Notes under the pieces: generated by a model | Databases searched by the model: none | What the model saw: only the letters and a program-made list of their open reading frames with translations | What the model was told of the DNA's origin: nothing | Position numbers and translations under genes: made by a program | Shown: positions 1 through 64,000 of the stretch, piece by piece | How positions within the stretch are numbered: position 1 is the stretch's first letter | How the letters are laid out: each line of letters opens with the position of its first letter | Assembly (NCBI RefSeq): GCF_963921235.1 | Contig: NC_086097.1 | Coordinates: 53,446,001 to 53,510,000 of the forward strand | DNA length: 64,000 nt | DNA from: Mobula hypostoma | Taxonomy: Eukaryota | Direction: 5' to 3'

Positions 1-440
1 TTTTAAATTCTTCTTTCAAAATGTGGACGTTGCTGGGAAGGCCAGATTATTTACTGCTGATCCCTAAATGTACCTGATAAGGTGATGGTGAGCCAACATC
101 TTAACCATTGCTGCTGGGTTGCAAGTTCCAGAATTTAGGACCAGCTACAGTAACGGATAATGATTTATTTCAAATCTGGGAAGGTGTGTCTTAGTAGTGG
201 TATTCATATGTACCTGCTGCTCTTGTCCTTGGAAGTAAAGACTAGTTTGGAAGGTAGAGTCAAAATAGCTACAGTATTCTTGGCAGATGGCACATGGAGC
301 AGTCAGATGATGGTGGAGGGTGTGAGGGTGTATTCTGTAGTTAGGCTATCCACCAAATATTAATTCCATCAGCAAACAATCTTCAGATTGAATTTGAATT
401 TAAAACACAGTGCAAACCAATTATACTTCAGATGCCTGCA

Positions 441-3400
441 AATCAGGAGGGAGGGCTTCATGTTTCTGGACAGTTGGGCTTTGTTTCAGGGAAGGTGGGA
501 CCTGTTCCGATGGGAGGGTTTGCACCTGAACTGGAGGGGGACTAACATCCTTGCAGGTAGGTTAGCTAGTGCTGCTTCGGGGAGTTTAAACTAGATTTGC
601 TGGGGGAGGGGAACCAGAGTGTTAGAGCAGATAGTGAGGTGGAGGAGGATAAAGGTCATGCGAGGACTGTATATGAAGACAGAAGTCAAAGGTTTGTACG
701 TGATAGAAATGTTCTCAGGTGCATCTATATCAATGCAAGGAGTATTGTAGGTAAGGCAGATGAGCTTAGGGCGTGGATTGGCACAGGGGATTATGACATT
801 ATTGCTATTAATGAGACTTAGTTGCAGGAAGGGCAGGACTGGCAGCTTAGTGTTCCAGGGTTCTGTCGTTTCAGACGTGATGGGGGGGGAGGGATGAAAG
901 GGGGAGGAGTGGCATTACTAGTCAGGGAAAATATCACAGCTGTGCGTAAACAGGACAGCCTGGAGGGCTCGTCTACAGAGGCCATATGGGTGGAGCTGAG
1001 GAACGGGAAAGGTGTGACCACACTAATAGGGTTGTATTACAGACTGCCTAATAGTCAGAGAGAATTGGAGGAGCAAATCTGTAGAGAGATAGCAGACCGA
1101 TGTAAGCAACAGAAAGTTGTAATAGCAGGGGATTTTAACTTTCCACATATTGACTGGGACTCCCACACTGTGAAAGGGCTGGATGGCTTGGAGTTTGTCA
1201 AATGTGTTCAGGAAAGTTTTCTAAATCAATATACAGAGGTACCAACGAGAGAGGATGCAATACTTGATCTCCTATTAAGGAACCTGACAGGTCAGGTGAC
1301 AGAAGTATGTGTAGGTGAACATTTTGGGTCCAGTGATCATAATGTCATTAGTTTCAAGTTAATTATGGATAAAGATAGGTCTGGTCCTCGAGCTGAGGTT
1401 CTAAATTGGAGAAGAGCCAATTTTGTGGAAATGAGAAAGGAGCTAGGAAGAGTGGATTAGGATAAGTTGTTTTCCGGCAAGGATGTGTTCAGTAAGTGGA
1501 AGGCCTTCAAAGGTGAAATTTTGAGAGTGCAGAGTTTGCATGTTCCTGCCAGGGTTAAAGGCAAAGTTAACAGGCATAGGGAACCTTGGTTTTCAAGGGA
1601 TATTGGCGATCTGGTTAAGAAAAAGAGAGAGGTGTATAGCAGGTTTAGGCAACAAGGAACAAATGAGGTACTTGAAGAGTATAGAAAATGTAAGAAAATA
1701 GTAAAGAAGGAAATCAGGAAGGCAAAAAAAGAAATGAGGTTGCTTTGGCAGATAATGTGAAGGTAAACCCGAAGGGTTTCTACAAGTATGTTAAGAGTAA
1801 AAGGATAGGAAGGGACAAAATTGGTCCCCTAGAAGATCAGTGTGTCACCTATGTGTGGGGCCTCACGAGATGTGGGAGATCTTAAACAGTTTTTTGCATC
1901 AGTATTTACTCTGGAAACTGGCATAGCATATATGGAAGGAAGGGAAACAAGCAGTAGTGTCATGGAACATATAGAGATTAAAGAGGAGGAGGTGCTTGCG
2001 GCTTTACAGGGAATAAAGGTAGATAAATCCCCTGGGTCTGACATGATATTTCCTCGGACCTCGAGAGAGACTAGTGTAGAAATTGCAGGGGCCCTGCCAG
2101 AAATATTTAAAATGTCCTTAGCCACAGGTGCGGTGCTGGAGGATTGGAAGGTAGCTCATGTTGTTCTGTTGTTTAAAAAAGGCTCCAAAAGTAAACCAGG
2201 CCAGTGAGCTTGACACCAATAGTAGGTAAATTATTGGAAGGTGTTCTGAGAGATCGGATATACAAGTATTGGACAGCCAAGGGCTGATTAAGGATAGTTA
2301 GCATGGCTTTGTGTGTGGTAGATCGTGTTCAACAAATCTTGTAGAGTTTTCTGAGGAGGTTACCAAGAAAGTAGATGAAGGAAAGGCTGTGGATGTTGTC
2401 TACATGGACTTTAGTACGGCCTTTGACAAGGTCCCACTTGGGAGGTTAGTTCAAAAGATTCAGTCACTAGGTATCCATGGAGAGATTGTAAACTGGATTC
2501 GAAATTGGCTGTGTGGGAGAAGACAGAGAGTGGTAGTGGATGATTGCTTCTCAAACTGGAGGCCTGTGACTAGTGGTGTGCCTCAGGGATCTGTGCTGGG
2601 ACCGTTGTTGTTTGTTGTCTATATCAATGATCTAGATGATAATGTGGTAAATTGGATCAGCAAGTTTGCTGATGACACTAAGATTGGAGGCATTGTGGAC
2701 AGCGAGGAAGGCTTTCAAAGCTTGCAGAGGGATCTGGACCAAATGGAAAAGTGGGCCAGAAAATGGCAGATGGAATTTGATGCAGATAAGTGTGAGGTGT
2801 TGCATTTTGGAAGGACAAATCAAGGCAGGACGTGCACAGTAAATGGTAGGGCACTGAGGAGTGCAGAGGAACAAAGCGATCTGGGAGTTCAGAAACATAA
2901 TTCCCTGAAAGTGGCATCACAGGTGGACAGGGTGGTAAAGGAGGCTTTCGGCATCCTGGCATTCATAAATCAAAGTATTGAGTACAGGAGTTGGGATGTT
3001 ATGGCGAGGTTGTATAAGACATTGGTGAGGCCAAATTTGGAGTATTGTGTGCAGTTCTGGTCACCTAACTATAGGAAGGATATCAATAAGATTGAAAGAG
3101 TGCAGAGAAGATTCACTAGGATGTTGCCTGGGTCTTCAGGAGTTGAGTTACAGGGAAAGATTGAACAGGTTAGGACTTTATTCCTTGGAGTATAGAAGAA
3201 TGAAGGGAGATTTGATAAAGATCTACAAAATTATGAGGGGTATAGACAGAGTAAATGTGAATAGGCTCTTTCCACTTAGATTAGGAGAGATAAATATGAG
3301 AAGACATGGCTTTAGGGTGAAAGGGGAAAGGTTTAGGGGGATCATTAGGAGGAACTTCTTTACTCAGAGAGTGGTGGGAGTGTGGAATGAGCTGCCATCT

Positions 3401-3583
3401 GACATGGTAAATGCTGGCTCACTCTTAAGTTTTAAGAATAAATTGGATAGATACATGGATGGGAGAGGTCTGGAGGGTTACGGACTGGGTGCAGGTCAAT
3501 GGGACTAGCGGAATAAAGTTTCGGCACAGACTAGAAAGGCCGAATGGCCTGTTTCCTGTGCTGTAGTGTTCAATGGTTCTATG
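441..3583 (+). mobile_element. CR1 LINE, 5'-truncated within ORF1; ORF2 (APE endonuclease + RT) nearly complete but broken by stops and frameshifts
   Basis: ORF1 esterase-like end (EGLHLNWRG); APE motifs INARSI, GGGVALLV, GDFNFP, SSDHN; RT motifs DFSTAFDKV, SGVPQGSVLGP, FADD; RNFFTQRVV C-terminus; ends in a (t)tcaatggttctatg tail. Confidence 0.95.
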
Positions 3584-5249
3584 AACGTGGCCTAGAGTCA
3601 GTGACAATTACCATTCAGGTTGGGTGTGAAGAAGGAAGTGTTTGAAAACTATATGTAATTCAAAGGAAGCATTGTAGATGCATTGTAACTATAGAATTGT
3701 CCTGCGGTTACCTTTAATATTTAATATATAAAAATGTCATGTAATATTGAGTTGAATGGGCCTCTTCTTCCAAGAGTGTCTCAATATGATGCCTGTTGCT
3801 CGTTTTTGTTGAATAAAACATTTCCATTTCCACTAGCTTCTGTGTCTCTCCGGTGACTTTCTTCACATCACAAGGGGGAATTGAACATTTTTAGGCTGAA
3901 GGATAGGGTGACAATCAAGTGCATTGCTTTATGCTAGACAGCATTGGGCTTCTTGAATGCTGTTGGAGAATACTCAATCAAGCACGTGGACAATATTCCA
4001 TCACATATTTGACTTTGTGCCTTATAGCTGGCATAAGGAGATTGGACTGTCAGGATGTGAATTATTCATCATGGAACGCCCAGCCTATGATTTGCTGTTA
4101 TATTTATGTGGCTGCTATAGTAAGTTGGTGTTCAATGGTATTCACCAGGAGGTCAACTGACTGAGACTTGATGATGATAATGTTAAAGGTTCCCTCTTCT
4201 ATTGAGGTGGTTGTTTTCTAGTACTTTGATATGAGCCAGCTCATGCCTTAATGTTGCCTTGGTCTTAGTCTGTCCAAGTGTGAAGCTACAAATGAAGCAG
4301 AACGTTATGCAATCTTCAGAGAACATTCCAATTTCCAATATATTAATCTCAAAATAGAAAGAAGGTGTTTGATGAAGAAGCTGAAGATGGTTGGGCCTAG
4401 GACACTGTCCATAGGAACCCCTACAGTGATGTCCTGCATGGGAATGATTGAGCTCCAACAAGCATGCCCATCTTCCTTTGAGCAAGGTATAACTCTAAAC
4501 CATGGGAGAGTGACCTTTGCCGTATCCAGAATCCTCAGCTATTTCCTGTTGCCATGATATACATAGAATTAGTTAAAGACAGGCTCCTGTGATAGTTAAG
4601 ACCTGAGGAGGAAGCCAGAATGGATCATCCACTTAGCACTCTGGCTGAGCATGGTTCTGCAAATGTGAGAGACTCAACATCATCAAAGCATGAGCCAGAT
4701 CCCTGGGGGTGGTAAGGCAGTTCCTGTGAGCACAGGTTGCAACAGGCTACCAGCCTGTCCCTGTGACATTTCAGACAGGGCACTCAATCAAAATACGATG
4801 TGTTCCCAGCTGGATTCAGGCCAATAAAGCATCTTGCACTCCCATTCCCTGTCATTGTTGCCTTGGCTTCCCATTATCACTGCTCCAGTTAATAGCATGT
4901 TTCTGTTCCTGCCCCCACCACAGCCTCTGTTGGTCCCTTAGTCATACTGAGCAACTTGGAATAGTGTCAGGCAGGTCTTGGGGAGACTCAGAAAGAGATG
5001 TTGTCCTGCAGTTATTCAGCATAGGTCCTGACAGCTCAGAACTATCCTAATTGAATGGGAATGAAAAAAAAACACCCATTTGGCATCTGAACAGTGTTAT
5101 TTCGATCTGTTCAGGCAATGCAAAAGCTCATCACTGTAAAAAATGCAGTGAATGTTCTCTAAACCATTGGGTCAAACTGAGAATTAGATAAATTATGAGA
5201 ACCCATGTGATGAAAAGTCACCAGTTTTTATTTCCAGAGTCAAAGAGTC

Positions 5250-6110
5250 AGAGACACAGATAAATGCAGCACAGAACCAAGCCCCTTAGTCCATCCGTTC
5301 CTTACTGAACTATTATTCTGCTTCGTCCCATTGACCTGCATCTGGACCATAACCTTCCATTCCCATCCCATTAAAGTGCTATTCCAAACATCTCTTAAAT
5401 GTTGAAATCAAACCCAGATTCACCATTCCTGCTGGCAGCTTGTTCCCCATTCTCACCACCTTCTGAGTGAAAAAGTCCTCCCACATATTCCCCTTAAACA
5501 TATCATCTTTCACACTTAACACATGACCTCCAGTTCTAGTCTCACAAAACCTCAGTAGAAAAATCTTGATTGCATTTGTCCCATCGATACCTCTCATAAT
5601 TTTATATACCTGTATCAAATCTCACTTCATTCCCCTATGCTCGAGGGAGTAAAGACTTCACCTATTTGGCCTTTCACTGAGGTCCTCAAGAGCCAGCAAC
5701 ATCCTTGTAACTCTTCTTGGCATTCTTTAAATCTTATTGATATCTTTCCTGTATGTTAGTGACCAGAACTGCACACAATATGCCAACTTAGGCCTCACCA
5801 ATGTCTTGTACGATGTCAACATAACATACCCAACTCCTGTATTCAATACTTTGTTATATGAAGGCCAATGTGCCAAAAGCTCTCCTTACAACCTGTGACA
5901 CCACTTTTAAGGAATTATGGATCTGTATTCACAGATTCCTCTGTTCTACCACATTCCTCAGTGCCCTATATTGCGCACCATGTAGGTCTTCCCAAAGTGC
6001 AACACTTCGTATTTATCTGCATTAAGTTCCATCTGCCACTTTTCAGCCCATTTTTCCAGCTGGTCCTGATCCTGTTGCAAGCTTTGATAGACTTCCTCGC
6101 CGTCTACTAT
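5250..6110 (-). mobile_element. Degenerate CR1 3' fragment
   Basis: Minus ORF YKIMRGID...FFTQKVV...FK; similar to the 3' end of the first CR1. Confidence 0.85.
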
Positions 6111-6345
6111 GCCCCAATCGGTGTCAGGCTAGTAAGGGTGCAAAAAAGATTTACAGGGACGTTGTTGGTACTGGCAGATTTGGGTTATGAGCAGAGGCTG
6201 GATCGGCTGGGACTCTCTTCCCTGGAGTGAAGTGATCCTGTAGGGTTCTCTACCACACCTTCTCTATAGTGTGATGACCAGAACTACGTTTGTACACAGA
6301 CATCCATCATCATCCTCCACTTCTTTTTATTGATTGCACACTGAA

Positions 6346-8900
6346 TAGACCATAAGATATAGGAGCAGAAGTAGACCATTTGGCCCATCGAGTCTGCTCT
6401 CTTTGCTCATCCATTTTTGCTGTCAGCCCCAATCTCCTGCCTTCTCCCCTCATCCCTTCATGTCCTGACCAATCATGAATCTATCAAACTCTGCCTTAAA
6501 TATACATAAAAACTTGGCCTCCACTGCCATCTGCGGTAGTGAATTCCACAGATGCACCACTCTCCGGCTGAAGAAATTCCTCCTCATCTCTGTTCTAAAA
6601 GGATGTGTCCTTTTGTCTTAGACTTATCCACAATAGGAGGCATCCTCTCTACATCCACTCTATTGAGGCCTTTCAACATTCAATAAGGTTCAATGAGGTC
6701 ACCCTCATTCCAATGAATTCCAGAGAGAAGAGGCCCAGAGCCATCAAATGCTCCTCATATGACAAGCCTTTCAATCCTGAAATCATTCTTGTGAAAGTCC
6801 TTTGAATCCCTCCAATGTCAGCACATCCTTCCTTAGGTAGGGGGCCCAAAACTGCTCACAATACTCCAAGTGAGGCCTCATCACTGCTTTATGAAGCCTC
6901 AACATTAATTCCTTGTTTGTACATTCTAGTCCTCTTGAAATGAATGCTAATATTGCATTTGCCATTCTCCCCACAGACTCATTCTGCAAAATAATCTTTA
7001 AGGGATCCTGCATGAGGACTCCCAAGTCCCTTTGCTCCTTTGACATTTGAATTTTCTCTCTATTTAGAAAATTGTCTATATTTTTATTTATTCTAACAAG
7101 GTGCACAACTATACTCTTCTGGACACTCTATTCCATCTGTCACTCCTTTGCCCATTCTCTGAATATATCTAAGTCCTTCTGTAACCTCCCTACTTCCTGA
7201 AAACTACCTGCCCCTCCACCTATCTTCAGATCATCTGTAAACTTGGCCACATAGCCATTGTCATCCAAGTCATTGCCATATAATGTCAAAAGAAGCAGTC
7301 CCAGCACAGACCCCTTTGAAACACCATTAGTTACCCTTTCAATCAACTTTGGCCAGCTGCTCTCTCATGCCTCTGTAATTCCCTTTACTCCACTGTAATA
7401 TTGATACATAAGACCTTAAAATATAGGAGCAGAAGTAGGCCATTTAGCCCATCAAATCTGCTTCACCATTCAATCATGGGCTGATGCAATTCTTCCAGTC
7501 ATCCCCACTCCCCTGCCTTCACCCCATATACTTAGATGCCCTGGCTAATCAAGAACCTATCTATCTCTGCCTTAAATACACCCAATGACTTGGCCTCCAC
7601 AGCCGCTCATGGCAACAAATTCCACAGATTTACCACCCTCTGAGTAAAGTAATTTCTTCGCATCTCAGTTCTAAATGGACGTCTTTCAATTCTGAAGTCA
7701 TGCCTTCTTGTCCTAGAATCCACTACCATGGGAAATAACTTTGCCATGTCTAATCTGTTCAGGCCTTTTAATATTTGGAATGTTTCTATAAGATCCTTCC
7801 TCATCCTCCTGATCTCCAGGGAATACAGCCCAAAAGCTGCCAGACGTTCCTCATACGGTAACCCTTTCACTCCTGGAATCATTCTTGTGAATCTTCTCCG
7901 AACCCTCTCCAATGTCAGTATATCCTTTCTAAAATAAGGAGCCCAAAACTACACACAATACTCTGAGTGTGGTCTCATGAGTGCCTTATAGAGCCTCAAC
8001 ATCACATCCCTGTTACATCACATTCGACACAATGTTTATTCTTGGATGTTAAGCTCCCAGCTATAATCTTCTTACCGCCACATCTGACTTTAGCCTCTTC
8101 TTCTCAAATTCCATGGTGAATTCTTTCATACCATGATCACTAGCCTCTAAGGGTTTCTTTATCTCAAGCTTTCTCATCAATTCTGTTTTTTTTTTCGTAC
8201 AATGCCCAATCCAGAATAGCTGATCCCCTAATGGGCTCAACCATGAGCTGTGCTATAAAGCCATCTCACAGTCATTCTAAAAATTCCTCCTCTTGGGATC
8301 CAGCACCAATATGATTTTCCCAATCTACCTGCATATTGAAATTGCCCATGACTATCTTAACATTGCCTTTTCGACATGTGTTTTCCTTCTCCCATTGTAA
8401 TTTCATTGTAATTTGTAGACAACTTCTTTACTACTGTTTGGGGTCTGTATATAACTTCCATCGTCTAACCTTGCAGTTCATTATCTCTACCCACAATGAT
8501 TCAATATCTTCTGACCCTATGTCACCTCTTTCTAATTTGATTTTGATATTTATCATCAGAGCCACACAAACCCCTCTGCCTACCTACTTGTCCTTTCAAT
8601 ACAGTGTTTATTCTTGGACGTTAAGCTCCCAGCTATAATCTTCCTTCAGCCACGATTCAGTGATGCCCACAGTGTCATACATGCCAATCTATAACTGTGC
8701 TGCATTCATCTACCTTATTCCCTATTCTGTGCACATTCAGTCCTGTATTCATCCTTTTCGATTTTGTCTGCCTTTTACATTGCAATTCATCCTGTTGACT
8801 GCAATTTTGCCCTTTCATCAGCCTGTCTTACTATACACCGTCTTTGTTTGTAAAACCAACTACCTCATCCTCAGCACTTTCACTCCAGTTCCCATCTCCC
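6346..8900 (-). mobile_element. CR1 LINE (atcttatggtct-tail family), internally deleted, interrupted by a second CR1
   Basis: Tail at 6346 (agaccataagat); minus ORFs RPHLEYCEQFW and KFTDD; endonuclease-region DNA at 8080-8900 is colinear with the copy at 30065-30960. Confidence 0.85.
7410..8015 (-). mobile_element. CR1 3' fragment nested in a CR1
   Basis: Own tail at ~7407-7420; minus ORF ERVRRRFTRMIPG...RNYFTQRVVNLWN; ACAT on both sides of the insert (7406-7409, 8080-8083). Confidence 0.85.
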
Positions 8901-8929
8901 TTCTAAATTAGATTAACCCCTCTGGAACA

Positions 8930-9385
8930 GGTCTATCATCCGGATCATCAATATAGATGACAAGCAACACTGGACCCAGCATTGATCCCTGTGGCACACC
9001 ACTAGTTATAGGCCTCCAGTCAGAGAGGCAACCATCTATTATCACTCTCTGGCTTCTCTCGTAAAGCAAATGTTGAATGCAATTTACTTCCTCATCCTGA
9101 GGGCCAAGCATCTGACCCTTTATGACACATCTCCGACGCGGGACCATATTGAAGGCCTTGCTAAAATCGATGCAGAGAATATCCAATGCCTTTCCGTCAT
9201 CAGCCATTCTGGTAACCTGGTAATTCACTTTAAATATCCCTAAGGACCTGGCCCCCACAGTCATCTTTGGCAAGGAATTCCACAGTTTTACCACCTCTGG
9301 TTAAAGAAATTTTAGAAATTTCTGCTCTAAAGGGACATCCTTTTACTCTGAGGTTGTGATCTCTGTTCCTGGACTCTCCTACAAT
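8930..9385 (-). mobile_element. CR1 RT and 3' fragments
   Basis: Minus ORF DFSKAF...[11 protein letters not shown] joined to a VKLWNSLP segment. Confidence 0.8.
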
Positions 9386-10027
9386 TTGTTTTTAGGGTTT
9401 ATTTTTTGACAATTTTAGAATTGAGGCATTCCTTAACCAGGATTAAATATGGGTCAGTAAGCACAAAGGTGAATGGAAAGGTAGGAAGTAGGGCAGACAG
9501 AGCAGAGCTTTAGATGATTTTTTGTTGATCAGTGGAGGGTAGAACATGCAAAGGTATATTGAATAGTAAATCCAGTGGTGACGTTGACAAGTTTATCGAT
9601 TTCAATATACGCAAGCTGAAGCAGGACCATACATTACAGACGTGGAAATTGATGGCCTTAGTGATAGCATAGATAGGTGGTCTATAGGTTCTGCTGGGGT
9701 TAGAAAGAACACTAGTGCTGTGAATAATCTGGATAAATTTTATACAAATGCCCAGGTGAAGGACAAGGGCAGAATGGAAATGGGGTTTGTGATGCAAATG
9801 AAGACAATGGCTTTGAGCTTCCTGGTATTTTGTTGGGGTTAAAAGTTACTTGCAAATCCAGTAATGAATATCAAAGACAGGCAGTCCACAGACAGTGGAA
9901 GAGTCAGGTCAGATTATAGTGAAGTAGTGTTGTATGTTATCAGGATGCAAGTGAAAAGGTATCATTTGTTTTCAGATGCTATTGCCAAGAAACAGACATT
10001 TGGAGTATTGTGAGCAGTTTTGGCCCT

Positions 10028-10362
10028 GGTGGTATAGTGGATAGGCGAGACGCTATTACAGCTCAGGGTGTTGGAGTTCAGAGTTCAATCTCGGTGTCCT
10101 CTGAAAGGCATCTTCGCACGTCCTCCCTGTAGAATGCATGGGCTTTATCTAGGTTTTATCCGGATTTTATTCGGGTTTTATGGGTTTTATCCGGGTCGTC
10201 GGGTCTCCTCCCACAGTTCAAAGATTTACAGGACAGGCTAACTGTTCATTGTTAATTGTCCGGTGATTAGGTTAGGGTTAAATTGGGGCTGTGGGGGTTG
10301 CTGGGTGGTGCGGCTCAAAGGGCCAGAAGAAGGCCTACTCCACGCGGGATCTCGAAATAAAA
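10028..10362 (+). mobile_element. tRNA-derived V-SINE (HE1-like)
   Basis: A-box-like ggtatagtgg, B-box-like gagttcaatc, V-domain-like ctcccacagttcaaaga, CR1-like 3' end gggccagaag...ggccta, aaataaaa tail. Confidence 0.75.
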
Positions 10363-12889
10363 TCATTCTCAAGAATTTCCCCTAAACTCTCTCCAGCACA
10401 TCCCTTCTTAGATATGAGACCCAAAACTGCTCACAATTCGCCAAATCTGTTCTGACTTATAAAGCATCAGTATTATATCCTGTTCGAAATGAATGCTAAC
10501 ATTATAGTAAAAATGTATGACAAAGCCAGGCTCATTCTTGCTTTAACATTTGTTACTTCCTTATACATACATTTATCTAAATACACTGCATTATATTAAA
10601 CTATCCCGTCCTGCACGGCTCAGTTTTATCTTATTGCAATCATTATAATATAATCTCCTTCTCACACAAGATAGAGAGATTCCTTAGACAATGATTAACA
10701 TGAACCAGGTTGAAAGAGCACCCTCCTGTGATAGCACAGAGATTTCTACTGCAGGATTCACAAAGCAAATTAAAGAATAGAACATTCATTGAAGGAAAGA
10801 AAAAAACGTCACGTTGGGGAATTGTTGAATAGACAATCAGTTGCTGGTCCCAGGCATCCCACCTTCATAAAATTGTCTAGAAATGCTAATGAATAGTTTT
10901 AGTCTGGTTGTTTGTTCAGCTACTTGATGTATACCAATAAGCTGTGTCGTTTGGCAGAGTAATGGAGGTATCCATCGTATGCATATGCACAATGATGCAA
11001 GGCAATTTAATCAAACTATAGGCTGTCATGGAGAACATATCCTTTTCACCAAACCTTCTTTATTTTGGGTGTTCTTCAGCCTCTGTGGACTTTAAACTAT
11101 AAAACTGCTAACTGATCAATTTCTTAAACTTCCATCTTTTGGGCCTCTTGCCTTTTACTACTCAATACGTTGACTAGCACAGGCAGACATCCTAATCCTC
11201 CTCTTCATCATAATCCATCAGACAAGAAAAGAAATGATCCACCATTTGGGCCTCTGTCTCTAGTAAGCACGAAGCATCACGAGATGGCAACTGCATGCTT
11301 CCATTCAATGGCACATTACATTCAACCAAAATTTTGTTGCATCATCATGTGTGTATTTTAACATGTATCACTCTAAGTAATTCATATAATTCGGTAAAGT
11401 CAATTGAGTTTATTATAGTATTCTTTCAATTATATTATATAGCATGCCCTTAGTAATGCTGCATTATACCACTACATTTAATCAATTTTAACAATTTTTA
11501 AATTAAAAAGGTCCTTCATTTTATACAGAATGGATTAATGGAAGTAAATATCAATGCTTTCAATAATCATAGCTTCATTTAACAAGAATTTGTACTTATG
11601 CATTCATTTTCAGAGTCTGATCCTATACAAAATCCATTTTTGTTCTGTAATTTTAATTTGCAGCCAGTAGAGGACCCCCTTTCCCATATTTCAGCTGCTG
11701 TTCTCCCTCCGTCTCATCCAAAAGAACAAATCAAACAAACTGACACATGAATGAAAGAAAAATGGAGGGCTATGTGGGAGGTTAGATTGATTTTAGAGTG
11801 GGTTAATGGGTCAGCACAACATTGTAGGCCAACGGGTTTGTACTGTTTTGTACCTTTGAAAATTCAGAAAGTTGTCATTCTCTTCATTCGTAACCTTTGT
11901 CTGTCATGATTAACTGCCTGTATAAATGCAAAGCATAATCTAGTGTGCAGTGTGTGAGTTTGGCTCACTGATCTGTCATAAATGAATTCAGTTAACGTTA
12001 AAAATAAGCTAAATTTATCAATATACATTTAACATTGGAAAAACTGGATTAAACCTTATGAACATAAAATAATTTAAAATGAATTGAATTTAGGCTGAAT
12101 TTCTACTTTCATATCTAGAATCTCACTGATAGGTCCTTTAAGAATTCTCACAGACCGTGCATCAGAGTGCGTTGACTCAGCAAGAAGAGTCAATGCTTTT
12201 CAGTGCCAGAAAGCTCAATTTAATCCAGACTTCAGGTAGACTCTGCACAGAGTTTGCATGTGTTTCCTCTGACATCCCAAAGACACACAGGTCAGTAGGT
12301 TAATTAAGCCAATGTATAGGTGAGTAGTAGGATTGGGGGAAATGATGGGAATGTGGGGAGAGGTAAAAGATGGGATTAATGTAGGATTTGAGTAAATGAT
12401 CAGCTGGTTGTCGGCACAGGTTTATGAGGCTGGATGGGCCATCCATGCTTTATAATTCTATCAGTAGAAACTAAATATGAAGAATGAAAATTCCTCAAAG
12501 AGGAACCCTAAGTTTCTGCAGCTTGGTAACTCAAACAAAAGAAGTTGGTTTACTTCTCAGAATTTCTACAACGAGTGAATGGATTGATCAAACTCATAGC
12601 CAGGAGCATGTAGCCTATGATGCTCTCGATTGCAATGAATCTGCTTGCCTTTCTTCCTGGGGAGGGTAATAGTCTACTACAGTTTCACAAATGATGCATC
12701 AAAACCTGCTGGATGGTTGTGTGTATTGTAAACTGAATTTGTGACTGGTAGTTCAGGAGGAGCTAGAGGTCTAAACGTTAATGGTCATGGTGATCTCAAT
12801 GCCAAAGCAAAGGTGCACAGGCCCAGTAATGGATTCCAATATTTACTGTGACACAGGACACGTGCATATGACGGTCTTCCTACTGAAAT

Positions 12890-13150
12890 TTATTTTATTT
12901 TATTGATAGATCCTGCGCAAAACTGGCCCTTCTGGCTCACCAAGCTGCACTGCTCAGCAACCCATCTAATCACAATGACCAATTAACCTGCTAACCGGTA
13001 CGTCTTTGGACTGTGGAGGAAACCCACATGCACATGGGAAGAACATACATACAAACCTTCTTACAGAGGATGCCGGAAATGAACTCTGCACTCCCCTGCC
13101 CCATGCTATAATAGTGTCACGCTAACCTCTACACTACTGCGGCACCCCAA
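12890..13150 (-). mobile_element. V-SINE
   Basis: Reverse complement of the head and V-domain (gtacgtctttggactgtggaggaaacccac on plus). Confidence 0.7.
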
Positions 13151-13336
13151 GATGCAGCCCCATTACTTGCACTGTTGCCCTGGGAATTCCAGGTATGATA
13201 GTTAGTTCCTGAAGATACAGATCTGCAAACTTTCCCCTTTCTAGTGTCCTCTTGCATTCTGTGCAGGTTTTTGCGACTTCCTTTCTGTTGTAAGTATATG
13301 CCTGTAGAAAGCACATATTTTGTCATTGTGAAAAAG

Positions 13337-13597
13337 ACCATAAGACAAAGGAGCAGAATTAGGCCATTAAGCTCATAGTGTCTGGTCCACTATTCCATCA
13401 TGGCTGATTTATTATCCCTCTCAACCCATCCTCCTGTTTTCTTTCCATAACCTTTGACACCCAGGAATCTATTGACCAAGAATCTACAACCTCCAGTTTA
13501 AATAATGACTTGGCCTCCACAGCTGTCTGTGGCAATGAATTCCACAGATTCACCACCCTCTGGCTAAAGAAATTCCCCCTCATCTCTGTTCTAAATA
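13337..13597 (-). mobile_element. CR1 3' end
   Basis: Tail agaccataagac; minus ORF FRTEMRGNFFSQRVVNLWNSLP. Confidence 0.85.
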
Positions 13598-13794
13598 GAT
13601 TGGTCTGCAGTGAGTGCCAATATGAGGAAGATTCAACCAAAGAATCATTCTGATCTCTAACCTGCACCACCCATCACCATCAACCCTCTACCCCTGCTTA
13701 CCAAGTGAAAACAAACATTATTTTGTACACTTACTGTAAAGGGTCATACTTGAAGAAAAGTGTGGTAGGAGTCAAATAATTGCTTTACCAGGCT

Positions 13795-14596
13795 CTTTAT
13801 TCTAAGAAAGGATGTGTTGGCGTTGGAGAGGGTCCAGAGGAGGTACAAGAAAATGATCCCAGGAACAAAAGGGTGAATGAGGAGAGTTTGATGGCTCTGG
13901 GACTGTACTTGCTGGAGTTTAGAAGAACGAGGGGAGAGCCTATTGAAATCTATCAGATAGGGCAGCACAGTATTGCAGTGGTTAGCACAACGCTTCACAG
14001 CACAGGCAACTCGGGTTCAATTCCTGCCACTGTCTGTACATTCTCCCCATGATTGTGTGGCCTTCCTCCGGATGCTCCAGTTTCCTCCCACAGTCCAAAG
14101 ATGTACTGGATGGTAGTATAACTGGTCATTTATAAATTGTCATGTGATTAGGATAGGATTAAATCATGGGTTGTTGGGTGACGAGGCTCAAAGGGCTGGG
14201 AGGGTCTGTTCTGCTCTGTATCTCAGCAAATAAATAAACATTGAAAGGCCGAGAGACCGTGGTCTTGGAGAGGATGTTTCCTTTAGGGGTGAATCTAGGA
14301 CCAGAGGACACAGCCTCACAACAGAAAGAAGTCCTGTTAGAACAGAGATGAGGAGGAATTTCTTCAGCCAGAGGGCAGTGAATCTGTAGAATTCATTACC
14401 ACAGACGGCTGTGGAGGCCGTCAATGGGTATATTTAAAGCAGAGGTTGATAAGGTCTTGATTAGTCGGGGCGCCAAAGGTTTTGGGGAGAGGGCAGGACA
14501 ATGGGATTGAGAGGGATAATAAATCAGCCATGATGGAATGGTGGAGCAGACTCAATGGACTGAATGGCCTAATCTGCTCCTTTGTATTTGGGTTTT
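13795..14596 (+). mobile_element. CR1 3' fragment interrupted by a V-SINE
   Basis: ttggagagggtccagaggagg...; resumes after 14240 and runs to the 3' UTR gactgaatggcctaatctgctcc. Confidence 0.8.
13960..14239 (+). mobile_element. V-SINE nested in CR1
   Basis: gcagtggttagcacaacgcttcacagc head, B-box gggttcaattcc, V-domain ttctcccc...tttcctcccacagtccaaaga, aaataaataaa tail. Confidence 0.85.
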
Positions 14597-14849
14597 ATTT
14601 AGAGGGAGGAACAGAAGCAGTTGTAATACCAGGAGGCTGAAGAAAAAAATATTTATGATAAAAATATTTATGATAAAAATATTTACAAGTAGAATAAATT
14701 ATTTAAACTCTGCCATGGATGGTGCTAATCCTTGCTGTAAATGGAGCAGGATTGGGCATGGGCTAGCAACACCATCCCATATAAACCCAGTACTACTGAA
14801 ACACCAACAGAAGCTCCAAATATCTCATCCCTGGGAGTGGAAGGATACA

Positions 14850-15105
14850 CCGAGAAGATGGGCCACATCTGGACTGGCCCAGGACAGAAGTCTCTGGCGA
14901 GCCACTGTTGGTGGCCTATGCCCCAGTAGGCATGAGAAGAAGAAGAAGAAGAAGAAGAAGAAGAAGAAGAAGAAGAAGAAGAAGAAGAAGAAGAAGAAGA
15001 AGAAGAAGAAGAAGAAGAAGAAGAAGAAGAAGAAGAAGAAGAAGAAGAAGAAGAAGAAGAAGAAGAAGAAGAAGAAGAAGAAGAAGAAGAAGAAGAAGAA
15101 GAAGA
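14850..15105 (+). mobile_element. RTE-type LINE extreme 3' end with expanded (GAA)n tail
   Basis: Encodes LAQDRSLWRATVGGLCP, a typical RTE-family C-terminus, directly followed by the AGA repeat. Confidence 0.7.
14935..15105. repeat. Perfect (AGA)57 microsatellite
   Basis: 171 bp uninterrupted trinucleotide tract, read directly. Confidence 0.98.
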
Positions 15106-15154
15106 TATTTGCACATGGATAGAGAACTGGAAAGCCAATAGGTTTTACATACAA

Positions 15155-16720
15155 GAAAGCATCAAGTTGGATAAGTCACCGGGACTGGATGAGGTGTACC
15201 CCAGGCAACTGTGGGAGGTGAAGGAAGAGATTGCTGAGCCTCTGGCAATGATCTTTGCATCATAAATGGGGATGGGAGAGGTTCCAGAGGATTAGAGGGT
15301 TGCAGATGTTTTTCCCTTATTCAAGAAAGGGAGTAGAGATAGCCCAGGAAATTATAGACCAGTGAGACTTACTTCAGTGCTGAGCAAGTTGATGGAGAAG
15401 ATCCTGAGAGACAGGATTTATAAACATTTCGAGAGGCATAATATGAATAGGAATAGTCAGCATGGCTTTGTCAAAGGCAGGTCGTGCCTTGCGAGCCTGA
15501 TTGAAGTTTTGGAGGATGTGACTACACACATTGATGAAGGTAGAGCTGTAGATGTAGTGTATATGGATTTCAGCAAGGCATTTGATAAGGTACCCCATGC
15601 AAGGCTTATTGAGAAAGTAAGGAAGTATGGGATCCATGGGGACCTTGCTTTGTGGATCCAGAATTGGCTTGCCCACAGTGGTTGTTGACAGGTCAGATCC
15701 TGCATGGAGGTTGGTGACCAATGGTGTACCTCAGGGATCTGTTCTGGGACCCCTTCTCTTCGTGATTTTTATAAATAACCTGGATGAGGAAGTAGAGGGA
15801 TGGGTTAGTAAATTTGCTGATGACACAAAGGTTGGGGGTATTGTGGATAGTGTGGAGGGCTGTCAGAGGTTACAGCAGGACATTGATAGGATGCAAAACT
15901 GGGCTGAGAAGTGGCAGGTGGAGTTTAACCCAGATAAGTGTGAAGTGATTCACTTTGGTAGGTCAAATATGATGGCAGAATATAGTATTAATGGTAAGAC
16001 TCTTGGCAGTGTGGAGGATCAGAGGGATCTTGGGGTCCGAGTTCTTAGGACACTCAAAGCTGCTGCGCAGATTGACTCCGTGGTTAAGAAGGCGTATGGT
16101 GTATTGGACTTCATCAACTGCTGGATTGAGTTCAAGAGCTGTGAGGTAATGTTGCAGCTATATAGGACCCTGGTCAGACCCCACTTGGAGTACTGTGGTC
16201 AGTTCTGGCTACCTCACTACAGGAAGGATGTGGAAACTATAGAAAGGGTGCAGAGGGGATTTCCAAGGATGTTGCCTGGATTGGGGAGCATGCCTTATGA
16301 GAATAGGTTGAGTGAACTTGGCCTTTTCTCCTTGGAGCGATGGAGGATGAGAGGTGACCTGATAGAGGTGTATAAGATGATAAGAGGCATTAATTGTGTG
16401 GATAGTCAGAGGCTCTTTCCCAGGGCTAAAATGGCTAGCACGAGAAGGCACAGTTTTAAGGTGCTTGGAAGCAGGTACAGAGGAGACGTCAGGGGTAAGT
16501 TTTTTTACGCAGAGAGTGGTGAGAGCGTGGAATGGTCTCCCGGCAATGGTGGTGGAGGCGCATATGATAGGGTCTTTTAAGAGGTTCCTGGAGAGGTACA
16601 TAGAGCTTAGAAAAATAGACGGCTGTGGGTAACCCTAGGTAATTTCTAAAGTAAGTACATGTTCGGCACAGCATTGTGGGCTGAAGGGCCTGTATTGTGC
16701 TATAGGTTTTCTATGTTTCT
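15155..16720 (+). mobile_element. CR1 LINE, 5'-truncated (RT and 3' UTR)
   Basis: QHGFVKGRSC, DFSKAFDKVPH, GVPQGSVLGP, FADD, RPHLEYC; tail ttctatgtttcta. Confidence 0.95.
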
Positions 16721-17415
16721 AAGACACAATCAGAACTATTCATCAAAGTAACAAATGCACTGAATTTTGATTTAGTCTGTTAGAACTATGTGAAAACCAG
16801 CTATATTCCTCTTACAACAAATGAAATGTTATCAATTAAATAGAATTTTTAAAAAACCTGCACAGATTTGTGGATTACTTTTTAACACTATAATATTGAA
16901 AAATTGGTTCAAACTGTTTTCAATTTCATTTATGTGTAATGAATTCAGAGGAGGAAAAGAGTTTTAGTATATGACCTACTAGTCAGTTGTGTAATATGGA
17001 GGATATAATGATAAACTTTCATTTTATATGGCTGTGATTATAATAAGCATGAGGGTGGAGGATGTCAATAGAAATGGTAAATATAGAAATTGTTACTTAG
17101 CTTGTAGGATGGTAAAATGTTAATAGAAGCATTCGGACTTTACAAAGGAAATGCTTTCAAATGATACAATGATACATCATGTCTGTAGTATTTTCCAGCA
17201 GGACAGTATAATACCCATTCTGTCAAATAGGATTGGGAGTCAGTGAACTCTGTCTCCAAAGTGCACACAAAGTATGTGTTACTGTAGGAATAAGTAAACT
17301 ATTAATTTCATGTTAAAATGTTTTCTAAGTAATAAAACTATATGGGAAATTTAACTTCTCCCACCACAAATTTCAAATATGCATTTATACCGATAATCTT
17401 AATAGCTAAGTTGGA

Positions 17416-18070
17416 AAATTGGTAGATTGGTAAATTGGTTATTATTGTCACATGTAGTGAGGTACAGTGGAAAACTGCATACCATCCATACAGATCATTT
17501 CATGACATCAGTACATTGAGTACAAGGGAAAACAATAGCACAAAGCAGAATGAAGAGTTACAGTTACAGAGAAATGCAGTACATTCAGAAAATAAGTTTC
17601 AAGACCATAACAAAGTAGGTTGTAGGGTCAAGAGAACATCCCATCTCATCATACAAGGGGACCATTTAATAATCTTATAACAGTAGGATAGAAGCTGTCC
17701 TTGAGCCTGCTGACACAATCTTTCAGGCTTTTGTATTTTCTGTCTGATGGAAGGGGGAAGAAGGGAAAGTATCTGGGGATGTTGGGGTGGCTTGATTATG
17801 CTGACTGCTTTACTGAGGCAGTAAGAAATGCAGACAGAGGCTATGGATGGTAGTCAAGTTTTAGGTAGCCAAGTTATGTACTGAGATGTTTCCGCAACTC
17901 CCTGCAGTTGCTTGCGCTTGTGGGCAGAGCAATTGTCATACTGAGCTGCAATGCATCCAGATAAGATGCTTTCTATGGTGCATCTGTAAAAATTAGTGAA
18001 GGACAATGGAACATGATGAATTTCTTTGTCCCGAGAGGAACTAGAGGCACTGGTGCATTTTCTTGGCCAT
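17416..18070 (-). mobile_element. Degenerate Rex1/Babar-like LINE 3' fragment
   Basis: Reverse complement resembles the 3' end of the copy at 43440-44230 (…acatgtga(c/t)aataa…aatttaccaa tail). Confidence 0.6.
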
Positions 18071-18399
18071 AGTCTATCAAATCTAACAAAGTCTGATCAT
18101 AGTTTGCCCATTGTACTTTTAAAGTTTTTACACAGTATGTTATTGTGTTCAATTGAGGACAGTAGTGACTTTCATGTGTTAGCTAATTATTGGCAGAAGT
18201 TTGCCAGCTCTCACAACAGGTTGCAGTTATCAGTTCTAGAGTCTCTAGTGAGTCTGAATCACCAGTATTATTCCCTCTGCGTTATTTCTCTGTCATGCTT
18301 TGATAGCTGATTACGTAAACAAGAATGAATAAAGTGAGTTAAGTACTATCTATGCCATCCTCCACTCTTGTATATTTACAATCCAATGGCCAATGCATC

Positions 18400-18885
18400 T
18401 ACTGTGTACATACATCTATTGATGCTTCTGGACACATCTTCAGTGAAGTTCCTGGAATCATCGGGTGTTTCGGGTCTTCCAACATCATACAACCTCCTCC
18501 AGGTGACCCAGCCGGGGCTGATCAGACCCCAGCTTGTGTCCAGATGGCTAGCTACTTATGACTCCATGGCTCCCCTCCTTTGAGCCACAGCCATCTTGAG
18601 GCCCTCTCTGCCGCATCGGTGGTACTGCGGATGGCTCTCCTCTTCCTCTCTCCCTCGATGCCTAAAATGCTGAATGCTCTAACTAAAGAATGGGCTACGA
18701 ATCCCCTACAACCAACCTCCACTGGGAGACACCTCGCTCTCCATCCAGCCTGCTGACAGTTGCTGGCCAGTCCTGTGTACTTGGAGAGCTTCCTTTCAAA
18801 GGCCTCTTCCAAGCTATCTTCCCATGGGACTGTCACCTCCAGCAGCACCACTTGCTTAGTAGACTCAGACACTAGGACAATGTCT
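18400..18885 (-). mobile_element. HERO-type (R2-superfamily, restriction-like endonuclease) non-LTR retrotransposon, 3' end
   Basis: Minus ORF DIVLVSESTKQVVLLEVTVPWE...ERKLSKY...PVEVGCRGF...AAERASRWLWLK matches the PD-(D/E)xK RLE domain of HERO-like elements; stop at the end of ORF 18552-18995, followed by a structured 3' UTR. Confidence 0.85.
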
Positions 18886-19164
18886 GCAGTATTTCTGAAA
18901 GGAAACTTACTGACAACTTCTGTAGGTGTTATGGTAATCCTTTGCAAAAACTCAATTATACTAGATTTGACACTAAATAAAAGCTCACACTGCAACTGCG
19001 AAGCATGTTATAAATTTATGTTGGTGATCTTAAGAATATGTATTTGCTATTTTAATTAATATTTATTTTAGTTTTAGACAGAACTAAATCCTTAGAGTAG
19101 TACTAAATAGGGGCAAAATCCTGATCAATTGTAGGAAAATTTTCTTATTATCAACAGAACAACA

Positions 19165-19772
19165 GCATTTGTCATGCACCTGGCCCTGACACACCTGGAA
19201 AACAAGGTCACTTATGTCAGACTGCTGTTTCTGGATTTCATTTCAGCATTCAGTACTGTTGTCCCACAGACCTGGTGAACAAATTCCTACTCCTCAGTCT
19301 AAAAGAACCACTGTGCAACTGGGTGTTGGACTTCCCAACAAACCGACCTCAGATTGTCAGAATTTTCAACCATTCCTCCCTCCCCATCGTCCTCAACACG
19401 GGTGCCCCCCAGGGCCATGTGCTGAGCCTGTCATTGCTGAGTAGTCTGCTCACACGTGACTGCACGGACAGACACCTGAGCAACCTCATCTTCAGGTTTA
19501 CCATTGGTGGGTCTCATCACCAGCAATGATCAGATGGCCTATAGAGAGGAGGGGAAAGAGCTCGCACCCCGGTGCCAACCCCTTCCTTAATGTCAACAAG
19601 ACAATGGAAACGGTCATCAACTTGCACCACTCACACTACGCTTTATATCGGTGGCACAGCAGCAAGAAGTTTCAAACTCCTGAGTGCCCATCATACACAA
19701 TGTCTCATAGTCCCAGACAACATCCTACACAGTCAAGAAAGCTTATCAACGCCTCTACTTTCTGGGGAGGCT
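19165..19772 (+). mobile_element. Degenerate Rex1/Babar LINE RT fragment
   Basis: Frameshifted RT motifs ...DFISAF, LCNWVLDF, LNTGAPQG-VLS. Confidence 0.8.
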
Positions 19773-20326
19773 GAACTGGTCAGACACATTCAGAATATTG
19801 TGAACAATTTTGGACCTTGAATCTAAGATAGTCAGGTTGTGCAAACACTCCTCCCTCCCCATCATCCTCAACACGGGTACCCTCAGGGTGTGTGCTGAGC
19901 CCACTGCTGTACTCTCTGCTCACACATGACTGCACGGCCAAATGCCCAAGTACTCACATTGTCAAGTTCACTGATATCACGACGGTGGTGGGGCTCATCA
20001 CCATCAATGATGAGACAGCATACATTGAGGAGATGGAAGAGCTCGAGGCCTGGTGCCATATAAATAACCTTTTGCTTAATTTCAATATGAGAAGGGAGAT
20101 GGTTATTGACTTCAGGAGAGCTCGCACCACTCACACCTGCTTTATGTCGATGGTACAGCAGTGGAGTGGGAGTGCACATCATACACAACCTTTCGTGGTC
20201 CCAGAACACATCCTTCACAGTCAGGAAAGCTCACCAATGCTTCTACTTCCCGAGGAGGTTGAAGAGAGCTGGACTGGGCACATCCATACTCACATCATTC
20301 TACAGTTGTACAGTAGAGAGCATCCC

Positions 20327-23300
20327 GTATAACCATATAACAATTACAGCACAGAAACAGGCCGTCTCGACCCTTCTAGTCCGTTCCGAACTCTTACTCT
20401 CACCTAGTCTCACCGACCTGCACTCAGCCCATAACCCTCCATTCCTTTCCGGTCCATATAGCTATCCAATTTAAATTTAAACAACAACATTGAACCTGCC
20501 TCAACCATTTCTGCTGGAAGCTCATTCCACACAGCTACCACTCTCTGAGTAAAGAAGTTCCCTCTCATGTTACCCCTAAACTTTTGCCCTTTAACTCTCA
20601 ACATGTCCTCTTGTTTGAATTTCCCCTACTCTCAATGGAAAAAGCCTATCCACGTCAACTCTATCTATCCCCCTCATAATTTTAAGTATCTCTATCAAGT
20701 CCTCCCTCAACCTTCTATGCTCCAAAGAATAAAGACCCAACTTGTTCAACCTTTCTTTGTAACTTAGGAGATGAAACCCAGATAACATTCCAGTAAATCT
20801 TCTCTGTACTCTCTCAATTTTGTTGACATCTTTCCCACAATTCAGTGACCGGAACTGTACACAATACTCCAAATTTGACCTTACCAATGCCTTGTACAAT
20901 TTCAACATTACATCCCAACTCCTATACTCAATGCTCTGATTTCTAAAGGCCAGCATACCAAAAGCTTTCTTCACCACTCTATCCACACGAGATTCCACCT
21001 TCAGGGAACTATACACCATTATTCCTAGATCCCTCTGTTCTACTGCATTCTTCAATGCCCTACCACTTACCATGTATGTCCTATTTTGATTAGTCCTACC
21101 AAAATGTAGCACCTCACATTTATCAGCATTAAACTCTATCTGCCATCTTTCAGCCCATGCTTCTAACTGGCCTAAATCTCTCTGCAAGCTTTGAAAACCT
21201 ACTTCATTATCCACAACTCCACCTATCTTAGTATCATCTGCATACTTACTAATCGAATTTACCACCCCATCATCCAGATCATTAATATATATGACAAACA
21301 ACATTGGACCCAGTACAGATCCCTGAGGCACACCACTAGACACCGGCCTCCAATCTGACAAGCACTATCCACCATTACTCTCTGGTGTCTCCCATCCAGC
21401 CACTGCTGAATCTATTTTACTACTTCAATATTAATACCTAACGATTGAACCTTCCTAACTAATCTTCCGTGTGGAACCTTGTCAAAGGCCTTACTGAAGT
21501 CCATATAGACAACATCCACTGCTTTACCCTTGTCAACTTTCCTGGTAACCTCTTCAAAAAATTCAATAAGATTTGCCAAACATGACCTTTCACGTACAAA
21601 TCCATGTTGACTGTTCCTAATCAGACCCTGTCTATCCAGATAATTATATATGCCATCTCTAAGAATACTTTCCATCAAGTTACCCACCACTGACATCAAA
21701 CTGACAGGCCGATAATTGCTAGGTTTACTCTTAGAACCCTTTTTAAACAATGGAACAACATGAGCAATATGCCAATCCTCCAGTACCATCCCTGTTTCTA
21801 ATGACATTTGAAATATTTCTGTCAGAGCCCCTGCTATTTCCACACTAACTTCCCTGAAGGTCCTAGGGAATATCCTGTCAGGACCTGGAGACTTATCCAC
21901 TTTCATATTCTTTAAAAGTCCCAGTACTTCCTCTTTAATCATCATAGTTTCCATAACTACCCTACTTGTTTCCCTTACCTTACACATGACATGGTCCGGT
22001 CCGTGAAGTCCACATTCCGGTTCACGGTCCGGTCCATCGACCCTTGCTCCAGCTTTTCCTGTCTACCCTGTTTCTGGTCCTGTTGAGCTCTAATTGAGTC
22101 AGCTGATGCTCATTGGGGCTGGCTGCATAAATACCTTCAGAGACCAGGGTGTCACTGCTGGATTGTTCTTGTCCTTACTCCTTGTATCCCTTTCCCTGCC
22201 TTCTGCTTTCTTGCCTGAAGCCCTGCCTTGCCTTGCCAGTAACTTTCGCCTCACCTGAAGTTCTCGTCTAGTCTCGCCTTGCCAGAAGCCTTGCCTTGTC
22301 TTGCTGGTAACTCTTGCCTCACCTGAAGTTCTCGTCTCGCCTTGCATTGCCTGAAGCCTTGCCTTGTCTTGCTGGTAACTCTCGCCTTGTCTTGCCTGTA
22401 GTCTTGTCCTGGAGCCACCCTGTACCTAGCTCCCTTCCTGTCCCTTGCCTCCGCCCAGGTAAGTCAGGCCGTCTTGCCATTACCTGCGGTTGGTTCTGTC
22501 CCTTCCTGTCCCATGCCTCCGTCGGGTGGTGATCCGCGCCCTGCCCAGGAGTACCGCACCCTGCCCAAGAGGAGCCTGCCCAGCCTCAAGCCTGAAGACT
22601 CCAGCCTCCTGCCTCTCGCCAAGCCTCACCTCAAGTCTCTAGCCTCAAGCCTGAAGATTCAAGTCTCCTGCCTCCTGCCAAGCCTCGTCTCAAGTCTCTA
22701 AGACTTCAGCCTCGTCCTGCCTGCCTGCCTGCCAAGCGTCGTCCTTGCCTAGTTCTGGGGTCCGAGCCAGAGGCAAGACCCAGGTACTGGGTCCTTGTTC
22801 AGTCTCTGGCTCGGAATCCAAGCCCGGGCTCCTAGATCTCTTGTTCAGTCCTGTTCCGGGTTCCTGGTTTTTGTGTCCATGTCCTTGCCCTCAGCCTGTA
22901 TCCTAGTCCTGTCCCTAGTACTTTAGTGTCTGTGTCTTACACTTGGGTCCATTCCCAGCCATCTCCTTATGACAACACAATTCAATATCCTTCTCCTTAG
23001 TGAACCGAAGAAAAGAAATTGTTCAAAATCTCCCCCATCTCTTTTGGCTCCGCACATAGCCATCCGCTCTGATTCTCTAAGGGACCAATTTTGTCCCTCA
23101 CTATCCTTTTGCTATTAATATAACTGTAGAAACCCTTTGGATTTATTTTCACCTTACTTGCCAAAGCAACCTCATATCTTCTTTTAGCTTTTCTAATTTC
23201 TCTCTTAGGATTCTTTTTACATTCTTTATATTCCTCGAGCACCTCATTTACTCCAAGCTCCCTATATTTATTGTAGAACTCTCTCTTTTTCCAAACCAAG

Positions 23301-24171
23301 TTTCCAATATCCCTTGAAAACCATGGCTCTCTCAAAATTTAACCTTTCCTTTCAACCTAACAGGAACATAAAGATTCTGTACCCTCAAAATTTCACCTTT
23401 AAATGAGCTCCATTTCTTTATTACATCCTTCCCATAAAACAAATTGTCCCAATCCACTCTTTCTAAATCCTTTCTCATCTCCTCAAAGTTAGCCTTTCTC
23501 CAATCAAAAATCTCAAACCTGGGTCCAGTCCTATCCTTCTCCATAATTATATTGAAACTAATGGCATTGTGATCACTGGATCCGAAGTGCTCCCCAACAC
23601 ATACCTACGTCACCTGTCCTATCTCATTCCCTAACAAGAGATCCAACACTTCCCCCTCGCTAGTTGGTACCTCTATGTATTGCTGCAAAAAGCTATCTTG
23701 CGCACATTTTACAAACTCCAAACCATCCGGCCCTTTTACAGAATGGGTTTCCCAGTCTATGTGTGGAAAATTAAAATCTCCCACAATGACAACCTTGTGC
23801 TTACTACAAATATCTGCTACCTCCTTACAAATTTGCTCCTCCAATTCTCGCTCCCCATTAGGTGGTCTATAATACACCCCTATAAGCATTACTACACCTT
23901 TCCCATTTCTCAATTCCACCCAAATAGCCTCCCTAGACGAGCCCTCTAATCTATCCTGCCAAAGCACCGCTGTAATATTTTCTCTGACAAGCAATACAAC
24001 ACCTCCCCCTCTTGCCCCTCCGATTCTATCGCACCTGAAGCAACGAATTCCAGGAATAGTTAGTTGCTAATCACACCCCTCCTGCAACCATGTTTCACTA
24101 ATAGCTACAACATCATATTTCCAGGTATCAATCCATGTTCTAAGCTCATCCACCTTTCTTACAATGCTCCT
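20327..24171 (-). mobile_element. CR1 LINE, near-complete ORF2 with frameshifts, nested in Rex1/Babar
   Basis: Minus ORFs cover APE (RSIVRKVDEL, ISETWL, GDFNFP) and RT (GVPQGSVLGP, YADD); tail at ~20327. Confidence 0.95.
21987..22974 (+). mobile_element. Solo LTR, probably Gypsy-type
   Basis: TGACAT...ATGACA termini, perfect 5-bp TSD ACACA (21982-21986, 22975-22979), TATA-like cataaata at ~22126, subterminal acttgggtcc, internal tandem repeats; splits the CR1 ORF2. Confidence 0.85.
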
Positions 24172-24232
24172 AACATGCTGTATCATGGCATGGTACAGAA
24201 ACTGCACTGTGTTGGACGGGAAGACTCTATAA

Positions 24233-24435
24233 CAAACAAGAGAATATCTGCAGATGCTGGAAATCCAGGCAACACACACAAAATGCCGGAGGAACTCAGA
24301 AGGCCAGGCAGTATCTATGGAAAAAAGTACAGTCGACATTTCAGGCCAAACCCCTTTGGCAGGGCTGGAGAAAAAAAGCTGAGGCGTAGATCTACTCTTG
24401 ACTGCCAAAGGGTTTTGGCCCAAAACCGACTGGAC
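24233..24435. mobile_element. Penelope-like pseudo-LTR remnant with inverted, degenerate hammerhead halves
   Basis: ctgcagatgctgg...aaatgccggaggaactcag; TSD-like AAGACTCTATAA (24221-24232) / AAGGCTCTATAA (24436-24447). Confidence 0.75.
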
Positions 24436-25789
24436 AAGGCTCTATAAAGGGTAGTCCAAACTGCCCAACACATCAACGGCACCAGCCTACCTGCAATCAA
24501 GGATATATATACAGGAATGTGCCAGAAAAGGTCCAGTAACATCATGAAGGATCTTGCCCATCCTACTCATGGACTGTTTGTTCCACTTCCATCAGGGAAG
24601 AGGCTACATAGCATCTACACCAGGGCCACCAGCTCAGAAACAGTTTCTTTCCCCAAGCAATAAGGCTGATCAGCACCTCACCCATTAACTCCAACTCCAC
24701 TTTATTATTTCCTGTCAGTCACCTTATTTACAGCCGAGTAGCACTTTGTAGAATCAATCTATGTGAAAAAATATAAGCTGTCTTATTTATATGTACTATG
24801 TTGTTTAATTATTATTTTGTTCTTCTTTACACTTGTGTACATGAAATGTCATTAAGCAATCTAGAATCTTGAATCTTGAATCTTATTCTTGTACTTCAAT
24901 ACACTTATACTATTTTCTTTCCAACAGATTATTGTATCTGAGTGTTAGCTTGCTGCATTTTATGATCCATGAAGGTCACACTGTAAACCAATATCAACCA
25001 GTTTCTCACCATTTGATAAATATTCCATTTTTCTATTCTGCCTTGAAGAGGGTAGCCTCGCTCTCATCCACTTCATACCTCATCTGCCACTTCCTTTCCC
25101 TTTACAAATTCTTTACTTCTACCACAGGTTAGCGTCTGATCTAGTTTTGTATCATTGGTTACTAACTAGGCTACAGTGCATTCTCTCCCTTCATCTGAGT
25201 CATATTTCCGTAACAGAAGACTAGATTGAACCTCAAAAATGATAACTGTCAGACAATTTTCTCTTCATTACAAAAGAACAGGTTTACGCCGATAAATCAT
25301 AACGTTCCAGGTTTTGATAACTGCCAGTATTCCCTCCTGTAATGCTATTAAATGTGATGACAACTATATATCACTGTTCCCTCATACTCACTGGATCTGG
25401 ATTGTAAAATTGCATTAATTCCCCGCCACTTATAGTCTGAGAATTCTAGAACAGGCTGACCTCTTTTTTGCTGATAATCCTATCCTCATTTCTAAAATTC
25501 TCCTAATCTTTAAATTCAAGATTTAATATATAAGCATTATATATTTTTTCTTTTAATTTAGTACTGCTCTTATGCTGTGTCTTGTCCATGTGAAAAATTA
25601 TAGACAAAAACGTGTATTGTTTAATCATTGCTACAAATTCTCTAGCTTTAAAAAAAAATTACTATTACATCCCAGAATGCTGAAGGAAATGGTCCAAAAA
25701 ATTGTGAGCATTCTTTAGACTTTAAATCAGTTCTTATGGCTTGAAGCGCAGCTAATGTAATATAATTATTAAAACATAGAAAGTAAAGG

Positions 25790-26870
25790 GGAATAGTAGG
25801 CCAATTAGCTAAGTGTCAGTAATGGAAAAATACTAGAGTACATTGTTAAAGATGTAGTAGCAGATGTAATTGAGATGTAATGCATCTCTTCCAAAGGAGA
25901 CATAAGATGCTCTTCCTCTGGGTCAACCTTGCTCAAGGTGTAACCTGCTTAGTCTCCTGTCCAGGGTCACTTGCAGCCATGGAAGTAGGTGGTGGATGGT
26001 CATATGAGCAGCTGGTGTATATCACAAGTCCTGGTTATGTGACCTCTGAAGCCAGACAATCTCTGAAGAGTATTGATAGTGACTGGAGTTACCCATCTTG
26101 TAAAGACACTGCCCAGATGAAGGCAATGGCAAACCACTTCAATAGAAAAATTTGCCAAGAATAATCTTGGTCAAGATCATCACCCACGTCATATGACACG
26201 AAACATAATGATGATGAAGATGAGTATTTGGTAAAGTGTAGGATCCATCAAAATAAGCATGGAATTATGAAGGAGAAGTACTATTTGACAAGTTTATAGG
26301 AATGATTTGAAGCTGTAGCTCATAGAGTGGTTGGGGAAACCAGTAGATATGGTGTATTTGGACTTTCAGAAGGTTTCTGTTAAGATTCACATGAGAGATT
26401 AGTGTGCAGTACATAGGACCGGAGGTAATACACAGACATAGATAGAGAATTGGGAGGCAGACAGGAAATAAAGAACATGAGTAAACAGCATACGGTGATT
26501 ATTGGGCTACTGCAGGGATCAGTGCTTGCACCACAACTTTTCACAATATTTAACAAATTTAGATGAGAGATTGGGATGATTGGTATTATATTCTCTTTAG
26601 TTTAGAAGAAGAAGAAAATATGTCCTGGAAAATTATAAAATTCTGATGAGACTTGACAGACTAGATGCAAGAAAGATTCTCCTGATCATGGGGAACAAAG
26701 GTCCACAACAAAGATTCACAGCCTAAGACAATGAGATGAGGACAAATAACTTCACCCAAAGAGTAGTGCACCTTCAGAATTCACTCCTAAAGAAGGCAGA
26801 AGGGCCTAAACTGCTAAATACATTAAATAAGTAGTTAGATATAGAACCAGTAAGATCCAGGGAAAGGGGA
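25790..26870 (+). mobile_element. Old CR1 remnant
   Basis: gatatggtgtatttggactttcagaagg, cagggatcagtgctt, aacttcacccaaagagtagtg. Confidence 0.7.
25868..26222 (+). mobile_element. Short non-autonomous retroelement with RTE-BovB-like 3' end
   Basis: Contains gaaggcaatggcaaaccact (BovB-type 3' motif), ends in a (gat)n tail, interrupts the CR1 remnant. Confidence 0.6.
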
Positions 26871-28036
26871 GAAAGGCACAGGGACTAAGTTTGAACTCCT
26901 TCAGAGGCTCCTTAGTATCTGAAGAACTTATCAGAAATCATCCCAGTAGCATTTTCCAGAAGGAAATGCTATTTAAAAAGGAATGCTAAAATGCAGATTC
27001 TGAAATCACTTTCTTCAGAATAAGATTTTTAAGAGATAGCTGATTAATAGTGATTTATTTTGGGTTGTTCGGAGTTGTATATGTTGTTGAGGTACACCTG
27101 ATGTACCGTTGTGTGAATATGCAGAAAATTTAATTTTACAATTCCTGTTGCCTATCTCAAGCTCAGAAACAAATGTATTTTACATGCCTAAATTTATTTT
27201 CTTATGATTGAAATCACAATCACAGTAGCCTGTGAAGTACCAGTCAATGTGACAAATCAGGTGCAAAAATTCACAACATTCTGGATTGTACTTCTTGCAA
27301 ACTCACATCATACAACAGTAACTTCTCAACTATCGCAATTTATGCTCTTGTGTGCAACAATAAAAATGATGGAATATTGGAGCAATTGTAATACAATTAT
27401 AACCAAATTGCTTCACAATAGTCAGTCTGACATATCTTCATTTGTGCTCAAAACTGTTAAGTACATAGAATAATATAGCACAAAATGAGACCATGCCTAT
27501 CAGATCTCTGAAGGAGCTACCAAGCTGTTCTGCTTTTTCCCTTTAACTTTTTTTTTTCATTTATAGGACCATAAGACCATAAGATATGGAGCAGAATTAG
27601 GCCATTTGGCCCATCAAATCTGCTCCGCCATTTCATCATGGCTGATCCAATTTTCCTCTCAGCCCCAATCTCCTGCCTTCTCCTCATATCCCTTCATGCC
27701 CTGACCAATCAAGAATCTATTAACCTCTGTTTTAAATATACATGAAGACTTGGCCTCTACTGCTGTCCATGGCAAAGAATTCCACAGATTCACCACTCTC
27801 TGGCTAAAGAAATTCCTCCTCAACTCCATTCTAAAAGGACGCTCCTCTATTCTGAGGCTGCGTCCTCTGGTCTTAGACTCTCCCACCATAGGAAGCATCC
27901 TCTCCATATCCACTCTATCAAGGGCTTTCAGTATTGAATAGATTTCAGTGAGGTCACCCCTCATTCTTCTGAATTCGAGCGAATACAGGCCCAGAGCTAT
28001 TAAACACTCTTCATATTACAAGCCATTCAATCCTGG

Positions 28037-28143
28037 CAGCACACAAAAAATGCTGGAGGAACTCAGTAGGCCAGACAGCATCTAGGAAAAGAGTACAGTT
28101 GAAATTTCGGGCCAAAACCCTTTGAGTCCTGCCAAAGGGTTTC
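28037..28143. mobile_element. Penelope-like pseudo-LTR remnant
   Basis: aaatgctggaggaactcagtaggccagacagcatctaggaaaagagtacag...tttcgggccaaaaccc. Confidence 0.7.
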
Positions 28144-29570
28144 ATTTCATTTCTTCTACTAAAGTGCGTGACCATACAATTTCCAACACTGTATTCCATC
28201 TGCCATTTCATTGCCCATCATCCTAATCTGTCTAAGGCCTTCTGTAGCCTCTCTACTTTCTCAAAACTATCTGCCCCTCTACCTATCTCCACATTGTCTG
28301 CAAACTTTGGAACAAAGCCATCAGTTACGTCATCCAAATCATTGACATATAATGTAAAAAGAATCAGTCCCAACACAGACCTCTGAGGAGCACCACAGTC
28401 ACCGGCAGCTAGCCAGAAAGGGCTCCCTTTATTCTCACTCTTTGCCTCCTACCAATCAACCACTGCTTCTTTCCTGTAATACCATGGGCTGGTAGTTTTT
28501 TAAGCAGCCTCATGTGTGGCACCTTGTCAATGGCTTCTGAAAATCCAACTACACAACATTAACTGATTCACCTTTGTCTATCCTGCCTGTTATTTCTTCA
28601 AAGAATTCCAACGAATTTGTCAGGCAAGACTTTCTCAGGCAAGGGTACCATGCCTTCTGCAGCTATTTTATCACGTGCCTCCAACTACCCCGAGACCTCA
28701 TTCTTAATAATTGACTCCAACATCTTCCCAACCACTGAGGTCAGAATAACTTGGGCTTTTTTCTGCCTCTCTTCCTTCTTGAAGAGTAGAATGACATTCA
28801 CAATTTTTCAGTCTTCTGGAACCATTCCGGAATCTACTGATTCTTGAATGATCATTACTAATACCTCCATGATCTCTTCAGCTACCTCTTTCAGAACTCT
28901 GTGGTGTACACCATCTGGTCCAGGTGACTTATCTATCTTTGGACCTTTCAGTTTCTCAAGAACCTTCTCTCTAGTTATGGTAACTTCACAAACTTCATAC
29001 CACCTGACACCTGGAACATCCCATCATACTGCGAGTGTCTTCCACAGTGTAGAATGATACAAAATACTTATTCAGTTTGTCTGCCATTTTGTTGTCCCCC
29101 ATTATTATCTTTCAGCATTGTTTTCTAGAAGTCCAATATCTACTCTTGCCTCTCTTTTACATTTTGTGTATCTGAAGAAACTTTTGCTCTCTTCTTTAAT
29201 ATTGTTGGCTGGCTTATTTTCATATTATATCTTTACCTTTTCAATGCCTTTTTTAGTTGCCTTCTGTTGGTTTTTAAAAGCTTCCCAATCCTTGAAATTC
29301 CCACTAGGATTTGCTCTATTATATGCCCTCTCTTTTGATTTTATGTTGGCTTTGACTTCTCTTATTAGCCTCAGTTGTTTCATTTTGCCTTTAGAATACT
29401 TCTTCCTCTTTGGGATGTATATATCTTGTGACTTCTGAATTGCTTCCAGAAATTCCAGCCATTGCTTCTCTGCCATCATCCCTGCCAGTGTTCTTTTCCA
29501 ATCAATTCTGGCCATCTCCTCTCTCATGCTTCCATAATTCCCTTTACTCCACTGTAATACTAATACATCT

Positions 29571-30064
29571 GTGGTGGCCAGTGCTATCATGTTTGCTGTT
29601 GTGTGCTGGGGCAGCAGGCTGAGGGTAGCAGACACCAACAGAATCAACAAACTCATTCGTAAGGCCAGTGATGTTGTGGGGATGGAACTGGACTCTCTGA
29701 CGGTGGTGTCTGAAAAGAGGATGCTGTCCAAGTTGCTACCATCTTGGACAATGTCTCCCATCCACTACATAATGTATTGGGTGGGCACAGGAGTACATTC
29801 AGCCAGAGACTCATTCCACCGAGATGCAACACAGAGCGTCATAGGAAGTCATTCCTGCCTGTGGCCATCAAACTTTACGACTCCTCCCTTGGAGGGTCAG
29901 ACACCCTGAGCCAATAGGCTGGTCCTGGACTTATTTCCTGGCATAATTTACATATTACTATTTAACTATTTATGGTTTTATTACTATTTATTATTTATGG
30001 TGCAACTGTAACGAAAACCAGTTTCCCCCGGGATCAATAAAGTATGACTATGACTATGACTATG
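29571..30064 (+). mobile_element. Young Rex1 LINE 3' fragment nested in CR1
   Basis: VASAIMFAVVCWGS...NKLIRKAS...SEKRMLSKL; gggatcaataaag followed by a (tatgac)n tail; ATCT duplicated at both ends. Confidence 0.9.
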
Positions 30065-31072
30065 ATCTGACTTTAGCTTCTCCTTCTCAAATTTCAGGGT
30101 GAGTTCAATCATATTATGATCACTTTCCCCTAAGGGTTCTTTTATCTTAAGGACTCTAATCAATTCCGGTTCATTGCACATCACCTAATCCAGAATAGCT
30201 GATTCGCTAGTAGGCTCGGCCATGAGCTGCTCTGAAAGTCATCATGTAAGCCCTCTAGAAATTCCCCCTCCTGTAATTCAACACCAACCTGATTTTACCA
30301 ATTTATCTGCATATTGAAGTCCCCCATGACGATTGTAACATTGCCCTTTTGGCATGCATTTCTATCTCCTGTTGTAATTTTTAGGACACGTCCTTAGTAC
30401 TGTTTGGGGGTCTGTATACAACTCCCATCAGTGTCTTTTTACCTTTACAGTTCCTTAGCTCTATTCACAATGATTCAACATCTTCGGACTCTATGTCACC
30501 TCTTTCGAATGATTTGATTTCAACTTTTACCAACAGAGCAATGCCACACCCTATGCCTTCCTGCCTATTCTTTTGACACAATGTGTATCCTTGGACATTA
30601 AACTCTTAGTTATAATCTTTCAGCCATGGTTCAGTTATGCCTACAACATCATACCTGCCAATCTGCAACTGTGCTACAATTTCATCAACCTTATTCTGCG
30701 TACTGCACGTATTCAGATACAACACCTTCAGCCCTGTATTCACTCTTTTCGATGTTGTCTGCCTTTCACATTGCAACTCATCCTGTTGACTGCAATTTTG
30801 CCCTATCTACAGCCTCCCTTCACTACAAATTGCTTCTGTATGTAAACCTGCTACCCCATCTTCAGTACTATTATCCTCTTTTCCTATGTTACTTCTTGCA
30901 TTTAAATATAGACAGCCCAGGACACAAGTTGCACCATGCTCAACCTTTTGATTCCTAACTAATCACCACAGCATACCTCTTCTACCCCCTTCCTTTCTGA
31001 ATCACAGAGTCAGATTCAGTATCACAGACCTGACCACTGTGACTTTCCTCTGTTAGATCATCCTCTTGAAAC

Positions 31073-31205
31073 TCATGATGAAGGGTCTCGGCCCGAAACG
31101 TCGACTGTATTCTTTTCCATAGACGCTGCCTGGCCTGCTGAGTTCCTCCTGCATTTTGTGTGTGTTGCTTGGATTTCCAGCATCTGCAGATTTTATCTTG
31201 TTTGT
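31073..31205 (+). mobile_element. Penelope-like pseudo-LTR with hammerhead motif (first core C absent)
   Basis: atgatgaagggtctcggcccgaaacgtcgactg...cagcatctgcaga. Confidence 0.8.
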
Positions 31206-32078
31206 CATTAATTGTTTAACCTTGTTAACTTTATTTTGATAGGCTTGGGGTTTCTGGGTCACCTGTTCTAATTAAGTGGTCATTCCTTAGGGTTTATCGC
31301 TGTGTCTTAGTTTGGAGGGTATTTGTCTCGTTGGTGTCGCTTGGTCGAGCAACCGATGCTCTGTTGGAATTCTTATGTATTAACTCTGCTGTCTCTACAT
31401 GGGGAGTCTGTCTTTCCACCACACTTGGCAGTGCACATTGTGACAATGAACATTGCCAGGCGGGTTTTGCTAGTATTTCAAATGAATAAATGTATTTATA
31501 TTTTTATGGCCCTTAGGTAGACTGAAATGCCCAGATTATTACCCCTATTCAGTGATAATGAATAGTAACAGCTAATGATGAAGGAAAATCTCAGAGTCTA
31601 TATTATTATATAGCACATATAGTTGACTTGGGTGAACTCCTCGGCAAAGGTACTTTACAAACAGCTGGGAAGAGGAGATAAATAAGAAAAGGGTGAGGTC
31701 AAAAACATAGTGCAAGAGAGTACTTTGGAAGGTTTTGAAGTTAGAAAGTATGAGATTCAGGGATAAAGCTTCAGATTAGAGTATGGTGACTGAAAGAGTG
31801 ATTACAGAAGGTAAAACAGTGACATGGGGAAAGGCAAGTTGAAAAGGTCTAATTGGTTTCTGAAGTAACTAGAAACTAATATTTCTGGTCCCTTGCACAA
31901 CATATTTCTCCTCTTTCTTTTCAAGAAACACTGATACTGGGCAAGAAACGTTTCACAGGCACAGTGGTTTTCAGATATCTCATCAAACTTCCCAGTGTTA
32001 GTTGCCCTACAAATGGTGAATTTTGGAATGCTGCCTAACAGTCACGCTCAATCCTTCCCCAATCTTGATGCATAAGGG

Positions 32079-32578
32079 TGTATTGTAAAGGGTTCACCTT
32101 TGTGCTTGGTGAATGTCTTCATCGCTATGGCCTTGAGTGTACATGAAAATGTGTTACACCATGAGAATTCAATACTACTGTGGGAATACAACCACTAGAA
32201 CATGAAAATCAGGTGAACACAGGGGCAAGATTAGTGAGTTGTGGTGACAAGTGACGATTGGTTATGGATTGGTGGTTTGAGTTGGTACTAATGTACTGGC
32301 CCGCTTCTGAAGCATTTCATATTAGTGGAATGGGTATAAAAGTAGAGTGGTTGAGGGTAGGTTGTCAAGGCCTCACTTATGGGCTGGTTGTGAATGGCAC
32401 TGTGGATCAAGTGGGAGGTATGCTACAGTGACAAGAGCATATGCACACCTGGATAAATGTTTTGATGTTTGCTGTTCTGTCCTAATAAGCAACGTTTTGT
32501 AGCTCTGAGTAGATAATTGGAGTTTGTATCTTTCCACCTTACCGAGCCATTCTGTGAACCTTTTGGTGTAACGTAATA
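32079..32578 (+). repeat. ERV 5' LTR (500 bp)
   Basis: Starts TGTATTGTAAAGGG, TATA-like gtataaaag at ~32334, ends ggtgtaacgtaata; colinear with the 3' LTR. Confidence 0.9.
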
Positions 32579-32581
32579 TTT

Positions 32582-32602
32582 TGGCTTTGTCGGCTAAGGA
32601 TC
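32582..32602 (+). promoter_or_regulatory. Primer binding site, tRNA-Ser-like
   Basis: TGGCTTTGTCGGCTAAGGATC 3 nt after the LTR; resembles the complement of the vertebrate tRNA-Ser(AGA/TGA) 3' end, TGGCGTAGTCGGCAGGATTC. Confidence 0.7.
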
Positions 32603-32639
32603 TGGCAGGTGTGAGAGAAAGCAAATATGCTTGCAAAAA

Positions 32640-34150
32640 ATGTTTAGGAGTAAGAGTAAGAAGGAAGACCCCCTTGGTGAAGAATACCGAGTACCAGGGT
32701 GGACTGATAACTGGGAGCCATTAGCAGAGAGCTTAAGGATATGAGCTCTGGGAGAAGGTGGAGTGATCTTATCCGACTGGGAAATGGGAGCTGTGTGAGG
32801 ATTGCCATCAAACCATGGGTTTGGCAACCTGGCCAGTTTGCTCGCAGAACATGATGTGCTAGTGGACTGGACAGACAAGCTGGACATACAAGGGTAAAGA
32901 TGGGACACCATCTCATATCCATACTAAAGGGGTTAAGGTGCCTGGACAAGAAGGGCAGCCAGAGAGAGCTGCTGGCATCCATCATAAACCAATCTCTTGG
33001 AAAGAGGAGGAGATAGAGATTCTTGAACACAAGGTGGGGAGATTGAATCAGTGCAGCATGACCACAGATCTGCATTAAAGAGATGGAGAAAAAGAGTATC
33101 GATATCACCTGTTACCTGACCAAGATCCAGAAGCAGGAAATGGGTCGAAGGGCCAATTAGCAATTGGACCCAGTGAAGATCTGAGCTCTTATTTTATGGG
33201 GCGATGACCTAGATACTCAAGGATACAGATATTTGGTTTGATGGTGAGGATTGGGATTATAGGGTGAAAAGTCACTTTCCTTCCTCTGCCCCCCAAGTCC
33301 TTAAGAACACAACTAACTAGGGTTATTATGTCCACAGAAACCGGGCCTGACCAACCTCCCTCTCCAAGCCCCTGTCATCCTGTGGGGCAGCCTGATACAC
33401 CGGGCCAATGTGTCATCCAGCTAGAGAAAGTGCAAGAGTGGAGATCCGAAATTTTGGCCACCGCAGTGGTTGACTAAGAACTACTCCTCCAAGGAATTGA
33501 TGGAGTTGGAGGATCGGACCAGACAGTAATTGCAGGAACCATTAGCAGAGTACTTGTTAAGGATACGAGCCGTGAGAGGAGGTGGAGAAATGGGTGCCCT
33601 GGGAGGATTGCCATCAAACCATGGGGCAAGCAATATCCTATGGGGGAATGGTCAGAGAGTATAAGTCTTTGTGGTAGAGAGCAGCAGCTGCAGTAAAGGG
33701 TAAGCATCCCTCCCTGTTAGACTGGGATTTAGACTGTCAAGAACTGTGGAACACAGTGGAGGAGGGGACTGAGGCTCTTCGTCAGTGGGCCCTGATCACT
33801 GGGGCTTATGGGGGTGGGGATGACCCGCTGGAGGATCAGAAGTTCTCCCTGACCGTGGTAGGGTACCTGGTAAAAATGGCAGCCCTCCATTTGAAGGGAA
33901 AGATGCTGCCTCTTTCAGGGCCGGTGGAAGGGAGGACAGTAGGTTTGGCTACCGAACTCTTGGAGAGGTTGGTACATGTAAGCAGGGCTTGTAGCCGGGT
34001 GAGGAAGACAAAGAAAGATAAAGAAGTAGAAAGGGGGGGGGGTGCTCCCACCTGACCGGTATGGAGATGCTTTTAGCTCTGCTCAAGACAGGCATCCTGA
34101 AGGAACAGAAGGACGTGATACCTGCTACTGCTTTGTGTGCTTTATTGTTA
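32640..34150 (+). pseudogene. gag: ERV gag remnant (ERV-L/Fv1-like capsid)
   Basis: YSSKELMELEDRTRQ*LQEPLAEYLLRI and WNTVEEGTEALRQW...EDQKFS...LVKMAALHLK...TVGLATELLERL parallel the ERV-L Gag motifs YTxKEL...WILRVWD and WFNVEEGIQRLRE...EDIPFT...LTVGTAVTQL. Confidence 0.75.
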
Positions 34151-34329
34151 AAATAGGAAGGGAGAGGAGCTGCAGGAGAGAAGGAGACCTCTGCTGATCT
34201 CCAGCTCCTGATACACCTCCCTTGAGGCATTGCAGATAGCTCCCCAACACCTGGCACTCTGCTCCTATGGGAGTATGGCCAGGGCTCCTAGTGTATATAT
34301 TCAGTGACTCTTTCTCAGCCGGGAGGCCT

Positions 34330-35135
34330 GAGGCCTTACCTATCTATTGTGGTCCACTGGAAGGGGAAATGCACAATGACGGTTGGCACATTGATAATGA
34401 GGCTGAACACACGATTATCCCAGAGCCCCAGGTGATGATAGAAGGGCTGGGAGGGTTACTCATTTCAGCCTGGATAGTTACAGTAAGCGCAGCCATCAGA
34501 ACAACCAGGACCTATGTCTGTGCTGGTTGTGGCATTCCCGATTGTATTTTGCCTATGAATGTGCTGAAAGATAGGTCCCTGCAAAACAATTTTTTGTTCT
34601 GCAAAGTTTACTTTTGGGGTGGCTGGAGTGACGGTGCTGGTGGGACTGGCCAAGTGGGAGCCTCTCATAACCTGCCTCTTGACCAAGGTGCTGAACATCA
34701 GGCAGTACCCCATCCCAGGTGGCATCAGTACCCCATCCCAGGTGGCATCAAGGAGATCGGAGAAACACGTTGAAGGAGGGGGGGAAGTTTATTCGGCTGG
34801 CAATGTTCCCCTATATTAGTCCCATGTGGCCAGTGCGGAAGGGGGATGGAACCTGGTGAGTGACGATAGACTTTAGGCAATTGAATAAGCACGCCCGCCC
34901 CTCACAGCAGCCGTCCTAGGTGTAGTGACCATTGCACAGGACATAGGAGGTAGGGACGGGAAACATTGGTACTTTGTAGTAGATTTGGCCAATGTTTTCT
35001 TTTCCATTCTCTTGAGTCCCTGGTTGCAAGACCAGTTTGCCTTTACATGGGAAGGGAGACAGTATACCTTTTGTCATCTTCCCCAGGGATATGTGCACAA
35101 CCCAAACTTGTGCCATGACCTTATAGCTTGAGAGT
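34330..35135 (+). pseudogene. pol: ERV protease and N-terminal RT remnant
   Basis: Protease IDNEAEHTIIP (degenerate DTGA), IEGLGG, PDCILPMNVL; RT QYPIPGG, SPMWPVRKGDGTW, IDFRQLN, VDLANVFFSI, QFAFTWEGRQYTFCHLPQGYVHNPNLCH (class III signature); the YxDD region, RNase H and integrase are missing. Confidence 0.9.
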
Positions 35136-35224
35136 TGCAGGGCACGGAATAAATCCACCATGAGCTTGTTTTAGGAATGGTATGTACTGGCATCTGAACA
35201 GACGAAGACCAAGGTGCCAACGGT

Positions 35225-35843
35225 GTTGACAGTGTTGTTAAGAAGGCGTATGGTGTGTTAGCCTTCATCAACTGTGGGACTGAGTTCAAGTAATTTTACA
35301 GCTATACAAGACCTTAGTTAGATCCCATTTGGAGCACTGGAGTTCTGGTCACCTCTCTAGAGGAAGGATGTGGATAGCTTACAGTGCAGAGGAGATTTAC
35401 AAGGATATTGCCTGGATTGTAGAGCATGTCTTATGAGAATAGGTTGAGTGAACTTGGCCTTTTCTCCATGGAGTGATGGAGGATGAGAGGTGACCCGATG
35501 GAGGTGTATAAGATGATGAGATGCATTGATCGAGTGGATAGCCAGAGGCTTTTTCCCAGGGCTGAATGGTTAACACAAGGGGTCAAAGTTTTAAGGTGCA
35601 TAGAAGTAAGTACAAGAGGGATGTCAGAGGTAAGTTTTTCACTCAGAGAGTGGTGGGTGTGTGGAATGCACTGCCAGTGACGGTGGTAGAGGCAGGTACA
35701 ATAGAGTCTTTTAAGAGATTCTTAGATAGGTACATGGAGCTTAGAAAAATAGAGGGCTCTGCAGCAAGGAAATTCTAGGTAGCTTCTAGAGTAGGTTACA
35801 TGGTCGGCACAATGTAATGTGCTATAGATTTCTATGTTCTATG
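35225..35843 (+). mobile_element. CR1 3' fragment inside the provirus
   Basis: aagaaggcgtatggtg...; KFFTQRVVGVWNALP; tail ttctatgttctatg; same family as 15155-16720. Confidence 0.9.
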
Positions 35844-35844
35844 T

Positions 35845-36545
35845 ACCAACGTTGAATGTACTACTGCAATCCAGGAATAATTGCGATTGTCATTATGAAG
35901 GGCTGGTTCTGATGGGAAGTAGCTCTTGTACCTTTATGCACCTTAATGGTACAAAGCAGTGTGGCACTACTACTGTGAGAAGATACTGCTTTGAGACACA
36001 TTTGTTTCCCACATTGAATGGCACGCTCTGGGTGTGTGGCTCTGGTCCTTACCTTTGGCTCCCCACGGGTTGGTCTTGCTGTTGCTACCTGGTTTGCTGT
36101 GCTCTATGGGTATCACATTGATGATCTGGTCGACCACCCAACCCACAAATCGAAACATCAGAAAAAGGGTATCACAATGGCCAACTGATTATGGATGTTG
36201 TCTTTTCCCCCATATGGTATTGCCCTGTTATATAGGGAGATCATCTTAATGGCCTCAGAGAGAATACAATGGCATTGGATTATATCCTGGGTACCTGTGC
36301 CATAATAGGGCCAGGAGCATTGTATGTACATCCCTGATGAATCAGCGAATATAACAAATTTGGCTGACCATATCCAACAGTCAGTAGATAAGATGTGTAA
36401 TGTAGAATATTACACCCTGAGAGGGAGTTGGTGGCCTTTTTGGAACACCTGGAGACTAGTGGGCTACCGTTGTGCACTGGGGTGCTCCTGTAGACATTTT
36501 GCTTTTATGTTTAGCAATTTTGCATTTTGGTTGTAATGAAGTGGG
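35845..36545 (+). pseudogene. env: ERV env remnant, gamma-type
   Basis: SU motif NGTLWVCGSGPYLWLPTGWSCCCYL; furin-like RNIRKR; fusion-peptide-like YGIALLY; ISD remnant ENTMALDYIL; degenerate CX6CC (CAIIGP/EHC) then YIPDESANIT. Confidence 0.8.
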
Positions 36546-36603
36546 GCATCCATGGGGGATGCATTAAAGCCTCTGGGGCAGATGTAGTGGGGTTGCAACA
36601 TTC

Positions 36604-36614
36604 GAAGGGTGGAA
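36604..36614 (+). promoter_or_regulatory. Polypurine tract
   Basis: gaagggtggaa immediately before the 3' LTR. Confidence 0.7.
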
Positions 36615-37016
36615 TCTATTGTAAAGGGCTAATCTTTGTGCTTGTCGAATACCTTCACCACTGTGGCCTTGAGTGTGTGTGACTGGGGCCGTGAGAATTC
36701 AACACACCTGGTTCAGTGGTTTGAGCCGGTGCTATTGTATGGGAGCACACTGCAGCATTTCATATCGGTGGAATGGGTACAAAGGTAGAGTGGTTGGAAG
36801 CAGATTTTCGAGGCCGCACTGATGGGCTAGTGGCGGACTGCACCACGGATTGAGTGGGAGGTGTGCTTCAGTGAGAGGGCCCACTCACACTTAGATAAAT
36901 GTTTTAATATTTGCTATTCTGCCCTAACAAAGTTTTGTAGTTATAAGTAGGTAAAAGGAGTTTGTGTCTTTCTGCATTACCAAGGTGGTCCGTGAACCTT
37001 GTGGTGTAATGTAACA
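36615..37016 (+). repeat. ERV 3' LTR (402 bp)
   Basis: Starts TCTATTGTAAAGGG, ends ggtgtaatgtaaCA; about 100 bp shorter than the 5' LTR. Confidence 0.9.
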
Positions 37017-39657
37017 GAGGAGGATCAAATAAAGATGACTAGCAACTGATGATAGTAGGTACTTAACTAATTTTAACTGTCCCAACAGCAACAACTTCAC
37101 CTACCCCCTCTCTGATATTTTTTACTGAGAACAAACTGAAATATGAAGTTGGGATCCCTTCTAGGGTTGTTCTGCTGAACACATTGCATCATGGTTCACC
37201 AAATGAGTTCTATCTGTGCAAGTTAATCATTTTTTCTACAGCTCAGTTTAAAATATCTCCACATTTCTACACATTTCTCAACCTTTTTTTCTATATTCCC
37301 ATGTTATTTTAATCTCTAAATGAAAATAGCATGTACTGAAATGTAGTGAAAATACATTTAGTGACAAACATGATTTTCACTATTCTATTGGTCTTTCCAA
37401 TGAATTTCATATTCATTTGTGCCTTTAGAGTGTACATACCTATAATCATACTTCCTAACTGCTGATTACATTCTGGAAGTGATGGACAAATTGTTTCATC
37501 AAGTGCTGTTACCACAGTTTTCTTGCCGTCATCCTGCAGAGTGGGGCAGTCATTTTGGTTGCATTTTCCTCTAAATCTGGAAAATATTAAAGTCTTTCAG
37601 AAACAACATTCTGCCAGCAGTATGTGTTCTATTGCAAGTTAAATCTGGAACTTTAGATCGACCCCATATTGCTCTATACTTTTGTTTCAGTTATCTGTAG
37701 ATCTTTCACTGCAGTCCCATATCTTTTTACATCAATTATATGAAATTTCTAAATTGACAACATACATTATGAACTAGCCAGATGTGAGCCACCAATCTTA
37801 TAGGACTATTACAATGACAAGATGATGACAGAGCCCAAATACTTTACAAAGGGATGGAAAGCATATGGTATTCCAATGATTCTGCCAAAAAAATTCAATA
37901 ACTCTGTTGAAACATTTAACTGTGTATCTGCACTTAACATGTTACTGTTACTGGCAGAATTAAGTAAATGCAAAGTCAATGTTTGGATTTTGTGCACGTC
38001 AGCGATGGACTTACATCCATTTCCCCCACGATCATCTTAAAGTTGGCAGCTCCTTTCATTAGTCTCATCTGAATGATTTATCTCCAGATCTGCTATCAGT
38101 TTGCATACTTATGCATAATTCATCTATAACTTTCGCCCATTAACCTTGGTGAAATAATTGTCTCTGTAATGCTTTAAATCATAGTTGAGCAAAATCCACC
38201 TCATTTAATAAGTTTGAATCCATCAAAACTCCTTGCCTCCCAGTTGTAGCTGTCTCGTCAGTGGACTTGCTCATGTATCATTTGACTTGGAACCTCGGTT
38301 ACTAAGTTATAGAATGCTAGAATGTAGAATTATATGTGATTAATTATGCCTACTCTGAATCTCTTTATCCTCTTCCATTGTAGAGGCTATGATAGATTCT
38401 GTTCACAGGAAAAATATTTCATAACTTTCTGTGATGTCTAGAAATTAATGGCCTTAGTTATCTGTCAATAGATGTAATTTTTCCTGATTAAAAACTTGCA
38501 GCAGTTTTGGGATCAAAATATTCCAGATCTTTTCCTAGTTTCTGCCATATTTCTTCGTTTTAGTGAATGCTTTGTGTTCTCCTTGTCCTTCACTTACCTG
38601 CTTCCCAAACTGATCTCAAGCATCTGTCATCATGGTGCTGGAGAAAGATTTGCTTGACCCACGTGGGCTTACCAGAGGCAGACAACCGGAACAATGCGGG
38701 CATTTCCAGCAGGCTCACTTGCCCAGAGTTAGGAAATCATATGGTTGACCAGCTATTTAGATCCAATCCTAATGGCTCCAGCCAAAGATGCACTTAATCA
38801 TCTGAAATAGTCAATTTTCCACACAGTTACTGACCATTATTCAGTCAGAGGAATTCATTTTAGATTAAGCTGCATTTTGCCAACATATAGAAATTCAAAA
38901 CATTCTGGTTGACCTCATTTGCAAGACAGGTAAGAGAGAAATAAAGATGAAAAAAAAGAGTATGGAAGCAGAGTTAATGCAGTGAGCAGAGGCCACTTTA
39001 ATATTCAGAGTGAGCTGCTGTACTTCCATCTACTGTACGTTTTAAGTTAATAATAAAAAAAAGAGGGCATTTCTTCTGCTGTTTATCCCCTAGCAGATTT
39101 TTTTGAAGTTCTCTTTTTTTTTTGTAAGGGGTGCTCTATTTGGTGTCTGATCCAGTTTTTCTATTTTTTCTGGGAATGCATGATGGGACAGTGAGAGGGA
39201 GCTTTGATCTGTATCTACCCTATTTCCCACCTTTTTCTGTAGAAGGAACATCAGTATATTTTTCTTTCACCTTTATTTTAGTGCAGGAATGCTTGCTGCA
39301 ATTGGGAAGATTTCTTTATACCAGTTTGCAAGAAAATGCAATATTATACAGTCCCTCTATCAAATTTATCACAGTATCAGAGTCACATACGGAGTTCAGC
39401 CTTCCATCCCCATGCTGACCAAGTACCTATCTATGCCTTTTTTATTGACCGACATTTGGTCTGTACCTGTCTATGCCTTGGCATTTCTAATGCTGGTCTG
39501 GGAACTTTTTAAATGTCGTGAGAGTACCTGCCACCACCACACACTCAAGATCCAAGATTGTTTAATACCATTTCCTGAAACAAGTGCAGAACAGAATGAA
39601 ATGATTGTTACTCCAAACCTGATGCAGCATGAAGAAACACAATAAGATAAAGAACAC

Positions 39658-39708
<51 letters not shown>
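39658..39708. repeat. (AAT)17 microsatellite
   Basis: Read directly; lies in the Rex 3' UTR. Confidence 0.97.
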
Positions 39709-39710
<2 letters not shown>

Positions 39711-39799
39711 TAGTACATCACAATAAATATCAATGCATGAGATAGATTTTATGTATTTATAGAATGATTGTGTGTACATAAAGAGACGCTAGGCGCAGG

Positions 39800-40217
39800 C
39801 TTTTCCGTGGATTGTCACCTTGTCGCGGTGGAGAAGGTTGTGTGGTCCTGTGATCCCGAGAGCGATGCCGTCTGGATCTATGCTCCTGGTAGGGTCACCC
39901 ATGGCAGTAAGGTCGAGGGTGAGGTCCCTGACAAAGAACAATCCAACCAAGACCTCAACGGTGGAACAGGCGGATGAAGTTACTTCGAACTCAACGGCTG
40001 TGAAGGTGGATGAAGGCTGCAACAAATCCATCAGCTCCATCGTCGTGGTTTCCATGCCATTGGAATCAGTTGGTTGATTTGTGAAGTATCGTGTGCTTCT
40101 TGGAGTGCAACATCAAGTACACGTTAAATAAATACACGCACAGGTGTCTTTGCTCTATGGGCCACTTCTTCAGAACAACGGCCATCATCCTCGACCTCGA
40201 GGGATAGCCACGACGAC
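39800..40217 (+). mobile_element. Non-autonomous RTE (Expander/Rex3-like) derivative
   Basis: Head caccttgtcgcggtgg...gctcctggtagggtcacccatggc resembles RTE/Expander 5' UTRs; (gac)n tail; 15-bp TSD GACGCTAGGCGCAGG (39785-39799) / GACACTAGGCGCAGG (40218-40232). Confidence 0.75.
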
Positions 40218-40274
40218 GACACTAGGCGCAGGAGTGTCTGTACATAAGGTGACTGACAGGAAGTGATAAAGTAG

Positions 40275-40518
40275 TCCAGCTCTTGGCTCTTGGCTCCATC
40301 CCTCCCGCTCCTGTCTTCTCCTATCATTTTGGATCTCCCCCTCCCCCTTCAACTTTCAAATCTCTTACTAACTCTTCCTTCAGTTAGTCCTGACGAAGGG
40401 TCTTGGCCCGAAATGTCGACTGTACCTCTTCCTAGAGATGCTGCCTGGCTTGCTACGTTCACCAGCAACTTTGATGTGTGTTGCTTGAATTTCCAGCATC
40501 TGCAGAATTCCTGTTGTT
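40275..40518 (+). mobile_element. Penelope-like pseudo-LTR with hammerhead motif
   Basis: AGTC CTGACGA agggtcttggccc GAAAT GTC GACT at 40386-40421. Confidence 0.85.
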
Positions 40519-41544
40519 AGTGATAATGTAGTGGTGGTTTGGAGGCATGGAGGGGTGGGTTAGTGGGTGGAAGTTTGCTCAGCCTTACTGCTTGGGGAAT
40601 TTACTGTTCCGGTGCTTCTAGCGTGGATGCTTCAAAGCCTCCTCCCTGATGGGAGTGGGACAGACAGTCCATGAGCAAGGTGAGTGGGTTCCAGCTGGTT
40701 GAACTACCTGATTATGTTACCCTTTACTGACACCTTTCTGTATACACTGTATGTCCTTGCTGGTGTGTAGGCTGATGCCGGTGATGTGTTGGACAGTTTT
40801 GACTACCCGTTTATAGAGCCTTCTCGTCACTGCAGTGCAGTTTCCATAGCATGCAGTGATGTGATTTGATAGGATGCTCTCTACTGCACATTTGTAGAAG
40901 GATGTGAGTACAGATGAGCATTGTCCAGCTCTCTTCAGCCTCCTCATGAAGCAGACATGTTGGTGAGCTTTCCTGACTGTGCAGGATATTTTCTGGGACC
41001 ATAACATGTTATGTGAAATGTACACACCCAGAGATTGAAACTGCCAGCAGTTTCAACTGCTGTGCCACCGATGTAAAACGGATGTGAGGGGTGCGAGTTC
41101 TCCAGCAGTCAATAACCATCTCCTTTGTCCTGTTAATATTGAGGAAAAGGTTACTTGCTTGGCAGCAGGCCTCGAGCTCTCTCACCTCTTTTCTGTGGGC
41201 TGTTTCGTTGTCACAGGTGATGAGCCCCACCACTGTCGAGTCATCAGCAAACTATACAACGTGATTACTTGGACGTTTGGCGGTGCAGTCATGTGCCAGC
41301 GGACTGTATGGCAGTGGGCTCAGCACACAGCCCTGGGGGGCTCCCATGTTGAGGATGATGAGGAGGGAAAACCGGTTGTACATCCTGACTATCTCAGGTC
41401 TGTTCATTAGGAAGTCCAACACCTTGTTGCACAGTGATGTATTTAGACCAAGGAGCAACAGTTTGATAACCAAGGTTTCTGGGGCAATAGTATTGAATGC
41501 TGAACTGAAATCCAGAAACAGACAGTGCAGTCCAGGTTCCATCC

Positions 41545-42130
41545 CTGGCTAAAATTTTCACTTGAGATTCCCTCAATATCTCTTATCCATTACCCTTAAC
41601 CTAATTTTAGACATCCCTATTCTGGGAAAGTTTCCTACTATCTACGTTATTTGTTTCTTTTATAATTTTGCATACCACAGACAGATTTCCCTTCAAATTC
41701 ATCTGCTGCAAGGGGACTAAAAGCAGGCTCATTCAATCTCTCGTTAAATCGAAACAATCCATTCCAATGAATCTCCTCTGCACCCAATCCAGTACAATCA
41801 TGTCCTCCTATAAACTGTCAACCAGAACTGTGTATAGGACTCCTGCTGTGGCCTGACTGATGTTGTACCATAACCTCTGTGCTCTGCTCTGCTTGGCTAA
41901 TGAAAGCTAGTGTCCTATTTGTTTTCCTTATTACATTTTCTACTCATGGGGTTTTTTACTACTCTTTCTCCTCTTATGGGATCTCTGCTCCTGTAAACTA
42001 AGGTTCCTTTTATCCTCAATATTCCCTTTGGCTCTGCCATTGTGCATAGTCTACTCTTAGTAGATCTCCCAGAGTGCATCACCTCACACCAAACAACCCG
42101 AATTAAATTCAGCTGCTTCACTGCCCATCT
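41545..42130 (-). mobile_element. Old CR1 fragment
   Basis: Degenerate minus-strand similarity (CEVMHSGR, ERVVK). Confidence 0.6.
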
Positions 42131-42422
42131 TAGCAACATTGAGATGGTTGAGATGAGAATGTATGTGGAAAGATTAGTAAGTTTACAGATGACACAAAAA
42201 CCGATGGCATAATGAACAGTGAATAGAGTTGCTCCAAGTTACGACAGGGTATTGAACAACTGGAAAAGTGGGCAAAGAAATGACAGATGGAATTTACCTT
42301 AGACGAGTGTAAACTATTGCATTTTGGGAAGTTAAACCAAACCACAACATACACAGTCAATGGCAGGGCACTGGGCGGGGGGGGGGGGTGTTGTACAATA
42401 GAAGGATCTAACGGTAAAAGAA

Positions 42423-42702
42423 AACAACAGGAATTCTGCAGATGCTGGGAATTCAAGCAACACACATCAAAGTTGCTGGTGAACGCAGCAGGCCATGCAG
42501 CATCTCTAGAAAGAGGTGCAGTCGACGTTTCAGGCCGAGACCCTTCGTCAGGACTAACCAAAGGAAGGGTGAGTAAGAGATTTGAAAGTTGGAGCTCCAA
42601 AGGGTCTCCAAAGGATGAAGGGTCTTGGCCTGAAATGTCGACTGCACCTCTTCCTAGAGATTCTGCCTGGCCTGCTGCGTTCACCAGCAACTTTGACGAG
42701 TG
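42423..42702. mobile_element. Penelope-like insertion made of two inverted pseudo-LTR halves
   Basis: Perfect 14-bp TSD TAACGGTAAAAGAA (42409-42422, 42703-42716); inverted arms. Confidence 0.9.
42520..42555 (-). ncRNA. Minimal type I hammerhead ribozyme motif (PLE type), core intact
   Basis: Minus strand AGUC-CUGACGA-AGGGUCUCGGCCU-GAAAC-GUC-GACU; stem I AGUC/GACU, palindromic ACGU stem III. Confidence 0.7.
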
Positions 42703-43434
42703 TAACGGTAAAAGAATACAGTTTCGTGAGCATGGCAACACATGTGGACATGATGGTAAGTAAGGGTTACGGTGTGCTTTCCTTCATTGGCCATAGTTGG
42801 AACGTCATGATAAAGTAGTATATAACTTTGTTTAGGTTGAATGGAGTATTATGCACATATCTAGTCCCCACATGAGAAGAAAGGTATTATTAAGATAAGG
42901 AGTGCAGAGAAGATACACAATGGTGTTGTTCAGGCAGGAGTGTGTGGGTTATAAGCAGAGATCTGATATGCTGGAACTGTTACCCCTGCAGAGAAGGAAG
43001 CTGAGAGGCCTAGTTATGATACTATGCTCCTATTTCTTATGATAGGCATCTCAGTCTTTTTCCTAGGATAGAGGCCTAAGGCAAGAGAGATTTGGCTTAA
43101 GGTGAGAGTGGAAAGACTTAAAGGGAATCCAAGGGGCAGACGTTGCACAGAGGGTGGGTAATATGAAATGACCCACCAGAGGAGCTGGTAGAAGTAGGTA
43201 CAGTTATAATGTTTAAAAGACATTTGGTCAGGTAGATAGAGAAGAAAGGATTAAAGGGATATGGGGCAAATGCAGGGAAATTTGATTAGCTTAAGTAGGC
43301 ATCTTTCTTGGAATGGACGATGGGCCAAACTTGATAAGTCTATGTTTTATTCTGTGGCCCATGACAATCCTCTCATTGTCAACAACACATCCAATTTCAA
43401 AAATCTCATAACAAATCTCAAATCACGATGAGTT

Positions 43435-44230
43435 GCAATACAGAAAGGATATGGAGAACTGACTAACGTGTTGTCATGACAATAACCTTTCCCTCAACGT
43501 CAGCTGACCCAAAAGAGCTAACTATTGACTTTAGAAACTAGAGCTGTGTACATCCTCTTGTTTACATCAATGGTGCTGAGGTAGAAATGTTTGAGAGCTT
43601 CAGGTTTCGAGATGTAGATGTCACCAATATCCCATCCTAGTCCCACAACATAAATGCTATGGGTAAGAAAGTGCACCAGTACCTCTACTTCCACTGGAGG
43701 CTAAGGAAATACGGTGTACCCTATTGGCTTGCACCATAGCAAGCATCCAATCCGGATGCATCATGGGTCTGCTTAAGACCACAATAAACTGCAGAGAGTT
43801 GTGCACAGCTTAGAACATCATGAAAACCAGCCACCTCTCCATCTTCCTTGGTAAAGCATTCAACATAATCAAAGTCCCCATCCATCTGGGACATTCTCTC
43901 TCCTCGCCGCCCCCCCACCCCCCCACATCAGGCAGAAGATACAAATATCTGAAATGATGTACCACCAGGCTGAAGGACTGCCTTTATCCTGTTATTATAA
44001 GGCTATTTAATGAACCTCTTTTACAAAAGGATGGACTCATGACCTTGCACTTTATTGTCTGCCTGCACCATACTTTCTCTGTAGCTGTAACGCTATAATC
44101 TATATTCTGTTATTGCTTTTCCCTTCTCCTGCCTTGACATACTGATGTAATTACATTATCTGTATGGATGGCATGTAAAAAAAATTCATTGTACTTTGGT
44201 ACATGTGATAATAATAAACAAATTTACCAA
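43435..44230 (+). mobile_element. Degenerate Rex1/Babar-like LINE 3' part
   Basis: aaccttt ccctcaacgtc...attgactttag; catcaggcagaagatac; tail aataataaacaaatttaccaa. Confidence 0.7.
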
Positions 44231-44767
44231 GTTTCCTGTCATCTGTGAACTTACTAATCAAATCTTCTACATTCATATCAAAATCATTAGTCTATATCAC
44301 AGTAAGAGTTCCAACACAGATCCCTGTGCCACACTAATGGTCACAAGCTTGCAATGACAAGAAACAACTCTCCACCATCACCCTGTGTCCTATCACCAAG
44401 CCAATTCTAAATCCACTTTGCCAAAATATCTTGTATCCCATGGTCTCCAACCTTTCGGGTCAACTTCCTATCTGAGACTTGTCCATGCAGGCTACCACCC
44501 AGCGTCATCAATATATTTCAATATTTCATGTTTCAATAGATCTATATATCACCAGTCCGTGAACAAACCAGGGCTGGTGAAGAACTCCATAGACGTGATT
44601 TAACCATTTAGGGGTGGTTAAATTAACCTAAGAGTGATTGATCATAGACATAAATTGGACAGTTATTTCAAGTGTAATGTGAATTTATCATAATTAGACA
44701 TGTTTCTGTTTTATTTTAGGAGAGGAAGAGTTGATATTCCTGCCGGACATTTTATGACCTCAGGATA

Positions 44768-45320
44768 TTCCAATATTCAATAGGTAGGCTTCAATAGGCA
44801 CAATTAATGTCAGAGAAATGTATACAATATACATCCTGAAATTCTTTTTCTTTGTAAACATCTACAAAAACAGAGGAGTGCCCCAAAGAATGAATGACAG
44901 TTAAATGTGAGAACCCCAAAGCCAACCCAGCTCCCCCCTCCCATGCACAAGCTGCAGCAAGGCAATGACCCCCCTCCCTCCCCCACTAGCAAAAAAGCAC
45001 CAATGCCCTCCACCGAGCACTCAAGCGTGCAGCAAAGACATACGCTTGCAATACCCTAAAGACTACTTGTTCACCCGGTAATTTAACATACCACAGGCTC
45101 TCTCTCTCCCTAATAAGGGAGAGTTTCACAGCGAGAGTGGAGACATAACAAACAACTCGCTGATTTATGATGTTAAAAGTCTGTTGTGTCGCTTTTTCCA
45201 AGCTCTGTGCCCAGAGAGTCGACCCCAAGGCTCAGGTCTCTGGACACATAGTCCACGGCAGCTAACCCGCTGCTCCCGATGGTCTGTGATCTCCAGCGAC
45301 ATCTCAGTCGGGGGCACCGG
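44768..45320 (-). mobile_element. Unclassified non-coding interspersed repeat with Rex-like tail
   Basis: Minus-strand 3' end ...atacatttctctgacattaa...attgaatattggaa; no convincing ORF. Confidence 0.45.
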
Positions 45321-45334
45321 CCTTGTACCTGGAG

Positions 45335-45810
45335 AAAAAGGGAACTAACTTCAGTGCCCTCCTCCATGCCAATATACCCAGTGCTGAGGCTCTTGTTACA
45401 CTCAGTCAGCTCCACTGGGCAGATCATAACCAGGCCTCACTCTATTCTGAGCTTTGTCATGGGAAAAGGTTACCAGGAAGACAAAAGAAAAGTTTGCTTG
45501 ATGTGTTCAAAGTTTCCTGGAAGAAATGCAACATTCCCACCAACTTTTGGGAATCTCAAAGTAGAGAAGAAACGTTCAGGTTAGTATCGAGAACCTTGAG
45601 GCTACGCGTCAAAAGCGCGCAGAAAGCCTGCATAAGTGGCAGAAGGAATGGACCACTTTATAAACTGCAAGACACCCACCCCATCAGGCACCACCTGTTT
45701 CATCTGTGGAAGAGACCCTCGTTCCCACTTTGGCCTCATCAACCACCATGGAGCCCACAAGACCAGAGTGAAAGCAAATCATCTTTGATCCAGATGATTT
45801 AATGATGAAT
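45335..45810 (+). mobile_element. RTE (BovB-like) LINE 3' fragment
   Basis: ANIPSAEAL...QLHWADH...LYSELCHGKRLPGRQKK...KKCNIPTNFWE; (gat)n tail. Confidence 0.8.
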
Positions 45811-46404
45811 CATAAGTGAAACTACAGCTCAGGATAAATATATATTTAAGTAAAATATCCCATCTGAGATAGTTTAGAAATTTAAATGCTTGCATTTCAT
45901 TTTCACATAAATGTGAAAAAAATGATAGACTGAACTGATTTACTAGCTAAACCAATTCAGATTTATAAACAAGCACACAGTTTCCCCCATATATTAAACC
46001 ATACATTTACTGTAGTCGGTTAGAAACCTTTAGCAAAAATCTAATAGTGGATGTGGATTTACAATATTTTTGCAAAGTTGCAACTCTTCTGAAATTATAT
46101 TACAAATTCCAAAGGGTTAATGTTTAAAAAATGATTATGACGGTCAGAGAAAGGTTTCTGTTGGTCAGATTGAATACAAACTGGATCAATGTAGAGTACG
46201 TACAGAGTCTACTGTGAATATCTCTTAGTCATTGAACCAGAATCCCAGATGGATTTAGGCAGAGACCAGGTTTCCTGTAATATTTCTGCTCTTCTACCTT
46301 CATCATTTGAGTTAACCAATGCCAAGTGAGCTTAATGCCATTGCCAAAGTAAAAACAGAAAAAAAACTGCCATCAAGTTGTCTTTGTAGAAAAGTAAATA
46401 ATTA

Positions 46405-47625
46405 AGTTCAAAGTAAATTAATTACCAAATTACATATATATCTTCATACACAACCATGAGATTCATTTTCCTGTGGGCATGCTTAACAAATCATAATAGA
46501 ATCATATTAGAATCAATGAAAGACGGCATCAACTTGGGCATTCAACCGGTGTTCAAAAGACAACAAACTGCAAATACAAAAAGAAAGAAGTAATAAACAA
46601 ACAAACAAACAAACAAACAAGTAAATAAATAAATATTGAAAACATGAGATGAAGAGTCCTTGAAAGTGAATCCATGGGTTGTGGGAACATTTTAATGATG
46701 GGACAACTGAAATTGAGTGAAGTTTTCCCCTTTGGTTCAAGAGCCTGATGGTTGAGAGGTAATAACTCTTCCTGATCTTGGTGGTGTGAGCCCTGAGGCT
46801 CCTGTACCTTCTTCCTGATGGAAGCAGTGAGAAGAGAGCATGACCTGGGTGGTATGGGTCCCTGATGATGGATGCTGCTTTCCTGCGCCAACATTCCATG
46901 TAGGCGTGCTCAATGGTGAGGATATACTAGGCTGTATCCATTACTTTTCGTACAATCTTCTGTTCAAGGGCATTGGTGTTTCCATACCAGGCTGTGATAC
47001 AGCCAGTCAATATACTCTCCACCACAAATCTATAGAAGTTTACCAAAGTGTTAGATGTCATGCCGAATCTTCACAAACTCCTAAGGAAGTAAAGGCACTG
47101 CCGTGCTTTCTTCATAATTAACTTACGTGCTGAGCCCAGGACAGGTCCTCTGAAATAATAACAATGAAGAATTTAAAGTTGCTTACCGTCTCCACCTCTG
47201 ATCTTCTGACAAGGACCAGCTCATGGACCTCTGGTCTCCTCCTTCTGAAGTCAATAATCAGCTGCCATTGAGTGAAGGGTTGTTGTTGTGGTACCACTCA
47301 TCCAGATATTCAATATCCCTCCTATATGCTGATTCATCACCCCCTTTGATTTGGCCAATGACAGTGGTGTTATCTGCAAACTTGAATACGGCATTGGAAC
47401 TGTGCTTAGCCACACAGACATAAGTGTGAAGTGAGTAGAGCAGGGGACTAAGCACACAGCCTTGTGTTGCACCTGTGGTGATGGTGACGTGGAGGTGATT
47501 GTGTTGCCAATCTGAACTGACTGGGGCCTGCAAGTGAGGAAATCGAGGATCCATTTGCACAAGGAAGTATTGAGGATGAGGTCTTGATTAGTTTTGAGCA
47601 GATGATAATATTGAATGCTGAGCTA
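46405..47625 (-). mobile_element. Rex1/Babar LINE, RT to tail
   Basis: [61 protein letters not shown]. Confidence 0.9.
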
Positions 47626-50600
47626 TAGGATAAAGACAGGACAAATTACATTTTTTCAATATTTCAATATACAATTAACTATGCTTAAATTACTTCTATA
47701 CTCATCCTGTGCTATAGTTTCACTTATGCTTCGTCATTTAATTGTTCTAAGAAATCTCTGTAGTAGTTTCTGATCTAGCTTTGTAGAGTTTGGCAGTAAG
47801 CCTTCAACAGAATACAAGTGTTAATGTAAGTAGAGTTAGTTCCTCTTACTTGGCAAGGTTTGTACTCCTGCTGATTGAAGCTTCAAAGCAAAAATGCCAT
47901 TATTTCTGGATTGCTGCCATAAAACACCAACTTTCTGTCAAGTGCATCAACTTCACATCAATTGCACAACCACTGTGAAATAAAAATGTTAACATGTCGC
48001 GATGCACCTGTTTTTTTCAATAAAAATGCTCCTTTGTTATAGTTTGACAATGTACCTTACTTTTCTTCAATTACTTAGCACGATTGTAGTAACTGGTGTA
48101 TCTCTTGTTTCATCTCAGTGGTTGGGCAGGTCGAGACTAACATTTGTTTTATAAAGAAATTAACTGGTTAGCAGAACCATTTTACCCTTGCTACTTCATC
48201 TACTGGAGGAGAGTGTTCAGCATTCACTCTTTATGATAATTTTGATTCCTTCTGTTCTTGGAAAATTCTATAACCAACATACTAAATGCTGTCCTGACTA
48301 ACCTCCCTTTTTCATCTGGCATACATTTCAACTAAATCCTTTCCCTTGCAATGCCTGTTCAGTGATCACCATTGAATTACATTACTGCCTGGCCTGAAAA
48401 ATCCTCATCCCCCCTTGGGCCTCTCTTCTGCTGACCCTGTATACTCTCAAGTCCTTGTCTGAGATCTCCATGCTCCCCTGATTATCACCTCTTTCTAATC
48501 TCCATCATAACAACTCTCTGGCCTAATCCCCGTGCCTTTCTTTATAATGGTCTGGTGATTAAATTTCAGAATACTGCAAAACTCTGGCCTAATGATCCAG
48601 AGATTAACAGTCTAAGAGATTTAAATAAGAATCTGGAATCTAAAAAGAGAAGTAGCTAATCTTAGTAATAAGGAACCGGTATGTACTGGAATGTCATAAA
48701 AACACATCTAATTCACTCCAGCAGGAAAAGATATCTCTGTCCTTACCCTGTTAGGCCTATAAGCATCTCAGTGCCCGGCACCATGTTTCACTCTGCTCAT
48801 GGTCATTTTGGGATAGGCAATAAAAGCTTTCAATTCCACATGCACCCACATTCTAAAAAATAAGAAACCTCTCAAAATCTCTTTGAAAAGATGCTTGCTT
48901 ATCTGTTGTAATATCTCATGTAAGGCAACTTAAACTGCACTTCAACATTACAAGGAACTACTTCTATGCAAGTTAATATCTACATAATTTCAAAAAAGAA
49001 GCCTTATATTTTTATGGTCCCCTCTATGACCTCTAGATGTCTCAAAACACTTTACTATCAATGTGTAGTGATTGTTCAGTAGAAAATACAGAGCCCAATC
49101 TATGCACAGTGAGTTCCCACAAACAGCAATGTCATAGTTGTCTGTTTACTTTAATGATATTCAAATTTGCATGCATTCATAAATATATTAAGATAATTTA
49201 GTCAAATTTTAACCATCAATCCAGATAGCTGATTCTGTTAAATGTCATAACAGTGTATATAGACAAAGCCAAGATATGTAAATCAGATAACATCTACCAT
49301 AACACTAATGAAGTGCTCATTTGGGGAGTTTTTAATAATTTTGGGACAGAATTGTTGCTAGTATCTTGCATTGTAGTGCACTCAATTGTTAAGCTTACTG
49401 GTTCCAATATCAATAAATGAATTGATTCAATCTTTTAAAACGTTAAGACACAATTCCTTTGGTTTTTTTTGGCATTATCTTGAATGATCTAATTCAAATG
49501 CAATGAAGTACAAATTCATTCTGTTGATTAATAACAAGACCTTTGGCCACATATCACATCAAGTTCCCAAAATATCACCCCTTGCAGCTACAATGAAATT
49601 TGCAGCATAATGATTTTTTTTTTGCTTTAGTCAAATTGTTGGTAGATTAAGCTAAGAGATTTTGACTCGGTCACATCATTCAAGGTAGCACGTGTTTCAC
49701 TGTTTTAAATACTATACCTACCACAAACCTTCTTCTCACAGGTGGTCTGAATTTGCTCATTCTGGTCCTGCGAGTAGATTTAATATTTCATATGGACAAC
49801 TCCATCTCATGCCTCTGTTATTGACACCACATGGAAGTCAGGAAATTGGTTCTTTCTGGGAGCAGTTTGCAGAAATATGCAGGCTGTTGGCTTCTTTCTC
49901 ATGGGGTGCATTAACAGAGAGGCTCACGATTACTAGTAATGATCCTTCTCCAGATGTTTGCAGTCTTTTAACTCTATCTTCAGCTTCAGTCTGAAAAACA
50001 AATTAGACAGGATGGATTCTTAGCGGAAACATTACCCTAACTTCCTGTATTTCAAGTAATTTCCAGTGATCTTCTCTTGAATATTCTTCTGAAAAAGTGC
50101 CATCATGTATCCACATTATATCTCCACTGATATATTTTTGTTGTGAAATCAAACAAAATGACATATTTTCATAGTCAGGCTACTGTATATAAATTAAACT
50201 ACACTTGTTTCATATCTTGGCTGTAAATAGTTGGAACATTGTGGCGTGTTTTAATGAAAGAGAAACATGGCTAGCTTTGTTGAACTTGGTCTAGTAAGGT
50301 ATCCCATTCCAATGTTGCTTCTAATGATAAAAAATGATTTAATATTATAATATTCAATTGTGTGTATTATTAAGAAGATGAGGAACAGACTGATTGAAAA
50401 CAGAATTGTTGAATTTGTGTAGCCAACATCAAAAAGATTGTTTGAACTGCACAGGGAGCAACTCCTGCTGCCTGGAATGTGCCGCTGGCATAGTCATGAC
50501 ATTATGCTGTTTACTGAAACAGATAAGAGATTATTTTCTATTTATCTCAATGGATACTATGATTGCATTTATACAGCACCCTACTGAAACATCTTGAAGC

Positions 50601-51990
50601 ACTTCGCACACAGTGAACTACTTTGATGTCTTGAGTCAGAAAAAATGAAGACACTTGTTTTGTGTTTGCAAAAGGCAAGTTATTCAGAAAGAAACGTTGG
50701 TTGTTGCAGACTACACAAATCAACTTTGTGTATACCAGTGCTACACACTTCCATGTGGAGATTTTCCTGGATTAATGTGCAATGGATGGGTTGGGTGAAA
50801 TTGATAGTGAGAAGTTGGGCAGTTCAGTGGTTCCATTTGTAAAGGAGCCAGCTTAATTTTCACTTCATTAATTTAAGTGGAAGGAAAACTGAATGGGTTC
50901 CTTTACATGCATGCCCTCTGACATGTTCAATTTTCTAATATTCATTGGCCCCCAAGTGATCCAATGTGCCTGGGCATGAGTCCAACTCTCTTCTTGTGCA
51001 AATCAAAAACACATCAGGATTATGACATCCTTCATTTCTTTCCAGAAAACAAGAAATACCCTTTGTCAGCTATGAAGTATTGAAGACACCACTGGTGTGT
51101 TAGCAAGCTGAACAGATAAGCCTTTTATTTTGTAGTTTTCTCGTCATATAGTGATTTGGCATTGAGCACCTCAGATGGCTAGTGTCCTAGGTGGTCACAT
51201 TCTATTTTAAATATTCTAAAGTTCTTTATCAATATAGTACTCAGGGGTGAAATTTAATATTCCATCATTATCAGGGTAATAAAATAACTTGCCAACATTC
51301 AGTAGTCACTGAAAAATACAATCTTTGAACAACAATGTTCATTTAGCCCCATAATATTGCTGTGTTAATCCTTGTTGGAAACATCTTCAGGTGCTTCCTG
51401 AATAATGAAATAACTGCATGACTCATCCTCTATCCCAATAATAAAAACAGGGCTATTTTCTGATGACTGCACAATGTGAAATTCCTTTTGGAACTCCTCT
51501 GTTGATTGAAGAGTGGATATCTGCAGGCAATAAGATCTAAATACTATTCAGATATGGGCTGCTAAATAACAAGTAATATTTATGTCACACATCTTCAGTA
51601 AGGGAGACTCTAACCACTTCTCTAGATATGCCACCAAAATGTGCTCACCAAGTTCCCTACAATTCTCATATCTGGAATCACCTTTGAAACATAACTTGAG
51701 GCTGGGCATTCTGTTCTTGAAATTTCCAAAGCTTCTCCACCACCAAGAATGTGATGACATCTCTCCGCCTGCTTGGAGATGAATGACTCCAACAACACTT
51801 GGGAAGCTTGACAGTTCCAGGGCAAAACAGCCTACCACCCACTCTATTAGCCGAATATACTGGCTACCATGTTCACCTTTTGCTAAGTTCACTGCAAGGG
51901 TTTCTCACAGAAACTTCCAAATCTTCAGACTATACCAGCAAAGAGGACAGGGGCATCAGGCAGACTGAAACATTACCAACTATTTTCCCT

Positions 51991-52578
51991 CGCAAACACG
52001 AGGAAATCTGCAGATGCTGGAATTTCAAGCAACACACATAAAAGTTCCACATCCCATTTCCATTCTGATATGTCTATCCACGGCCTCCTCTACTGCAAAG
52101 ATGAAGCCACACTCAGGTTGGAGGAACAGCACCTTATGTTCTGTCTGAGTAGCCTCTAACCTGATGGCATGAACATTGACTTCTCAAACTTCCGTTAATG
52201 CCCCACCTCCCCCTCGTACCCCATCAGTTATTTATTTATATACACACATTCTTTTTCTCTCTCTCCTTTGTCCCTCTCACTATACCCCTTGCCCATCCTC
52301 TGGGCTTTCCCCCCCCACCCCTTTTCTTTTTCCCTGGGCCTCCTTTCCCATGATCCTCTCGTATCCCCTTTGCCAATCACCTGTCCAGCTCTTGGCTCCA
52401 TCCCTCCCCCTCCAGTCTTCTCCCGTCATTTCAGATCTCCCCCTCCACCTCCCACTTTCAAATCTCTTACTAACTCTTCCTTCAGTTAGTCCTGACGAAG
52501 GGTCTCAACCTGAAACGTCGACTGTACCTCTTCCTAGAGATGCTGTCTGGCCTGCTGCGTTCACCAGCAACCTCTATG
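51991..52578 (+). mobile_element. Penelope-like element: inverted 5' pLTR piece, GIY-YIG C-terminus, pLTR with hammerhead
   Basis: Encodes HSDMSIHGLLYCKDEATLRLEEQHL...L*PDGMNIDFSNFR*; TSD CAACTATTTTCCCT (51977-51990) / CAATTACTTTCCCT (52579-52592). Confidence 0.9.
52488..52523 (+). ncRNA. Minimal type I hammerhead ribozyme motif (PLE type), core intact
   Basis: AGTC-CTGACGA-AGGGTCTCAACCT-GAAAC-GTC-GACT. Confidence 0.7.
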
Positions 52579-53246
52579 CAATTACTTTCCCTACCATGTT
52601 GACATGTAAATATAATGTCAATATATTACCAATCTTTCATTGTTATTAAGCAAAATCACGGAACTCCTTACCTAATAGTATTGCAATGTGGAAGAATTTT
52701 CCATCATATGACATTAGTTCAGAAATATCACTGAAACCTTCAAAACACCAATTACGGGCAGGACTGGGAATTAGTCCTGCCAGCAAAGGTCATATTGTGT
52801 AGAGAATTTAATGAAAAATTACTTTACATAGCATTAGTAGATTATAAGCATTAAATGCATGTTTAACCAGATATATTTATATTCAGGTGATTTAATATAT
52901 TTAAACAGTCACAGATATAAACCATTTGATAAAGATACAATTGCTAAAATAACAATAAATTAGCAATTATGGTTTTTATGGAATGTCCATCTGTCATAAT
53001 GATGCAAAAAGAAAACTTTTATATTCAAAATGCTATGATAAACTTACTATTGCATTTTTGCTCTGCCATCAGTGCAATGGTTTTCAACATCACACAGTCT
53101 GCCATCCACCTTTGTGTAAGGGAGTTCAGCAATAGCTATGTACATTTCATTCCTTTTTGTCAGAGACCAGCAGGGGAGACAGACCAGCAAGATAGCACTT
53201 GGCTTTGGCAAGATTGCAGGCTTCCTCATGATGCTCAGTAATATTG

Positions 53247-53840
53247 ATTATCCATGTCAACAAACACACATAAAAACTTCTATGGTTGTACCATGGAGAG
53301 CATTCTGACAGGCTGCTTCACTGTCTGGTATGGAGGGGCTACTGCACAGGACCGAAAGAAGCTGCAGAAGGTTGTAGGTCTAGTCAGCTCCATCCTGGGC
53401 ACTAGCCTACAAAGTACCCAGGACATCTTCAGGGAGCGGTGTTTCAGAAAGGCAGCGTCCATTATTAAGGACCTCCAGCACCCAGGGCATGCCCTTTTCT
53501 CACTGCTACCATCAGGTAGAAGGTACAGGAGCCTGAAGGCACACACACAGTGATTCAGGAACAGCTTCTTCTGCTCTGCCATCTGATTCCTAAATAGACA
53601 TTGAATCTTTGGACACTACCTCACTTTTTTTTTAATATACAGTATTTCTGTTTTTGCACCTTTTTTTTGGTCTATTCAATATACTTATACCATAATTGAT
53701 TTACTTATTTACTATTATTATTTTTAAATCATTTTATTTATTTATTTTCTCTGCTAGGTTATGTATTGCATGGAACTGCTGCTGCTAGGTTAACAAATTT
53801 CACGTCACATGCCGGTGATAATAAACCTGATTCTGCTTCT
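53247..53840 (+). mobile_element. Rex1/Babar LINE 3' fragment
   Basis: FYGCTMESILTGCFTVWYG...RKAASIIKD...LLPSGRRYRS; tail aataaacctgattctg. Confidence 0.9.
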
Positions 53841-56800
53841 GCATTGCTGACTCCAAGATGACTCCAAGGCATAGCATGCATAGAATAAAAGTCATTCTAT
53901 CACTGGGCATTTTGTTCTTGAAATTTCATTTACATGACATGGTAGAACAAAATCCCTTACCTCCGAACAGCAGTGTGAGAGACAGTAGCCTGTTACATGC
54001 TACAGGACATTGCCTCAATGAAGGGATAGCCTGAACCACCAATTGTACAGCAAGCAATTGATAGCAGGAATCTGAAAAAAAGGAGCAGCTGAGGAATAGC
54101 AAAGAAGAGGAGGAAGAGGAGAATGTGAAGGGCCAACCTAGCTAGTTCCTTTCATCCAAGGTTGATTGTGATGAGCTAATTTGGGAGCAGGACCAGAAAT
54201 TGCAACCAAAATTCCTCATTCACAAACAGTCCAGCATTCATCTCCTTTCCGTCACTGACCACCACAGGATCCTCTCGACTAAAAATCAACAAGAACAGCC
54301 ACTACAAACAAGATTCATGAATAAATCAAGCAATTTTGCCATGTACACTTAACCCCACTATTCAGACATTTTTCTTTGGTGTCTGTTGTCCATTTACTAA
54401 ACGTATATTTCTATTGTGCTTATAAGCAACATGAACTGTTTTTAAGTTGTCTGTGGCTTAGTTAATAGGACTTTTACACAGAATGAGAAGAACCTCATAT
54501 TCCACATCAGATATTCCAGAATGAAAATCTAGGCTGACATCCAATCTAGTACCAGGCCAACATGGCTTGATTTTATTCATGAATCTTGTTCATAGTGGCT
54601 ATCCTCATTGTTGTGTTGCTCTATCAGGAGTATGTCTTTAACAAGGGATGTTAAATTAAGTGCTCATCAGTCATTTAAGGTATAATAAAAAAATACTATG
54701 ACACCATTTTGAAGGAGGTTAGGAAGTTAGTTGAGTGTGCTGTTTCATATTTATTCTTGGAGCATCACACAAAATAGATCATCTGATCACTATTACATTG
54801 TTATATGTGGGAGCTTGTAATGTGCATATTGATTGACCGTTTCTAACACTGCAGCAGTGACTATACACAGAGAAACAACATTGTTGGTCATGAATCTCTG
54901 ACGTGTTGTGGAAGGGGTGCGAAAGTTGCTAAAGAAGTGCAAGGTTTCCCAATTTTCCTTCCTGTCACTGCTAATGGATGGACTCTGGCTCTGGAGATGC
55001 CTTTCTAAACTCCAGACCACAGGCTCGGCCGGCTGGCTGAGTCATTTGGTCTCAACCTAAATGTCCAGCCTGTGAGATGTGGGTGTGAAGAATGCAGCAG
55101 TGCCAACTATATCACAAAGACATGAACCATATGAAGCCTGGGAATGATTTTGGCTAATATAGGTTAATGGTAGGTGAGTAGTGGCTGTTATGTATTTTGA
55201 ATTTGAAGCTATTCACAACAGTTACTTGTGCAAGGTCACCAGTACTGCATCCTGACATTGGAGACAAGACGTGGTATTGACGTTTTATTGTGTGTTCCTT
55301 TGGAGGGTAACCTAACAAATGGAAGATATTTCTCCAACTCTCCATCTCTTCTACCCAATGCAGAGTTTGAAGATCAGGGTTCTTCACTACCAGCACCTGC
55401 CCCCGCCAACGTGCACCACTCTTTTAAGAAGTGCAACAACACAGATTAACTTTAACTAACAAGACTCAGTAGTGATTTTCATGTTCCTGGCCAACTGCTG
55501 GAGCATGAGAGCTATCAACAATGCATTGAGTGCTGGCTGCAGGTGGCGGCCTTATAATGAAAGGCAGAATGAAGCTGATAAGTCGCTTGTATTGAAATCA
55601 AAATACAATATTTCATTTCAAACATGATGCCAGTGCTGTTTTCTGGTGTTATCAAACTTATTCCTCTTTGTCCTGTTATGAATGAATGATTCCATAATAG
55701 GCCTGAATGTATCAGAAATACTGTGTATTCTCACAACTGAATCATCCAAACCTATAATGTAATATGGAACAAAGCTCAAAATAAGTTTTTAGCCAATGGT
55801 GACTGAATATGATGAATAGTTTGAACCCATATCATTTTAATACAATCCAAAATTCAATTAGTCAACACATGATCAAATACAATTTAAGTCTCTGCCTATT
55901 CCTTAAACTTCCAATTCTTCTGTTGCCTCTCCTTGAGATGCTTCTTCTCATTTTCTTATCCAAATACAACTGCAAGGTTGTCATGAAGTGTCTGGTACAT
56001 TGCTCAATGCAACTATTCTTGTATAAGCTCAGTCATTGAGTTTTTTGAGTTCTAGAACTGTAAGTGGCCATGCAGACATGCCCTGACTACACCCACTATC
56101 TACTCCTTCAGTCTTATCTGAATCTCTGAATAAAAGTCTAACATAGGAAATCTGGGTGATTTCTTTCCCCTTTTTAAGTGAGGTGCTGAGGCCAACAATC
56201 TGTCCCTGTTGCCATCCGCCTGATTATGAGCAAATAAGTACATTATTGTCTTTGCGTCTCAGCTCCATGCTGTTTGATCCATTTGCCACTGAGCCACCAA
56301 AATAAGAAACCTATCTAGGATCATTTAAGTTTCTGATGGAGAGTTCATTTTGGCCTGGTTGGATTTGATCACTCTGTGTTATTTAATGTATGATGTGTTC
56401 TGTGGTCTATCAGTTGCCTACAACAACTGCTGGAAATAAACCCCGGGGTTTGGCACGCTTACAGCAATCATTTGCTTCATGGTTTACATTTCTGTTGTAA
56501 GTGAATGTCAGTAACAGTGCCAACATTCATAAACAGTACATCTCTTGCAATGCCATGAAATGTAAAACGTTCCTCAATTTATTAAAATCATAGATATTTA
56601 CAAACTCACAACTGATTTTACATGCAGTAAACTATACAAAATAGCGTGATTGAAAGTAACATATTATACCGGGGTTCATTAATTCAGTCAAACTCTGTTT
56701 CGTACAGCAATCGGAACATTGCATAGTCTTGCTTCCTTCTAGATTTTGTGGTTTAGTGTTTAGGACTAGAATTATTTTTCAACATTTCAGTAATGACTGG

Positions 56801-58194
56801 AATTACAAAATTGTAATCAGTGTGAAAGGATGCAGCTTGTTTAGACTGAAAAAGATAAATGTGGTGGCCACATGTACTCTCATCTTCCTACTTTAGGATT
56901 ATGGTGAAAGATGTCGTGCTAAGAAGTCACAGAGATACAGAGACAACTTACTGGTTTTAAATCAGCAAGCTGTTTCCCACATTCATTGAGAGCAGTGCCC
57001 TTCATATTTGGAAGACATCAAGTGCTTCACCAAGTCCATATGCTCCACATCTAGATTTTGCTTACATCTCGGTTGGTTTGTTTAATATACAGTATATCAA
57101 AAATGTTTTTGACACAAGTATGCAGAAAGTGGAAAATATACAATTCATAGATTGTAAACAAATAGAAATAAATATTGATAGTTTAGATAGCCCAAATTTT
57201 AATTTTGGCCCAGTTTTATGCAAGCATGCATTCATTTGAATGAATTTACTTACATTTTTGGAAACTTAGAAAAATGTTTATTTGTATGAAAACTGATCGC
57301 TAAGTATGATTTGAAACCCCATTCATGAAATCGCTGTGCAATCTATGGTAAGTATGATATGTGCAGACCTTGATCATTGGAGCAGCCTTTCACAAGCTGC
57401 TGAAGAGTTCAGCAATGAGATGGCATAGATAGTCCAGAAGTGACAACAATGATCTCACCTCTAACAGTTTCATGTCACATTGCTATCGGTGATTTGAGTT
57501 ACTTACGCCCATAAGTCCTCAACCATTTGTACTATGGTGAGGGGGAGAATGGTATGGGAGCAAATATTTGGCATCCTACAAGAGGAAATACTTCCATATT
57601 GTATGGTTACATAATGGCTTCCTAAACATCACCTCAATTGAGCAGATCATTTATCTGTGCATTGGAGATATAACCATTCCCTGTGAGGAATATCACATCT
57701 CTCTTTGAGAATAAACACGCAGCTAGCTAGGGCGTGCTGCTCCAATCTATCGACCTGATGCACCAACTATCGCACAGGTCTTTAAGTAGAATGAATATAT
57801 CTAAAACCCTTTGAGTGTGTGAAAAATGGTTCAACAAAAGCAGAGAAAGAGGAGGGCACACTCTCATTCTGTAGTGAGTATGGCTACAGTCTGGAGGACA
57901 ATCACTCCATTTTAGATAACAGAATGGAAATACCATGTCATAGAACTGCTTGTGTGCAGGAAGTAGATTCTTCTATGCCTTCAGACCTCCTAATGCCTTA
58001 CGTAATGACAGCTGCACTGCAAACATTTTTCTTTACATGGTGAAATCTCTGTAAGCAAGTCCACATTTTTGTCAGACTCATCACAGCTGAGAGATATCAT
58101 TTCCATATTTCACATAGATGTAGAATGACCTTCACCCATTGAATTGATGCTACCCTCTTATGCCCCATTTGCAACTTCTTTCCCTGACTCCTAC

Positions 58195-58395
58195 ACCTAG
58201 GACAATCTGCACTCAGTTAACCTAACAACTATTATTTCTTCAGGATGTGAGATGAAACCAGAGGATCCAGGTGAAAACCATAGAGTTACTGGAGAATGTG
58301 AGAATGTGAAATCTCCTCATAGGGTTTCAGGTTAGGATCAAAACCTGGATTACAGGAGCTCTGAGATAGTGACACCACATATGGTGCCATTGTGT
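58195..58395 (-). mobile_element. Degenerate V-SINE
   Basis: caggatgtgagatgaaaccagaggatccaggtgaaaacca is a reverse-complemented V-domain. Confidence 0.55.
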
Positions 58396-59689
58396 GCTGT
58401 TACTTATCCCACCTGCATTGCCATCACTGCCTGTACCTGTACATTTCACCAGACACAGATCCCTCAAAGCTGCTATCTCTTGATCTTGGTGCCAGCCTTT
58501 GACCTAATATTTTGGAGGGGGTAAAGCCTATACTCTTTTCTTTCCTTAAATGCGATCTCCTTTTCCATAATGCTTTCATGTGGTGAATGGGAGAGTTTCT
58601 GGGAAGATGACTGTACAAGGAGAAGAATAAACTTTACAAGCTTCAACAGTTGGACAATAAAAGACTGATCTTGTTACTAAGGCTTTTGAACAGCTGACAG
58701 CATAATAATTTGTGATAGATAAAAGCATAAAATATCTAAGCTGAAAACATGCTGATAGGAAGGACCGGATTTGCCATATCCTATTTTCTCAGCCCTTAAT
58801 TTCTCTGCCATTTGTTTGAGAGCCACGGTGGTTTCTTTGTACCATCATATCTTCGGGTCTGTGTATTGTCCTTCTTTGCAAAAGGAGGAGGGTAAGTTGT
58901 GAGCTGCTGTTAAGGAAACATTTTGCTGGGTGAGGACTCTGCGTGTAGTGCATAAGCTGAGAGCTAGATGCAGTAAGATACTTTGTGAATGAATAGAACT
59001 CATTTGGGAAGTAAACCAGTTGATAGAAGACTTTATTGTCTGTGTTTCCTTGTTGTGTACTTGTTCCATTTTATTATCTTGCTGAAAATGATGATCCACA
59101 AGCTTTACTTCTGCTGTGCTGGTTATAACAGTGGTTTCTTGGCCATTCATTAACTGGGTGGTTTCAGGTATATAATATAAGTCAGAGTCTGAAATATGAA
59201 AACTCTTCTAGATTTATTCAAATGTCTTTCATTAAATATGTTTCTTGCATTAGCAGGAGTTAATTGTTACATCACCATTTATGCTTCTAAAAATGAGTGA
59301 TGGAAATTCAGGAGATTTGAAGGGGAGAATGGAGAAAGAATAGATTTTGGACGAGAGGAGGAGAGGAGAGGGAGAATAAGAAGATAAAAGGAAGAAAGAA
59401 AAAAGTTGCAGAGTTGGGAGGATAGATCAGAGGAAGGCAAGAGAGCACAAGGGGAGAGGAGACAGTAGGAAATTAAAAACTAAACTAAATTAAATAGCTT
59501 TAGGCCCTTTGTCATTCTCTGTAAAGAAAAAGTAATTCATCAATCAGTCTTTGAAATCACTAAATGCATAAATATTGTTGGAAAGCTTCTGCTCTGACCT
59601 AATGGGGATAAAGCAGCAAATGTGGCACAGGGATGTTCCTGAAACTAGATGTTGCACAAAAGTTGCAGAATTAAAATTCACAGAAAGAT

Positions 59690-60010
59690 ACAACACAGAA
59701 ACAAGCTATTCAGTGTTAAACAGGCCATTTGGCCCTATGAGTCTGTGGCAACTATTAGACACAGTAAACCTACATTAATCCCATTTTTAAATTCTCCCAG
59801 ATTCTCTTCAACACCCTCAATAATGTACCGTTCACCTACACACTAGGGATCGTGGCTAATCAACCTACCAATTTACAGTTTTGGAACATGAGAGGAAATT
59901 GGAGCAACTGGAGAACCCCATAGGGTCACTGGGAATAGATGCAAACCCCACACAGACAGCTCCAAAGATCCACATTGAATCCAGGACTCAAATACCATAA
60001 TGCTGCAGCT
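59690..60010 (-). mobile_element. V-SINE
   Basis: gagaggaaattggagcaactggagaacccca...tgcaaaccccacacagacagc is a reverse-complemented V-domain; CR1-like end aggccatttggccc. Confidence 0.65.
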
Positions 60011-60190
60011 TAAAAATTGAGCCATTATACACCTTTGCTTTAATATAACAGAATATAAGTACAGTATAAGATAACGAATGAAATAAAAATAAATAAAAGC
60101 AAAGCTGGAATATTGAAAACAGAGATGTAGCGCTAAGGCGTTGGTCACATGCATTTGGAATATTGTGAGCAATTTTGGGCCTTGAATCTA

Positions 60191-62235
60191 AGATAGTCAG
60201 GATGCACAAGTGCTCCTTGTTCCCAGCATCCTCAACACGGGTACCCTCAGGACCGTACGCTGAGCCCATTGATGTAAACTCTGCTCACACATGATAGTAC
60301 GGCCAGACACCCAAGTAATCACATTGTCAAAGCAACACACACAAAATGCTGGAGGAACTCAGCAGGCCAGGCAGCATCTATGGAAAAGAGTACAACTGGC
60401 ATTTCAGCCTGAGACCCTTCAGCAGGACTGGAGAAGGAAAGATGAAGAGTCAGAGTTGGTGAGAAGGTGGGGGGAAGGGGAGGAAGAACCACAAGGTGAA
60501 AGGTGAAACTGGGAGGGGTGAAGTAAAGAGCTGGGAAGTTGATTGGTGAAAGAGATACCGGGCTGGAGAAGGGGAATTTGTAGGAGAGGTTAGAAAGCCA
60601 TGGAAGAAAGAAAAGGAGGAGGAGCACCAGAGGGAGGAGATGGGTAGGCAAGGAGATGAGGTGAGAGAGGGAAAAGGGGATGGGGAATGGTTAAGGAGTG
60701 GGGAGCATTACCAGATGTTCGAGAAATCAATGTTCATGCCATCGGGTTGGAAGCTACCCAGACGGAATTAAAAGCTGTTACTCCTCCAACCTGAGTGTGG
60801 CCTCATTGTGACAGTAGAGGCAGCCATGGACTGACATGTTGGAATGGGAATAGGAAGTGCAATTAAAATGAGTGGCCACTGGGAGGTCCCACTTTTTCTG
60901 ACAGATGGAGTGTTGGTACTTGGTGAAGTCGTCTCCCAATCTACATGGGCCTCACCAATACACAAGAAGCCACACCAGGACCACCAGGAACAGCAGATGA
61001 CCCCAACAGACTCACAGGTGAAGTGTCATCTCACCTGAAAGAACAGTTTGGTCGCACCCTCTCGGTTTCACCTATCACCTTGTGCTTCTCCCTCTCCTCC
61101 CCTCCACCTTCTAAATTTGACACCTCATCTATTTTTCTCCAGTCCTACTGAAAGGTCTTGGGCCAAAACACCAATTGTACTCTTTTCTACAGATTCTGCC
61201 TGGCCTGCTGAATTTCCCCAGCATTTTTTGCGTGTTGCTTGGACTTCCAGCATCTGCAGATTTTCTCTTGTTTGTGATTGAATCACATTGTCAGGTTCGT
61301 CGATTTCATGACAGTGGGGGAGCTCATCACCAACAATGTTGAGACAGTCTACAGAGAGGAGGTGAAAGAGCTCGAGACCTGCTGCCAGGCAAGTAACCTC
61401 TTCCTCAATGTTAACAAGACAAAGGAGATGGCTATCAACTTAAGGAGGACTCACACCACTCATACCTGCTTAACATCGATGGCACAAACTCTTGGGAGAG
61501 CACATCACACAAAAACCTCTCATGGTCCCAGAACACATCCTACATGGTCAGGAAAGCTCACCAATGCCTCTGCTTCCTGAGCAGGCTGAAGGGAACTGGA
61601 CTAGGCACATCCATACTTACATCATTCTACAGTTGTGCAGTAGAGAGCATCCCAACATGCTGCACCACTGCATGGTACAGAAACTGCACTGTGTTGGACA
61701 GGAAGGCTCTACAATGGGTCGTTAAAACTTCCCAACACGTCACTGGCACCAGTCTACCACCATCAAGGACATACACTATATACAGAAAGGTGCCGGAATA
61801 GGGCCAGTACCATCAGGAAGGATCCCACCCACCCTGCTCACGGACTGTTTGCCCCAATCCCATCAGGGACTATGTAGCACCCAGTCTGGGACCACCAGAC
61901 TCAAAAACAGCTACATTTCCCAGACAGTAAGTCTAATCAACACCTCTACTGACTAACTCACCCCTCCATGCTCCCAAACACCACTACTTTATTATTTCCT
62001 GTCGGTAATCTTATGTACAGACACTCCTGTGCCTAGCAACACTTGATGAACATACAATCAATCTATATATATAAGCTATCTTATGCATTTATAATGTATT
62101 TATTATGTTTTTAAAATTATTATTGTGTTCTTTATCTTTGGTGTTTTTTTCTGCTGCATCAGATCTGCAGTAACAACTATTTTGTTCTCCCTTACACTTG
62201 TATACAGAAAAAGACATTAAACAATCTTGAATCTT
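60191..62235 (+). mobile_element. Rex1/Babar LINE, RT to tail, with nested PLE
   Basis: LNVNKTKEM, KAHQCLCFLSRL, FYSCAVESI; tail aatcttgaatctt. Confidence 0.88.
60330..61280 (-). mobile_element. Penelope-like element with GIY-YIG endonuclease remnant and inverted pLTRs
   Basis: Minus HFTCESVGVICC...CGFLCIGE (degenerate GIY-YIG); perfect 13-bp TSD AATCACATTGTCA (60317-60329, 61281-61293). Confidence 0.9.
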
Positions 62236-63327
62236 AAGGAAAGATAATCTGGTCCATGAAAGGGTCCAGAAAAGGTTCACAGGCATGATCGCAGGAATGG
62301 AAGACTTGATATATGAAGAGAATTTGATGTCTCTGGGCCTGTACTCAATGCAGTTCAGAAGGATGAGTAGAATTGCATTGAAACATACCATATATTGAAA
62401 GGCCTGGATAGAGTAGAGAGAGAGAGAATTTTTCCAATAGTAGGACGGTATAGGATCTGAGAGCCCATCATCAGAAATAAAGAATTCCGTCAGCCAGAGG
62501 TTGGTAAAACTGTGGAATTTGTTGTCATAGAGGGTTGTGGAGGCCAAGTATTTGGGTGTATTTAAGGCAGAGATCGATTGATTCTTGATTGGTAATGGAT
62601 TATGGGGAGAAGGCAGCAATGAGGTTGAAAAAGAAATCCAGCATGAAAGAATGATGGATCAGAGTCAGAGGGCTGAGTGACTGAATTCTGCTCCTATATC
62701 TTATGGTCCTATGGCTAGTTTGCTGTCCATGAAAAGGAACATAGTCTTTCACCAAAGCTAAATGTTGAAGAATTCTGGAGAACCAGTTAGAAGTTATCTT
62801 GTTTAAACAATGTTATATTACTACATGAAGCCACGGTGGTGCTAGAAAGTTAGTGAACCCTGTAAAATTTTCTCTATTTCTGCATATGATCTAAAATGTA
62901 ATCAGGTCTTCATATAAGTCCTAAAAAAATTGAACCCACATTTCATTTCAGACACATTAGGTCAAATATTAAGTGATGCCAAAGAGGTAGACCACGGCTT
63001 TGAAAAGCCATCAAGGAACTTTGTAGTGTAAAGCCTTCCAAATATCAAGCAAGAAAGTGCTCTTGTGGCCTCCACCACTTTCCAAAAGGATGTACAGCCT
63101 GTGATTTTCTACATTGTCGTTGCACAAACACTTGTGCTTACAACAGGGACATTTGGATAATATGCGGTTTTTAAAAATTGTTCTAAGTATTTCGTAATTT
63201 GCGTTTTCTGGAATCATCAATTCCTTGCACTAGACAAACTCCAACCATCAACACACTGCACAGAGAATTGAAAAAGCCGAAATTTACTCCAACAGCGAGA
63301 GATTTTGGTTTGTGCGTCCACCCTTAC

Positions 63328-63430
63328 CTGACTCTCGCAATTTACTGCCTTCAGCTTTTGTCCTGGTAGTTCTCTCACTCCCTGCCAAATCCATCAGGGA
63401 CAGCTGCCTTACAGTTGTCTGATCCTTTGC
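63328..63430 (-). CDS. KIF23: Single internal coding exon of a kinesin-6 (KIF23/MKLP1-like) motor domain; functional gene or isolated duplicate is unresolved
   Basis: ttttatcttAG | 103-nt open exon [35 protein letters not shown] | GTAAG; carries switch II DLAGSER and closely parallels KIF23 [35 protein letters not shown] (recalled); too short for the ORF track. Confidence 0.8.
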
Positions 63431-64000
63431 CTAAGATAAAATGAATACTTGAGTGACTAAATCATGTTGGAAGCTTGGATAATATAAACCTATCTTCTTA
63501 AACTAGTTGAGGGAATTAGAGACACGGGAATTGGAGGTGATTTAGTCAATCAAGACTCCACTATTCTCTAGGATTATGGGTGATTTCCAGACTATGTATC
63601 CACCATGTCCCCAATAGCTTTGGTCTAAATCTCAGCTTCAGAAATTTAAAAAATTGACCTAGCACCAACTGCAGTTATAGAAACTTCAATCTTGAAAGTT
63701 GACAAAATAAAAATAGACTAACGTTGTTTCCTTTGCATTTATACTTCCTTAATTTTATCCTCACATAAATTCTGTTGGAGCAAATTGCATTCCAGAGATG
63801 ACTTTTGGATAGTGATCTGCAAACTCCATAAGGGCAAATCTTTATTACCCGAATGGCTATAACTTGAGACACCTATCTCAAAGGCAGCACTGAAGTACTA
63901 CTGAAGCGATTGCTGCACAATAGCCATACCAACACGTTCTTTCCCAGACTGGGCAGGGGAAGGAAGAAGGAAAAAAGACAGTGTTCAAGGCCAAAGAAAT

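Follow-up and report, generated by a model that had tools for sequence, protein, structure and literature searches.

A conserved hammerhead-type fold of unusual topology in HERO retrotransposons, and a possible ribozyme-made circular template for their reverse transcription

Non-LTR retrotransposons of the HERO clade carry in their 3′ UTR a real, clade-wide hammerhead-type fold whose topology is apparently undescribed. On balance we favor a reading in which these LINEs use the fold to make a circular RNA, copy it by rolling-circle target-primed reverse transcription, and do so with a hammerhead topology that lies outside the six proposed block permutations. The starting point was a single element copy from Mobula hypostoma (GCF_963921235.1, contig NC_086097.1, 53,446,001 to 53,510,000 of the forward strand); this whole stretch of 64,000 nt is called the window here, and all positions refer to it.

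The copy in the window is young and 5′-truncated, and it is 97% identical to dispersed copies across exactly the span given in Table 1. The hammerhead motif (minus strand, 18427-18544) starts 8 nt past the stop codon of the endonuclease-domain remnant, and a 25-nt piece of it has 1,872 exact occurrences in the Mobula hypostoma genome. In a full-length natural copy the frame is 1,166 aa long and includes RVT_1 and zf-RVT; its closest solved relatives in the PDB are R2 proteins, and the endonuclease motifs of the HERO ORF are visible in the protein alignment. HERO is therefore an R2-related element whose single ORF combines a reverse transcriptase with a C-terminal restriction-like endonuclease; the unit is ~3.6 kb long and autonomous, encoding its own reverse transcriptase. 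In a pairwise comparison the Mobula ORF is 63% identical to the Tetraodon polyprotein Q7T1J8, which we take to be HEROTn, and it is on this identity that the placement with named HERO elements rests. Dispersed Mobula copies have unrelated flanks and hence no fixed target sequence, in keeping with the description of the HERO clade in the available portion of PMC4640811. When the Mobula genome was searched by protein for divergent HERO families, the matches apparently all belonged to this one young family. Elsewhere in the window, at 14900-15100, a long GAA-type simple repeat sits at the tail of another retroelement fragment, and the region around it is dense in other LINE fragments.

All segments of the fold listed in the preliminary description lie on the minus strand where it had placed them (GUA 18488-18490, GAAAC 18467-18471, CUGAAGA 18437-18443). 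Its pair counts for stem I (6/7), stem III (5/6), the outer helix (10/10) and GGGUC/GACCC (5/5) were reproduced, and the extra helix it had suggested, CCUGGAG/UUCCAGG, pairs at 7/7 positions in the window copy. With 7/7 pairs in most copies, the mismatch in stem I represents a minority variant, and the U-C mismatch of stem III is the family majority (122/146 copies, with a pairing G in 14/146). Taken alone, the window copy folds only moderately better than its shuffles (z -2.85, 3/200) and its minimum-energy fold omits stems I-III. The bulge and GA in Table 1 were assigned by the kink-turn consensus. An alternative helix flanking block C was also noticed in this copy and was set aside in favor of P4, which covaries.

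Table 1. Positions in the window of the HERO copy and of the parts of its hammerhead-type fold.
Feature	Position	Strand	Evidence
5′-truncated HERO-clade RLE non-LTR retrotransposon copy, young, 485 nt, without poly(A) tail	18402..18886	-	dispersed-copy identity
ORF C-terminal remnant, restriction-like endonuclease region; stop codon 18552-18554	18552..18886	-	
X, 5′ arm of outer 10-bp helix; partner 18427-18436	18535..18544	-	10/10 pairs with changes on both sides; z 11.7
Hairpin, stacked without unpaired linker between X and Y; arm of four-way junction	18510..18534	-	
Self-complementary hexamer in hairpin loop	18519-18524	-	palindromic hexamer or longer in 27/44 homologs
Y, hammerhead stem II 5′ strand, moved upstream of cleavage block; 10.1 = G 18509	18505..18509	-	93% of cells paired; z 11.7
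P4 5′ strand	18497..18503	-	85% paired; z 9.1
GA, non-bulged strand of predicted kink-turn between P4 and stem III	18495..18496	-	pattern in 36/44
Block S, comprising stem III 5′ strand and cleavage triplet GUA; cut predicted at 18488/18487	18488..18494	-	
Stem I 5′ strand	18481..18487	-	93% paired; 5/5 pairs with changes on both sides
Block G: stem II 3′ strand 18472-18476, GAAA 18468-18471, stem III 3′ strand 18463-18468	18463..18476	-	
Kink-turn bulged strand (3-nt bulge and GA) 18458-18462, P4 3′ strand 18451-18457	18451..18462	-	
Stem I 3′ strand 18444-18450, CUGAAGA core 18437-18443	18437..18450	-	
X′, directly after A9, pairs with X instead of forming stem II	18427..18436	-	first base can pair with 11.1 in 7/42
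3′ tail up to reverse-transcription start point; seamless into 5′ UTR in full-length copies	18402..18426	-	

Relatives were collected by protein alone, taking the best 80 out of 256 metagenome loci (37-86% identical), and their downstream sequence was searched with a parser for two core words (at most one mismatch each) together with stems I and III, in which base 16.1 and base 17 were unrestricted. The parser succeeded on 56 of the 80 loci. Among 3′ regions of at least 200 nt it recognized 53/65, compared with 0/65 reverse complements and 2/650 dinucleotide shuffles, and 3 further loci carry the motif after a longer UTR. A covariance model matched 68 of the 80 protein-selected loci, every one on the sense strand; 26 of these matches lay outside the training set, and control loci gave 1 marginal match in 80. 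The 12 misses consisted of 8 loci with <170 nt of downstream sequence and 4 with more. Motif carriers are as distant from one another as 30% identity in the endonuclease domain.

The covariation and core invariance that the preliminary description had proposed to look for across HERO relatives are both present, in the form of a near-invariant core and covarying helices. Among the 44 non-redundant homologs, CUGANGA adjoins stem I and keeps C3 in 43 and U4, G5, A6, G8 and A9 in all 44, N7 being free. GAAA lies between stems II and III, with A13, A14 and A15.1 found in 44/44 and G12 in 42/44 (both exceptions G to A), G12 being retained despite its CpG context. The NUH triplet, between stems III and I, has U16.1 in 43/44, and its base 17 is C in 16 homologs, U in 15, A in 13 and G in none; in all parsed sequences, G stands there in 1/57.

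A search of Rfam with the window region and 20 homologous loci returned nothing relevant. No HERO protein relatives were found in viral contigs, and the search of prokaryote genomes yielded 3 short contigs with protein relatives, all without the motif. We considered and rejected occurrences of the motif outside HERO: viral core-word matches (at least 120) were chance ones, with a stem I of at least 4 pairs in 4 and of 5 pairs in none, and among the matches listed none had an upstream strand able to form stem II with more than 3 pairs. Judging from translations, named fish proteins and one amphioxus protein seem to read on into the same motif. In the fish families of P0001, P0054, P0057, P0059, P0062, P0064, P0066, P0068, P0074, P0075, P0080, P0082, P0083, P0111 and P0112 the ORF, again judging from translation, appears to cross the 5′ half of the ribozyme and to end exactly at the cleavage triplet, so that cleavage would remove the stop codon and ligation would restore it. 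A conserved start codon in the tail was discarded as a candidate, the tail being open in three of the family's own copies and the codon unconserved in homologs. At the unit head, a conserved run of short imperfect repeats starts 50-90 nt after the ribozyme core (L285:722-850, and in L069, L086, L089, L091, L110, L116, L118, L120 and L126); it is conserved as DNA or RNA, not as a reading frame, and is possibly a promoter or a protein-binding site.

The pairing was evaluated with a six-helix model on a sequence-only alignment of 43 sequences. In this model 80% of cells were paired, compared with 58% in shuffles and 37-45% with slid partners, and the covariation score was 0.513 versus 0.18 in shuffles, all of these being controls that ignore relatedness. 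Changes on both sides were found at 36/40 pairs, and paired cells amounted to 93% in stem I, 93% in stem II and 90% in stem III. For the helices that the parser does not use, own versus cross pairing gave z 11.7 for stem II, z 11.7 for the outer helix and z 9.1 for P4. The 5′ strand of stem II lies ~20-21 nt upstream of the cut, and its 10.1-11.1 pair is G-C in 33 homologs and G-U in 5 (38/44). The outer helix, the hairpin and stem II abut linker-free in most examples and form a four-way junction onto the core, and in 36/44 homologs stem III is connected to P4 by a 3-nt bulge and a GA that faces another GA, a predicted kink-turn-like arrangement. A9 is thereby not joined directly (0-2 nt) to the stem II 5′ strand, and in this the fold departs from the hammerhead definition.

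We rejected the reading in which stem II directly follows CUGANGA. The base after A9 pairs with 11.1 in 7/42 only, and allowing one extra base gives 19-29/42 per position, against 93% for the upstream strand. The strand after CUGANGA does give a weak cross-pairing signal (z 3.0), which by eye appears to come from one clade whose strand resembles the upstream strand. The preliminary description had filled the stem II position with two long-range helices; GGGUC/GACCC is indeed stem II, whereas the 10-bp helix is a separate arm of the four-way junction. As for its caution that the helices may not all form at once, all covary and their base usage is mutually compatible, so they need not be alternatives. 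The hairpin-loop palindrome occurs in three different versions among 27/44 homologs (L065-L144). It is a possible kissing-loop dimerization signal and as such could relate to the mosaic haplotypes discussed below.

The closest known design is that of the type-SGC hammerheads (HRIMA-1 and variants; Eckert, Friedrich, Weinberg and Weinberg 2023, PMC10085705), for which cleavage has been shown and which, as far as the available text of that paper goes, were found in metatranscriptomes and in no genome of a known organism. The same text assumes that CUGANGA and its flanking stems are inseparable. The block order in HERO (NUH, GAAA, CUGANGA) is, as previously claimed, not a circular permutation of the hammerhead, but because it matches published type SGC the order alone is not new. 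The HERO fold further shares with type SGC, as described there, full core conservation, a short linker between stems I and II, and a helix joining the far ends of these stems, to which P4 corresponds by analogy. The two differ in that stem II directly follows CUGANGA in type SGC, whereas in HERO a separate helix follows A9 and stem II is supplied from upstream via the four-way junction; HERO also has the kink-turn-like link to stem III, and its host is an animal retrotransposon clade. In effect, the HERO fold amounts to a type-SGC hammerhead with its ends joined by a kink-turn-like link and its chain reopened between A9 and G10.1, the four-way junction bridging the break. By comparison with the design in PMC10085705 it would work like a type-SGC hammerhead and lacks one defining feature, an uninterrupted block C. 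The earlier proposal of a rearranged hammerhead in the 3′ UTR of HERO, an RLE retrotransposon, is thus strongly backed by conservation and covariation, with cleavage as its prediction. We consider it likely that the fold is catalytically active.

We then asked how the element is arranged in the genome. The 5′ UTR motif was found 121 times in the Mobula genome, and 90 copies were examined. The element's own tail seamlessly precedes the 5′ UTR in 80 of the 90 copies that reach it, and the remaining 10 start within ~18 nt of the tail-to-head junction. The upstream cut is reached or passed by 55/90 copies, 46/90 contain a complete second ribozyme, and the longest upstream tail repeat measures ~1,590 nt. 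Of the 38 full-length loci retrieved, 31 (among L268-L287 and L472-L487) allowed a comparison of the two repeats. The repeats of a locus had 31 non-CpG minor alleles in common, versus 7.9 ± 2.3 in permutations (0/3000), and rare alleles were common to both repeats ~eight times more often within a locus (15/173) than between loci (56/5081). Common variants, by comparison, were discordant between the two repeats of one locus in 36 cases and shared in 14 (one non-CpG site, 6/14), which is more discordance than copying one molecule twice predicts and might reflect switching between paired RNAs or later gene conversion. One locus, L485, consists of 1.66 laps of an internally deleted unit of ~975 nt and has the identical joint in both laps, a joint absent from every other site examined. 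The seamless tails, the shared alleles and L485 together establish that the template is continuous across the tail-to-head junction and that in at least one case, L485, it was copied beyond once round.

Tail-to-head sequence also occurs in relatives, 12/43 homologous loci with at least 250 nt downstream running from the tail into an ORF start. One assembled RNA contig of relatives crosses from tail to head; it extends 28 letters on one side of the junction, fewer than the 31 needed, and was left uncounted. Truncated copies showed no peak at the cut: 0/89 ordinary copies end in the 20 nt upstream of it and 0/50 copies between +42 and -57 of it, a result that fits a ligated template and is just as compatible with an inactive fold. 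In the second lap, stops immediately 3′ of the cut were only weakly enriched (13/69 vs 4/56, p 0.07; 13 within 30 nt). No convincing target-site duplications were found in 19 full-length loci with both ends in range and, being mostly absent, such duplications cannot prove single insertion events. Flank duplications of 27-55 bp were seen in 5/68 truncated copies, mostly very short ones (L166, L167, L168, L176, L235). Internally deleted mini-elements (~820-1020 nt) display 16 distinct joints, all connecting unit positions 558-691 to 3263-3391, with short microhomology and no obvious splice signals (loci include L154, L155, L170, L187, L196, L199, L204, L227, L229, L237, L251, L485, L492 and L525). 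Long-range pairing between the two deletion hot spots was the best of 69 windows one way and average the other way, and the idea was dropped as unsupported.

It is probable, in our assessment, that the fold is a self-cleaving ribozyme serving to produce a covalent circle from which reverse transcription can copy more than one unit; cleavage, ligation and circles in HERO are here inferred from sequence. A copy with two complete ribozymes would be transcribed and its RNA cut at both, releasing a monomer. Around 28 bp in four helices would bridge the cut and clasp the monomer ends together, and the cleavage products are indeed predicted to stay bound (median -14 kcal/mol, 42 homologs). The ribozyme or a host RtcB-type ligase would then join the ends. 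The element protein would start target-primed reverse transcription ~86 nt downstream of the restored site, copying the intact ribozyme first and sometimes continuing into a second lap, which would regenerate the terminal repeat. Such a circle would account for the repeat of the element's own tail at the start of nearly all full-length copies. The preliminary description had held that retrotransposition of an intact motif forces cleavage to be slow or conditional; this does not follow, since a religated circle carries an intact site too, and the genome shows more-than-unit copying. Counting against this reading are the U-C mismatch of stem III as the family majority and the separation of A9 from G10.1, unlike the hammerheads surveyed in the available part of PMC10085705.

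Two other readings are both unlikely in our view. In the first the ribozyme is active and the monomer stays linear, the helices holding its ends or the ends of two monomers while the reverse transcriptase jumps the nick. Template jumping by R2 enzymes is known, the same conservation data and predicted binding of the products apply, the slight surplus of stops that the second lap shows 3′ of the cut is in its favor, and intermolecular jumps could account for the discordant common variants. Template jumps usually leave scars, however, and neither indels nor stops are concentrated at the cut in first-lap copies; moreover, discordant sites and shared private alleles alternate within one locus, with no switch at the cut. 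In the second, the hammerhead-derived fold would be catalytically silent and give the element's reverse transcriptase a place to dock, much as the structured R2 3′ UTR does, with partial tandems arising from read-through transcripts or template jumps and no cut at all. Free N7, a base 17 that is A, C or U and not G, and a G12 kept in a CpG context have no reason in a docking site, even though the fold is located where related elements keep protein-binding RNA, is always retrotransposed intact and has A9 and G10.1 disconnected. The conflict between helices vanishes once stem II comes from the upstream strand. A purely linear source would also lose the repeat over generations or carry shared 5′ flanks, and the shared flanks found are internal deletion joints or other repeats.

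Decidedly less probable is that the ribozyme serves for trimming only, the upstream ribozyme fixing the message's 5′ end, perhaps to the benefit of translation, and the downstream one being kept uncut by protein, with tandems derived from linear multimeric transcripts or self-insertion. Processing of the 5′ end by a ribozyme is a known role in R2 (PMC7650587, in the part available), and the 13 second-lap stops within 30 nt 3′ of the cut would agree with it. That 55/90 copies extend to or beyond the upstream cut, on the other hand, means that most templates did not end there, and independent self-insertion gives neither shared rare alleles nor a shared private deletion joint. Lastly, the notion that a G+C-rich UTR produced the core words and helices by chance, suggested by the modest folding of the single copy and its minimum-energy structure without stems I-III, is refuted by the parser's success on homologs relative to shuffles, by the covariation of every helix and by the covariance-model matches.

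The life cycle favored here has precedents in other elements. For Penelope-like elements, a ribozyme-made circle has been proposed to template reverse transcription beyond one unit (Cervera and De la Pena 2014, PMC4209133). As portrayed in the available portions of that work and of Craig et al. 2021 (PMC8557442), they resemble HERO in having a ribozyme near the 3′ end and partial head-to-tail tandems; their pseudo-LTR hammerheads are minimal type I ones thought to act as dimers, and they encode a GIY-YIG endonuclease and a telomerase-like reverse transcriptase. HERO has neither of these and is not a member of that group, being an R2-related LINE with a restriction-like endonuclease, and LINEs have been described as lacking terminal repeats (PMC8557442, in the part available). 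In non-LTR retrozymes, the monomers freed by tandem hammerheads build up as circular RNA, with RtcB as the likely agent of closure (Cervera and De la Pena 2020, PMC7229834). Retrozymes, in that account, are non-autonomous, 170-400 nt long and equipped with canonical type I hammerheads, whereas HERO is autonomous, ~3.6 kb long and has its own reverse transcriptase; circles are observed there and predicted here. R2 and related LINEs, as covered by the accessible sections of PMC7650587 and PMC13580325, likewise free the RNA of an RLE retrotransposon from a longer transcript by self-cleavage, which in HERO is predicted. Their ribozymes are HDV-like, sit at the 5′ end and yield a linear template, whereas that of HERO is of hammerhead type and lies in the 3′ UTR.

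In the literature covered, with Repbase Reports and most subscription journals outside that coverage, no paper links HERO to a hammerhead, and within the same limit the original paper is the only one found on type SGC (PMC10085705). The portions available of PMC4640811, PMC7650587, PMC13580325 and bioRxiv 10.64898/2026.07.22.740005 contain no HERO hammerhead. If our reading is correct, the wiring of this fold breaks the assumption behind the enumeration of six permutations, and HERO would hold, as far as the literature coverage reaches, the first non-circularly permuted hammerhead in animal genomes. Because the motif is invisible to Rfam, thousands of copies go unannotated. The circle model can be put to a direct test in an element with an enzyme of its own, and it is relevant to R2-type gene-insertion tools, for which a circular template could permit more-than-unit insertion. 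For the family itself, it would place a circular template in the life cycle of an autonomous R2-related LINE, where until now such a cycle has been put forward for Penelope-like elements and demonstrated for retrozymes, and it would answer how a LINE without a poly(A) tail or a fixed target defines the ends of its RNA.

Follow-up and report, generated by a model that had tools for sequence, protein, structure and literature searches.

Among class III endogenous retroviruses, a Leu primer binding site (PBS) is typical of ERV-L proper (HERV-L, MuERV-L), HERV-S has a PBS of the Ser type, and target-site duplications are 5 nt long in ERV-L and XtERV-S. XtERV-S of Xenopus tropicalis has a Ser PBS and carries a gamma-type env alongside gag-pol genes of class III (Yedavalli et al. 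2021, PMC8278194), and the same paper describes HERV-S as a class III element with env sequences present and no identifiable dUTPase. Other frogs likewise have elements that pair an ERV-L-like Pol with an env (10.1101/2024.07.05.601823). The anamniote element ERV-SA.a-Ppe has been reported to pair a class III Pol with a class I gamma-type env and is classed as SnRV-related (Chen et al., bioRxiv 10.1101/2021.11.23.469661). In the whale shark, Rh_ty_ERV3 (clade Huo) is labelled beside No_fu_ERV1, HERVL, Murine_ERVL and HERV-S in S2 Fig of Xu et al. 2018 (PMC6001957), a position taken from the label order in the text of that figure and not from its branches.

The locus described here occupies 32079-37016 of the forward strand of a 64-kb window, the whole stretch of DNA analysed, and is a genuine endogenous retrovirus. 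It is probably a fixed, neutrally decaying, Ser-primed provirus of the class III, non-spuma ERV-L/ERV-S clade, with a gamma-type env, that belongs to a multi-copy family and was inserted before the split of at least four species.

Organization and decay of the provirus

The locus has the order LTR-PBS-gag-pro-RT-(env)-PPT-LTR. This order had been proposed in a preliminary description and was borne out by the LTR pair, a Ser-type PBS, gag-pro-RT, env-like remains and a polypurine tract (PPT). The features are as follows.

32079-32578, + strand: 5' LTR, 500 nt, holding 86 nt absent from the 3' LTR
32582-32601, + strand: degenerate PBS of tRNA-Ser type, with likeness to the XtERV-S PBS
32640-34291, + strand: gag of ERV-L/Fv1 type, with many stops and frame breaks
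32707-32827, + strand: capsid-start duplicate, a copy of 33526-33629 set into the start of gag
34310-34578, + strand: two-frame protease remnant with a degenerate active-site motif
34590-35140, + strand: N-terminal half of the reverse transcriptase (RT) in several frames, stopping short of the catalytic YxDD motif
34703-34750, + strand: perfect 23-nt tandem duplication within RT
35226-35845, + strand: 3' fragment of a LINE, presumably CR1-like, inserted into the provirus
35846-36545, + strand: likely env remnant in four frame segments with stops
36604-36614, + strand: PPT, 11 nt, purine-rich, abutting the 3' LTR
36615-37016, + strand: 3' LTR, 402 nt

Of 397 sites aligned between the LTRs, 310 are identical (78.1%); an 86-nt indel also separates the two, and their K2P divergence of 0.267 (95% CI 0.21-0.33) is unusually high. 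The tRNA-Ser-like character given to the PBS in the preliminary description holds, with 16 of 18 positions matching the Ser PBS of XtERV-S by eye (PMC8278194 supplement) and a 2-nt insertion; neither tRNA genes nor Rfam families were found in the 64-kb window. The flanking 5-mers agree at three of five positions and form no clean target-site duplication, which is compatible with decay or chance.

The gag, protease and RT remnants are colinear with a stingray Gag-Pol (P0028), and for gag this extends to the P0028 cluster, whose Gag members are called Fv1-like by NCBI. The capsid piece matched with an E value of 1e-14 in a local set of 100 proteins. No Cys-His box was seen in gag by eye, and a Gag of Fv1/ERV-L type lacking this box is characteristic of class III ERV-L/S elements. 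The capsid-start duplicate is identical to its source at 85 of 99 aligned sites (K2P 0.16, CI 0.09-0.25; alignment score 108.5, where shuffles reached at most 37.5). The protease remnant shares 36% identity over 69 residues with the stingray Pol (E 4.5e-6, local set), and when searched alone against Pfam gave no match. RNase H and integrase are absent, with approximately 757 codons of pol lost relative to the stingray homolog, and the region of the YIDD catalytic motif, a mark of the class III ERV-L/S clade that is present in the relatives P0028 and P0026, is deleted. Over 607 nt the LINE piece shares 80% identity with 16072-16670 of the window, and it has a summed contig depth of about 1e6, compared with 8 on the provirus flank. 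This insertion, the loss of pol, the RT tandem duplication and the capsid-start duplicate were all absent from the preliminary description.

Every gene of the provirus is broken, and most of SU is missing along with RNase H and integrase. The provirus is an old, dead copy that encodes no working viral protein; its existence was correctly recognized at the outset, but its decay, with pol truncated and a LINE piece inside, is far greater than had been described.

These features bear on a possible chimeric origin, in which an LTR-gag-pro-RT half and an env-LTR half from two proviruses or subfamilies recombined at the deletion/LINE site. The pol-env junction does coincide with the deletion and the LINE, the flanking 5-mers match poorly, and the capsid-start duplicate is less diverged than the LTR pair, which is itself highly diverged and differs by the 86-nt indel. 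However, the confidence intervals of the LTR and gag-duplicate divergences overlap, both halves of the LTR diverge alike (K2P 0.22 and 0.28), and the LTRs are of one family along their whole shared length, so that a single LTR family would account for both halves even in the case of two source copies. A chimera is unlikely; were the locus chimeric, the env might belong to another gag-pol, and the LTRs would give too great an age. We infer that env and gag-pol came from a single virus.

Placement of the reverse transcriptase

The three RT motifs named in the preliminary description were found together in a single open frame (34889-35128). The first of these motifs is not diagnostic by itself, as the same form occurs in the class I-like rows P0039 and L078. 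The Pfam RVT_1 match to the RT (E 1.7e-4, 21.8 bits) lies under the family cut-off of 29.6.

In the RT tree, the RT piece was placed within a clade of 18 class III rows (support 99/96), with three class I-like and 11 LTR-retrotransposon-like rows falling outside. In the other RT tree, a starred set of 15 rows (97/96) includes the RT piece, batoid elements and the XtERV-S Pol. The latter is the sole identified reference among the class III rows, and P0026 was taken to represent it because its length and the positions of three motifs each differ by a constant 17 from those in Table 2 of PMC8278194. Approximately unbiased (AU) tests rejected union of the RT piece with the class I-like rows or with the retrotransposon rows (p 0.004 each), as well as a sister relationship to XtERV-S (p-AU 0.012). 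The nearest rows in both RT trees were stingray and electric-ray elements, although the batoid grouping, with support of 93/80 (83/92 for the sister pair), carries no star. These relatives would fit a cartilaginous host, as suggested in the preliminary description. The trees draw on 79 columns from the window, show a long window branch and were built without named HERV-S, HERV-L, snakehead or foamy rows.

By these comparisons the RT piece falls in the class III, ERV-L/S, non-spuma clade, with XtERV-S as the only identified reference in the trees. The earlier class III (ERV-L/S-like) assignment holds by the support for this clade and the AU rejections, and a grouping with Gypsy or class I elements, the outcome that would have spoken against it, was not seen. 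Foamy and MLV RTs from the PDB gave similar scores (approximately 30 bits) with fewer residues aligned than ERV-L/S-type RTs. No class III relative was found in scans of viral contigs, and in a metagenome scan one of 77 loci was of class III type; the others were retrotransposon-like, 23-32% identical, and served as the outgroup.

Class III Pol with a gamma-type env has also been reported among SnRV-related anamniote elements, so a snakehead-retrovirus-like class III element outside the ERV-L/S clade (cf. elephant shark, Han 2015; ERV-SA.a-Ppe) was considered, the more so given that the RT trees hold no named snakehead sequence. The RT piece is nevertheless 56-62% identical to XtERV-S-like and batoid RTs, and the provirus Gag matches Fv1-like proteins. 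Among the elements of Xu et al., Ca_mi_ERV1 and Rh_ty_ERV4 have other RT motifs by eye, and the Gag of Rh_ty_ERV2, whose label stands next to snakehead retrovirus, carries a zinc knuckle and appears unrelated by eye. A snakehead-like origin is very improbable, and placement in the ERV-L/S clade is preferred.

The likely env remnant

The 700 nt immediately 5' of the PPT hold, in the expected order, four motifs of env type followed by a hydrophobic anchor. The stretch comprises a C-terminal piece of SU, a furin-like site, an ISD-like stretch at 36260, a Cys-rich TM loop divided by a frame break, and the anchor. The motif patterns were written after the sequence had been seen, and the furin-like site is non-canonical, its loose pattern also occurring in 174 of 2000 shuffles.

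None of the five env pieces matched any retroviral env family in Pfam, and the preliminary description had named the absence of a TM profile match as an outcome that would speak against its reading; no match was found in the PDB. In the Atlas, the TM piece had feature matches to TLV_coat/GP41 clusters (0.91-0.93 at low recognition); the SU piece had no usable match. A frame-tolerant alignment against a TLV_coat env scored 52, exceeding 100 of 100 shuffled references, a score also attained by one of 164 control tiles, and terminated at the end of the TM ectodomain in both sequences. Among 1.84 billion representative proteins, the SU piece found no env homolog in its three matches (an RCC1-repeat protein, an unassigned repeat protein and an invasin-like protein), which were rejected as chance. 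A word search of a large protein set with the TM piece gave one candidate and none at E 10, and the L078 env, compared with the window by tblastn, matched nothing in the env stretch.

The absence of a profile match and the post hoc patterns would suit an env-less ERV-L-type element with a 3' stretch that resembles env by chance. Such a coincidence is hard to credit given the ordered motifs and anchor directly before the PPT, the TLV_coat/GP41 matches of the TM piece, and a frame-tolerant alignment that outscores every shuffled reference and ends at the same ectodomain boundary in both sequences. The stretch is likely a gamma-type env remnant with degenerate motifs in order, as first proposed from a furin site, an ISD-like stretch and a degenerate CX6CC, although the profile match and a canonical furin site did not materialize.

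Orthology, family and age

Three other organisms (B, C and D) carry the same insertion at the orthologous site, with 2-7% divergence from the window (117/5446, 183/3743 and 339/4810 sites, respectively). Contigs of all three span the junction from unique 5' flank to LTR, those of B and D also span the junction from 3' LTR to flank, and the LINE-env junction is common to the orthologous contigs. A contig of organism B lacks 41 nt across the furin-like site, as expected without selection. One organism B contig has a 353-nt tail beyond 35115 without an alignment among the pieces listed. The provirus family is multi-copy.

The LTR-LTR divergence is 3.6 times that of the most distant carriers from each other, and the insertion may therefore exceed 100 million years. 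Absolute ages of 61, 267 or 607 million years, from three published rates, were rejected as unconstrained. The lineage had been put forward as of potential value for deep retrovirus phylogeny, but this copy is too deleted to serve well and is a poor phylogenetic marker.

The ancestral virus was probably a class III, tRNA-Ser-primed virus with a gamma-type env and a layout as in XtERV-S and HERV-S, and it entered the germline before four or more related species diverged. Since then the copy has lost most of SU and the 3' two-thirds of pol, acquired a LINE fragment, and accumulated stops and frame breaks. More tentatively, rays may carry their own old env-bearing ERV-L/S branch, to which young stingray and electric-ray elements are related and whose insertion here may be more than 100 million years old. 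If true, few datable combinations of a gamma-type env with class III gag-pol genes would be older, and possession of env would be favoured as the ancestral condition, with a later loss from mammalian ERV-L.

Comparison with known systems

ERV-L proper differs from the provirus in having a Leu PBS, where that of the provirus is Ser-like, and no env gene, where the provirus has a likely env-like remnant before the PPT. XtERV-S is closer: it shares an ERV-L-type gag-pol, a Ser PBS and a Gag without a Cys-His box, it has a gamma-type TM with ISD and CX6CC, to which the degenerate motifs of the provirus would correspond, and its RT is 57% identical to the RT piece over 69 residues within the same starred set. 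XtERV-S is, however, intact and recent, whereas the provirus is old, deleted and LINE-interrupted. XtERV-S also has a dUTPase-like region 3' of integrase, where ERV-L proper likewise has a dUTPase, and the corresponding region of the provirus is deleted; the Pfam dUTPase was found in none of the seven batoid Pol-bearing relatives scanned (of which P0025 ends before integrase), nor in P0026. HERV-S/ERV-S, likened here by description and not by sequence, resembles the provirus in being class III with a Ser PBS and, probably, in having env, but has a primate host.

ERV-SA.a-Ppe likewise has a class III Pol with a gamma-type env, but is classed as SnRV-related; its host is perhaps a sawfish, a guess from the code Ppe. 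Rh_ty_ERV3 has a cartilaginous host and, by eye, the same Gag motif series, but is from a shark and not a ray. RefSeq models of Hemitrygon akajei (P0025 and the P0028 cluster of 13) and Narcine bancroftii (P0034 cluster of 14) share a colinear Gag-Pro-RT and the same Gag N-terminal motif with the provirus. They encode a long Gag-Pol including RNase H and integrase, are annotated as uncharacterized or Fv1-like, and, being only 59-65% identical to the RT piece, represent other families.

The suggestion that the element might be undescribed stands in part: no report of an env-bearing ERV-L/S element in rays was found in the literature, but the layout is known from XtERV-S and HERV-S, with related elements in other frogs and the whale shark (Rh_ty_ERV3). 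The stingray and electric-ray families to which the provirus points are the useful lead. The insertion, datable and orthologous in four or more organisms, speaks to the question of whether ERV-L without env is a derived state. As a class III core with a gamma-type env is already known from frogs and primates, the provirus adds a host group and not a new kind of virus, extending the XtERV-S/HERV-S layout of class III core, Ser PBS and gamma-type env to a probable ray.

Termini and surroundings of the provirus

The locus at 32079–37016 on the forward strand is a provirus in heavy decay that belongs to the ERV-L/ERV-S clade of class III and has a Ser-type primer binding site (PBS). It is bounded by two repeats:

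32079–32578, forward strand: 5' LTR-like repeat
36615–37016, forward strand: 3' LTR-like repeat

Of 397 sites aligned between the repeats, 310 are identical; one 86-nt indel sets them apart, and their K2P distance is 0.267 (95% CI 0.21–0.33). The PBS starts four bases past the end of the 5' LTR and, compared by eye, matches the Ser PBS of XtERV-S, a class III element of Xenopus tropicalis, at 16 of 18 positions with a 2-nt insertion, as expected from the Ser-type PBS proposed in the preliminary description. A purine tract (PPT) directly adjoins the 3' LTR. The flanking 5-mers are identical at three of five positions, short of a demonstrated target-site duplication. On both strands, the surrounding sequence (1–31200 and 39000–64000) is crowded with LINE fragments and with short repeats belonging to several families, and no host exon was identified in either part. 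A trinucleotide is perfectly repeated some 60 times at about 14930–15110, and no tRNA or Rfam match was present in the window.

Gag, protease and reverse transcriptase

The nearest relatives of the provirus come from rays, in keeping with a probable ray host. Among 40 stored proteins the top tblastn match was P0028, a Gag-Pol model from the stingray Hemitrygon akajei, colinear over 33476–35137. Matched separately, the capsid (E = 1e-14), protease (E = 4.5e-6) and RT start (E = 6e-14) lay in that order, with E values referring to a 100-protein local set. Both H. akajei (P0028/P0073) and Narcine bancroftii (P0034) have a cluster of multi-copy gene models for class III Gag-Pol. No Pfam dUTPase was found in the models of either cluster, their labels are uncharacterized or Fv1-like only, and they are apparently unnamed ray ERV families. 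Five of the 13 members of the P0028 90% cluster carry the NCBI name Fv1-like; Fv1 itself originated from an ERV-L gag.

Internal damage is extensive. No Cys-His box was visible in gag in the three frames inspected, and RT contains a 23-nt tandem duplication. The RT match ends at about residue 820 of the 1577-residue relative, upstream of the catalytic motif, so that some 757 residues, RNase H and integrase included, have no counterpart. A LINE 3' fragment, which we take to be CR1-like, occupies 35226–35845, is 80% identical to a second copy within the window and is extremely abundant in the runs. Some 85 nt (35140–35225) separate the end of the RT match from the LINE, and the deletion breakpoint lies there or at the LINE. 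A capsid-start segment of about 120 nt is present twice, at 33526–33629 and, near the gag start, at 32707–32827, with 85 of 99 sites identical (score 108.5, compared with at most 37.5 among 500 shuffles); the stingray Gag has no matching repeat. The K2P distance of these copies, 0.16, is below the 0.27 of the LTRs, and the duplicate is a possible second clock. A chimera of two family copies is an improbable account of the locus.

Placement of the RT

Trees were built with the unbroken 80-residue RT piece as the sole input from the window. In a 41-row tree it fell in a starred set of 15 rows (97/96) comprising stingray, electric-ray, lungfish, turtle, newt, galliform and Xenopus elements. A second tree, of 32 rows and with outgroups, sampled 18 of the 100 stored proteins and 13 of the 78 loci, the loci without individual annotation. 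It placed the piece in an 18-row class III clade (99/96), outside which stood three class I-like rows and also 11 retrotransposon-like loci. This placement bears out the class III, ERV-L/S-like assignment made earlier. Union with the class I-like rows or with the retrotransposon rows, either of which would have spoken against that assignment, was rejected (AU test, p = 0.004 for both). Groupings of the window RT with XtERV-S alone (p = 0.012) and with five fish and amphibian rows, four of them with dUTPase (p = 0.033), were also rejected, both having been picked after the trees were seen. P0026 was taken as the XtERV-S Pol on the strength of a constant shift of 17 relative to the published table, seen in its length and in the positions of three motifs; for the fourth motif, in protease, the shift differs by three more.

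The rows closest to the window RT, itself on a long branch, are batoid; this grouping is unstarred, at 93/80, with 83/92 for the sister pair. An element of the snakehead side is very unlikely; references named as HERV-S, HERV-L, snakehead, foamy or loki were absent from both trees, and in a PDB comparison foamy and MLV RTs were equal in score, both weak. The ray-finned fish Pols (P0004–P0008 and P0010, from killifish, medaka, mudskipper and other sources) are ERV-L-like, most with a dUTPase 3' of integrase, and form their own supported clade. In the metagenome retroelement locus L002:1824-4376, which has a long branch in the tree, integrase domains lie at the match start, apparently upstream of RT.

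The probable env remnant

The stretch before the PPT is a probable remnant of a gamma-type env, with the following features on the forward strand:

LINE to PPT, 700 nt: env-like stretch
36029: SU C-terminal Trp/Cys motif
36156: furin-like site, non-canonical
36260: ISD-like stretch
about 36290–36335: Cys loop, with a frame break inside
36482: hydrophobic anchor

These follow one another in the order SU motif, furin-like site, ISD-like stretch, Cys loop and anchor. Among 2000 shuffles the SU and ISD patterns were never matched and the furin pattern 174 times, using patterns drafted after the sequence was seen; a fifth pattern, the fusion peptide, had no match in the stretch. Comparison of the TM piece with the Atlas returned TLV_coat-bearing clusters at 0.91–0.93, with a recognition value under the tool threshold. 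A frame-tolerant alignment to the TLV_coat env of the class I-like locus L078 scored 52 (means 34–36), a score reached by one of 164 window tiles and none of 100 shuffled references, and terminates at the end of the TM ectodomain in both sequences. Independent support for the env identity is modest. None of five env pieces matched a Pfam env family, and no true homolog came from PDB, word or representative searches. The TM profile match that the preliminary description had set as a test thus failed on this copy, for which decay accounts well; its gamma-type env stands as probable on the ordered motifs, but without a Pfam match. Chance resemblance, with which the empty Pfam result would agree, is highly improbable beside the ordered motifs and the L078 score. 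One organism B contig omits 41 nt spanning the furin-like site, which speaks against a co-opted env.

Orthology, copy number and age

Part of the stretch was contained in 15 of 21 listed runs (six studies), and contigs from four of these were mapped. In organisms B, C and D, contigs join the unique 5' flank to the LTR, and in B and D they also join the 3' LTR to its flank. The passage from LINE tail to env is bridged in D; the B and C contigs begin about 30 nt within the tail. Being common to B, C and D, the provirus and the LINE are both older than those splits. Locus-spanning pieces differ from the window (organism A) at 117/5446, 183/3743 and 339/4810 sites in these three organisms, counts that omit shorter pieces near 80% identity, treated as paralogs. 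LTR divergence is 3.6 times that between A and D. The absolute age, 61–607 million years, is rate-dependent (one substitution rate was taken from Song et al., PMC10699275) and hence unconstrained.

Summed depth was 125–234 in LTR bins and 8 in the flank, which together with the listed paralogous gag and RT pieces suggests a multi-copy family, depth not being equal to copy number. A run X1 contig joins 32514 in the 5' LTR to 36961 in the 3' LTR, as expected of a further LTR copy or solo LTR. Record 17 of run X5 (organism B) extends 353 nt past 35115 without alignment among the pieces listed; this tail may be other retained sequence or a hidden LINE piece.

Origin and comparison with known elements

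Most probably, an infectious, tRNA-Ser-primed class III retrovirus with an envelope of gamma type invaded an ancestral ray's germline and multiplied there to several copies, of which the one at 32079–37016 would have become fixed and then decayed through deletion, LINE insertion and point changes. Its membership of an ancient, ray-specific, env-bearing branch is doubtful. The provirus had been called possibly undescribed. Its type of layout is already described, in XtERV-S, but an env-bearing ray member seems undescribed: no ray element of the ERV-L/S clade with an env was found in the literature searched, Repbase, Dfam and subscription journals lying outside its scope. The family could already be catalogued in the supplements of Chen et al.

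XtERV-S combines class III ERV-L-type gag-pol and a Ser PBS with a class I TM, and ERV-S elements have env sequences and no dUTPase (Yedavalli et al. 2021, PMC8278194); the reference table of that paper holds no cartilaginous fish. A frog survey describes two further ERV-L-like families with env (10.1101/2024.07.05.601823). Chen et al. (10.1101/2021.11.23.469661) report ERVs with gamma-type env in six cartilaginous fishes, and ERV-SA.a-Ppe as an SnRV-related element whose Pol is of class III and whose env is of class I. Snakehead-like and epsilon-like elements are reported from the elephant shark (Han 2015, PMC4422223). The class III clade Huo spans all major vertebrate lineages (Xu et al. 2018, PMC6001957), and the text of S2 Fig of that work lists the whale-shark Rh_ty_ERV3 beside HERV-L, MuERV-L and HERV-S. 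By eye, Rh_ty_ERV3 has the same series of Gag motifs as the window and P0028.
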